A DNA stretch of 64,000 nucleotides from Bugula neritina (Eukaryota > Animalia > Bryozoa), in NCBI GenBank assembly GCA_964035545.1, contig OZ037765.1, positions 28,519,504-28,583,503 of the forward strand, given 5' to 3'. This document shows, piece by piece, positions 1 through 64,000 of this stretch. The position numbers and the translations under genes were made by a program. The notes beneath the pieces are model-generated. The model was not told the origin of the DNA. It saw only the letters and a list, made by a program, of their open reading frames with translations, and ran no database searches. Position 1 is the first letter of the stretch. Every line of letters starts with the position of its first letter.

Positions 1-3000
1 ATCATTACTCAGGCTGTTGCAAATTCTAACAACAAACATCCAATGTAAGTAACCTAAGGAAAATGTTGTTCAATTGACTTTTATTGAGATATAAATTATA
101 GATCTCCAAGAAATAAAATATATTCATCAGATTTTTTGATAAACAGCTTTTTGTAACTTTTCTCAGCAACAGTTGAAGTTTGAATTCCTAAATTAACAAG
201 AATTATACTTTTAATTTCCCAGTTTCATTGTAGCTTATATTATACTTCTTTACTTATATATATTATGTTTATTTTCTCCACAAGAGCTCATCTATTATTC
301 TAAATTCCTTATATTGTAGGCACTGGGTTGGCTCCTTTGTAACAGGGGTGGTTCTGTTGTTGGTTATCGTGATTTTAACATACATGATTATTCAGCGCGT
401 CATGTATCACCGTAAGTGTAAGAACAAAGTATGGAAGGATAACAAGAACCCTGGGTTACTTGAAAGCTACGCCCTCAGGAACACCATTATTACTTTAGTC
501 ATGGTTGCTCTGTTTACGTCTACAATATTGTCAACTATTTTGCTATCGGTAAGGAAATATTGTTTTTCGGCTAAAGGGTTCTTTTCATTTCATTAGTTTC
601 GCATGTGAGGATATTTTTTCCTGTGGAAGTTTTGAAATGCAAGCTGCTATTTGCCTTAAACTTGATTAAAACTTTATTTAAGTATAATTTATAACAATAT
701 TTTTCTTTCAGGTCTATGCTGGAGAGGATGACACTAATACCCCATGCTACTCCGCGGTAAGTGTTCATATAAATCTTAGTCTCAATACTCTACGTAACGC
801 CAACTAAGTCATGTTTCTTTTAAATAACCATTTTTTGTGTTTAAGATCTGGCGTTTTCAAAATTAAAATTTTCCAGGAAACACATAGCTTCTTTAGAAAC
901 ATATAGCTGACATGTATGCAATATTTTGTAAATCATGTCAAATGTACAAACTAAATACAGCAGCTTGTATATAGTCTCAGTGTTCTACTTTATGACTTGC
1001 TAGAAATTTTATAGGCAGCTGTTAGATATTTGAGTTCAGATTGTTTACTAACACTTGCTGCTTTTATATCAAGCTGTACATGTTTGAAATACCAATTCAT
1101 TGTGTTGTGTAAATTTGAAATGCTGCCTGCAGGCATGTAAATGTAAAACCATCAGTACTAAGAAGTGTGGATGGTCCACTTTATGGCGTTTCTTGTTATG
1201 CCAATTATTACATCATATCAACTACAAAATGTTGTATATAAGATCAAGTATTGCATCACTTTATCTCAAGTAACTAAAATTTATGTATAGTCATAAATAT
1301 AACTCCTTTAAATCATAACAACATAAGACATTTGTTAATTGAAGGTCAAAAACCTTGCTTCTGGAAAAGCTAGATATCAGGTTTTATTTGTATGGAATAT
1401 TACTTTTTGCCCAACTTGGTCATGAAAGTTTTTCCATTATGTAATTGAAAAAGAGTCCAGATATATAAAAGAGTATGTGATTATAACATCTCCCATGGAG
1501 TTATGCTATCTCGTAATTATACAGTATGTGCAGCTGTGGATTCAAACAATTCAAGAAATGACAACTCCAAAGCCAGTATAAAAATCTCGGAAAATTGTTG
1601 ATGTTATAACATGTTACATACTATAGAGGTGCCAGCAAATTTAAAAAAAGCGGTGAGGAAATTTAAAAGAGATGCTGCATAAAAAACTTGTGTGGCTACA
1701 TGTTATTGGGGAAATTCGGAGAAAGACACAAGCCATGAGACCCCTTGAAGAGATATATTTCACGCAAATAAAAAATGTTGCATGTTTTGTCAGTCATTCT
1801 TCATGATGTCACTAGAAGTTTAATTTGACAGAATTGCAAACAAAAATAAGCTTGAGCTTGTTGCATTGATCAGTGCATAGTAGTAATCAATAAAAACTGC
1901 AATAATTAATTAAAAACTGTGTTCACTAGTTTTGCTCTTCTCCCAGTATGTGGCAGGCATTCAACAGCTGATTCGCACAATCTTTAGGCGAGTAAATTTT
2001 GCCTAGTATGACATGCACCTTTATGACAAAACTTGCAAAAAAACGTATTTCACTAAGATCTGCTGGCTATATAAGTTTCTCTCATGCAATTTTATAAAAT
2101 AATGAAAGCTGCACGGGTTAGTGTGGACCAAAGAGAGAATAATTTATGCCATATATACATCTAATCAGAGAGCTTCTCTCTATTACAGTATATGTGGATG
2201 TCATGTCTGTTGGTGCTGCTGTCAACTGGTGCCTTCCTCAAGTGGATCTATCTCCTTAAAGTCATCATGATTGTCATAATGTCGACGGCGTTTATCGTAG
2301 CTCATGAAATGGTAGCCCCCTACACAGTGAGTCAAGTCTACCAAGATCTCAACTTTGTAGGTAGCGCTAATGAGAGCCAGTTACTAATTCAGGAAAGGTA
2401 AGACTCATCTAAAGAGAAGATAACTGCAAATAACATCGGTATTTAACTTGTTAGAAGAGTGTTGCCTTTTTGAGCCCTTTGTTTAGAGCTATTTCAGCTG
2501 CCATTTTATTTGAAGTGAAGTAAAAGTGTCTTTAAAAAAGTTTTATAAATTGTAGAAATATTCAAGCTCACCTAACTCTATATGGAAGAGTTGAATATAT
2601 CATTGTGATACTGTTTGCAGCCCTCCTATTAATATATCACTCCAGAATTGTAAGTATCTATCCAGAAATACGTATAATGACCAATTTGCTTTAAATTAGG
2701 CAGAACCATTAAATAAAATATATTTCTTATAATGTTTTAGATATCATTCTACAACCAATTAATTGTCTGAACTGAGCTTTATGCCATAAATTAAAAAATA
2801 CCAATTAATAATATCACTTTAAATGACGTTTCAGCTGGAGCTGCATGCAAGGTTAGATTTTCTGTGGCGACTGCAGGCTAAGCATGAGTTACAGGAAATG
2901 GATCACGTGAGAGATAATAACCTTACGCTGCTACGTAATGTTCTTCCAGAGCACGTGGCTAACAATTTCTTGGGGCGGAAAAGAAGAGATGAGGTATTTT

Positions 3001-4859
3001 AGCAAATTTATGAATGAAAGTGGCATTAAGTACGAGCAAAATTGTCACTTGTAATGCCCACTTTGAAAGCTAGTGCAAACACACATGAAACATGAATTTT
3101 ACAGGAATTAGAGGCTTGGGTATGTGCTTGAAATATATGTTGGGGTTGAAGTTTTCGAATCTAATTGCTGCAGCACTTCATAATGTAGCCATGCAGCAAA
3201 AGCTTTTCTTTGTCTACAATTCTGTCAATTAAATTAAGTTCAATTACTATCAGTATTGTAAAGCATGCAACATCATCGTAATCTGACAAACCCCAATTTT
3301 ATGTCACCCAATGGAAATAGGTGTAAACTTCTCAACGGATTTCACCACCTGATAAAAATGTGTTGCAAAATTTTGCTCAACTTTTGACTTATATACACCA
3401 TGTATAAATGTGCTTTTACGGAAAATGCAGTATTAGGTCTAACATTGTTAATTTTATATTTAAGAGAACACAACTTTTGAAAAATTAGATGCATGACTTG
3501 CAATTTCAATTCAGAGTGAGCTAAAAAATAAATATATTTATGTTTTATAATGCATGCACTGTACTACATATTAGTCTGCAAGTGACCTTGTATTGCATTC
3601 TGCTGCAGGAACTGTACTGTGAATCCTACAACAACGTAGCTGTTATGTTCGCATCAATTTGCAACTTCAATGATTTCTGGCTGGCTGTCCAGGCCAACGG
3701 GCACGGCTTTGGCTGCCTTAAAATACTGAATGAAATCATTGCTGACTTTGATGAGCTACTTGGTCTCCCGGCTTTTGTTGAAGTGGAAAAGATAAAGACA
3801 ATTGGCAGCACTTATATGACCTGCGTAGGTCTATCACCGGTGCAAAAGGTAATCATTAAACGATAATCAGTTTTTGCTTAATAATTATTAGCATTTCTAA
3901 AGAAACAGTTAATAATACCTGGATTGGTAAAATATATGAATATACTGTACATCATATCATACCGGTAATGTCGGACATATTATATACCAATAAACGATAT
4001 GAGCACACAGCCATTTTGTAATACTTGCATTAAACTCTATACTGTGCAATCTATTTAGGCATTTACTAGCAGAAATGAATGATAAAAGTGATACCAACGT
4101 GTATTTTTAGTCGGAAAACAACGCCGCTCAGAATTTGAAAACCTGTGCAGATCTGGCTTTTGAGATGCAAAAAGCACTGAATGGAATCAACCAGAACAGC
4201 TTTGATAACAACTTTCAAATGAGAATTGGGATAAATCACGGGCCTTTAGTTGCTGGTGTGATTGGTGTGAGGAAGCCTCATTACGACATCTGGGGACATA
4301 CCGTCAACCTTGCAAGTCGTATGGAAAGCAATTGCTTACCAGGCCAAATCCAGGTAAAATTTTGTATAAAATAAACTTTGTTGAATAATGTACACATATA
4401 GGCATTTCATGAACTTAGATGAAGAAAAAGATTTTTATCAACTATCATGCAGAGAGCAAGGTTCACCAGTTTTAAATTAGCACCGAAATATGGCTAATTT
4501 TTGATAAGTTCAACTCAAACATTAAACCATGCGCATAAGTTGTGTTATATTATTGTAAAATTTTATTATAGGTCATGGAAAAAACGGCAAATATATACAA
4601 AAGCATCCATTACCCCACCAAGTTAAGGGGAAAGATTAGAGTCAAGGGCCTTACGCTTCCACAAAAAGTATATACGATTGCAGAGCCGGACAGAACTGCT
4701 TCACTCTCGCCAATAAAACTTCCACAAGCATTGCCAGCAACTGGTGGTGTCAACTCCTTTGACAATGTTGTTATGAAAATAATTAAGAGTCCTTCAACAA
4801 AATTAAAGGTCAAAGAAGCAACAGATTGCGAAAACAATGAATCTTCAACTCAAAGCTAA
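1..4859 (+). CDS. Transmembrane adenylate cyclase, 3' part (M2 helices and C2 catalytic domain); 5' end lies outside the window
   Basis: Phase-consistent GT-AG exons <1-44, 320-548, 712-756, 2189-2397, 2556-2649, 2835-2993, 3609-3848, 4111-4353, 4572-4859 (stop). Motifs: [88 protein letters not shown]. Subtype not assignable by eye. Confidence 0.95.
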
Positions 4860-5336
4860 TGACTTATTTATTTAGTTACCTTACATAAGTGCTAAACGTT
4901 AGATATAAATAATATATAGATATGAATCTGCTATCTAATTGTACATAAAGCCACTTGGTGAATATATTTTTCAAGCCTTGTTTATATTTCTACATTCAAT
5001 CAGTACAACCCAAACCAAGAAATACAATATATTGTTACATAATTTCGTTATTTTTTAGTTTGAACTAAAATCTATTTTTTTCTATGCAATGTTTTTAGGT
5101 AATGTAATTTTATTGATATAAATGTGCTATATACAAGCTACAGATTTTTTACAAAAGTTTATATTTCAAACAGATTTAAAATCAATTAGTGGAACTAAGT
5201 CTAACAAAAATATGCAGTAATATGGAATGATAGCAGAAACTGGAATGTAAGATAAAAATGTAAATATTATAAATATTTTGTCTAAAAGATGCAAAAACCA
5301 TGCGACTCAAAAAAGGTCACTGCACAAGAAAGTTAC

Positions 5337-6743
5337 TCAACATAAGAGTTTAAGTATAAAATAACCAGCAATCAGAGATAAAATGCTCAGCTTATTTATA
5401 GGAGCAGTGTTACAGAGCCACAGATCATCACAGAAGCAGTAGTGTTTCTTTGTCTCAGTTACCAGGTAACTTTGGCCATAGGTGCTGTCAGATTTAGCTG
5501 GTATGCAATAGCCGTGTCGGCGTACGCTCGGCATATCTTCACGTATTTGAGTTTCCTTTAATAGAGTTGAAAGGCATCCCCTTGTTACAGTCTCCTGGCC
5601 TATAATATTGATCAGTGATATCAGAGCTTACAACATTCACTTGATTGCAGCATATATTGCACAAGATAACAGCTTGAGCTTTTAGTTGTAGACTACCGCA
5701 TTTAATTGCTACAATTCTACCAACATAAAAATATTCTTGGTGTTTAGATCAAAATACAAGCACATGTAGAAAATGCGGACCAGTAGCAACAGGTAGGAAT
5801 AAATGGAAAAAGTTATTCAGAATTAGTAAATTGTTATTTTTACTTTTAAAAGATTACTTTGAATTATAGAAAAATCCATCTCATGCAGTGGGAAGAATTT
5901 GACAGCAACAGTCATACTCTCTTGGAATTACATAATCTATAAGTTATTACATTGTAAGTTTGCACTTTAAAGTTTATATCTCAAAATTATTTAATTTCAT
6001 AACCAATAAATATTCTGTACAGCAGCGACTGTATAGCAACAAATGATGGGCAGCTACCGCCAGTTTATGACAGGATGACAGTATTGCCATGTGTCAGAAA
6101 TGTCAGAATAACTCATAAATAATTCCTAAGACAGAAAGAGACCTGTTGGCAGATCACATCAACTTACTTCCAACTTTATTCATGATTTTAACACACATAG
6201 GAGGGTCAGTCTCGGTGCCCGGACATTCTTTCCAGCCCTGCAGAACGTAGTCTACTTTATATACACCGCACCCAGGCTGGGAGCTGTGACACTGGAAACA
6301 TTTCAGTGAAGAACCTAAAATATTAGCACAAAATAGTAGTAACAGATTAACAGCGATTTGGCTTGTAGTATTGAGATGTGCAATTGCAAAGAGCCAAGTC
6401 TCATAGCATAAATAATAATAATGCACTAATGGTCTAGACTCTAGAGACTAATAACGAATAATTAGATTGCAGTCGTTAATTTTATTTTGATAGTTACACG
6501 GAATTGTTGGATTTTGCCAAAATTATTGTATTCAACATATGATATTGAAATATTGAAGCATTATTGGGAGCTAGAATATTGCAGCTTGAGTGCTTGTGTG
6601 CCAAGTAACATCTGCCTACTATGATTGATAATAACTATAACAGCATTTTAATAAATAATCAACAATGAAATTCAATTTTTACCTTGTTTGATGAAAATTG
6701 TGCTGAGCACAACAATAACTGATAGAATATTCGCCTTCCACAT
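5337..6743 (-). CDS. Ly6/uPAR three-finger protein, secreted and probably GPI-anchored (quiver/sleepless-like)
   Basis: Exons 6743-6683 (signal peptide MWKANILSVIVVLSTIFIKQG), 6314-6168 (SSLKCFQCHSSQPGC...KECPG...MCVK), 5599-5337 (VTRGC...GYC...YCFCDDLWLCN then a hydrophobic tail). Ten cysteines, N-terminal LKCxxC and terminal CN motif; both introns phase 1. Confidence 0.88.
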
Positions 6744-6949
6744 CCTGATCAACTCGTTGTTTCTAAAAGCAAGAAAAATATCCAATAATAATATATTTAC
6801 TATGGCTACCAAGTTTTCTTATTATTTTACACATTACTACCATTACACTGCATAAACAAGAAATTTAAAAGCAAAACGTACCACATTTATATTACTATCA
6901 AATTATATTTAATTTAATAAGGAGTTGACGGACTACAATAAATATAAAA

Positions 6950-8110
6950 TCAAGGACTACATAAAGTAATCATTGGCACTAAATCAATATGCACTCTAAA
7001 ATCATAATAATGAACAGACAACCAAGTTGAGTATTAAATTTAGATTTACTAATACAATTAGTATTACTATGGCGATCACTAACTCTAGGTTACTCTGAGA
7101 GTCAAAACAAGAGTACAATTACTAATTCTGAGAATTACTATTAAACTACAATTCAAACTAATTACTATTAGTATTAGGACTACTACTAGTACTAGGAGCA
7201 ACATTACTTCAAGTATATCCATTATAAGTTTTAATATTATTCAATTGAAAGTTTTGAGATAAAAACCAAGCCTAACAGTAACACTAACAGTAATACTAAT
7301 ACTAATAGTGATAGTATACTAATAGTATTCTGAATAATAGCCCCTAACCACCAATAGTTAGAGTATCATTAACTGGGAATGAGTAAGACAAAGTGTATCA
7401 CTATGACTAAGTCTAACACTAACCCTAAGACAGTAATGAGTAACTGTAAGTGTAACTGTTAATGTTACTGTTGCTCTAATACTTACAGTTAGTAACTTAC
7501 AGTGACAGCTTGAGCTACACTCACACTGTATGCGTAACCTTATCCTAGTCCAACTCTAAGTCTCATGAAGTTACTAGTTAGTGATACACTTCCAATTTAA
7601 CTTGCACTTTGGTTTACAGTTAGTAATGAGTTACTGAGTTTCATTGTTACAGTAACACTAACTGATTAACTTAAACTATAATTTAAAATTAAATTAAAAT
7701 TGGTAATCATAATCATAATGTTAAAAATCATTATCATTATGATTATCATTATCGCTACGATTATCATTATCATAATAATGATAAAATCATAATTATAACT
7801 ATAAGAGCTATGAGTTAATTTGACGATAATAATAATGATAACATTATTAATATTATAATTATTAATCATAATGATAAAGTTGATGATTATCATTATCATT
7901 ATGATAATGACAATATGAATATTATTGCCATATTGATATTCATATTGGTTATTGTTACTATCATGACCATCAACTCAATTACCTATACTTGTAGTAATAG
8001 TATTACTATTAGTATAAAGTTAAACTGGTACTATTACTTGTTATAAAAGAAAACAAGTTAATATTGTTTACTTTTAGTTTTAGTAATTTTGGAGTCTAAT
8101 TATTAGACAG
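6950..8110. repeat. Low-complexity ACT/AGT/AAT-periodic tract
   Basis: e.g. agtaatactaatactaatagtgatagt near 7290, and an (ATC/ATT/ATA)n stretch at ~7700-7920. Confidence 0.75.
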
Positions 8111-9642
8111 TCATTTAACGATTATGCTTTTAGGTAAGAGGTAGGTCAAAATCGTGATATTTTGAATATTAGCCAGTGATCATTAGAACATTTTCCCCGA
8201 CGAAATTTCATGTAAATGATCGCAAGAAAAATATAATATGTAAATCGATGTCTATGAATGCAAGCTATAATAGCAAAATTACGAACAAACTTTATAAGAA
8301 AAGACAACTCTAGCTTGCAATAAAATACTTTCAAGATTACTTGGTTTTTAATAATTATTATTCATAACTCAAATATTTGTTTATATTTCCAACTTGGTTG
8401 TTGTGCTGCTCTTGATATTTTCTATATTACTTTAAAAAACCCAACAAAGTAAGCTATCAGTTATTATTGTCATAATCAAACAAATACATTGAATTACAAT
8501 TTATATGCAAGCATTACACAGAATTTATGTTGTAAATATGCACGCCATCAAACCCTAACAACTCTATAATAAATTTGCAACTCCACAATTTTAAACTTCC
8601 ATTACAGAAAAAGTCCCAAAAAGTTAAGAAAGTTTACATAGGTGAAATGGTGTTGGGAAACATGCATTATGTGCTAAACTTTGGATATCTTTGGTAAATT
8701 ATTTAAAGAGCTGTAATATTTATGAATACTTAACTGATAAGTTTAATCATCATATATCATATATTAGTGCATTGTTAATACTTGTGTGAAGTTACTTTAT
8801 GCTAGAGTATTTGCATGCATGTATATAACACTTTTGTGCAGTTATCACCACTGTTGCTAACCTATACCATTTACTTTACCTAGCTATTTAAGAAGTGCAT
8901 ATTATATAGCCAGAACAAAGCAAAGTTTTATATTATTACAAATACAATTTATATCTCATTCAATTGACTTTCACGATACTTAGCAAAGTTAATTAATGAT
9001 ATATTACATTGAATGCTGTCATTCATAAGTTAGGATGGACCCTTTACAATTTATTTGGTAAGTTTTTTATTTTATATGAATGCGTAGCCTTTGTGTTCAT
9101 GTGGTATGAGATTATTTCATATAATTTTTTCAAATATATTTTATAATTTGGTTAACTAAAAATTCTATTTACTTATTGTTATTGAATGAAGCCATAACTT
9201 ATTGGCACCATTTTTGCCATAATAGCAGTAATCAACTGTTTAGTAAACAGGGCTGAATTGTATTATATTAGTTGACACTGCAGTGTTTACTTTCTTTCTA
9301 ATGGCTATCTATCAAGCTATCCCTTTATGCATGTCTTATATTAAAGAGATTTGGTATTATTCAATTTTGTGCCATGAAAGGCTGAGCAACAGGGTTTATA
9401 CACCAAATAAATACCTATTAGTATTCGTTGAATAGAAGCCTTATTATCTTACTTAGTGAATACTATACTATTATATTACTAACCAAAAACATCATTAGTG
9501 CAATATAATCAATAAAAAATAATTAAAGTAATTTGCTTTTCTTTCAACAGAAATATTAAAAGTAAGTGGTTCACTGTGCTAATAAAATCTAAATGCTATG
9601 ATTTCATGCAGCTGTAGAGGAAGGAAAACTCAAGTCAATAAC

Positions 9643-12600
9643 ATGTCTTTAAGATATCGAGTTTACACATGTAAGGAGACCCGATCCGACAGCGATGTGG
9701 CAGCGGACAGCGCAAAGAGCAGAGCTAAAAGAGCAATGACTGCGGCTGCTGACTTGTATAGACCTGCAGATCCTCTGCTGATGATGGGAACTCTGAGGAA
9801 CTTGCTGACTTCAACGTCATATAAGGAGAAGAAAAGTACCAGAGAACCAGAATACAAAGCATATAGAGTGAGTGTGTTCAATAGTGCCACCCGTCATGTG
9901 TGGTGAAAGCCATAAGGTTTCAAACATGCTGTCTATAAACGAAACTTATCTATATTCCATGGTGTTCGGTAAAATTGGCACAGGTATTAAAGGCACAAAA
10001 AGAAAAGTAGGTAAAAATGGCACACTTTAATATTGGGGTTGGGGAATTTAGGTGTGTGGGTTGGGGTTCGGGATGGAAGTTTAGGTTTAGGTTTGGGGAT
10101 AGGGGGTTTGAATTTGACACCGGTGTGCCATTATCACTTGTGACATTTTTATCTACTTTTCCATTTGTGCTATTATTACCTGTGCCACTTTACCTAAAAT
10201 CATATTCTATACACAGTTTAGATGAAAGTTACCAGCACACATTGATTATATAATTATTCACCTACAGTGTTTATTATTTCTTGTATCAACAGCAGATTAA
10301 AATAAGAATCAGTGGATTCAAATTATTGGCAGTTACAAGATAAATATTGTCCTTTGAGTGTCTAGTTTCACAAACTTGAGATGACTGTATAGAAATTATT
10401 GTTGATCGAATTAGTGAGCCATGTAGATACCGTGATTATGTTCGAGTCTTGTATGGTGTTAGTAGTACACATGAATGCAACCGACATTTATAGTATTATT
10501 TATTACCAAGTCTATACGTGCCTAATCTTTTACTTTAAGTTATTCCCTACTTGAAAATTAAGCTTATATACACCCTATTCGATATGTTTTCGAGCATTGA
10601 ATGACTGGTGTTTATGGGGGCATGCTGGTAAGTTGCTGTGATATGTGATTGTATGTAATACACATTGTATACGTAGTTATTACCACAAGCTGCTGTCACT
10701 GTGAACGTCTCCTTATACTATTTATATCATATAATTTAGGTTTATAAATTATATTACGCATTATATGAAACAAAATTCTCAACATGTTTAAATGTTTAGC
10801 CAAGTTAAATGTTGGATATAAAAATGTGCTTTATCGAGATGAAAAACAAGCTGTTTTTATTTCTGCATTATTATGTATTTTTAGTTTAAATCTGGTCAAC
10901 ATATTCCATGTAAAACTTCCGAAAGTAGACAACCAACTTTTCTATTACTGAATACTAAGTAATTTGATAGTGGCACCTTGTATTATGTGCAGTTTTGCAA
11001 AAGTTATTGTACACAAACAAATGCAAACAATAAAAAATTAAAAAAATTCATTTTATTAAGAAATAGTGTGCCAATACAGAAAACTATCATCCACATTGCT
11101 ATACTTATATGTGAAATATATATGCAATGCAAGCAAGCATAATATTGTGCTACACAAACACAAAGGCATATGCATTTCTGTATATGATGAGTAACTTTGT
11201 ATATGAATGTATAAACTACAGCTATAAAGTCTATAAAGGTTGGAATATGCTAAATAGAATATGCAATGAATTTTCGGATACAAGTTGTAGCATATTTTGG
11301 CAACATAAGTTTTAACTTCCAGATGGTTGCAAAATACTTTGATTTGCTACGTTGAACAAATATTAATGGCCACATTTTCCTACCTAGCTTTTATTCAGTA
11401 TAATTAAACTTTTTTATCTATTTTTTACGCCAAGAATATTTTGCTAAAAAATTTTTAATTGCAACTTATGCCTTGTAACTTTATTACCTTTTACATTTTG
11501 TTGATATGTTAGGCTAGCCTCAAAACTAAAGCTTTCTCCCAGCCTGAATGCGGTGACTTCACAGAAACCTCCCAAACAACAAAGTCTGATATACGGCCAC
11601 CTTTGCTTGAGAAACTAGACATGAAATCTTCTAATGTTTTCTCTTTCGCAGACAAGTCACCTGCTTCAGGCTCGTCTGTCATGATGCCAGCACATGCACC
11701 AGAACCTTCCAGAACCAAGGGCACATCGGTATAATAATCATATTGGTAGTAAAAGTATAGCAAATCATTAATGAAACATAAACATACATTAAAGATCATA
11801 ATCTTTGCTAGAGCCAATATATGTGAAAGCCAAAATATGACTTTAAAGTATTAATGTGCAACATCTTTTGAAAACTTGGAGTTATAATTATATTAGCTGC
11901 TGTGAAATGTGAATCATGGCAAAACCTGACATATTCTTTTAATTTTAGAGAGATGGTACCCATGAAAAGACAACTCAGAAACAAATAAATTATTCTCAAC
12001 AATTGCGTCTATTGAAGGTATTTAATAATTAAAATAATGAAAAAATTTATTTTTACCATCATCATTTATCAGTAGAGAATACCTACTGTAAAGAATGCCT
12101 GCAAAGCCTTTTATACCGTTTTAGGATTGCTATAGTATAATATTGAATGAACAATAAATAAAAATATCATTAATATATTAAAACATTCGTTTATTATAAC
12201 AATAAATATCTTTATTTTATAGCTTATTAAACTCACGCAAGTTTATAGTCGCTATCCCTGTGAGAAACCCCTGATGGTAAGGGTTTTTGCTAGAACGGGC
12301 TAAGGACTTGTTTAAATGAGGCACAGGAGCAATTATGACTGGATGCTCTTCCTAACATCACCAATGGTCTTTGTCGGGGTTCGAACCCACAACTTCGTGT
12401 TCACAAAGCAAACGCTTTAACCCCTAGACCACGGCTGCTCCCTATTATCATGTATTAAATCAATTTTACTTCTTTGTACTGTTTACGTATACTTGTTACA
12501 CATATTTGTTTAAGGGTAGAAAGATGGAGTTGTTACAGATGTCACAAGAAAACACAGCCGTACCAGCAGTTAGAAGTACGCTTGACAAAAGCTTTATCAT

Positions 12601-13276
12601 CGGTGGAAGAGGTGTGACTGAAACTTGTAAAATAAAACCAGATCCCATAGCTCCTTTACCATCTCCGACATCACTGTCTCCCCTCATTAATCTCAACACA
12701 TACTCCAGAGTTCTGGCGTACGCAAAATATCGTTCCAAATGTAGTGTCACCTCATCAGTTGATAAACGACATTCTCAGAAGCGACCTGCTATTGTAATAC
12801 CATGTCATACTAACACAGTTTGTGCATATTGTCAGCTATACGATGATGAACATGAGTGTCAGGATGAAGAGAAGACAACTACATTAGAAAAGTCAGAAAA
12901 GTCAAAAGATAATATAGCGAAGCAAAGTTTATTGCCTAAAGAACCCAGTCATGAGAATACCAATCTAGTAAAGCAGTTTGCTCAAGTGAAACTAAAAGAC
13001 AAGCCTGAAAGCGAATTGTCAGAAAACAATAGCAGAGAAAGTCAAAACTTTGGCAAAGACACTTTGGAGAAAAACAAACCATACAAGAATCACACAGACT
13101 ACCGACAAAGCTGTAAATTAAACACAATTAATGCTCATAGAAGGATGGCAGATGTGTTGCCTGAGGTTCTTCCAAAAGTCTATAAACTTCGCTACACGAA
13201 GTCATCAGTTTCTAGTATGAGGGCGGGTCCAGCGACAGCTATAGACACATCGGCGGCAGCAGTTCCACTATTCTAG
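9643..13276 (+). CDS. Uncharacterised ~400-aa protein, Ser/Lys/Thr-rich and probably mostly disordered
   Basis: Exons 9643-9867, 11513-11728, 12515-13276 all join in phase 0 at GT-AG sites; the terminal exon is a 253-codon open frame in AT-rich DNA. No family recognised. Confidence 0.7.
9959..10203. mobile_element. MITE-like non-autonomous element, copy 1
   Basis: Imperfect inverted arms built from ~15-bp units (GGTAAAAATGGCACA / TGTGCCATTTTTACC) around a G-rich ggtttagg/gggttgggg core; a related copy lies in opposite orientation at ~63226-63530. Confidence 0.75.
12240..12442 (-). mobile_element. tRNA-derived SINE
   Basis: Minus strand reads GGGAGCAGCCGTGGTCTAGGGGTTAAAGCG (A-box-like)...GGGTTCGAACCCC (B box), then a non-tRNA body (GGTGATGTTAGGAAGAGCATCCAG...). 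No complete cloverleaf is evident. Confidence 0.75.
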
Positions 13277-14923
13277 TTTTCTAAAAGAAGATTATATGCA
13301 ATATTTTCATTTAAATAACTCTAAGAACATGTATTACCTTTAGCTACATAGAAACAGTGTAATAGCACTCAACAATAATTATACAAAAAGCACCAGGCTA
13401 TATACTTAGGAGCACATTTCAAATGTCTGATAGCATGTTGATACAACATTCTTAGTTAATATTTTGCCACACACACTTATATCTACTAATATTTACTTTT
13501 CCATAGTGTAAATAATGTAAATCATATACAGACGTAATTGCTCAAGTGTGTTGAAATGATATATGCAAAAATAAACTGAATAAATAAAACAGTCCATTGT
13601 AATAAATTAACATACTTAGAAAGTTTAAATCAGAAACTAATGTTTATTTCTCATACTGATTGGTTTGACTGATCTGATTGATAAGTTATTGATTTCAATA
13701 TCAATAATTATCACTATACACGTGTCAAAAATTTGTGAATATACACATAAATTACAGTTGATAACCTTTTACAATATAAATAGTCAGTCATTTCATTGAT
13801 AGCTACTGATGCTGATGGAGTTTTAACGGTAACTAGAAGAAATAAGGGTCAACAATTTATAGGTTAAGACAACTCCAATATATTTCAGTTTAATAATTTG
13901 ATTAGCAACTCTAGCTTGGTTACCCATGTAAATGAATATAAGAGTATTATAATCCTCTGTTTTATATGTTTGAAGACATATATAGAAATTTATGGCCAAT
14001 TTGAATTTAGTAAACTATTAAAAGGCCCAACAGGTTCAATTTTAACTTTAAATTTAAATTTAAGCATGAAACAGAATCTAAATTTAACATTGACATTATT
14101 GCTGTCTTTATAATGGTGTTTTTTTCATGTTCAAATGCTTTAGAAAGTATATTAGACAAATTGGGTCATGGCGATTGGGTTATGCGATGAAGCTTATATG
14201 CTCATTACTCTGTTGTAGGAGCATATGCTGCTTTGGCTCCAAATGAACCTGCTGCTGTCAACGGTTATTTGACTATTAATGCGTATTAACATACACACTA
14301 CAAGATTTAATAATTTAATTATATTCTACAACTCTACTGTGTAGTAAAACTAATAATCTTGTATATTAGACCATTCACTTTTAGTAATGAATTCTTTGAA
14401 ACATTATGCAATGAATTGAGCTTAGGTTTAAAGAATCTTTAGAGAATAAATACCAAGAGTATTAGAAAAGAACAATGTTGCCTTTTAGTTGATAAAAGCT
14501 GCCTTAATCAAATATGCATTCAAAAGGAATGCTGCTTTGCTTCAATTCTTATCAAGGGTCATAATTAGCTGACACTTGAACAGCGCCCCAACAAACAGTT
14601 AGCACACAAGCATAACGCGCAGCAGCGTAGGTGGATAGAGTCAGTCGTCAACTAATTGTGACTATCATGAGATATATTTATGGTGGGGGAGTGGATAACT
14701 AGCGGTGAAACAGATATATTCTATGTGTGAGGAACATGCTAGGTAAGTGGTAGATCTGTAGCAGCACAAGTTGATGTTAGAGAGATATCATGCAAAATAT
14801 TTACTGGACAATAATAGTTTGAACAGTTTTTGTTTTTGTATATACATCTCATTTGAAGAATTCTAAAATTAAAAGTACGAGTTCTGTAAGTTAGCAGCTT
14901 TTGAATGCGTTTTATTTAGAACC

Positions 14924-17900
14924 ATGATGAGTGAACTAACAAACGGCAATATCCCTCAACCAACACCTACACCAGTACCTGTGGCCAGTCAAAGTTTAAC
15001 CAATGGAAACATAAATGGCTTTGACAGTGCAGCAGATAAGGCACCAGCTGCTAAGATTGTCCGGTGGACAGAAGCAGACAAGGAAATACAGAAAACTAGC
15101 GCTGCTATTGGTATGTGTGTACATGCTGCCTACATCTTTGTTTCATGACTATATCTACTGTAGTAATTTCATACTTGCTGAGATTATTCAAGCAAAACAA
15201 TATATTTCTTCCTTTTTTATGCTAAACTGCATCATGCATGTACATTCAGTCATTACTACTTGTGTTTCTTAACCAAATAGTAATGACATACATACAGGTA
15301 TACCAAGTTACCTGTATACGATGTATGCAATCGTATAAAATTAGTAGCCACATTGTACAACATAGCTCACAACATCTTGCTGTAGTCCTGCATGGATACA
15401 ATCCAACATAGCTTGGAATACTATATAGTAATATTGTTATGTACATGTTATATAATAATCATTAATGCAAAGTGATATGATCAAAAAGTAATTGATTAGC
15501 TTCAAGTTTGTTAGAGATAAAATAGTTTCGTTCATATCAATAAAATATATTGTCCTACAGATTTTAAATACATGTATGTTGAAAATTAACCCAAAAATAA
15601 AATTTATAAGTGGGTGAAAATGGTTCACAGTAACTTAAAACATTATTGCGATTGTGAACTTGATATGAACATTATTATTAGATCATTAGCATAATTTTTA
15701 ACTATCAGTTTCATGCATTTTGACCATGTCTAGGAAGTGTGTGCTGTTATATAGATTTAGCGAAACTTCTAAAATTCCCTTTTGGCATATTGGTGAAGAG
15801 CTGACTCTTTTTTCAAAGCTTAGAGGCTAGTTTCCCATACAAGGCAACATTCTACAAAATAATATATTATTTTCGATCATGCAAAAGATGCAGTAAGCAT
15901 TCTTTACGTTATAATTTTATGTTATGTTTTCTTGGGGTAACTTTTACCACCTTGGTGGGCTTTTATAATCATGCCTTTGTTTGTAAGAATGTAGTATGGT
16001 TGTGTTTGAGAAAGGGAGGGGGAGAGAGGTGTTCGAACATTAAGCAGGCTAAATAGGTAGAAACATGCATACAGTATTATATATATGATGAGGTTGTAAA
16101 CTAGAGAATATATGTATCTGATAGAAAGGCGTAAAGATGCTTAATAGCAAAATGCCATGCATTTTCCTAATAAAATAATATTGGAAAAGACCTACTCTTT
16201 ATACCATAAGGACAAACACACTTCATTTTATTTTAAAAATATAATTTATTTTGCATCATTATTATAACGTTCAAAACAAAGACTTAATTTGTGGTATAAG
16301 TGAGCCTACATTTTATAATAGACTAATAGTGTATTGTTTGTACACACAAAGTTATGTTGAAACTCTAAAAATCGATTTATTAGTTGAAATGATTACATCA
16401 AGTAGGCTTATAGGTTATGATTATAATTTGTCACGAAGTTTAGAGTCATCAAGTTAACAGATAAACAATCTTTAATATTCAAACTGAACTGAGCTGGTTA
16501 AAGCTATCATTCAACAGATGTGTAGTGTTGACAAGTTTGGCTTGCACTGTTCTCAAATGTTTACAACAAGCAAGTGAAAGAAAAGCTATTTCATTGAGTA
16601 TCTTGGAAAGTATTTCACCTTTAAATAGTCACAAACATGATTAGATTGTAAATATATAATCTCGTTGTGTCAGGGCTAAGCACTGGAGCACCTATAACTA
16701 ATGGATATAATACCACAAGCAAGCAAATGGATTTATCTGGAATGAAATTTATATCCCTAGCTTCCCCATTGAATAGCAGTATGATTCAAAAAAGTGCTAC
16801 TGTACTGTGTCCAGATGGCAAAGAAGACAGCAACACCAAGAGCATAGGTAAGTAGATACACATTGTATAGCGTAGGTAAGTAAACATTATTGCATAGGTC
16901 AGTAAGCATTATGGCATAGGTAAGTAAATATTGTAGTCTATAAATCTAAATAGTCGTTTTTCTAGTTTTAGAACTTCAAATTATTGAACGCTTAAGCTTT
17001 TTTCAATTGCATCACCCTGAAAATGGCACAAAAAATGTATGCGCGAAACAAATTTGTAGGTGATTCCTTTTAAATAAACGCCATAGTCAATTCAACCTAT
17101 ATGTTATAGTGTTCAGCCCGATTTTCCTACAAAAATCTTGAGCACTGTTTAATGATGTGTGTGTGTGGTGTGCGTGTATAAGAAGAATTCTGTAAACAAA
17201 GATATAGTTATATAGTTAATAGTACATGCAATTAAGCTACACATTGCTGTGAAAAAACCCTAATATCAGTTTTTACAAATTATTTGCTTTTTTTGATATA
17301 TAGAATTTGCCAAAATTGTCCTGGTGAGCATTTCATTGCACTGTTTAAGGTAAAAAATATGTTTAATATGAATTATAGTTGAACTTGTTTTCTGATCAGC
17401 TCACGTATGCTTATTCTGTACTAGCTTTATGTAGTCAATACACTAAATAAGAATAAAGTTGTACAATTGTAATAGTTTCAAGATTCCACACTCAGTGTAT
17501 AAGTGCTACTTATAACATCAAGCTACACCTAAACACAAGAACCATTAGCAGCTTTTAATAGTTCATTTACACTTGATACAGAAATCTGGAGACTAAGAGT
17601 TATAAGAAAGCATAAGATTTCTTCTCAGTGATCTGTTTGCAAGATCTGTATACTAATTTTTACTCTCGCATAATTGCGACACAAATTTATGTACACAGAG
17701 CTGTTAGTTCGAAAATTTACTTTTGCAATCATAAGTTGGGCTAGACTCAAGAGCATGAAAAAGTCAAGTTGACGACATCGTATAATAGCAAAACAATCCA
17801 CTTTCCACCTCTAGGGTTGGCATTAGGATGACAACTACAAAAGGTTTCAAAGTTACATAGTTTCAGCTGGAGTAAACACAGAAAAAGGCTTTAACACCAA

Positions 17901-20900
17901 CACTAGCAAAGTAACATGCTAGATAACATGTGTGTATAGGTATAATAGTATGAGTGTAGACATGGTAATATTAATTGTATACACAAATAAATTGCAAGTT
18001 ATGCTAATATATTATTATGTTTGAACTAGAAGTGTGTTGATACCAAGAAGATAACTAATAATTATACAAATAAAAGTATCTAAAACTATTTGGCATGATG
18101 TGTATACGATATGTAAGTGTCTATATGTACATACACTATAATCATGGTTATATATGTATATGAAAGTTGCTTAGAATAACACCTTACGGTGTGATTCAAT
18201 AGAGTGGGTATACAGCATTTTCATTTGGACTAAAACTAGCTAGTTAGTTTGAATTGATATATTGTACATGTATAGAGGTTTTCAAAATTAAAAGCTGTTT
18301 GCATAGACTACAATGCCTCACTTATATGCTGTTGATCTGAAAGAAAAGGGTGTTGGTTTGCATATTAATTCGTGTTAAAGTAGTTAGTAGAGTATTTATT
18401 ACTCACTGCTCTCGCTTTCAAACATCTAATTTATTGCATGCAGTAAGCTCTCCCTATGTAATGTTTATTAATAAACAAAGCTCATTGTATTCCGTTGATA
18501 TTGTTTTTGAATAAAATCTTCATTCAGTTACTTCAATAAAGCTTGAAACAATTACGTCCGTGAAAAGATTGCATGCTTAGCTAACCTTAATATCATCATG
18601 AATAGTGTTTGCTAACTACGCTTGAGGTTTGCAGAATAATCACTATTTATTAGCTAATAATGATCACATGCAGTTCAAATTATATACATATAATGTGCTT
18701 CAATTGAAATGAGTTAACTTAGAGTTGTCTTCTCATTGTTGAAGTGATTCCATTACATATTATAATGATTGCTTAACGTAACAATATAAGCTTAAAGGAT
18801 TGCTCTATCTTGTCTAATAAATGGCCATTTAGGTCAAACACACATAATATTGTGTTTTTCTAAGCATGCATTGACAAAAAGCATTTGACCAAAGGTAGAA
18901 AAAGTTAGTTGAAGTTGAGGGTGTAGATTGGTAACAGCCAAAACGCCGATTTTGAAATGAGCTGGGAAGTGTGACGTAACAGCGCCAGCATTCCTGCTGG
19001 TCACGTGACTATACAAATGAATAACTATAGAAATATGGCTGTGAGATGTAATCTTTTAGCTTGCAATTTGTATATTTATAGAAGTGCAAATGTGAATTAT
19101 CTCAATCTATAGTTTTTTGACATTTTAAATTACATGTACGTGATAACATTAGGCTATATTTTGCTTGTAAACATAGAAAAAAGCCTTGCAAAAACATGCA
19201 TTCTTTAGGATGAATGCCTGCGATCGATCTAAACTAAGTCAGATTGTGCAATATTACTGGCGCACCAAAGCTGACCTATATAGCGCACTGTAACTGCTTG
19301 AGCGTAATTGGTTGATGTTGTGCCCAGCAACCTTGAATACTAGCGTTATAGTTAGCACGTGCAGCATAGTTACTGGCGTTCACACGTCACGTATTAGGCT
19401 ATTCTTTTTCATGGCTGAAAATTTTACCTCCCTCAAAATCGGAATTTTGAAAAGCTGTTTTCTAGGCATATATCCCTTTGCAAAGCCACAATTGTTTGCA
19501 TACACATTAGATTATAGTTCATAATTATAATGTGATTGTAATAAACTAAGATTGAGCAATCCTTTAAGAAAATCTTTAAATATTTAAATCATGTAGGCCT
19601 ACTCACAAAATCTTCAAGTTTGAAAGATTTCGTGTACATCAATGCAATATAATATTATACACTTATATATATTTTAACTCATAATTATTTTCAACTGCCG
19701 GTATTATTAGTTTATCTCAGACATATTACTAGACTGTATGGTATAGAGTGTATATACATGTGCGCATATAACACAGGTGTTTGGAAGTGCACTATAATAG
19801 AATACTTCAAATATAATATATTACACATTCCAACTAGCTGCATTTGATCTCGGTCTCTCCATTATACTGCAGCAACTAATGCACAGTATGTCATTATATG
19901 TAGAATATTCAATTTTGCAGAGATCAATGTGTGTTCAGTGACTGTCTACATTTCTTTTCACTTTTTCTGCGGAAAGCTACAGCAGTTGCAATATTTCATA
20001 AATTTATGTGCTTTTCATTAGCTTTAATTTATAAATACTGCACTCTAATAACTACAAGTTAAAGAGTGATTATAGCTGCAAGATTAATCAGTTTCCTTGT
20101 GGCCTATGTCAAAATAGTGTGCTCTGGTAATAATAATGTCGTTTTATGAAAACTGGCTTAGCAGCCTCATTATTGTTTTGGTTCTGCATTTATAATATAA
20201 TATTCATTGCTAAAATAATCTGTCAATTATTTTCACTTTATCCATCACGAAATAAAAAATTCAGATTTCAGCCTTTAGATTTGATTACAGTTCAGCTGAT
20301 TGATTGTAAATAATACTATTGTGATTATGTATGTGCGCTTTTAGAAATTATCTTCTCTTTTATTTGCAAAGTACTTTTGTTAGTTTGAAAATAATGGTAA
20401 TAACTTCGCAAAAGCTTAAAATTGTAAATTTAAGGTAAAAATGCATGAAAAACAACTACGGAGACAGTTTTGACAGGATTAGCAAACTGTTTGCCCATTA
20501 GCTACGAGTATATGCAGCATATTTTATTATATGGGCATTTGTAAAAAGTTGGTAGCTTCAAACATTGTCAATATAGCTTAGATACAATGTAGAACTTTCA
20601 ACATTAAATCTACATTGAATAAGGCACCAGTCATAACACTAGTTGATAATGCTAGCCCATACAGTAGCAACAAAGTCATATATAATATGTTTTACAGCCA
20701 TCTATAGAAATACTCAACACAAATGTTATTATTGCTGATTTTACTCTGTGATAGCTTTGTACAGTATATAACAACTAGTGTGCAGCTACTTTATTCAATA
20801 TCAGAAAAAATCAACATGTATTGAATACAATTATAAACCCACCTGATGCTGATTCACAAAAAAGCACAAAAGCTGAAATTGTTCACTCTAGGATTTTTTA

Positions 20901-22625
20901 CTTTATGTATCTCAGTTTAACATTTGTTTTTAAATAAAAATTAACAAAAACAATTATTCTAATTTTCTAAGAAATGAATTATGGTTATATATACAAATAT
21001 TTTACTTTTCAGTGCTGCAGAGTAGACTTCCTATACGTGCAACATTGCATAAACAAAAACAGATTCCTGGCAGATTTTTTCCTTCACCATCTTACACAGA
21101 ATTCCAAAGAGACGTCTTGGAAAGCCGACCAACACCCAGACGAATTATAAAAAAGGTACAGCATAACATATTTTATAATATTATATTTAGTACAAAAACA
21201 TAACGTCTGAATTTGTCTCAAAAAACATCAGCAGCAAATTATATATTTTTAGGACGCTATAGCCAACATATAGGAGTCACCTAAACTATAATGCAGCAAA
21301 ATACACTACATGCAATTATATTACATTATAACAGCTTTTAAATTACTGTGTATTTTGTATTGTAATTTCTATTTAGTAATGTTATCATTTACAACACATA
21401 TAAATTATGATATACGTAAGTTTTAGTATATTAACAATTATGGAACGCTATAAAGCTATATTTCGTTCAAAATTTGACAAGTCAAGCCTCTGTATATAAT
21501 TACGGAGTGTGTGTCACAATGCTAGCAGCAGGGAAATAACATATATAACTTGAAAAATGGTTGAAATTTGCTTTGCAACGTATTACACAGTATTGTTGCT
21601 TTAAAGTAGTCTATGGACACATATATGACAGTTATAGCAGTTTGTTCAAATTAGTAATTACTATTAACTTTATTTAAAAGAAGTAGGTTGATGTAGTAGA
21701 GTTATATACCAAGAATAATGTGACCTAAATTGGTGCAGAAGATACATGTATATAGGCTGGTCTGACTGAATGGCAATATTAATATAAATATAACAAGGAA
21801 CAGATAAGTAGTTCAATGATTGTTAAAGTTGCTGCTATCAATCTTTTTCTGCATTCTTAGTCCCCGTACACTAGAATCTAAACCCTAAAGTTTTGCTTCA
21901 GTATAATCTTAACTAGTCTCAAAATTTAAATGCATAAATATATACAGCTGTCTTTGTATGGAATCATGAACTTGTCTGTTTTGTCATACTGTACCACACT
22001 TCACTACAGAGCTGAATGTCTGGGTGACACATGTAAACTCTGCATGTATGTCTCCATTTTCTTTTCTTCTCTTGCTGATTATTTGTAGATATAATTAGTT
22101 TCATTAAGAAATTATAATTCAATAAAGAATTATGAGGAAGTAATTTCCAATTACCTCTGACATGTATTATACTAATGCTGTGTACAAAAATGAATATATT
22201 AGTGTTCTTTGCAGTCACATGCATACATTATTTTTAGTAAATTGATATATTAATCATAATTTATATTTGAAACTTTATTTTAATTTTAGTTTAAGCCAAA
22301 GAATGGTGCTGATAACTCCCAGCTTTTCCCTACTGGGAGTCCAGTGAAACCACGAACAGCTAACGACAGATCGACGTGGGTAGCAAATCATGTATATAGC
22401 AGAGGGTCCCAGGGAGTTGGTAACACTGATCGGGGTCTCATATTAGCCCCTGACATTGATGCTAGTTTAAATTCGGCTAGACAATACAGCATTCCAGCAA
22501 CAACAAGTTTCCACGATGGAAACAATGACACTTTTATTACGGGCTCAAGCAAAATGCTTCACTCTAAAGACTCAGTTTCGTCTACTGACGTTCAGCAAAA
22601 CAGAACTGTACAAATGCCTCGTTAG
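14924..22625 (+). CDS. Uncharacterised ~280-aa low-complexity protein with an RVxF-like (KIVRW) and an SxIP-like (SRLP) motif
   Basis: Exons 14924-15110, 16674-16847, 21013-21155, 22290-22625 join in phases 1,1,0. Probable upstream non-coding exon ending ~14742 (AG|GTAAGT); AATAAA near 22814. Extra exons in 17-21 kb cannot be excluded. Confidence 0.65.
16841..16935 (+). repeat. ~22-bp tandem repeat of the exon/intron boundary (GCATAG|GTAAGT...)
   Basis: Four units with donor GT at 16848, 16876, 16898 and 16920. Confidence 0.75.
18970..19010. promoter_or_regulatory. Putative intronic promoter/enhancer: CRE-like GTGACGTA and palindromic E-box/CLEAR GTCACGTGAC
   Basis: GTGACGTA at 18971-18978 and GTCACGTGAC at 19000-19009, inside a locally CpG-containing patch. 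Confidence 0.35.
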
Positions 22626-23112
22626 CTTAGCAGTGCAAAAACCTACATACTGCTATGCAATGTTCTTTTTATAAAAAGGATTAGCAAAATAGAAAACATT
22701 TTTTGAGCCAAGAAATCTTTTGTATCATAAATAATATGTTTATAGGCTACATTGGTATTTGAACTTCAACATTGAATCATGATGTTATGCATGTTTTTGT
22801 AAAGAGTGCTTGCAATAAAACCATTGCTATTTTCTCTCTATTTTATGTGTTTTGTACCCACAAACAAGCAACTTGTTTAATTCATTAAGCTGATTAAGCA
22901 TGTTTATATTGTGAAAGAAATTTGACCATGATTTTAATCAATTCTATAAACTGTATTAATTTTAAAATATGATATACAATGAAACTGTGACATATATAAA
23001 AACAATTTGTATTTAAATTAATCATTGATAAACAAAAAATATCTTAACAACATGAACCAATACTGAAATGGTAAAATTAATTATAATCTCGTAGGTCGTG
23101 AATCTGCTGCCG

Positions 23113-24079
23113 TTATAAGCTGCCAGTGTCACTGCAGCCTGACTCTGAACAGCTGTCACTAAAGTCAGCAACTGAATCTTGCGACTGATAACATTCTTCA
23201 ATGTCTGAACTATTATTACACTCCAAGCCTGCTTGTTTCCTCCATTTTATTCTACGGTTTTGAAACCAAACTTTAACTTGAGCCTCACTAAGACGAAGTT
23301 TGGAAGCTAAGTAGTATCGTTCTGAGCCAACCATATACTGTTGCTTCTCAAAGATTCTTTCTAATTGTTCAAGTTGCTCGGGAGTAAAAATTGTCCGCAC
23401 TCTTTTGTTTCTGCACTGCCTTCTGATGCCTATCAACAGGAAAAAGTCAATAAATAAAACATGACACACCAAGCTATTATTCATGCTATAGAAGATTGTA
23501 TAGAGATACTTTATTGTCTATGGAATGTCATGTTGAACACTGATGCCGTAGTGGGGGTCTCATTAATATCAAAAATCGATATCTGTCAGTTGACTAGGTA
23601 TTGTTATAATCCAATCAACTATTATTAATTATCTATTATGATAATTAGTTTGCCTCATTAACCATGGGAGCGTTATTGGAAGACCCCCACCAAGCCCAGC
23701 CCTGTTTGTTTAGAAAAAACATTTCATTAACAACTGATTAACGAAATAACAAATACTAGCCAAAAGCATGAAAAATTAGTGTTGAAAAAAATTATAGAGT
23801 AAAATTATATTTACCTGATTGCTCGACAGAAAAAGGCTGCACTGCAGGATAATATGGATGGCTAGCCATTCTTCTGATGTCTTTATCTGACTCTGTTTTG
23901 TCATCTGAAAGAATGTCAGCGATGTTAAAACTTTTCTTTTTCGGCTGTACTGGTGGAGTGGAGAGAGAACTGCGGTTGTATAACTGTTCCATCCACACAC
24001 TGTTGAGTACAGGCAGCTGAGGCAGCTGCAGCAGTTGCCAACCAGTCATCAGCGGTGGATTAAAAATAGCTGTTTGCAT
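23113..24079 (-). CDS. not: Not/notochord-family homeobox protein
   Basis: Exons 24079-23815 and 23429-23113 (phase 1). Homeodomain KRVRTIFTPEQLEQLERIFEKQQYMVGSERYYLASKLRLSEAQVKVWFQNRRIKWRKQ, where QQYMVG and RRIKWRK are typical of Not. N-terminal eh1 motif FNIADIL. Confidence 0.93.
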
Positions 24080-27000
24080 TTTGTAAAACTACAAATACTT
24101 TGTTACTATTCAATAGATTTCAAAACCAGTTGAAGGAGAGATGCTGAATATCTACTATGACAGATCAACACAGATTTTATAGAGCTGCTATCAAGGATGT
24201 CGAATCTTATTGGTTTACACTCGGGCAGAGTACATTGTGATTGGATGTGAATGATGCCGCATGAGGTTATTAAAGATATTGATTTCCTGCAATTAGTTGA
24301 CACAACCAAGATAACTTTTTGTAATTGATCATCGCCCTCCTGCAAAGTTATTTCAATAAAACTGAGACCTACTCTTTATAGCAAATATAATACATTGATT
24401 AATAACTAATGAGTTTGGGACCTCGTGTCCACTGATTACACGACTCTGCCTGCCTGAAACTATGTATATCTGGTATGCATACCTTTTGCCTGCAGTTGTG
24501 GAAATCTATATAATGTTTATAATAATAACCTATTATCTGACGGAATTTACAAGGCATTGCAGCAATTTTGGTGTGGGAGAAGATTACTTTGATTTTTACC
24601 ATTCACCATTGTTTTTGTGAACTAGAAATCTGCAATGCAATAAATGAACTGAAAAAAATGATCTTCTATAAACTAGTGAGAAAAGAAACTCGACTACCTA
24701 AAACATAATGATTAAAGTTTATAAAGTTTATTTTCTAGTCTAATGGGCAAATAGAGACTGCGTCTTTATTTGTATTTTTCATTGTTTTCTGTTAATGGTG
24801 TAAACAGAAAAAAAATTTTCATTTATTTTGTTTTAATTTCATCAAAAAGTCTAATAAGAAAACAGAAAAAATATGGAGTGTCACTCAAAAGAAGATAATG
24901 ATAATAGGGCCCATTTGTTCCCCAATAGCAAAGTTAGTGGATGTCAGATGAATCATCTTATAGAACTATAAAACATACACACATCTTATGTAATGGAGTA
25001 AGGGGGGGGGGGGGGGATACATCTCCTGACAACAGCTAAATATCCAATGCATTTTCCACTAACTCATAAAAGATGGTTTGGAAATTAAATATGTATACAT
25101 ATCTGTTTAAGATGATGCTAACCCATTCATTACTGTTAGCATGTTTAATCTCTCTCAATTCTGTTGATTAGCTGAATAATACTAACTATAGTACAAGAAT
25201 TAAAACAGATAAACATATAAAGTTTAAAAAACAAAACTACTAAAAGCTATAATTAACAGCTAGTATGAATTAATAATGATATATCCAGCCATGCAATATG
25301 TAAATTATGTATATATAGATATCAAAAGACGAATTTTATTGGCTATACATTCATTTCAAGTGAACATAACTATCTAATATTAGATAATAGATAAATCAGT
25401 GAAACCCATTAGTGTAACAAAACAAATAGGTTATAAACAGAAAAAAATTCTTATTCTTCTGGTAAACAAGCTAAAAATAACTCCCGAAACAAAAGCAATG
25501 GTTCAGTGCAGACAGTGTCAAGATATAAAAACATAATAAAATGTATAAATATATCTCAAAGTATACTGAACATGCTATAATCATTACAACGCACAGTCGA
25601 TAAAAACAATTACAAATACATTGGGATAATAGGTGTTGACACACTATCTTATTGTTTAACAGCGTCACTGCCCTTAGCACTCGTGTCGGCAGATCTAATT
25701 TCTTTGTTTGATTGGCTAAAGAGTACCAAGACAGATATAGATAAACAAGCTTCTTATTATCTGTAATGAAAATAGCTTAATTACGTGTGGATGGTCCAAT
25801 TGCAAATTACATCACCTCCCACTACGCTCATTAGCTGCCGCTGACAACAAACTAATCAATAACGATGCCAATGATATACAAACAAGCAATCAATCTGACA
25901 TTACTTAAATGCTGCTAATTATTCCACATGAATTGTTACACAGAAGCATTAATTAAAACATAGAAGCGAAGGTCATTGTGTCAGTGATCTTCGCAGTGCG
26001 CTGCCTCTGGTTGTTTATCAGCAGCGTAATTTCTAGGGCTGCCACACTCTCCAACTCTTCAACTCTATATTATAATTATGTATCATTATAATTTAAAATA
26101 TTATTCTTAATTAAAAGTAATCTCTAGTGAAAATGTTTTGACAATAATGAACTATTTCTTTTAATTTTTCCAGAAAACTGACCTCCCAGCAGCCTATTTA
26201 TTTAGCTAGTTGGCCAATCCCACTCTTAAAATCTAAATTGATAAGAATTAAAGTAAAACATGCCAAGTGTGGAGAAGAAATGGGTCATTAGTAAAATAAA
26301 GCAAAATTCACATACCTAATCACAATAAGAATAATTATATTATAGAGTCAATTTACTAGCTGAACAGCAGAAAATTCTTGTAGAATATTTATTACTATAT
26401 TATTACCTATCGATATAATACCTTCTGAAACCTGTATTAAATTGGTTAGACCAATAGTGAACATCACTGCGTTCTTATAGATCTGAATAGACCTGTGCAT
26501 CGAATAAAAAATCCAATCGCATAATTCAAAGTATGGAAATGCAGTTAATAAATATTTGGCGATAGAGATAAATAGAGGAATTCGGATCTACACACAAATC
26601 CAATTAATGATTTTTTTTGGCATTTCCAAACTCTGCTGTCTCTACGGATGAAAGAAGACTCTCTTGCAAATACTCAGACATGGATTAGAAACAGAAACTG
26701 AAGACCTTTTATGGTATGAGTACCGCAAAACTAAGAGGGAGTTTCTAAGAGCCGTAGAGAATGCTCTGGAATTGGTGAGAAAAACTATTTGATAGCTAAC
26801 TACTTATTCAGCCTGCTAGTTAGCTGACCTGACTGCTGTATCCTAATAAATGAAAAAGATGCCACAAGACCTTAGCCAGTGAACTAGAACATTCTCTATC
26901 TCACTTAAATGAAATTGATGCCATAACGGATATGTTTGAGATGGTAATAATCAATTATTTTATAATTAAAATGCTAAAATCATTTCTCTGTAGAATCAAA

Positions 27001-28152
27001 GGAATAGAAATCTTATTTCCCTGTAATGCTCAAGGGCATGCCTGGGGGTGATTAGCTCTCTGTTTTGTAATATATATAACCACCGAAGCATAAAATTAGT
27101 AAAACTTATGCCTTCAGGCAAAAAAGAAAAGCAAAGGTTTTAATTATTTACGCATACCCATAGCCGGAGGCTAAGTATAATTCTTACCTTGGGTCCAATA
27201 TTAAATATAGGACTTGATACCATAAAACTATCCTAGTATTAATTTGTAAAGGGAAGCGTGTCAGAAAAACATCTCTGCAATCTACATGCGAATGTATTTT
27301 TATGATGCTTTACTCAAGCAATAACCATAAGATATTTTAATAGGAATTGATATTACTAGCAGTTCCTTTTATTTCTGACGTTAAAAACTAGCATTTGAAG
27401 CAAATTGAGAAAGAGAAAATATGATTGTTATCTTAATACTGTATTTTAATATGTCTAGACTTGAACAAAACTATAAATTCACTGGGAGGTGAAGCCATAA
27501 ACAATAAAATCGTTACAGTTAATTAGTTCCGATTGTTTTGCCTCTATTTATTTACAAGCTTCAAGGAGGTCTCTGGCCTATCTACGTCTATTGGCTATTA
27601 TAGAAAGAATAATAGCAAAGAAGGGGCATGTCATCATTATCTGCCAAAATATGCGTGTGTCAACTGACAAGATGTAACAATGATTATGCAGAGTGTTATG
27701 GTGATTAAATAAATTTGCATACCAAGAGTGTGGCATTCTTTTAATTCAGGTGCAGAAAACATTTTGTATATACACTTTAGTTTTTCAAGAAATTGTAAAT
27801 TGGCTATCTTTTGCATAAGTGTTGTTTACAATCTAATATTTTTAACATGGGTTTACTGTTTACAACCAAACAGCACAATTCCACTTTGAAACCGAAAAAA
27901 TGAATACAGCCAGTATTTTATATTATATTACATTAAAAGTAAAGGCATGATCACTGCAATCAACTACATGTATATAATATATAAACATACACACTCAATT
28001 GTTGCTCAAAATATGAAAATATATACAATTAGTAAAAGAGATACAAAAACAAAAAATTTAGAATGAAACAAATAGGAGTATACTTGATAGCCTATTATAT
28101 GCATTATTTACCAAATAGGAGTGTCTATAGCCTATAGGCTCTACTCAAGACT

Positions 28153-30732
28153 TTAGTTAGATTTTCTGTGTTTTTCAAGAGCCTCTTCAAACACATTAAG
28201 AATAACTCCAGTCATATCATTGAGATTGCTCAGTCCCTGTCGGAGAGCGTCTTCTGCTGAGCACGTACCGTCTGTCTGGATTCTAAAGTTTATCTTGTCT
28301 TCTGAGGGGTGGGGGACTGAGTACCCGCAGAACTCAACCCTTGCGTCCTTCATTGTAGTATATCTGAAAGCAATCTGTATACATTAGTTACTAGTTTGTG
28401 CTATGAATATAAATAAGTTTCAGACCTTCATGGCTATTTTCCTCAGTTTAAAGTATATAAACGTTTTTATGTATGTGAATCTATTCTCTCAAATGATATT
28501 TTCAGGGTGAAAAGAATGGCTGTGGTAACACCCTGCTAACAATTGGCATGTGGGAAGAAAGTCAAAACTTTTTGCATTTGATAAGCTGGATTGTAGCCGT
28601 TTGTATTAATTCTGCAACTAAGTGATTCGAAAATAACATTGAGGGAAACCAAAGCCACTACCACCGATTGCTTTAATCATTTGAATAATTTAGCTTAAAA
28701 AGGATAATTTTTTCAGAATTAGCCAACAGAGTTTATTTAAATGATTAGATATTTTAAATTTTGATCAACACCATCTTTATAAATCTGCCAGTAAAATAAC
28801 GAACAATAAACAAAACATTGCTGAATGCAGTGCATGCTCAGAAAATACAAAGGCAGCAAGTGATGATTGTTCTTAAAACAAGAAAATGACTCATTTTAAG
28901 TAATTAGATAATTCAATCTTTTATAGAGTTGTACTGAATGCCAAGTAATTAAAAAAGTTTGGTTTCTGATTGAAAAGATAGCATAATCATGTAAATTGTA
29001 ATTATATAATTTATTATAACATGTACATGCTAATTCAACAACTAACATTGATTTTGTAGCTACAATGTAGATTACATTAAACTCCATAATAATAGGTCAT
29101 GCCTCGGTCAATCGTAATTTACCAATACGCAAACAAGGAATCATCACTACAACACGTAAATTTGTAAGCTTCAATTTGGCCAGAAGGACATGCTATGTCA
29201 CTAGTTCTGCAATTATCAGAAGAAAAATTACTCCAAAACTTTTATATTATATATACATTATATTATATATTATAGTATTTTAGCCCGCTTTTTTATCACA
29301 TAAATTGTATAAATGTTCTGTTAGAACTAAGTGCATTGCTACTTTAAAAGATAATATTTTCTGAGTATATTTTCGTAAGCCCCATCAAATAGAAAGAGTG
29401 TAGAAGTTTCCATGGATCAAGTTATATAATCTCCAACTGTGAATCACCTCGATTATATGGGAGACAGGTCTTTTAGAAGATTGTAGGCCATTGGCTGTAT
29501 GGACAACATTTGGCCAACCAGTATTGCTATAAGTTGTTAGTGTCCCAATATAATCCAATGAATTTATAAAAATACAACAACAGAAGCAATAACAATCAAA
29601 AGGCAATTGCCTCGCTTTTCTTGTCAGACACCAGCAATTTTTAATTAATATTAGCGTAACCTGTGAAAGCGCCAGTCACTAGACGGATGCTAAAAAGCTT
29701 ACTATGGGGTATATAATCTGTTCACTAAGGCGTCAGAACGATGTTCCTGACCTAATTTGTGTACGATTATGTCTAATTTACTATTCTATTGTCCATGAAC
29801 CAGGATGTTCAAACAACTACTCGTGTAATTTATATGAATAACCCATCATGTTTAATGTGCCTTAAATTAGTAGTTTTATGGATTTTTCTATGTTAATTAT
29901 TTTCACTTGATCAAGTTCTTATAATAACCGAGAAGACACGTTAAATTATGATTATAGCAGGTTTTAATATGTTTGTGTTGCGTGACTGAGATGCCCACGC
30001 ATTGTATGATCTGTTACTTGGTAAGAATTTTATGCCCTTAGGGCATAAAATTCAACTTGGCTTATATAAGGATGTGCAATGTAGAGGTATACTGAACAAG
30101 GTGGAAATATATGTTACATGGTGAACTTTTAGCAGTTTTATAAGCTATTTGGGAGGAAAACGGCAATCCAGTTTCACATTAGATGAGTAGAGGGTTTAAA
30201 TCTTGAGAGGCTCACTTCAAATACCAAGAAAAGAAAAACACCACCTCAGCTGCTCAAGTATTGCAACGTGTGAACTAATTCACACTGAATGATTGAGAAG
30301 CACAAAATAATCTTTGAAAAATTCTGTTAGCAAATGAAAATATTTGCAATATTTCCAATATGGTTAGAAGGAGGGAATAGTAGTAGTTTCTTGAAAACGA
30401 ATCAGCTAAAGAGATTGATTGCAACAACAAGCTTTTCAAAAATTGAATGCTTTGAAAGTTCATCTTTAAATGCACAAGTATATAAACCTTTTTATGTTTT
30501 GCCAACAGACTGTAAAAGTAAGACCACACATGAAAAATTGTAAGTGCTATTTTCTGTTAACTTTTTATGTATAACGTAGATATAACCTGAGAGCATTTCC
30601 AAGTGTATGATCTTCGTTATGAATAGTAAATGTCCGGCATGATTTGCTTTCATCATCTTCATGTGGTCGAATCTCTTCAATTTTAACTTTGGTGCTCTCA
30701 GCCTTAGTTGAGGTTTTAGTCTCATCCTTCAT
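28153..30732 (-). CDS. POLR1D: DNA-directed RNA polymerases I and III subunit RPAC2 (AC19)
   Basis: Exons 30732-30587 (MKDETK...CRTFTIHNEDHTLGNALR) and 28363-28153 (YTTMKDARVEFCGYSVPHPSEDKINFRIQT...ALRQGLSNL), phase-2 intron. EDHTLGN and GYSVPHP are RPB11/AC19 motifs. 5' UTR exons probably extend to ~33.9 kb. Confidence 0.95.
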
Positions 30733-33049
30733 ATTGACTTGCAATTAAACGCCGGACACAGTTGCCAACTAGAAAACTAAAAATCAATCACACACATATA
30801 TATGTTTTCGTTTAATACTTGACAATAAGAATAAATACATCCCAAAATCAACAGAATAGAAGAGCAACCTTAAACTTTGGTAGGCTAAATAATTCATTTC
30901 TTTGACGTCATGCTAAAAGGAATTGGAAGTGTTCTACTTGTTGATCTGTTTACATCATTAGAGAAATTGAGAATGATATTTTGAATCGTATCATTTTACG
31001 AACTGTAAAAGCATATTCTACAGTCTACACTATAGATAGATAAAATATCTCAAGGTACCATTTAGGATTAAGGCATTATTTAACATTGCACAATGTATTC
31101 ATAGCACACTTTTGTCCAATATAATTGGATTTGTGTTCTCATGTAAACAAGTTGCGCTAGCCTTTGTGCTAGATATACCAAGTAAATTTCCAGTTTAAAA
31201 TTTTTTGGCTAGAATTAAATACTTTTGGTATCTGCCTGGGCTGCAGACAGTTAAAATAATATATTATTATCATTCACATCACACTATTACCACTACCATC
31301 CAGTAAATATATTATTACTATTCATATATATCATACTTCAAATGTGTGGTGTTTTTATTATATAGGTGTATATTTATTATCACAGACTGAAAGAAAAGAG
31401 ACTTGAATAACAGAAAGTGCTAGGTTTTATAACAGTCTAAAAAGATAGCTATTTTGTAGTAGTCAAAATCATTGTATCACAATAGAGGAAAGCATAATGT
31501 AACTAGCATAGCTATGATAATACAAGGAAAGCTGTAATTATTCAACAAAATTTCCAAGCTCATGTAATGTTCTAACAAAATGTATGGATGTCTCAATGTT
31601 TTATTAATGCTACTAAAAACAGTGATACTAAAATAATTTAAATGCACGATGGAAAATTTTGTTGCCTTGACAATGACTTGACTTGATTAGCTACAGACTT
31701 GATTTGTTGTAATTTCAACTGAGCTTTGAATAATAATGGGTGAGTAAATTTTTTATCGCCTCTCTTAGCCATTTCCTGATCGGATGGTGGAATAATAGGT
31801 TAGTAAATACAAATCATATATTGTTATTAATATAGTCTATACCCTACCACTACAAGTATCAGTCTCTTAGATCAAACCTAATACTACTACCAGCATAAAG
31901 ATTACTCAATTTTACCATTGGCAACTGAAAATTTACAATTTGTTAAATTGAAAGTATACTTGGGTTTGGAAATTTTAGGTGCCAGAGATCCTCAGATGTC
32001 CTACACTTATTTATGACTGTTACAATCAGCATTTTCAACCCACACTCAAACACAAGATGCCATCATTGCATATATCGTACATTAAATTAAACTTCAGAGT
32101 ATTGGTATCTAATTAATCATAATATTAACTTTTAGCACACACAGTAAGTACTAGAATACATTGTTTACATTACAATGACTTGATAGTGTTTTGATAAAAC
32201 CCAGCACTACAAATTTATTTGGACATTGATTTATGTCAATGAATGTGATTGCAATTTGTCAATTTATGATTAATTTGTTATATTGGATTTAAGCCTTGAT
32301 TTAGAGCGTGAGTTAAACATCCAAATTTATATAACCAAAGATGAGTGCTAGATCTCAAGTACCTGTTGGAACAGCTAAACTTGCACATAGCTGTAGTTTG
32401 TCTAAAGCCAAGCACTAGATTTAAAGCACATGGCATGATCATGGCAACATGTAGAAGCAATAAATGGTATGCTCTACCTTTTTAACTAGTTTTCAACAGT
32501 TTATACATAATTTTGAAATTCCTTTATTTAATGCTCTTTACTTTTTGATATGATAAAGTAGAGTTCTATTAACATACATGCTGAGTCTACATGTGACAGT
32601 ATTGGAGATGAAAGAAGGTTGGTCTTAAAATTAAACCCAGTGTACGCTACATGTTACTGAGCATTTGTTTGAGCACTCTTTTAGCACAACCTGAACCTAC
32701 TGTGAACTGTCAGTCAAAAAATATTGCAATCATTTCACCCTTTCATTTTCTAGCAAGAAAGCATGTTGATATCAATTTGGCACTTACTCTTAGTCTTACC
32801 AAATAACGTGTTTTAAATTCAATATGAATACAAGTGCATGAGTAACTTTGTAAGCTCTTTTGTCACAATTCTTTAACCATAATTATGATGACACGAAGCT
32901 GTGTTTTATAAATTATATGTTAAATTGATATCAATACGAATATCAATTATATGTCCTTGGACCCTTCCTTTTTCACACTTGACCTAAAATTAAAGCTATT
33001 TAAACTAGACAATTAAAATTAATTTCAATTACGATAGCTTCAAGTCATA

Positions 33050-33560
33050 TCTTAATCTAATCAATAGACATAGTCATAGTGACCTAAGTCAAGATACAAT
33101 AACTTGAGTCTTGACTTGGTTTACTATAACTATTGATTAGATTTGACTTGGTACTTGCTGCAACTTCAACACAGTTTGATAAATAATATTAATATTATTA
33201 CACCTCCAATAATAATTATACTTATACTTATAGTTATACACTAATACACTTACAGTAATGTTATCAGTAACACTAATAATAATAATATTATTAACTATTA
33301 TATTTATAATTATTAGCGTTACTGATGATACTAATAGTAATACTAATAGTAATACTAATACTAATAGTAATACTAATAGTAATACTAATACCAATACTAA
33401 TACTAATACTCAACTAATAGTAATACTAATACTAATAGTAATAGTAATACTAATAGTAATAGTAATACTAATAGTAATAGACATAGTAATACTGAATAAA
33501 GTCTGACATGATGGCTGTTAATACTCATATTGCTATTGACAGAGTATTACTAATACTGCT
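33050..33560. repeat. (ACTAAT/AGTAAT)n low-complexity tract
   Basis: actaatagtaatactaatagtaatactaat... at ~33330-33490. Confidence 0.85.
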
Positions 33561-36500
33561 ACAATTATTTATATGCCCTTTTTTTAAATTTAAAAACGAT
33601 TTTTAAAATTAAAAGTTGAAATAAAACGAAATAATTATTATTTGAATGCATTTTTGTTCATAATTTCACCCCTCATGCCTTTACTTGGCCTTGACCCAGT
33701 ATATTTCCATATGACAATAAGTACAATAAGTACAAGCATACATGTATACCAAATAAATTATTATGATTATAGAGTTATTTTACCTACAACGTTAGAGAAG
33801 ATAACTTCGTAAACAAATGCTATTCGACCTTAGGATTTATCTATAGAAAATTTTAACCCAGCCTTGTAAAATATCGTGTAAATTTGTACAACTGCCGACT
33901 CTATATTTGTCAGAGTGTAGCAGCCGTTTGCTCGGTCTCTAAATAATTAAAATCAAACCACAATTCAACTCGAATAAAGTGAAACTTGAGGTGAAAACTC
34001 ACTAATCAGTGACTGCAGTTATAATATTGTAAAGTTTAGTATAATTAATATCATTTATCACTATTGAATATAGTAATCAATGTCATAAGGATAATGAAAC
34101 CAAATAACTCAACCAGTGAATGTGAACTTTACTTCACTTTATCATTATGTCTTTATCAGTTGTGAGTTGAAGTTGATGATCATAATCATAATGATATTCA
34201 CCTATTAGTATTAGTTACTAAAATCGCCTAGTCACTACATAACTTAAAATGCTATTGATCTGCTTCATTTTGCATACTAAATATGTGCATAAAATTTCTA
34301 GGAAAGTTACTAGTTCTTCAGTGGAATTGGTATTGCACCCCAATAAAAAATTGAGATTGATCATTGACTGATTGAGTACAAAAAATATGTTGTGCAGCTA
34401 ATATTTAGTGTGTAATATTATTTACACTAGTAATATTTGTTATATCATATATGCCACAGCGTGGTTTGCCATTCTGATAACAGTAAATTATTTTTATATT
34501 AGCAGCTTTAAAAAGCTGTATTTAATCAACTTTAATAAATATCTAAACGAGTTTTCATTTTGTGTTCCATTTATCTTCTTAGAGCTTTATCTTGCAAAAA
34601 TTTTGTAAAATCTTTGTGAGGTACTCGTTCTCTGTCCCATAAGAACACCATTATTATAGTATGCAAAATTTAATTTTAAATTTGCCGAGAAGACAACTCT
34701 GTAGTAGGATTTTATAGCTCTTGCCAAAATAATAAAGTCTACCAAACTAATACTACAAAGTTTGGTATAATTTTGTAATAACGTAATCAAATAAATTGCC
34801 AGGGTTTTTGTCAGATAAACTTGTTGAATGTAGAGATGCATAAATCTATGCTAGCTGTGTAAGACAATGCAGCACACCTGCGGCACAGTGAATATAAAAC
34901 AGAATATTCAAATCTATATTTACTATATAACTATGACCTACATATCTATTATATAAAAATGATATGTGAACTGGGTGTATAATTATAGTTGTGTAATTTT
35001 GTGGTGTATAGGAGCTAACTGCAGACTTCTAAAATTCTATTGGCAAGGTATTTTCTTCATTTTTCATTGTATGTTATAATGACAGTTGTCAATTATTAAC
35101 TATTGTGGAAATTAAATTGCTCATTTCCTTTAAAATTATCTACGGCACTCAAAGCACAATGTTACAAATGTAGGTGTAATCTATATTTAGTTTTGCATAA
35201 TTGATTTCTAATTAGTGCCCCAATTTTTTGGCATGTAACTACATATTGAAAAACAAATATTATGATATAATAGTCTTTTGAGCAGTGCATGCATACAGAA
35301 CAGGTTTATTGCTCATAGATGGTATTGTTGAGTTTATACAGTCTACTTATGTTTTCAACTGTTCTTCAACTGTTCTTCAACTTCAACTAATCTATAGTAA
35401 GCTAGAATTACAATAAATGCTCATCGGTATTAAATGTTTTAAATACTTTTATCTCTCATTATGCAAATATGGTGCCAACTTTGGAATGGGATTGAACATA
35501 TTTTCATAAGAAAATTTAATCTCTTTTGATTATTTAAAATAACATTCCCAAGATATCATGTCAGGTTATATCAGTAGCTCATCGTCATGCAATGCTGAGG
35601 ATAAGTTAGCCGGGTCATGCACCCCACCATTGGCTACTTTACCTCTAAATTTGGTTGCTTAATACTTATACAAAAGTTAGTGACATTTGCTGCTGCATCT
35701 GATAAACAGTGACACCCATTTCATCAACAATATTGCATAGGTATTAGTTCAGTTCAACCCATTGTAGTAGTCATTGTTCATCAAATAGCAGTTACATATA
35801 GACACCTGCTTCTTTAAAATTAAACCCCAAGTGAGTGCTTTATTCTCAGGTCACTTTGAATTGGAATCAATTTTGTTATCATTTATTAATTTTTTCTGAT
35901 TGCTGCAAGTATTTTATGCCGAGGAGCTGATCACAGCAAACACATGATTTCAGGTTTACCTAGGAGTTAATTCTTGTTAAATTTGTTGCTGTATAATTGA
36001 AGTTGTTTGTTATCATTTGTGTACTATTAAGGTAAGAAGTCAAAATACATGTCTGCTGATAATAAATTATGATTGATTTAGTAAATTATTTGATTATAAG
36101 TTTTGACAATTTGTCTATAAGCTTATATAAATAATATGTAACATAACACGCTTCTATGCTATTTAAAATTATTGCTGTTATATGATTAAAATTTTTTATA
36201 TGCTCTGCTTAATTTTTTGTTTAAAAATCCAGCTTTGTTAAATATGGTCAATAATTCTATTTTTGAGAATCATATGTAGCCTAAAATTCTATGTTAAAGT
36301 GGCGGGTTCCTAGTAACTTCCTACTAGGGTTTACAGCTCTTTCACTCAGTTGGTTGGTTAAGTCTGGCAAATCTTCTATATGAACCATGAACACACTTTG
36401 GGCAAATTTTCTATGTTTGTCTTAGCAGTTACATATACTTTGTTTTATATTTCAACAATTACTTGCTAATTAACTTTCATTAGAATCTAGTTGAAACTCC

Positions 36501-37223
36501 TTTCAGCAGTTTGTATGCTGAACTTTTATCATACTGTAGGTTACATTTAATTGATCCCTCCATCATGTCTATTTTAGTGATAGGGAATAACTGTATTTTA
36601 CTATGCTAACTTTATATACAAATTTCTCTCTCTCAAGTCTATGATTTAATATGCATACACTTCAATGTATAATTAGGTATTGCTTACAGTACATTGATGA
36701 TGCGTGCTTGCTATTGTACAGTAGTAGTAATTTGTATAATTCCCTGATTGTTTTATTATTATTGTGCAATTGATATAGAGATTGTATAATTGCTTTTCTA
36801 TTTGATATGGCAAAGAGACATCTTGTTATGATAGACTAGTTTATACATTTAAGATTATTTTAGGTAATTGTGTAATCAGTTGATTGTAATCGTAATTAAT
36901 AATAAAGCATTGGTAAACAGTGAATACCTTAATAAATGCATACATAAGTATTGGAACCTTTGACCAAATGTCACTCTTATTTAATTATTACCATATGGCC
37001 CGATGCATTTATACTCTAGTATTTATATTCTCTGAACACCAGTGTTGATATCTTTGCACCGAGGGACTATGAATATTATAATTGTCAGTATCTCGGCCAC
37101 TAATCCTTATACTTGACTGACATACCCTTGTGTGTGGAATGTCAGTGTGTTGGCTCAGAGTATCACAGCCAAACAGTTAATTATTACATTCATTGCAGAC
37201 GAAGACACAGTTCATTGATCAAC

Positions 37224-40200
37224 ATGGCCTCCTCTCATGCTGGCGTTTATGTAAGTAATACTAATAGCTGTCTAAATCTAATACTTTTTTGTAGGTTGCA
37301 AGTTATTGAACTACTTTTTCACAATTCGTTTTTGTTATTTCGTGTCACTTCAAATGGTGCTAAGATGGTGGATAATGAATGACAATTGCTTTTGAATTCT
37401 GTTAGATTAGTTGAAGTGCTTACAACTGCACATGAGTGGGATTGTATAGCATATACATGCAGCTATATTGAAATTTTATTACGATCCATGTTACAATTAT
37501 AATTGTATTAGTGTATCAGTATCTAATCTATATGAGCTAGAGGACTGCATATTATAATTTCATAACTTTCTAGAATTTTTGCTAGCGGCTATAGCACTGT
37601 GTTAATTTTGTTTTAAAAATACATTGTTCTGTTTAGCTATGTAAATCAATTGTATAATATTATACCAGCACAATAGGGATTGCAAATCGATTAAGGTGAA
37701 ATTACTGGCTTTATCTTTCATTATATAACTATATCTACTGCATTTACTACCTCGACTTTATCTCACACTTAGTCACAGCGAGATAAGGAAGACAGTAAGT
37801 AGCAGTACAATATTATTAGTAAAGATACAAAGGAATGCTCAAAATTTCACTCTAGTAGGTGATGGTTACAGAGTATAAAGTATGACGGGCATTGCAAGTG
37901 CTAACATGTACTGCTTTAAATTTGACACTTAGCTCCTATGTACAACAAAAATTATGATAAATGTTGTCAAGTGCAGTTTGCAGTTTATAATTTATAACTT
38001 ACAACACTTAATTGGAATTATCTACTCATTATTTGTGTTTCTATTTTACATCAATATAATATTATATCTGTTGCAAATTGAAAGCTATAACTACCATACA
38101 TATGAGTGGAGCTTGCACTGTGCTTAAAATCGTTGACAAGTTAAATATTTTACAAAGATGTGAAAAGCTGTGAAAGGATTAAAATCTGATATAAACTGAG
38201 CTCAGAGACGGTTTTATACCAAACTCTGGTGTTATAATGACATACTTAATGTCATTCTCTTTAACAGTTTACCAGCATCCAAGTTGTTGTCGTGGTGCTT
38301 AGCCATTAACATGTTAATTTAGATGATGGATTAGCTTAATTTGGCTAAATGTCAAAAACTTTAAACTTCTTATGATTAAATTTCTCATAACTGAAACTCT
38401 GTTTTAACGTCAATATCATATTTTATATGCCTAATTATACAAAGCTCCCTTTTATTTTGCTTTATTATCCCTGGTTATCCATTGCGCAGTAGTAAACTAG
38501 GACACATTGAAACATGATCTCCATCTGATGTTGGCATTATGCTATTTATTTCAGTTTTATTTGGCAATTTATATTGAATAATTACATACCTGCATAATTA
38601 TGTTAAATATAATCAATTTTTTATGGCAAGTACTCTTAGTTTTGTAATATGTAGCTCATGTTTTTGGCAGACAGAAACAATATTTTAGCATGTATACAGC
38701 CGAATTATTTTGTAAATTATTGTTAACATAGTTCCCACTTACTAATCCACTTGTAATTTTATTAATAAAATATGTTCAAAAATTAATTTGTTTGCAATGA
38801 ACAGTGGTATTTGTTTTATTTCTATGATCAATAATAATAGTAACTAGTAGGCAATTATTAGTTTAGTAAATTAGTGACCCAGCAAGTCACCTGTGTGCAG
38901 CAGCTAGAAGTAATTCACAGAACGTGCAAATATTGAAGTTAAAAGCGATGAACTGACAGCTTGAATAATGATTAAAATCCTTAGAAACTCTCTCCCAACT
39001 TGTTTTATTGTAGGCTAGGGGCTGTGTTTAGAGCTGCAGATTTATTTTGCCTGGCGATAAATTGCATTTATTCTGTTTTGTGATCAAAAATCAAAATCCC
39101 CAAAAAATATTTACCCCCCCCCCACTGAAAGAATAAAGTAATGCTATTAATGTTTATTGGAAAAGTAAATAGGTAATTCAAGATTTATCTCTCCTGGCTC
39201 CTTTTCACATTGACGATACATTTTTTATTATTAAATTATTACTAGTTAAGGTTTATGCACGGTTTGTTATTTATAAAGTATTTATTTGATGATGTTTTGT
39301 TGAGCTTATGAAAAATACGGTAAATAGTAAAACCTTCATACTCATCAATAATAGCTATAGCTGCTTCAAGTTAGTTGTAGTACTCATTTATATTTTCAAA
39401 GACTTTTTAGCTATAGTTTAAAATTTAGATGATGGTAATTGGCTACCTCATTTTATCCATTAATTAATCTTAGTGAGATTTCGTTATATTTATATAACCC
39501 AGTGTTCATGCTTACTCACTCTCAATTAATTGAAGCCTGGTGGTTTAATTTTTATCTAGCTGGTTTTGCCCATACAGCCACTAGGTAATTGATGATTGTT
39601 ACATGTAAGCAGTTTTGTAGTTAAGGGTTTCGGCGGCTACTATTTGTATGAAGGCGACAAAGCCGACTGTAGCTGCTTAATGCGTTAAAATAACGTTACT
39701 GGGTTATCTAGCCGATAGTAGCCTTTGTTGATAAAAATATTTAACTTTGAAAAAACTCTTAAGGTGATGCGGTAATTGTAAATATTTAATTTTCAAAGTT
39801 TGCATAATAGCATACAAAGCTAGGCATTGGGTATTATAAGTGCTTGAGCTACTTATTGCTTTATCAATCCTGAATAACCTCCTGACTTCTCCATCAAAAG
39901 GCTGTGAGGATTGCATAACCTGATCTTTTTCTGGCTAATTATTAGGAGGCTATAATATCCTCTTCTCATCAATTGCATTCCAAGGAATTGGCAGCGAATT
40001 TATTTAGGTATGCGCTGCTGCGGCAGTCTTGAGGTTTCTGCATTACATCATATAATTGCTTATAGAGCAATCAGCAAATGTCAGCCTAGCCAGTCATCAA
40101 CTCACTGCTGCTGCTTCAGCAGCCAGTAACAGCTGACTTGAGGAGCAAAGTTAGGTTTCACCTGCAGCGCTGATTAGTAACTACTGTTACTTCATGTTGA

Positions 40201-43200
40201 ATTTGAATTGCATTAGAAACTTGAGCCTCATTTCTCATTACACGCATATAGCAGACATGTTAGCTTAGGTAAGCAGTCGGTATACTAGTTCTATATGTAC
40301 TTTATCTACACTTCACTGTATTGATCAAAATTATCATTTGCCCCACTGCAGTTATGCAGTGGCACTCGAAGCACGTGAAATAAGTGTATGCAGTCTGATG
40401 TAACTAACACTGCATGCATCTCATTATAGCCTACAAATCGTCACAGTATGGATTTCGGAAAGTTTTATCAAACAAGTTACTTGGACATGAATGGAAACAT
40501 TGTAAAAAAGAGCTCCCAGTCTTCTCCTAATCTACAGCCATTATCAAGATTTCATAGACCAGGTGAGGCCTACACGTACAGTGTGGGTTGTTTGGTATGT
40601 AGTTGACACACCTTTGTTTGTTGGTGTAGATGTTGTCCACAAACATTGTTTAGGTTGTTTTTTGGTACTGACTGACAGTTGATATCCTAGATTTAGCTGT
40701 TATCACCAATCTAGCTTAGAAGAGATTGCATTTTTTACACCTTTTGAACAATTTGCTAGACAAAAATTAGGCAGCATAATTTATGTTCTTGTTTCAATAT
40801 ATGTATACTACCTTCTAAGATTTTAAAATTTTAATACTTTTTACAATTAAGAAAGTAGCTAAGGATAAGTGTTGAAGTTTATAGTTGTATATGTAGCTGG
40901 CCCTTTAGCATTGTTAAAATTATGCAAAACAGTTGATTACGTTATGTAAGCACCCATCAAATAAAAACAAAAGAATCATATGTAGTGCTGTTTGAGTCTT
41001 GTAGCCCCAAATCTATCAACATAAAGGAGGGTGGTGCAGTGAATAAGGGTGTACACCCTACTGTAAGAAGATATGCTGCTGGGAAGTTCAACTATACAGG
41101 GAAACATGTTTTCTTGTGATGAAAATACAGTGCTTTTGAAAAAGCTTACAAATTACTTTAAAAAACCTCAAATCACTAATGCAGCAATGATCTGTATAAA
41201 ATTTGCTATACATATAATAGCAGAAATTGTTATTGTCTGTTATTAAATGCAACCAATGTTTATTTTCACTAGCTGATAGAATTCATTTAGAAAACTATAT
41301 TATAGCTTTGACATGATACAATATGTGGAAACTTTGAGTTTGGCTGCTAAAGTTGAGTTGCATGCTGTTGAACTGTACATGTAGAGACAGAGTGTGCTAA
41401 TTATGCATTAATTTGTCATGTTAAGTTATCAGGCGAGTATATTTCAGTGTTTTCCAAAAGTGCCAGCAATCGATAAGAGTTACGTCAGCTGGTCTCAAGC
41501 TTCTTATCTGTGTAGCTGTAATCCATTGGATTAGTTCTTCTTTAGACTCTCTTATAGTTGGATATGCCCATGGCTCTGAGTTTTTTCCTTATAACCACTG
41601 CCATAGAAAGGCTGCATTTAGCTCTACCTTTAGCACCTGCAGCTGGTGTGACAACACATGACATATACAACCCACCTCTGCAGTAAGCTGTTATAACAGC
41701 TGGTCATTATTGTGGGTTTGAATCATTGATTTCTGCACTTGAGAGTTATCTTTTCAAACTTGTTGGGCTGCGCAAGTCTGTAGGCTGTTATACCTGGCCC
41801 TAGAATCGTAGAGGAATATGTCAATATGTTGAAAAGCCGTTAGCATAGAACCTCGGCTGACAAATTGTAACCATCTTGTTCATGAGTGGCCCATTACTGC
41901 TGGTGGGTCATATGATGACATATACACATGAAGAAAATGTGTGCTGACAAAATTAAATATAGAAACAGTCCTGTTTATTTATCATACAATTGCTGCAATT
42001 CCAGTTTTACTCTGCCTCATGAAATTGCTAACAATCTTCACCCAAAGTCACTAAAATATGAAGAACATTTTGACTAATGAAACAAAATTATTCACAGCAG
42101 TTTAATTTCACTCAAGTTTGAATGTGGCCATGCACTGGGGACTGGTTTATCCTCAAGTATGAATAAAGGGTACATCCTGATGATAAAAGAAAGCCGCTGT
42201 AAGGACATGATTATCCAATTAGCAATTAGTATTCATTTGGGTGTGAATTAGTTTAGCTTTTTACAGCTATACAATATGCTCCTAGCCCATTGACTGAATG
42301 GAATGCTTATTCAATTATTCAGTACGCATTCCACAGCCCCCTCCGTATGTTTATATCTATAGTTTACACACCAGTATTACAAAATGGGCTTTTTATGGCT
42401 ATACGACCATCATTCAGCTAATCTAGAATTGTTGTTAAAGTTCATAGCCATATATTCTGTTTACTACCAGTATTAGCTGATGCTATCTTGCTTCTACTTG
42501 TATAACTCAGCTTAAAATACGCGTAGGATATATTCTGTTGATATTAAAAATAAACATTATGAATAATGGAATGCATAATTGTAGACAGAGCAAGCCAAGT
42601 TCAATATAGGTCTGATATTATATTCCGTAAGTTGTTTAACTTATTAACTTCATATAATGATTAATTTATTTCTGTTGTAGAAAACTTCTCATACAAAAAA
42701 GCTCCTCCTAAATTTGGGAAGACTAAAAAGCCAGGTTTGTGGCAAAACTCCTTATAATTTAAGATGTTTTTCTTGGATTTGTATTTTAATTTGTATTAAA
42801 CTGTGTTAACTTGTATAATATGTAGATTAGTGCATGCAAACTCCACGAGTATAAAGCCAAATGTTTTGGTTCTCCCTGCAGCTCTGATATTAAATATTTG
42901 TGAGTGCACGATGGCTAACTTCTTAAAGCTTAGTTTTGCCCTTCTGACCTTTTGACACACCTACCATGAATACCCTGGGTTTATATGCACATTTTAACTT
43001 TATAAAGACCTGCATCCTGCAACTATTTATGCAACAACAAAAATCTCCCATTGGATTCAAGTTAAGCATTCCTATGCAACGGAAAACTATCAACTAATCC
43101 AGCAACTTGTAGACTATTTCCTGTGGGACCCAGGGGAATGGATGGCATCTATGTGCAATTATATGTTGCTCTATTTCTCAATTTGCTCTCTAAGTTTGGA

Positions 43201-46200
43201 TTGTGGTTGATCAGGCGATTTTGAAAACCCGCATATTGGGTACTTTTAGCATTGTCAAATCTGAAAATTTATTCATATTGGCTGCAGTGAAATTGTTTCC
43301 CCCCACCAAATGGCTGTAACACCTCGTAGCGTCTATAGCTTTAGTAAAGGTGAATCTATGAACTGCCCAGTAAGAAAGTGTAACTTATATGTACAGCACA
43401 TGACCTGCTAAACTCCCAGGCTACTGAGTGTTGACAATGCAACACTTGTAACTATTATAGAAGTATTATAACATACTGTAAATACAAGCTAGTAGCTCCT
43501 ATACATTGTATGTAGTGATTTAATACAAGGAGATCGTAGGTATCACTTCTATCAATTTATCCACTCAGTGTACTACTTTCAGTCACTTAATTGGCTGATG
43601 GCAATTATTGATCAGTTGCTCCTGACTATTATTATAGATTATATTTTACTTTGCCACATGAGCAAGTTTTAAGCATATATGTTAATGATTGTATGCAGTT
43701 GGTAGTGAAGTACACATGCTTGTTAGTATCATTGGCTTAGCTGGAAGCACTCTGCATAGTCTGTAGTGCTGGCTGTAGCATATTCTATTACTATAGACTA
43801 TATTCTACATCTAACAGTTAGCACCATGTACTCTAAGTCTATTTCTAGACATTCATCTTCAGGTTGGTTGTGTTTAGCATGTTGATATTTGTATTATATA
43901 GTGTTTACTGGTATACCGGTAATATAATATGAATTCCGTTGTATATTTGTATTGAAGATTTTTTTAATTTTTGGCAGGCATGTTAGATTTGCTGAAAGGT
44001 AATAATCCACAGCCTCCAGCCAGGCGGGCTAGGTCTACTGACGCCCCCAAAGTATCAGAGCAAGATGCTGACACAGAGGCTATTATTAAGCTATCTCACT
44101 ATCCAAGTGCACAAGTAAAAAAAGACACACAGCCAGCAATAGAACGAGAGGATTGGCCTGCGCCTCCAGCCACAGCAATTGTCATTAAGAACATGGGTTG
44201 GTGTCGCGACATTAAACGTTGCTACTGTTTACTTTAAAGGCGGTAAGCTTCCAGGTTATTTATTACATTTGAGCAAAAGTTTGCATGCTTTTCAACTGTT
44301 TTATCAGCATTTTATCCAATTTCTTATACGAAAACACTACAAAAATGTAAGTAAAAGTGGTCATATTAGGTGTCTTGGACTTGCCCAGACTTGCCCGCGA
44401 GCGTGCCCTCCGTGTCCTATTCTGACGTGGGGATGGCAAAATAGCCCTATTGTAGCGTGAGTTTATATCGCGTAAAGTTATTAAGAAGCGGGTTTGTCAC
44501 AGATTCTCGTTATTCGTAGTTCAAATCACATGAATGTTACTCTTCGGGCGGCTACTAATAACTAACGTTAGCTACGCAACATCAAGAAAGGTAACTAATT
44601 TGACTGTTTTCAAATGGACTATTCCATTTCGCTAGTTTGTAACTTGCTGTAAATCACAAAATAATTATTTTCCCTATTTTAATTTCAATTATCATGTCGA
44701 CCACACTACCAGAAAATTACTCTTAAATATGCAGTAAATGATGATTTTCAACCGTTTTGTGATGAATTATAGGTTAGTAGTTGTCTACGTAAAACCAAGT
44801 TTTAAAATTTGTAACTGAATCAGTGAAACTGAATCACAGTATCAGTGTGACTATGAGTATCACTAGTCTATCACTATGAGTATGTCTATGACTCTCACTC
44901 TAACTCTAAGTCTATGACTGTCGCCTATTGGTGAACTATTATTAATAATATTCAATGGTTATATTTATTAATACTATTATCAGTCATAATGATAATCATA
45001 TCACATATGACAGTATCAGTTACGGAGCAGAATCAGTTTCGAAACTAATACTTATAATATTAGTTATAACTATAAGTATAAGTTATACCAATAGCTATAT
45101 TTATATTAATATAAATATTTATATTCATAGTAATACTAATAACAAATGTAAAATTATTATGTTAATAGTTATACTTGTAAGTTATAATATAAAACAAACG
45201 ACACAAGTATTAATTTGAACTGCTGGTCTTAAAATAAAAAGTAAAATAAATAATAATATAAATAATAAAATATAAATTATAATAATTTAATTATACTAAT
45301 ACTAATAGCAATACTTATACAGTAATATAATTATAATAAATTTATAAAACTTAAACAACTTTAAATTTAAGGAACAACTTTAAATACAAACAAAGATAAT
45401 ATTAAATAATTATAATCATAATGATCATAACAATAAATATAATTATGATTCCAATAATTATCAATATATTATATAATATTTAAATTATTTTAATTTATAA
45501 TTATAATCATAAATTTTATAGTTATAGTGAATAAATTCAATTTGACATAACTATAATATTATAAAGCAGTCAGCCTATCTCTAATGCTGATTGAAATTCA
45601 GATTGTTATGACTGTATCATTATTCACTAACTCTAAGAGTAAGTGGCTACAATTATTAGTATCAATGTTGTGTTAGAGTACTATACCCATTGGAATTTTG
45701 ATATATCCATTATATTTACAACTCTGCCTGTTACAGCTATTAATAAATTGAACCAAAATACCAACAGTGCCTAATCATCGCCTTATTTATAAAATAATCA
45801 CAATCATAATGCTCAAGTTAATAGATTGGAAATTATTGAAAATTATGTTGATGCCAATATAAATATGACATTGTATGCATCCAAGTAGTGATGTTGTAAT
45901 ATATCTTGGAAGATAATTACATTATAATAAGAGTTAAATTCCTCTAAGTAACTTTTTTGCAATTATTCCTTAGAATAACTATAACTTATACTCCTAACAT
46001 TTAATAGCGCATTAGTTTTAGATTGAGCTACTAATTGTATTTATTGCATGTGAAAGTTAGTTATTCTCCGCCAGCTGCATGAATGTGACTGGTAAATTTT
46101 GTAACCTTTGGCAGTAATAACTTTGTAGCATAAATTAGACACATTTTTATGAAAATACATAATTTTAATGCTATAGCTGCTAGTAATTCTAATGGGTGTA

Positions 46201-49200
46201 ATAATATTACTTACTTTCACCAGCATTAATTTTTACTTTGTTCATGCTTCATAAAGCGTTTTCTAAATTCTTTTTTGAATAAATATACATATAATGTGCT
46301 GAATAGATTACATATGTTGGGGTTCTTCCTATACTGCAGCTCAGCCTACACTCCCCGCCACAAATGTTCCTAAACTACTAGCTTCATCAGGATACAGATT
46401 GATGGAGCTGTATTGATAAAAACTTCTCTTTTTAGCAGTAGAGGCATCATGAAAAAAAAGGCAAGTATTTTACTCAATAAGAATTCGGTTTTTTACTTCT
46501 ACAAATTTGATAACCTACACGATTCTATTTAAATGGAAACTGGTCTGACATAATGTGTCTGCAATTTATTAGTTATAATATAGTAAATACTATGCAGGCC
46601 TATAGATTAAATGGCTCAAAAAAAATTAAATAAAACATTACACAATGCTGTATTTATTAGCAATGTAATACTTAGCAACTAATTTCACATTATTATTGTT
46701 TGCAAAGTTTCATACATCTACATATGTTTGTTCAATTCAGTGTTCTGAAGTAGAAGGTTCCAACAGCAGGGAAAAGCCTTGAACAAGATATTATGTTCTA
46801 CATCTCCAACTCATTTTAACTTTGCTGGTCAGTTCATTGTGTATCTGGAGCATAGTTTTGTATTTTCAAGTAGTCCATCAGATACCTTTGTAGATAGTAA
46901 AGATTAAAATGCTTGTGCAATGATGTCCATAATGTTGAACCGATTTATTGAAACTAAAACTGTTCTTAATTATAACAAAATTTGACAATCTTTACATAAA
47001 GAATAATGTCCTATAATCTATCTTCATTGTAAACAAAATTAGAAAGTTCCACACCAGCAAATTGTTTATCATCATCTGTAGGTGGAAGACGCGTGCACTT
47101 AGTTATAAAGGCAAGCTGACAGTGGTTTTCTTTGCCTTCTATGAAGATTTGGAAAGAGCCAGAAAATTAATACTCTATAACTGCAAAACCATGTTGTAGT
47201 GTCTTGTGTTATTGATTGAATCATCTAAAAGAAAAATTGTTGTATCATTATAATTTTACTGTTAATGAATTAGCAAATCTACTTATCTTGGTAAATATGT
47301 TCAAGAACAAATACTATAGTGTAACTCAGTTTTGGTTATGTGTATGCTCCTTAAGCAAATTTACAGCAGATATCAAACTATATATTAGAGACTGATATAG
47401 GAATTAAATTTAAGCTAACCATGATGATGTAAATAGCTGTTGTATGTGACTTCGAGAACTCTGCTGGCCATGTCAGTTCAAATACACCAGGGTGATCTGT
47501 TACGAATTTCATGTCATTATTGAAATTCAGCTTTTTCAAGTGCCTCTTCACAACTCTGGCAGCATTCCGACTGCTCCTTAGCTTTCTGCGCCTGAAATTT
47601 CTTCTACTTGCACCATTCTTCTATTGGTGGAATGTTAGCCTATAACAAACAGGTGTACCAAAGCTAAAAAAATATCTAATTCACTGCACTAGGATATTAT
47701 TCAACTCATTTAAATTTAATATATAGCAGTAAAACAATCACATAATTGTTTTTATTTTATCAGCTTTACTTTACAAAGCTGAACCATATAATTTAGTAAC
47801 TTGTCACCATAATAAACTTTGTACAACATACAAATTGAAAACCTGATGTGATTGCTTTTTTAATAGAATATACATCAAAAACATGTTACTTTGATAAGCG
47901 TGTTTATAATAAAAGTATTAAACCAGTTTGAAAAAATTATTTTGTTATATAAGGGATCACAAAACTACATCATTTTAGACCTGTAGCTCAATGTTCCTCA
48001 AGCAACGGGCTGCTATGACTAATTAATTTTCTATCATTGCATTTGATTGTTCTACTCATAGTGTATTGGCGAATTAAAATTATTGGTAATTTAATGTACA
48101 TTTTAGCTACCTCTGTACAATCAATGTCATAGTAATATCAATTAGGTTTTAAATTTCACTGAGTTTATAGTAAATTACTGCAACCGTTACATAACATTTG
48201 GCTAGTTCTCTAGTTCATTAAATAACCATACGAACTTAAATTTACAACATGACAAAACACACAAAGCAAAATTAAAATAAGCATATTATGAACCAATGTA
48301 AATGATAAGCGATAATGCTGTTATAAAACATAAATTATCAAATTGAAATAGTTATTATTACTATTAGTATTACTATCATTATAACAACTATAACTATTAT
48401 TAGTATTACTATTAGTATTAGTATTAGCAAATTAGTAGTAAAAAATGAGTAGAGCTCAACATATACAATCTAGCTTACTATAAAAGTAGAAGTAGAATTT
48501 TAAAACTATCATCTGCATCATTATCAGAACTATGAGTAATACTAGTAGTTGTACTAATAGTAATACTAATTATTAATACTAATAGTATCACTATGAGTAT
48601 GAGACTTGGGCTGGCAGTGATTATCACTATCAGTATCAGCATCGTCATAGTCAAAAGTTACAAGAATTAGAAGCCATATTCATATTCATAGTAATAGTCA
48701 ATCATTGATTGAGTTAATGTCATAGTGATACTCATACTCATAATTAATTTATACGATACTCATACTCATAGTGATAGTGATACTTCACTGTGAATTTAAT
48801 AATAATTTTAATTTAATATAAATATTATTATTAATATTATCATTGTTGCTAATATTATGTCTTACTCTTAGTCTAACAGCAGCTCTATGAAGAAGTTAAA
48901 CATAAATGATAACAAAACAAATTTCAAAAATAATACTGCAACAATCAATATAATGTATATCAATATGCTAGCAACCTAATTTTCAGCTCACTTCATTAAC
49001 TTTCCGTGCAGTATTGTGAATTGTGATGAAATAAATTTATTAATGGTGACCTTGACATCTTCGTCCAAATGCCTTTCACGTCAAGCCCCGAACCAATTTG
49101 TAAAAATTTTGGATTTTTTACTTTTGATTATTTTTTACGAAAAGAGCTTCAAAATAAATTTAAAAAAAAGTGAGCTGTTGTCCACATGAAAAGAAATATA

Positions 49201-49892
49201 TGAGCTAATTTTCTAAATTCAGGAAGTTACCAGAGGGTCACAATATTTTTTTAAAAAAATCTTTATTTTCACGACAAGCTCTATATATTAATATAGAAAA
49301 AAAGAAGACAACTCTTTTTTCAGATTTTTCATGTGCCACGGTCACGTCAATATCAGTGCTATTAACACATATATTTTAATTCATTTTTTCTGGTATATTG
49401 AGTTGAGATTTTTTGTATATATTTTGTGAATGCTACTAAAAAATTATGATCTTTTAATTAACAGTAATTGATTTTATCAAAATAACCTGGATGCTTACGA
49501 TGTTTAACTATTATATCATCATGATAAGGTAATAATTAGGTACTTCAAAAGCTGTTATCAAATGCTTTAGTTTATGTAATACTGAGGAAACCTTTTCAAA
49601 ACTTGACCTTCTAAGAATATTCCGTAAGATGACAGATTAATTGTGTGATAACCAGCATAGGTCAAGTATAAGCAGCCACACTTTTTGTGAGTACAATCTT
49701 TAGTTCCTGGCAGCTCCTATTTTTATTGGAAATACTTTCTTTACATTATAAGAGGTGCTGCATAGATGTCATAATACTTTATACACATACTTGGTATGCC
49801 CCATGTTATGCAGCTGCAGACTTAAACTACTGCTACTACTACTACTAATACTACTGCTACTACTACTACTACTGCTACTACTACTACTACTG

Positions 49893-49963
<71 letters not shown>

Positions 49964-50009
49964 GCTACTACTACTACTGCTACTACTACTGCTACTACTA
50001 ATACTACTG

Positions 50010-50092
<83 letters not shown>

Positions 50093-53000
50093 GCTACTAC
50101 TACTACTACTACTGCTACCACTACTACCCTACTACTACTACTGCTACCACTGCTACCACTACTGCTACTACCACTATACTGCTACTGCTACTATAGTTGC
50201 TACTACTACTACTCAACTATTACTAACGAAACAGCTTTACTAACAGTTTAACTATTACTGTTACTACTACAGCATGTTAAGCTGCTAGTTGCCTTATTCC
50301 CTTAATCCTATTTTATTTTGGTAAAGGATATTTATGATTTATTCCTGAAAACAACCCAACAGATAATTAGACTAGTTAAGGTCAGACTGGGGTATTTATT
50401 AGCTTAATGTGACAGGATTAGGGATAAGTCTGTCTGACTAATAGTTTCAGGTCTTCTACTAATTGTGGACTTGTCTGGTTAGCGTACTAGTCTATGACAT
50501 GGTGTAGTGATGATACACCCAATACAAGATGGCACAATTATATTCAGAGTTTATTTATGTGTCCTACTTTATGTTATACAGTAAGAACTTCATTTTCAAA
50601 AAAATATGAAGACAAAAATAGTGACTCTGAAGAAGAGCCCATTGTTGATCCAAAAATACAAAAAGAGTTGGAAGAAGTTGCTAAGATACAGGACTCGGCA
50701 ATGGTCAGGTGTATCAGAGAGGACGTGGCTGAGCAGGTGAGGCTGTGCTGTTTGTGTGCTGCAGGTAGAATACACTCTATAAGTGCATATAAATTACTGG
50801 ATAATGACCAGAAAAAGCTATAAAATAAAAAGAGATTTCATTCCATGAAATAGCAGCTATAGAAATATCTGTATGGAATACTTGGATACTTTGTTTAAAA
50901 TTTTAATATACCGGGCAGTAATATAAGTTCTATGAAGCTATGCCTAAGCTATGTTTTAAGCTTTTGGCTAGCAAAGTCCAACCCATCACCAAACTATTCA
51001 ATATAGTATAGCAACAGTTGAACAGCCAAAGCCTACAGGATAGCAGTACTTGTTAATAATGCTAGTACACAGCCTACTATAGCCTATAATGCTGCAGAGG
51101 TATAATAAATTGAATGCACAGACAGGAAACAGTATGTACTGAATATTGAGGAATTATTGTACAATAATTACAGTGTAAGGTGATCATATTTTTACTCTAA
51201 GCCTATACTCACTACACTAGTCTTATAATCAATACAAAATTGACAAGCTGCTGCATTCATTGTGGCTGCAGCAGTATATTTGGTCTCTCACTAGCTACAC
51301 TCTAGAGTCTAGAGTCTGGCCAGCAGCAGATCACCCACACGCTGCTCATTCACTGCTGCTCTACTACAGCTATGCTATTATTTGTATTTTATTTGTTATA
51401 TAAATTTGTTCAAAACTGTATTAATTTAATGTAGCCACAATTGTCTGCTAGAAGTTGGAATTTTGCAAAACATACAATATGTTTTTTTATTTTCATTTCA
51501 AAGACTGGTTTTGCTTCTCTAACTATTATATAATCATAAAATGAAATTTAGTGAAACCTTATTTTCTCCATTTAATGATTGAGAACGAGGAGACAACTTT
51601 TATACTCCAGTTTTCACTGATGGTAGCCTAACATAATATTATATATATCCACTTCATCATTTGTTCATTGTTTCAGTGCTGTATTAGAAGTTGTTAAATT
51701 AATAGAAATTATGAAAACTTATTATGTTTAACTACAGAGTATCTGCCCTTTAATTGGGTGTAGATACAAACTATATATATGGTACTGTATAGAGGTGGTT
51801 GTAAGAACTGTAATTACCGTACCACTCAAGTATTTGTAGAAGATGAACTTTTGCAAGGTTCTCTGTGAGTCAAACACATGCTGCTGAATACTTGAGTGTG
51901 CTAATACTATTGATTTTACTTGCCTATATATAGCAAGTGAAATACGTAAAATCAATGGCAATTTCAGTCTAACTTTTTTCACGTAGATACAGCACGATAA
52001 AAAGAAGTTATTAGATCCTCGTAGTGCCTCGAGGACTCCCTCCGCTAATAAAGAGCCAATACAGCCCACGAGGTTCACCTCCCCTTTCAATGCATGTAGG
52101 TTCTCTTCTAAATATAGACATAACTATAATCATCGTTTGTATTCATTTATAGAAAATGTTCTGAAGCTCAACCTACATGCTATTATAAAACAGCTGCTGG
52201 AAATCTTCTCACTAATTGCTCTTAACCTTATAGTGGTTTTCAGTTGAATCTATTTTATGTGTCTATTGATGGATCTTACAGTTTTGAAATACTAGGGATT
52301 TGATATTGTGAATGTCTAGTATAATTTCGTTTGCAACCAAATGTAGGTTTAAAAATATGAAATATTGTGGATGTTGATGATGTTATAATATTTTGTTCAA
52401 AAATTAGTCCACAATTGCTTCGAATTAATCCTTGTTATTTGCATAGATATGCATAACAGGTTTGTTTGATTTATGTTTAAGTCTTGTGCTACAACTTGAA
52501 ATTAACAAAATAACTCAAACAGAAAACTATAGTGAGTTTGAATTTTTAGGAAATATCTGCAGTTTCTAGTCGATAGAAAAGTACATGTTTGATAATTTCT
52601 GTTTAGGCAATAAAATATAGTGGCATTACTCATACTTCATAGTAATGTAGAGGTAAATTAGGTAATTTTTATAGTGTGTGCAGTAAGCTATAATTTGTTT
52701 GCAACTTTACTTCTCTGCAGCTCCATCAAGATCCTTAGTAGAAAGGCCAAGATTTATCTCAGATTCTGAAGCTTCAAGAAGTTTAAAACATAATGGTACT
52801 GACAGACCTGCAGTAGTGCATGGATCCTCTACATCACATAAATATAGTACGTCTCACCGTTAAATGTATTATATTATTTATTTATTACTAGATGGCACAC
52901 CTGCATTAGAGAGTAGAGAATAGCGCTCATTACACCTTGACGAAAATTATAGAATCATTTCTCTATTTCACTTTCAAGTACTAAATGATTTTATGTAGTA

Positions 53001-56000
53001 AAATAGAAAATGCCTATTACATTTGTTTAATTATATTTGAGTCATTTTACTTAATTTAGTACACACTGGAAGTCTCCAGTTTTTAGCTATTTTTTACAAT
53101 TTAGCTGCTGATGAAAATGGGTTTTTGCCCAAAACTAGTAAAATATCAATAAATACACCTAAATAATCAAGGTTCTTGTTAATTTTGCTTGATTTCCCTC
53201 GTTTTTCAATTTATTTAGCTACTTTTAATGGTCCGAAATCAAAAGTAGCTAAATAAATTGGAAAAAACGTGGGAAATCAAACAAAATTAAGAACAACCTT
53301 GATTATTTAGGTGTATTTATTGATATTTTACTAGTTTTGGGCAAAAACCCATTTTCATCAGCAGCTAAATTGTAAAAAATAGCTAAAAACTGGAGATTTC
53401 CAGTGTGTACTAAATTAAGTAAAATGACCCATTTCCTTACTCATACACAATGAAATTGAGTTTGCACTGGAGTAATAGGGAGAGGGTGTACTCATGATAG
53501 CTCTTCATTTGCTGTTTGCTTGCACTAATATATCTCTTGAATATGACTGGCCCCATATTAGATTGATAGAGTTTATAGTTTGATTAAGCTCACAATAGAT
53601 TTACCATGTCAAGTTTTTAAATAACATTCACAGTTTCTGCTGATGATTCAGAAGCAGGGTTGTCTTATCTTGTTTCATGAAGTTTAAATAATCCTACTAA
53701 AGAACAGGCGTAATAATAATCACCCTTTTAAATTAATTTTTTTGTATTGGTATTTTCTGTTGAAATTGTATACTAGACCTTATTAACCTGTACTTACCAC
53801 CCACATGGCCACTTAATTAGCATGGAGACATTATTTTAACCCCTGTCTCCTTTTACGTCAATCATTCCTTAATTTACACTTAAAATATTTCAAAACTGAG
53901 ACTTTGAGATATCAATTTACTTGATTGTAAATACATGCTCTCTGAGGTTTAATTTCATCACTAATGCTATGGCAGGCCTAGACATCAAGCAACATATGTA
54001 AATTGTGACCGATTGTTGCTTTGAAGTATAATAATATAATAATATGTTATCATATATATTGATAAATAATATACTAACTATTGTATATAAGATCTTGTTG
54101 TATCATTTATTTGCCACTTTTTACTATTGGTGATACTTTTTTTTAAATATGGCTTCCTTTATAGATTCTAATTTAAAGTTTTGGACTAAAATGCAACATT
54201 TATTGTAGGAGTGAAGCCAGGGTATTCATTTGGATATGTTTCCAAATCCTTATCAACAGTACCCCCAGGCACTCCTGGTGCCTATGTTTATGTGAGTATT
54301 CAATATCTTGTATAATTGCAATATAAACAAAGCACACAAATATGTGCAAAAATTTGTCAAAAAATGTGTAATTTTAAGCTCATCAAAATGGTCCGGACTT
54401 TGTACTGAAAATGTGCCTTCTAATTGACGTGTTGTTTAATTTTGCATACTGGTACAGGATTCGTTTTATAATGAGGATTCCGAAGATGAAGATTTCGATG
54501 TAAGGGAGATGAAGAGGCGTATGCATGGTATGAGCTTGCATGTACATCTTTTATCGAGAAGTAATCAGAAAATATATACTGAATAACTAGTTGCCTCGAC
54601 AGTTACATAGTGGAGCATTTATCTATTTCCATCAGTACCTCTAAAACTACGTGAAGCAATTTTAATTTATTAGTTGAAATATCTAAGCTACAATGTTTAC
54701 TGGTAAAAGTAGAAGTTGCAGTCACTTCGAAATTAACTTCTATTTTATATAAAGTTCTGCTATCTCTGCTGGTGACTACCCCAGCCTTTTTAGTAGATAT
54801 GATCTGAGAACCACAATTATTTGTTTGAAAAAAAAGAGCTCGTCATCAAAGCAGAAGTGTTTGTATAATCCATAGCAAATACTAACTTCTTAACTACATA
54901 ACAAATACTATAAAGTATGTGCTTAACTTTTTTTAAAAGGGGTTTTGGTTGGACCAAATTACTCTAATCGTTGCTACTTTTTTCTTATAGATAGCTTATG
55001 AATTTCGGATGTATTGGTATTGTATTCTTGCAAAATAGAAACTTCTAATATTCAACAAACTTTTTATTGATATGTATATATAAAAAATTACTGAACTTAG
55101 TATGATTTAAGCGAAAACAATTTCATGCAGCTTTAATAATAAGCATTATCTATATTTTCCTATATTATTATGAGCTTTTGTAGTCTATTTATATTGATGT
55201 GGGACCTTTCCAGTTCCCTATTGAACAGGTCATGCCATGGGCATGTTGAAGTTTATGAAGCAATCCCAACTGCAATGCCTCCTGACTTTTAAACACCTTT
55301 CAGACCCAAGTGCTAATTTACCTTTTATTTTATGCGTGTCATGTACTCATCGTGTAAAGGTTATACATGTTGCACAAACAGACTGATCCTGTGTGTTTAC
55401 AGTTGTAGATCTGGTAACTCGAGGGGCTGACGATGAAGACGATAGAGACAGCGTATTTGAGGTACGAGTAACAGTTTACTTACTAGTTTCATCATGTGTT
55501 GTGTAATATTGTGCTGTGCATGATTTAGATGTTGTTCTCTATGTTGTTGGAGTTACCCTCTCTAATGTTGCCTGCATGCTGTACTTACCTGCCGGTGCAT
55601 CATTTTGATATTGTGAAGTCTTAGCTTATTTGCTATAATATTTAGCTATAAAGTACCTGTGGATAAGGGGCTTATGCATGTATACAATGTATTAAATACG
55701 TGTTTCAAACCTGGAATGGTGGAGAGAGGGGTGTCCGGTCACAGCCTTGATAGGTTTCATTTGGTTAAAAAGGTTTATGAATTAGCAAATACCTTCTATT
55801 TAGAATTACAATTTTTCACAAATAAGCTTTTTTTTTAAAATCATATCTTATTAACCAAGTTGCTTGTAAAAAATATAATAAACTTAATTTGTCTAAATTT
55901 TGCTCTTTGGATTTTCTCCAGAGCGACCCTGCATTAAACACTTCAGTTGCAAATAAAAAGGTAACAGCCTCTTATATAATGTTGATTCACTCATCGATTT

Positions 56001-58042
56001 GAATACAACCGTAGATGGCAAAATTAACCCTGTTGATAATTTTTGCTAGCTCGCACACCCAGTCCCCAGCTACCTTACCCTAGTTGCTATCAATAATGTA
56101 GTTGCACAACACCTAAGCTATTACTAATTTACTCTCTTGCATGATCTATTAGAAGAAAGTATACCAAAGGCAGTCCACAATGCTAGATAGTGTAATGTTA
56201 CTTAGCGAACTTTCAGCATCTCAGGTATGTGATCCTCAGTCGGCTAGTAATCTTGATTCTACCTCCTTTGCTTTAAATCAAAAGCTTTTTTCGACAATTT
56301 TAAATCAAATTAACTTTAAATTTAGGCACAAATTGTAGGACGTACAGTCAGATAATATTTCTTTTGCATAAATGCTTTCGCTCTGCCATAATTATATTGC
56401 TAGATTTCCTCACTGATTTTGTTATTTCCTCACACTTGAAAACTTCTGGTAGTCTGTTGAAGCGTTTTCTCCCCAATCCACAGTTTAACTTGTTTTTATA
56501 TTGTAGCTTTTGTTTGCTGTGATCACTGCAATATGCTAAAAGCATAGCATTTTATAGACCCCTGTGTTCTACCTTATGCTTTGCTGCTATGATTTTGTGT
56601 GTTTCACTAATTGCCTGTGTTGTGTGTTTATCATTTCACTTTAGAAATCCTCTGACAATGTCAGCTCTATTTCTAATTTCGATGGCTCCCCATTTCTTAA
56701 AGCTAGCTTATTTGACTATAGAAAGCGCTCTGAATCTATTCTTACACTTTGGGAAGAGTTACTGTTTGAGCCAGATGAGGTAGGCTGAGGAAATACCCCA
56801 ATAGCCTCTCGGTTTAATGATAAACCATCTTATTTAATTGTGATATACACAAGTTTTAAGCATGTTTCCAGCATTTTGCATAATTCACAATCTACTGTAC
56901 ATTTCGTATCAAGAATAGTATGCAGTGTATATAACATGTTATACTTTCTCCATAACTTTGTCAATATACCAACATTTGACAGGGCTTCATGTTTTATAGT
57001 CTGAAAGCCTATGAATTTATATAAATGTTGATCTATTTTTTTAAAAAAATGTTTTAGCTGCTGCATATTTGTGATGTTTATGTCAGCAGTATCTGGTCTT
57101 CTGAACTACTTTCTATGAGGAATAGACTTAATGTGTGCATACAAGTTGAAATGAGTTACTAAAGAGTCCATAAACAAAATTAAATATTTTATGCAGAGTT
57201 TTCTGAATAAAACAAGTAAAAATAATTCCATCATAGTTCATGATATTGCTACCAGATTTATCATCTTTCTTTACATGCGGACAAGTAAAAACTTTATTTT
57301 TTCTGCATATAATTGCTTAATTTATTTATGGTCGGTTTCAAAAACCTTGTTGATTTTGTAGCCTATACCATATAGCGAGATAAATCTTGCGGCTGAAAAT
57401 AGAAGAAAGGGGCTCTCAATATCAAACCTAGAGGTACACGTATGCTGAATTTTTTTCCTCATTTTATGATCTATTCAATTTTGTAACCTTTAGACTTTAT
57501 TATATTACTTCCTTTAAATACTGTTAGCCAAGGCAGATATACACTAAGTAAGCAAATATTATAGCCATGTTGTAGTATGGTGGTATAACTAGGTTGTATA
57601 ATAATACTTGTTAAGGCTTTCAGGGATCATCATCTCTGGCTTTCAGAGATGATGATAAATATGCTGTTGCTATTGTTACAAAGTATATACTGTATCTATT
57701 GTTTTAGAAACATTTATCAGATGATGAGTTTAGACAGCATTTAGGCAGCACGAGAGAAGAATTCTATAAATTACCAGAATTTAAGAGGAACGACTTGAAG
57801 CGAAAGGTCAGATTTATTATTGCCAGTTGTGTTGACCTAATAGTGAAGATAATACGCAAGTTTTAAGGATGACTAGTAATGCTCTCATTAACTCTTAAAT
57901 TATTTTTAAAACAAAGGTAACCTTGGTTAAACCTAGCTATATACTAATTGTTTTAGGGAGTGAAATACAAGTACAAGGCTCTGTTTGCTTTGTTGAACTA
58001 ATGTGTTCATTGGTTGTTTATTTGTAGGCTCTGCTCTTCTAG
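37224..58042 (+). CDS. abLIM/UNC-115/dematin-family protein with C-terminal villin headpiece; no LIM domains found
   Basis: Phase-consistent exons 37224-37250, 40430-40562, 42681-42734, 43978-44196, 50582-50736, 51987-52095, 52721-52846, 54209-54291, 54458-54527, 55403-55461, 55922-55960, 57362-57433, 57708-57806, 58028-58042. Motifs: RFHRP, IKLSHYP...IEREDWPAPP, DPRSASRTPSANKEP, SPFNASPSR, KPGY, and headpiece LEKHLSDDEFRQHLGSTREEFYKLPEFKRNDLKRKALLF*. The first exon is the least certain. Confidence 0.85.
44234..49507. mobile_element. Decayed TIR DNA transposon flanked by TTAA (Kolobok-like), in an intron of the headpiece gene
   Basis: Left end TTAA|AGGCGGTAAGCTTCCAGGTTATTT; right end (reverse complement) TTAA|ACATCGTAAGCATCCAGGTTATTT. 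That is 19/24 identity with TTAA in the same register. CpG-rich patches lie inside both ends and broken coding remnants lie on the minus strand. Confidence 0.55.
46310..47620 (-). pseudogene. Degraded spliced ORF inside the TTAA element
   Basis: Clean AG/GT-bounded 67-codon exon 47620-47420 (KNGASRRNFRRRKLRSSRNAARVVKRHLKKLNFNNDMKFVTDHPGVFELTWPAEFSKSHTTAIYIIM). Downstream segments (~47225-47000, ~46900-46710, ~46460-46310) look protein-like but contain stops or frameshifts. Confidence 0.4.
49827..50215. repeat. (CTA)n microsatellite with CTG interruptions
   Basis: About 390 bp of ctactacta...; it explains the poly-Leu and poly-Val ORFs. Confidence 0.97.
53041..53428. mobile_element. Foldback/MITE: near-perfect ~185-bp inverted repeat with a short loop
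   Basis: gtcattttacttaatttagtacacactgga...agctactttt / loop / aaaagtagct...tccagtgtgtactaaattaagtaaaatgac. Confidence 0.9.
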
Positions 58043-58690
58043 CAGTAGACAAGCACTCCCTCAACAACCTATGCCAGCATTGATTTGCAATTTAACTGGT
58101 TATGTTTCATTTTTGTGTATAGCTAATATAAAACCTTGTAGCTAATTACGGTACATTTGATGTTACTTGAATGATAGTTATACTAAGGTTTACATGTTTT
58201 CACTTGAATGGAGTTCAATTTTTTAAATAGTTTACAAGTTGGGTTATCTTTTACAGATTGTGAAAAATTCTGTTTTCTTAGCTCAATTTTGAAGTTTCAG
58301 CTTGTTGTATATGATATTGAAACCCTATGATTTCTCATAACAAGGAATATATATTATAGTTTTGTATGTGTATTTGGCATAATTGACATTTTTATATATA
58401 TACTTAAAAGTAAAATTGATATATTTTTTATAATGTTTAAATAGATTGCTTGCAATAATACATATTTTTTTGGATACTGTTGTATAATTATCTCTATTTT
58501 GGTACTAAGTGCTCCAAAAGAGTTTACACACATACACACATACATATAATACACATACACATGTACATACACACATACATGCACACACATTCGATTACAT
58601 ATGCATGTATATGCATATAATATAGGTATATCAATCTTTGGACAGCAGCTGTTTTAGAATGCGTCTCCTGTCCTCAGAGCAGTAGATGAA

Positions 58691-58693
<3 letters not shown>

Positions 58694-58734
<41 letters not shown>
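58694..58734. repeat. (TA)n microsatellite, with a CA/TA-rich stretch at ~58525-58620
   Basis: Direct reading. Confidence 0.95.
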
Positions 58735-58737
<3 letters not shown>

Positions 58738-59431
58738 GTGTGTGTATGTGTAGGAAGGACGTTATGAACCATAAATATAATTGCTGCCCTAAGCTACTTT
58801 TTAAAAAATAGAGCCGATTCCCGTGAGGTATATTTGGTGAATGCATAATGATATGTATTTAATTTTCTCCCTTTCACAATCCATCTGCTTGCTGTGGCCT
58901 GGCTGCTAATTTAGCAACAGCTACATTTATATAGTTTCATATTGGTTACTTATAGCAGAGGACAGTGAATGATGAGCTATTGCAATGGATATTTTGTGGC
59001 TAAGGAGTAGTGTGGATTTTAATATATTTATCCAAGTATATATCTTCCCATTTACAAAACAGCCTGTAGACGTGTTACATGAAAGGGAACAGAAAAAAGT
59101 TTAAGTAAAACAATTACAGCAAGTGAAATTTCATTAGTTTGGGGGTTGTCCTATTGTTTTTTTGCTAATGACTTTATCATGTCTTTGTCTCTCAACACGC
59201 CCCTTCAAGCATGCAATTCCATTATGAGTAGCCTGAGTGCATTTGCCTTTTATCCTCCGCCCTAGTGGTGTTTGGTGATTACTTATATAACCTCTTGCTG
59301 AAACATAGCAAACCAAACTAATGGGAAACAAGTTGCCAATGGTAGTAGAATACAGCAGGCTGGAGATGGGTGGTGATACTGCAAGTACTAACAAGTAGCT
59401 TACTGTGTACTAATACCAATCAAGAGAATAA

Positions 59432-62400
59432 ATGGCTGTCTTTGAAAGGGACAAATTCATAGAGGATTTCAAAGCAGATTACTACAAATATGGACCTGAA
59501 GATATTCATCAACAATATAAACACCTATACAGTTTGGCTGAAGAATATACCTTAAGGGCCAAGAAACAAGAAAGAGAAACTCCAAACAGATGGATTCTCT
59601 ATCTCAAGGTAGGCGTACTATTAGTATGTTATATTCTACTAGGTTTACTTTATGCCTGCAAAAATGGTAGTGACTTGCATCTTTATAAACATAAATAAAT
59701 TGTGTCTCAATAGGAATGAGTGAATTGATTAGATATTATTCACAGGCAATGAAAAATGAAGGTAGCATGGCTAAACAAACTCAAACTATATTATCTCAAT
59801 CCGTAAATTAGGAATTATTTTATAAGAAGAACAGCTGTATAGTTTACCTTTTTTTTAATTTGTAGGCACATGCCTTATGGAATTCCTCATTACAGCGTTG
59901 CCAAGAGCATGAAATTTCCGAAATACAAGAAAAAATATTTAACCTAGAGTGTGACTGGTATGATGGAAGCCACCCTTTGAAAAATGTAGATGAACTAAGA
60001 AAAGTCACTGAGCGATGTAAATCAGAACTCAACTCTATGAGAAGAAGCTGCCATGTTCGATTCATGGAATGTGGGAAATTGATTGAGCAGATGGAGATGG
60101 GTGACATGTTCAGTCAACAGAATGAACTTTATGCAAATAATTTTGTTGAAAATGTTAAATGTCAAAGTGAACATTGCACAAGTGAAATGATTAAGTTCGC
60201 AAAGGACATCTGTGAAACGAGCGAGAAATTACTTGGAAATGCCCCATGCCGCTATGCCATTATTGCTTTAGGCTCCATAGCAAGGAGTGAAGCAACACCA
60301 TATTCTGACCTTGAATATGCCTTCTTAATTGAGCCAAACAGTGACAAATCATACTTTCTAAGACTAGCAGTTGATACATATTTCAGAATATCAAACCTCG
60401 GTGAGACTCCCCTCAAATACTACTACATAGAAGAACTGTATGACAATTACAGATCAACATCTGATGAAGTAAAAGAAAAGCTCTGGTTTGTAGACAAAGG
60501 TCCAAGTGGATTTAAAATTGATGGACTTCTGCCAAAAGCAGGGAATATTCCAACAGGAAATGGCCTCTCTGAAAACACTCTTATCTTGACAGTAAATGAG
60601 CTAATGGATCGTTATATCAGCTCAGTTAGTCAAACTGATGTTACTGAAGTTGCAGGGTTGTCAGATTTGCTGTTTAGTACAGTACTGATTCACTCACATG
60701 ATGGAGAAAAGGGTGGGTCTGCTCTGCTAGAAGATTTTAAAACTCAAAAGCATGATTTTGAAACAGATTTCATAAAGCTCAAAATACAACGATATCAACT
60801 GGAAGAAATGCGCATGAAACGGCTGATTTTGGATATAAAGAGCTTTGATTATTGTCCAGGAGACATTAATGAAGACATGAGAAATTTAAAAGTGAAAGCA
60901 GATATTTTCCGATATCCCACAATAATGGCTCATAACATTAGAATTGCATTAAATATGGATAAGTGTGACACTGCATGGGAAGTATTTGAACAGCTACATT
61001 CAAATCAAAAATGGTTAAACAAAGAAAATTTAGCTGCAATGCAGTTTGTGCTCATGTCTGCAATATGGATCCGTACCTCAGCATACCTGCAGAATGGTAC
61101 ACAAAAAGAAGAACTCTCATTTCATCCTCAACATATCATTGAGAAAACGGATGACCGATTTTTTGTTCCAGTAAAGCTTTACATAGCTATGGCTAGTCGC
61201 TTAGTTCCTATCAAACAATCAATTTTGAAGTTTGTGGGAAATGGAACTGAAGATGTAAACCTTAAAAGGAGCATGGGTGACCTTTGTAAATCGATAACCA
61301 TTGACAAAGCAGATTGGGTTTTGCGATGCAGGCTTCACTACATTTGTGGTGACTATGAAGGCGGTCTGAAACATGTTCAAAGTATTCTTGGTGCTCAAGT
61401 GCCAGATAATCCAACTTGTCTTGTGCATAGATTTCAAGACAATTCAGCAGGCATGGTTTACATTGTAGCACACCTACTTTTTCAAAATGGAGAGTTTGCT
61501 AAAGCAGTGCATTATCTTGACTGTTTGATTGACCAAATTGATGAGTCTTCAAGAGAAAAATTGCTAGACAAAGCTTATTTGTACGCAGTTAAGGGACAAT
61601 GCCTAATGACTCTGGGCAAATATGAAGAATCTGAAAACATCTTTAATAGAGCTTCCGACTTCATAAGCAAATTATTCGGAGTCGAAAACATTGAAGAGCT
61701 ATTTTTAAAAATAGCTCTAACCGCTTTACATAAAGATAAGATTTTAAAACCTCAGGAAATTGAGTTTTGTCGTACAGTCTGTGCACAGATCAGATTTATA
61801 GCAGATGCAGTTCGCTATTATCAAGGAAAGTATCCCAAAACCCTAACAATGTTCAACAATCTCAAAATGTCGTACCCATTGATCAAAGGGTTGTTGTTTG
61901 GCAACAAAGAAGATAGCCTGGTTGTTGTAAACTTCGAAATCAGTTTTGGGTTGCACTCTTTACAGTTAGCCAAGTATGATGAAGCTAAGAACCATCTTGC
62001 TAAGGCCAGCAGTTTATATAACAGGATTTTTGGAGCCACTGTGGCCACTGTTGATAGAGCTGCTATACATGTTCACCAAGGGATGGTGGAACTAAAAAAA
62101 GCAAACTTTTTAGAAGCTGAAGACTTCGCTTTGACTGCTATTGAAATTTTGGGAAAATGTGGGCAGAAATTAGGACACAATCTTTTTTCTTGTCATCAGT
62201 TGCTTGCAGAATTATATCTGGCTACTGGAAATTTTGAAAAATCAGCAGAGCAGCTAGCTGTGTGCAAAGATCTGATCCTTCAATCCAGTAACAGTGGCTA
62301 CGTTCTCACACATTCAGCCATTCACTTAGTTGATGCAGAACTCATTTATCAAGAAGCACTCAATGCCAAGAACGATATCAGAGCAAACCAGCTTTCACTT

Positions 62401-62955
62401 GCAAAACAGTTGGTAGAAGAAGTAATTGAGTCTTTGAAGAAAACTGTTCATTTTACAGTTTCCGATAGTCATCCAGATATGGCAGCAGCTTTCAGGTTAC
62501 TGGGACAAATTTCTCTGGCATTGGGTAAAAACTCTCTTGCAAAATGGTATACTAAGAAAGCACTTAAGGGTTTTTTGACAGCTTATGGTGAAGGCACCAA
62601 TCACATTGACATTTTGAAAACATTTCTTGTTCTCAGTGAAATAAGTTTGCAGAAAAATCAGCTTCCCAATGCTCAAGATTATGTTAGAAAAGCACTTCCG
62701 GAGTTACAAGAATTTTTTGGTTATGTCAGTAAACATCCACTACTAGCAGAAGCTTGGCACATTCAGTCTCAAATAGAACTAAAGGCCGGTGATAACCGCA
62801 ATGCATTAGAGCACAGTGCTATGTCGATATACATGATGGAACAAACATTTGGCTGGAACTCCAAACACCCAGCTCTTTTAAAAATAGCCACACATTTTCT
62901 TACGGTTTTTCTCATAATATACTTTAAAATAAATAGTATAGCGCAGATACTGTAA
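59432..62955 (+). CDS. ~1088-aa protein: GlnD/GlnE/DUF294-type nucleotidyltransferase, helical domain and long TPR array
   Basis: Exon 59432-59608 (59 codons, AAG|GTAGGC) splices in phase 0 to 59866-62955. Pol-beta-superfamily motif YAIIALGSIARSEATPYSDLEYAFL (GS at 60271-60276, D-x-E at 60307-60315). C-terminal ~42-44-aa kinesin-light-chain/NPHP3-type TPRs (HPDMAAAFRLLG...AL...YGE, HPLLAEAW, HPAL). Confidence 0.9.
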
Positions 62956-63225
62956 AATTTTAGTGACATTACCTTGTCAAAAGTGCCGATGAGCTTGATA
63001 CATTTTAAATGATTGAATTGCTTATAAACTATATTATATATATTAACTATTATAATATATTAAAATTATCACAATGTAGCGCACTGATACAGTTCATGCA
63101 GCAGCAAATACTATTAACAAACAGAAATTATTATCATTATTATTATTCACCAGATATCTACTCAGAGCTAATAAAGTGCAACTTTCTTTAATGCTATGAA
63201 AACATGCGTGTTTTCATGTATGATG

Positions 63226-63530
63226 TGTGATTTTATTTAAAAATAGCACTGGTAAAATGGCACAGGTAAAAATGGCACCGTAAAATTGGCACGGTTAATA
63301 ATAGCATCGGTAATAGGCGCACAAATGGAAAAGCAGGAAAAATTTGCACACTGATCTTAAAGTTTCCCAAACCCCAAACTCAAACCCGCCTCTGAAACCC
63401 CCCCCCATCCTAAACATTTAACCCCACCCCAAACCTTAATATTGAAAAAGTGCCATTTTTACTTTCTACTTTGCAATTTGTGCCATTATTACGTTACCAT
63501 TTTTACCTGTACCACTTTTACGGACATCAT
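63226..63530. mobile_element. MITE-like non-autonomous element, copy 2 (inverted relative to 9959-10203)
   Basis: GGTAAAAATGGCAC-type units at left, C-rich cccaaacccc core, TGCCATTTTTAC-type units at right. Confidence 0.75.
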
Positions 63531-64000
63531 TTCGTGTGAATGTCTCTCACAAGCTTTGCACAAGTCATAGTCCTGGCACATGCTAAAAATGAAATTTATA
63601 GAATATAGTAGAGTATTACAGTTGGTACTACAATCAGAAGTAGTAAATTTCCATTAACTCAAATGTCTAATTGCAGCAAATAGATAAAGGTATAAGCGCT
63701 TAGATTGCCACTCACCCACATTTGTATCTTCTACCAACAATTGGAGACTGCCCACAAGATGAACAACTTATTGCTTCCCTCCATTCTATTTGATCTGCAG
63801 TGTGATAATAAGCTCTGCTATAGACTACAGAACTATAGGCTATCTCCTCGCCCATGTCACGTGCCTTAAATAAAAAGCAAATTGGTCTAATCTCAATCCT
63901 CTGTTATTTTCAAGCACAAATAATATAGTCAACCAGAAAACTGCTGAGCTATCAAGTTTCTCCGCAACACTTGATCCTAACAAATTATTTGCAGCTAGAA

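Follow-up and report, generated by a model that had tools for sequence, protein, structure and literature searches.

A predicted GlnE/DrrA-type adenylyltransferase module joined to a TPR array in an expanded gene family of the bryozoan Bugula neritina

The adenylyltransferases most similar to the protein described here are bacterial. DrrA (SidM) of Legionella pneumophila is a secreted effector that AMPylates Rab1 on Tyr77, and in it the N-terminal adenylyltransferase domain is followed by Rab-GEF and PI4P-binding domains. GlnE, the glutamine synthetase adenylyltransferase, acts on glutamine synthetase and comprises two opposed modules in a PII/glutamine regulatory context. Bacterial proteins of the DUF294 plus DUF294_C type carry cNMP-binding, CBS or Cache sensors. 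FICD (HYPE), which is single-copy, membrane-anchored and ER-resident, joins TPR repeats to a protein-AMPylating domain; its catalytic fold is Fic, unrelated to the Pol-β nucleotidyltransferase (NTase) considered below, so the analogy is functional only. Two recent reviews mention no eukaryotic AMPylases other than FICD and SelO and regard the GS-ATase/DrrA fold as a bacterial one (PMC8097203, PMC12409994), and a survey of the helical subdomain confines the GlnD/GlnE/DUF294_C group to bacteria (PMC3710099). The NEX2 proteins of Neochlamydia have an F-box, sometimes an OTU domain, then DUF294, then TPRs, and bacterial NEX2 members bear functional type III secretion signals (Domman et al. 2014, PMC4209131). 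Our literature searches yielded nothing on animal members of the family described here, nor any characterisation of such an animal enzyme.

The window, a 64,000-nucleotide stretch of the B. neritina genome, contains an intact two-exon gene on the plus strand at 59432-62955, encoding a protein of ∼1088 amino acids once exons 1 and 2 are joined. These limits, already given in a preliminary description made from the letters alone, coincide exactly with the start of the exon 1 ATG and the end of the stop codon at 62953-62955. Its parts are as follows.

59380..59431, plus strand: 5' untranslated region, minimum extent (a contig from the RNA-Seq library of run X1 begins at 59380, 5' of the ATG)
59432..59608, plus strand: coding part of exon 1, 59 amino acids from the ATG (open reading frame, homology, spliced contigs)
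59609..59865, plus strand: intron, 257 nt, GT..AG (sequence, spliced contigs, paralog reading-frame starts)
59866..62955, plus strand: exon 2, 1029 codons plus TAA (open frame, homology)

The gene is spliced and transcribed. The splice joint is present at 59606/59864 (with the cut moved by +2, 59608|59866) in contigs assembled from runs X1, X3, X5 and X6, representing four studies, and transcript contigs span 59380-62662. At 95-99% identity to the window, these contigs coincide fully with neither of the local copies; what they show is therefore transcription at the orthologous locus, in individuals or strains other than the one sequenced, rather than of the exact allele. An origin of the RNA contigs in the neighbouring paralog was rejected, since that paralog agrees at only 10 of 26 variant sites; the contigs thus correspond to a diverged allele or strain. 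Exon 1 shares 43% identity (E 4e-12) with residues 3-54 of protein P0003 of Watersipora subatra, and the two end at an identical ...Y[LV]K|AHG junction. The paralog reading frames all open at one AHG/SHG position, which matches the intron boundary. Exon 2 aligns with the bryozoan-type proteins P0001-P0006 at 37-40% identity across 93-98% of its length. An Rfam search of the whole window gave no match.

The protein consists of an N-terminal enzyme-like head and a C-terminal helical array, with residues numbered here from the start of exon 2.

59866..60240, plus strand: N-terminal long helices of the head, residues 1-125 (AF2 model, DrrA alignment)
60241..60777, plus strand: predicted Pol-β-fold NTase core, residues 126-304 (Pfam DUF294, model, DrrA and GlnE matches)
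60271..60315, plus strand: putative catalytic motif G136-S137-x10-D148-x-E150 (invariance, DrrA alignment)
60508..60525, plus strand: GFKIDG strand with the candidate third acidic residue D219, residues 215-220 (alignments, models)
60538..60558, plus strand: AGNIPTG loop, a family signature, residues 225-231 (conserved across kingdoms)
60778..61293, plus strand: predicted helical substrate-binding subdomain, DUF294_C/HEPN-like, residues 305-476 (model, structure matches)
61315..62949, plus strand: TPR-like array of ∼13 helical hairpins, residues 484-1028 (Pfam, full-length model)

All peptides quoted in the preliminary description lie in the plus-strand translation, the signature at 136-150, GFKIDG and AGNIPTG at the positions above, the KVKADIFRYP helix at 342-351 and the WIRTSAYL helix at 401-408. 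Its central proposal, that a Pol-β NTase of the GlnD/GlnE/DUF294 lineage and a helical subdomain are fused to a TPR array, is borne out by Pfam and by structure comparison. Pfam DUF294 (PF03445) scores 27.4 bits (gathering threshold 21; E 3.4e-6) over residues 73-133 of the 992-aa reading frame, and DUF294_C, like SidM_N, is above threshold in amphioxus and bacterial relatives.

An AlphaFold (AF2) model of the first ∼465 exon-2 residues has a pLDDT of 85.4 and a pTM of 0.88. It opens with helices between residues 2 and 123 (pLDDT 88-96), which align with DrrA from DrrA residue 21. Strands 130-135 and 149-155 lie on either side of the GS helix, a low-confidence insert of ∼30 residues precedes the third acid, and helices follow from 306 to 476. 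A search with this N-terminal model, suggested in the preliminary description, found an NTase fold, with DrrA and GlnE at the top and cGAS-like proteins far below. In Foldseek, DrrA matched at E 6e-6 and GlnE at 2e-5 and 5e-5, the matches to modules of this type spanning 6e-6 to 1e-4, with all others at 0.25 or above. VIA-align, run against 48,161 chains, aligned model residues 1-465 with DrrA 6yx5_B (Z 25.1, 318 of 339 residues), followed by GlnE 1v4a (Z 19.1) and 3k7d (Z 18.5). The whole ∼340-residue DrrA module (6yx5, 3nku, 3l0i) superposes on the head, and a profile of 25 heads has DrrA as its sole non-repeat PDB match below E 0.01 (1.7e-5). DrrA is therefore the closest solved relative, and the sole one at profile level, yet overall identity is only 12-16%.

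The second subdomain taken separately matches the C-terminal half of the DrrA AMPylation domain (3l0i) at Z 9.4 and HEPN domains at Z 7-8; K344, R349, R403 and Y407 in it are invariant. The DrrA helix VKTHIMRP aligns with VKADIFRYP of the window protein, so that a VK..I.R helix is common to both. GlnE is alike in its two-subdomain fold and in the logic of its acidic triad, but the window protein has one module rather than two and is without the PII/glutamine context; Pfam GlnE and GlnD_UR_UTase gave no match in it. Atlas models of bacterial DUF294 plus DUF294_C proteins superpose on the head at a TM of ∼0.6. The Pfam SidM_N model (PF20879, gathering threshold 27 bits) finds nothing in the window protein at E<=1 but is reached by amphioxus P0057 (40.7 bits) and by metagenomic P0153 (52.3) and P0125 (35.8). 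An NTase core followed by a HEPN-like helical subdomain, superposable as a whole on the GlnE/DrrA module, is thus what the head model contains, and the reading of the head as a complete GlnE/DrrA-type adenylyltransferase module is well supported by modelling. The TPR array of the window protein occupies the place of the Rab-GEF and PI4P-binding domains of DrrA, and it stands where DUF294 proteins have their small-molecule sensors. Pfam found neither F-box nor OTU in either exon, and no NACHT or NB-ARC NTPase of STAND/NLR-like receptors in the window protein or five long paralogs. Among PADLOC defence models there was a weak match only, to the unnamed candidate PDC-M70A (E 2.7e-4), across the catalytic motif.

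The head carries the Pol-β NTase pattern hG[GS]-x9-13-Dh[DE]h, with a third carboxylate on a later strand. Its motif aligns with the G-x11-D110-x-D112 segment of DrrA in near-identical local sequence (GSLAKAQATEYSDLD in DrrA; active-site residue roles from PMC8097203). The preliminary description had suggested that the GFKIDG block could supply the third acidic residue; D219 is present there, lies on a β bridge or strand in both models, and by order and spacing is the likely counterpart of DrrA D150. DrrA D249 has no clear counterpart in the head. No substitution of G136, S137, D148, E150 or D219 occurs in 33 bryozoan-type heads (alignment A1) or in 25 animal and bacterial heads (A4), and 39 of 40 sampled paralogs retain all five, the exception being a pseudogene. 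In the AGNIPTG loop, P229 and G231 are invariant across kingdoms, and non-bryozoan members have K[TS]P[LP]G. At the second catalytic acid the head has Glu where DrrA, GlnE and GlnD have Asp, and this D-x-E form is peculiar to the head family.

The ∼550 residues beyond the head had been described as diverged TPR-like repeats, and they are helical hairpins throughout the full-length model. Pfam TPR_12 scores 58.9 bits (threshold 30.1), with further matches to TPR_2, TPR_8 and TPR_14. The full-length AlphaFold model, built from an 8-sequence alignment, has a mean pLDDT of 69.9, falls below 50 over head residues 122-241 and is uninformative on head-TPR packing; we drew on it for TPR secondary structure only. 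In the TPR part it consists entirely of helix pairs, with pLDDT mostly 65-95 and best in the C-terminal half. Identity to homologs is 46-50% in the head and 25-33% in the TPR part. Across 78 paralog pairs, dN/dS is 0.15-0.44 (∼0.2) for the head and 0.46-0.93 (∼0.65) for the TPRs; between the window gene and its near-copy the two parts are similar (0.44 and 0.39). A dN/dS survey of the TPR region, proposed in the preliminary description, thus gave a divided answer: the array evolves faster than the head, but no paralog pair exceeds 1 in either part, so these comparisons give no sign of positive selection. By these estimates purifying selection acts more strongly on the head than on the TPRs.

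Taken overall, the best explanation, which we favor with moderate confidence, is a protein, cytosolic on the best reading, in which a GlnE/DrrA-type NMP-transferase head is joined to a TPR solenoid that would select or gate its targets. From the models, the head is probably a protein NMP-transferase, an AMPylase. The modelled fold match to DrrA and GlnE does not distinguish AMP transfer from UMP transfer (as by GlnD) or from phosphorolytic AMP removal. That the head removes a modification, as does the phosphorolytic de-AMPylating N-terminal domain of GlnE, or transfers UMP or another NMP is rather unlikely. The GlnE removal domain (1v4a) does score on a par with the transferase domain (3k7d), the best Pfam model is GlnD-N/DUF294, and the D-x-E variant is the family's own; the best and most complete match, however, is the AMP-transferring domain of DrrA, which is also the only profile-level PDB relative and whose Pfam model, SidM_N, is above threshold in relatives.

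The preliminary description left a choice between protein NMPylation and a nucleotide second messenger. With DrrA, a protein AMPylase, as the closest solved relative, NMPylation is favored. Second-messenger synthesis of the cGAS, CD-NTase or OAS type, in which the TPRs would sense a ligand and the product would activate a separate effector, is unlikely, and decidedly so. The Pol-β superfamily fold and acidic triad are common to these enzymes and the head, and sensor-plus-NTase logic is frequent in immunity. The best CD-NTase, CdnE, nevertheless reaches only Z 3.8 in VIA-align, CD-NTase, cGAS and OAS lie at Foldseek E 0.5-2, the Mab-21, OAS and CD-NTase Pfam models have no match in the window protein, and the C-terminal subdomain is predicted to be a bundle of the GlnE/DrrA/HEPN type, which binds the protein substrate in those enzymes. 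The earlier separation of the head from the cGAS, OAS and TENT families therefore stands.

A TPR scaffold or adaptor with a head devoid of catalysis is a very unlikely reading. Expanded families of repeat proteins are often scaffolds, but here the carboxylates and GS turn are invariant among animal and bacterial heads otherwise just 19-36% identical, the motifs persist in nearly all sampled paralogs, and head dN/dS is low.

The gene is one of many. The copy-number survey called for in the preliminary description gave at least 64 genome matches, or ∼62 genes, so it is not single-copy; nearly all are open frames of 860-2267 amino acids, in tandem clusters, and the longer paralogs vary in TPR length only. 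The preliminary description had named some marine invertebrates and intracellular bacteria as bearers of similar proteins, correctly so: among animals there are relatives in amphioxus, where they are greatly expanded, as well as in other bryozoans, an annelid and a tunicate, and among obligate intracellular bacteria in Jidaibacter, Rickettsia/Tisiphia and Neochlamydia, the last as NEX2 effectors (PMC4209131). A profile search led by a full-length amphioxus row returned mostly amphioxus TPR proteins, a large expansion with no new taxa. Animal and endosymbiont heads form a tight family of their own (TPYSD[LF]E, GF.[FI]DG, VK.[DE]I[FY]R), set apart from DUF294 proteins. Scored with the bryozoan head profile, heads of Jidaibacter reach 99.9-129.4 bits; the whole protein P0168 matches at E 1.2e-63, and heads of Neochlamydia EPS4 and Jidaibacter group with the window head in family and tree. 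The Neochlamydia NEX2, Jidaibacter, Rickettsia and Tisiphia proteins have a TPR_12/TPR_10 tail, and their families are likewise large and expanded. The bacterial proteins carry an F-box or OTU at the N-terminus, often comprise two head-TPR units and bear type III secretion signals, none of which the window protein has; a protein of the annelid Owenia combines OTU, head and TPR.

In a tree left unrooted, since DrrA, GlnE and DUF294 are too distant to serve as a reliable outgroup, the bryozoan sequences form their own clade with an annelid as sister; such a tree is silent on which way genes passed between animals and bacteria. The bryozoan motifs (TPYSDLEY, AGNIPTG..) had no relative in 185,579 bacterial and archaeal genomes; the bacterial members, which use variant motifs, were reached via protein searches. 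Judged from these sequences, the family is a lineage-specific expansion common to bryozoans, amphioxus and a small number of further marine invertebrates. Contamination by bacteria, or symbiont DNA that was recently inserted and has no function, has a negligible probability and is refuted for practical purposes, for although the deeper head relatives (DUF294, GlnE, DrrA) are bacterial and close ones live in obligate intracellular bacteria, the spliceosomal intron is removed in transcripts, GC is 33-37% as in the remainder of the window, the contig is chromosome-scale (35.6 Mb), the ∼60 paralogs lie on nine contigs with a common intron position, and neither the bryozoan clade nor its motifs place the gene among bacterial sequences. 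The gene is endogenous to the animal, as had been supposed, and in this differs from that of DrrA.

For the NMP-transferase reading, the head would use ATP or another NTP with two Mg2+ held by D148, E150 and D219, and would attach the NMP to a target-protein hydroxyl, by analogy with DrrA and Rab1 or with GlnE and glutamine synthetase. The variable TPR array would recruit or gate the target or a ligand, which may give each paralog its own specificity. It is only copy number, tandem clustering and the faster-evolving TPR part that suggest a sensor or immune role, in which, as proposed in the preliminary description, ligand binding to the TPRs would switch the enzyme on. Expansion, together with homology to the F-box and F-box-OTU head-TPR proteins of intracellular bacteria, leads us to conjecture a role in host-microbe or self/non-self conflict. 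More tentatively, it is possible that certain marine invertebrates, namely bryozoans, amphioxus and some annelids and tunicates, possess large and diversifying repertoires of DrrA/GlnE-type AMPylases, each enzyme with its own TPR recognition array, and that these repertoires share ancestry with secreted head-TPR proteins of obligate intracellular bacteria. Within the cell, such repertoires would recognise and modify targets in the service of immunity, symbiont control or allorecognition, and they would constitute a third, uncharacterised animal AMPylase class beside FICD and SelO.

Animals thus encode complete, conserved and transcribed modules, DrrA-like as modelled, in dozens to hundreds of copies and on variable TPR arrays, and endosymbionts of amoebae and insects employ the same head family in effector-like proteins. 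The head is small and well modelled and its catalytic residues are obvious, which makes it directly testable at the bench. If the enzymes are active, they would represent an unexplored animal protein-modification system and a clear example of genes shared by hosts and their intracellular bacteria.

The gene under study lies on the forward strand of the window and is described by a two-exon model (exon 2 numbering is used for residues below).

59432-59608, + strand: exon 1 coding sequence, starting with ATG, 59 residues
59609-59865, + strand: intron, GT..AG, 257 nt
59866-62955, + strand: exon 2, open over 1029 codons up to a TAA stop

The model rests on exon 1 homology, a common paralog opening, and spliced contigs. 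Exon 1 matches residues 1–54 of a Watersipora subatra protein (43% identity, E 4e-12), which past this region reads AHGL.NS, exactly as exon 2 does, and the long frame starts at the same AHG/SHG position in every examined paralog of the genome. Homology searches took each exon as a separate query. In assembled contigs from four runs, each of a different study, 59608 is immediately followed by 59866; the library type is given as RNA-Seq for one of the runs, and the other three have no library record. These contigs cover 59380-62662 at 95–99% identity to the window, and of 26 variant sites only 10 agree with the neighboring paralog, so what they show is transcription and splicing of the locus in other individuals or strains, not of the exact window allele. 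In the RNA search, the run with the best coverage is labeled “symbiont metagenome.” Contigs from all four studies deviate from the assembly by 1%–5%, often at the same sites across runs and without a match to either local paralog. The animal behind the assembly seems to be of a different lineage (strain or cryptic species) from those sampled in the four runs.

The first ∼465 residues of exon 2 form an enzyme module, the head, in which Pfam detects DUF294 (residues 73–133 of a 992-aa ORF; 27.4 bits, threshold 21). An AlphaFold model of the head, built from an alignment of 33 heads with 25%–49% identity to that of the window, together with a near-copy at 96%, is confident (pLDDT 85.4, pTM 0.88). 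Foldseek comparison of this model with the PDB returned only four significant matches, all to the Legionella protein AMPylase DrrA or to the bacterial glutamine synthetase adenylyltransferase GlnE: the top match was DrrA with Rab8a (6yx5_B, E 6e-6), and the others covered both halves of E. coli GlnE (1v4a, 3k7d). The next, unrelated entries have E values of at least 0.36, with cGAS-like, OAS, and TUTase entries at 0.5 to 2. The nucleotidyltransferase fold proposed in the preliminary description is recovered as the GlnE/DrrA type, with cGAS and OAS far behind. In an independent all-against-representatives structural alignment, 318 of 339 DrrA residues align over model residues 1–465 (Z 25.1); the GlnE halves follow (Z 19.1 and 18.5), and HEPN domains match the second subdomain alone (Z 7–8). 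A HEPN survey gives the GlnD/GlnE/DUF294_C group as bacterial (PMC3710099). As modeled, the head comprises the whole of a GlnE/DrrA-type adenylyltransferase module, more than a Pol-β motif. Synthesis of a nucleotide second messenger by the head is unlikely on structural grounds, since the best CD-NTase reaches only Z 3.8 against the DrrA value.

The 33 heads share invariant G136, S137, T144, P145, S147, D148, E150, and D219, as well as G226, I228, P229, T230, D323, K344, R349, R403, and K450. A profile of 25 animal and bacterial heads finds DrrA as its sole non-repeat PDB relative at E < 0.01 (E 1.7e-5), in an alignment that takes in the catalytic segment and the VK..I.R helix. By this alignment, G136, D148, and E150 line up with DrrA G98, D110, and D112, which act there as metal ligands and as catalytic base (PMC8097203). 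The strand that follows (GFKIDG) carries D219, the expected third carboxylate by order, spacing, and invariance; that this block might supply it had been suggested in the preliminary description. Beyond the head, residues 484–1028 contain Pfam TPR_12, TPR_2, TPR_8, and TPR_14 matches and are predicted to fold into ∼13 helical hairpins in a full-length model from an eight-sequence alignment, the head part of which is poor.

The window gene is one instance of a genome-wide family rather than a unique locus. A head search of the assembly (216 Mb, 321 contigs) gave at least 64 matches, corresponding to ∼62 genes. The matches lie in tandem clusters on contigs C5 (27 matches, 11 of them within 15.90–16.16 Mb), C6 (16), C2 (11), and C7 (3), and elsewhere as singletons or pairs. 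Nearly all are open frames of 860–2267 aa, with stops in only ∼3 copies, and the catalytic motifs are kept in 39 of 40 sampled copies, the one exception having a stop codon. The members with in-frame TAG, TAA, or TGA (L013 at C5:11774361-11778692, C5:15101512-15102495, and C5:15116087-15117468) are probably pseudogenes, as fits birth-and-death turnover within the clusters. Five long paralogs share this head and differ only in a longer TPR_12/TPR_10 array; no further domains were found in them.

Across 78 pairwise comparisons in the C5/C7 subfamily, dN/dS is 0.15–0.44 for the head (typically ∼0.2) and 0.46–0.93 for the TPR part (typically ∼0.65), the latter possibly inflated by repeat-register misalignment. 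Against homologs of other species, the head retains 46%–50% identity and the TPR part 25%–33%. The gene also has a near-copy.

C1:28594732-28597818 (L049:2733-5819), − strand: near-copy, inverted, 11.2 kb past the window end

Protein identity between these two genes is 96% in the head (dS 0.04) and 80% in the TPR part (dS 0.28; one 100-residue block at only 65%), with dN/dS alike in both parts (0.44 and 0.39). Such a mosaic suggests that the head underwent gene conversion or recombination, rather than that selection differs.

The window (C1:28519504-28583503) is AT-rich throughout (GC 28%–37%), and the gene's surroundings are gene-poor and repeat-rich. Only two other ORFs of at least 150 aa occur in the window, at 12506-13276 (+) and 49755-50243 (+), neither with a Pfam match, and an Rfam scan of the whole window gave no family at threshold. 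Just 3′ of the gene is a MITE-like element (63238-63518) with 39-nt inverted arms (63254-63292 and 63480-63518, 85% complementary) that consist of short repeats containing GGCAC. Many contigs of all four runs stop or diverge there, as expected of a dispersed repeat. Contamination is ruled out by the intron, base composition, the 35.6-Mb contig, and the paralog distribution. Named whole-protein homologs come only from the bryozoans W. subatra and Bugula neritina; the head of one paralog shares 86% identity with a B. neritina protein. These matches, with the run label above, mark the genome as that of a Bugula-like cheilostome bryozoan.

An exhaustive profile search found 2198 cluster representatives at E ≤ 1e-3, of which 588 reach E ≤ 1e-30. 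Named eukaryotic members are from bryozoans, three Branchiostoma species and hybrids (well over a hundred proteins, many titled [quoted passage not shown]), the annelid Owenia fusiformis (among its proteins one with OTU, head, and TPRs), and the tunicate Clavelina lepadiformis. On the bacterial side, every named member is obligate intracellular: Candidatus Jidaibacter acanthamoeba (3000–3700 aa, two head-TPR units), Candidatus Trichorickettsia, Rickettsia and Tisiphia endosymbionts of insects, and Neochlamydia sp. EPS4. A few partial proteins of Bacteroidota MAGs, of unrecorded lifestyle, also match. The Neochlamydia matches are the published NEX2 family, whose 50 members combine an F-box (sometimes OTU), DUF294, and TPRs with working type III secretion signals (PMC4209131). 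The search and NEX2 together confirm the occurrence of similar proteins in some marine invertebrates and intracellular bacteria that the preliminary description gave.

Several homologs are giants with two to three complete head-TPR units per chain: P0168 and P0177 (Jidaibacter), P0153 (metagenome), and P0056, P0057, and P0088 (amphioxus). The bacterial chains, ordered head-TPR, head-TPR and with an F-box in front in P0168 and P0153, are a real architecture; the amphioxus proteins may partly be fused gene models of tandem copies, and P0057 has three identical units. O. fusiformis P0159 (1909 aa) carries an OTU protease, two heads, and TPR_12, in a domain order like that of OTU-bearing NEX2 members except that it lacks the F-box; this order, common to an animal protein and chlamydial effectors, is striking. 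An ESM Atlas cluster of DUF294 proteins of ∼290 aa that lack TPRs, mostly eukaryotic and most often from the phylum Ciliophora, can be superposed on head residues 1–300 (TM 0.78 by match), and ciliates too may have heads of this type.

In a quick, unrooted maximum-likelihood tree of 41 heads, a single branch parts animals from bacteria (SH-aLRT 91), and the bryozoans form one clade with an Owenia protein as sister (96). The window gene forms a pair with a Watersipora protein, so its subfamily is older than the split of these two cheilostomes.

Fold, motif, and selection establish the enzyme class. The best-supported reading is a cytosolic protein NMP-transferase, most likely an AMPylase; nucleotide, reaction direction, substrate, and TPR function are what we infer. 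Two Mg2+ ions would sit at D148, E150, and D219, and these residues would activate a target hydroxyl; the helical subdomain would help to bind the substrate, and the TPR array would give paralog-specific recognition of a target or ligand. These proteins are already in public databases under an automatic InterPro-style name, and their architecture has been described in Chlamydiae. Our literature search found no paper recognizing an animal family of DrrA/GlnE-type AMPylases, and two AMPylation reviews give only FICD and SelO as eukaryotic AMPylases (PMC8097203, PMC12409994). Intracellular bacteria apparently deploy homologs as effectors. Considered together, the lineage-specific tandem expansion, the faster-evolving recognition part, and the homologs in intracellular bacteria are circumstantial evidence that suggests a role in immunity, symbiont control, or allorecognition.
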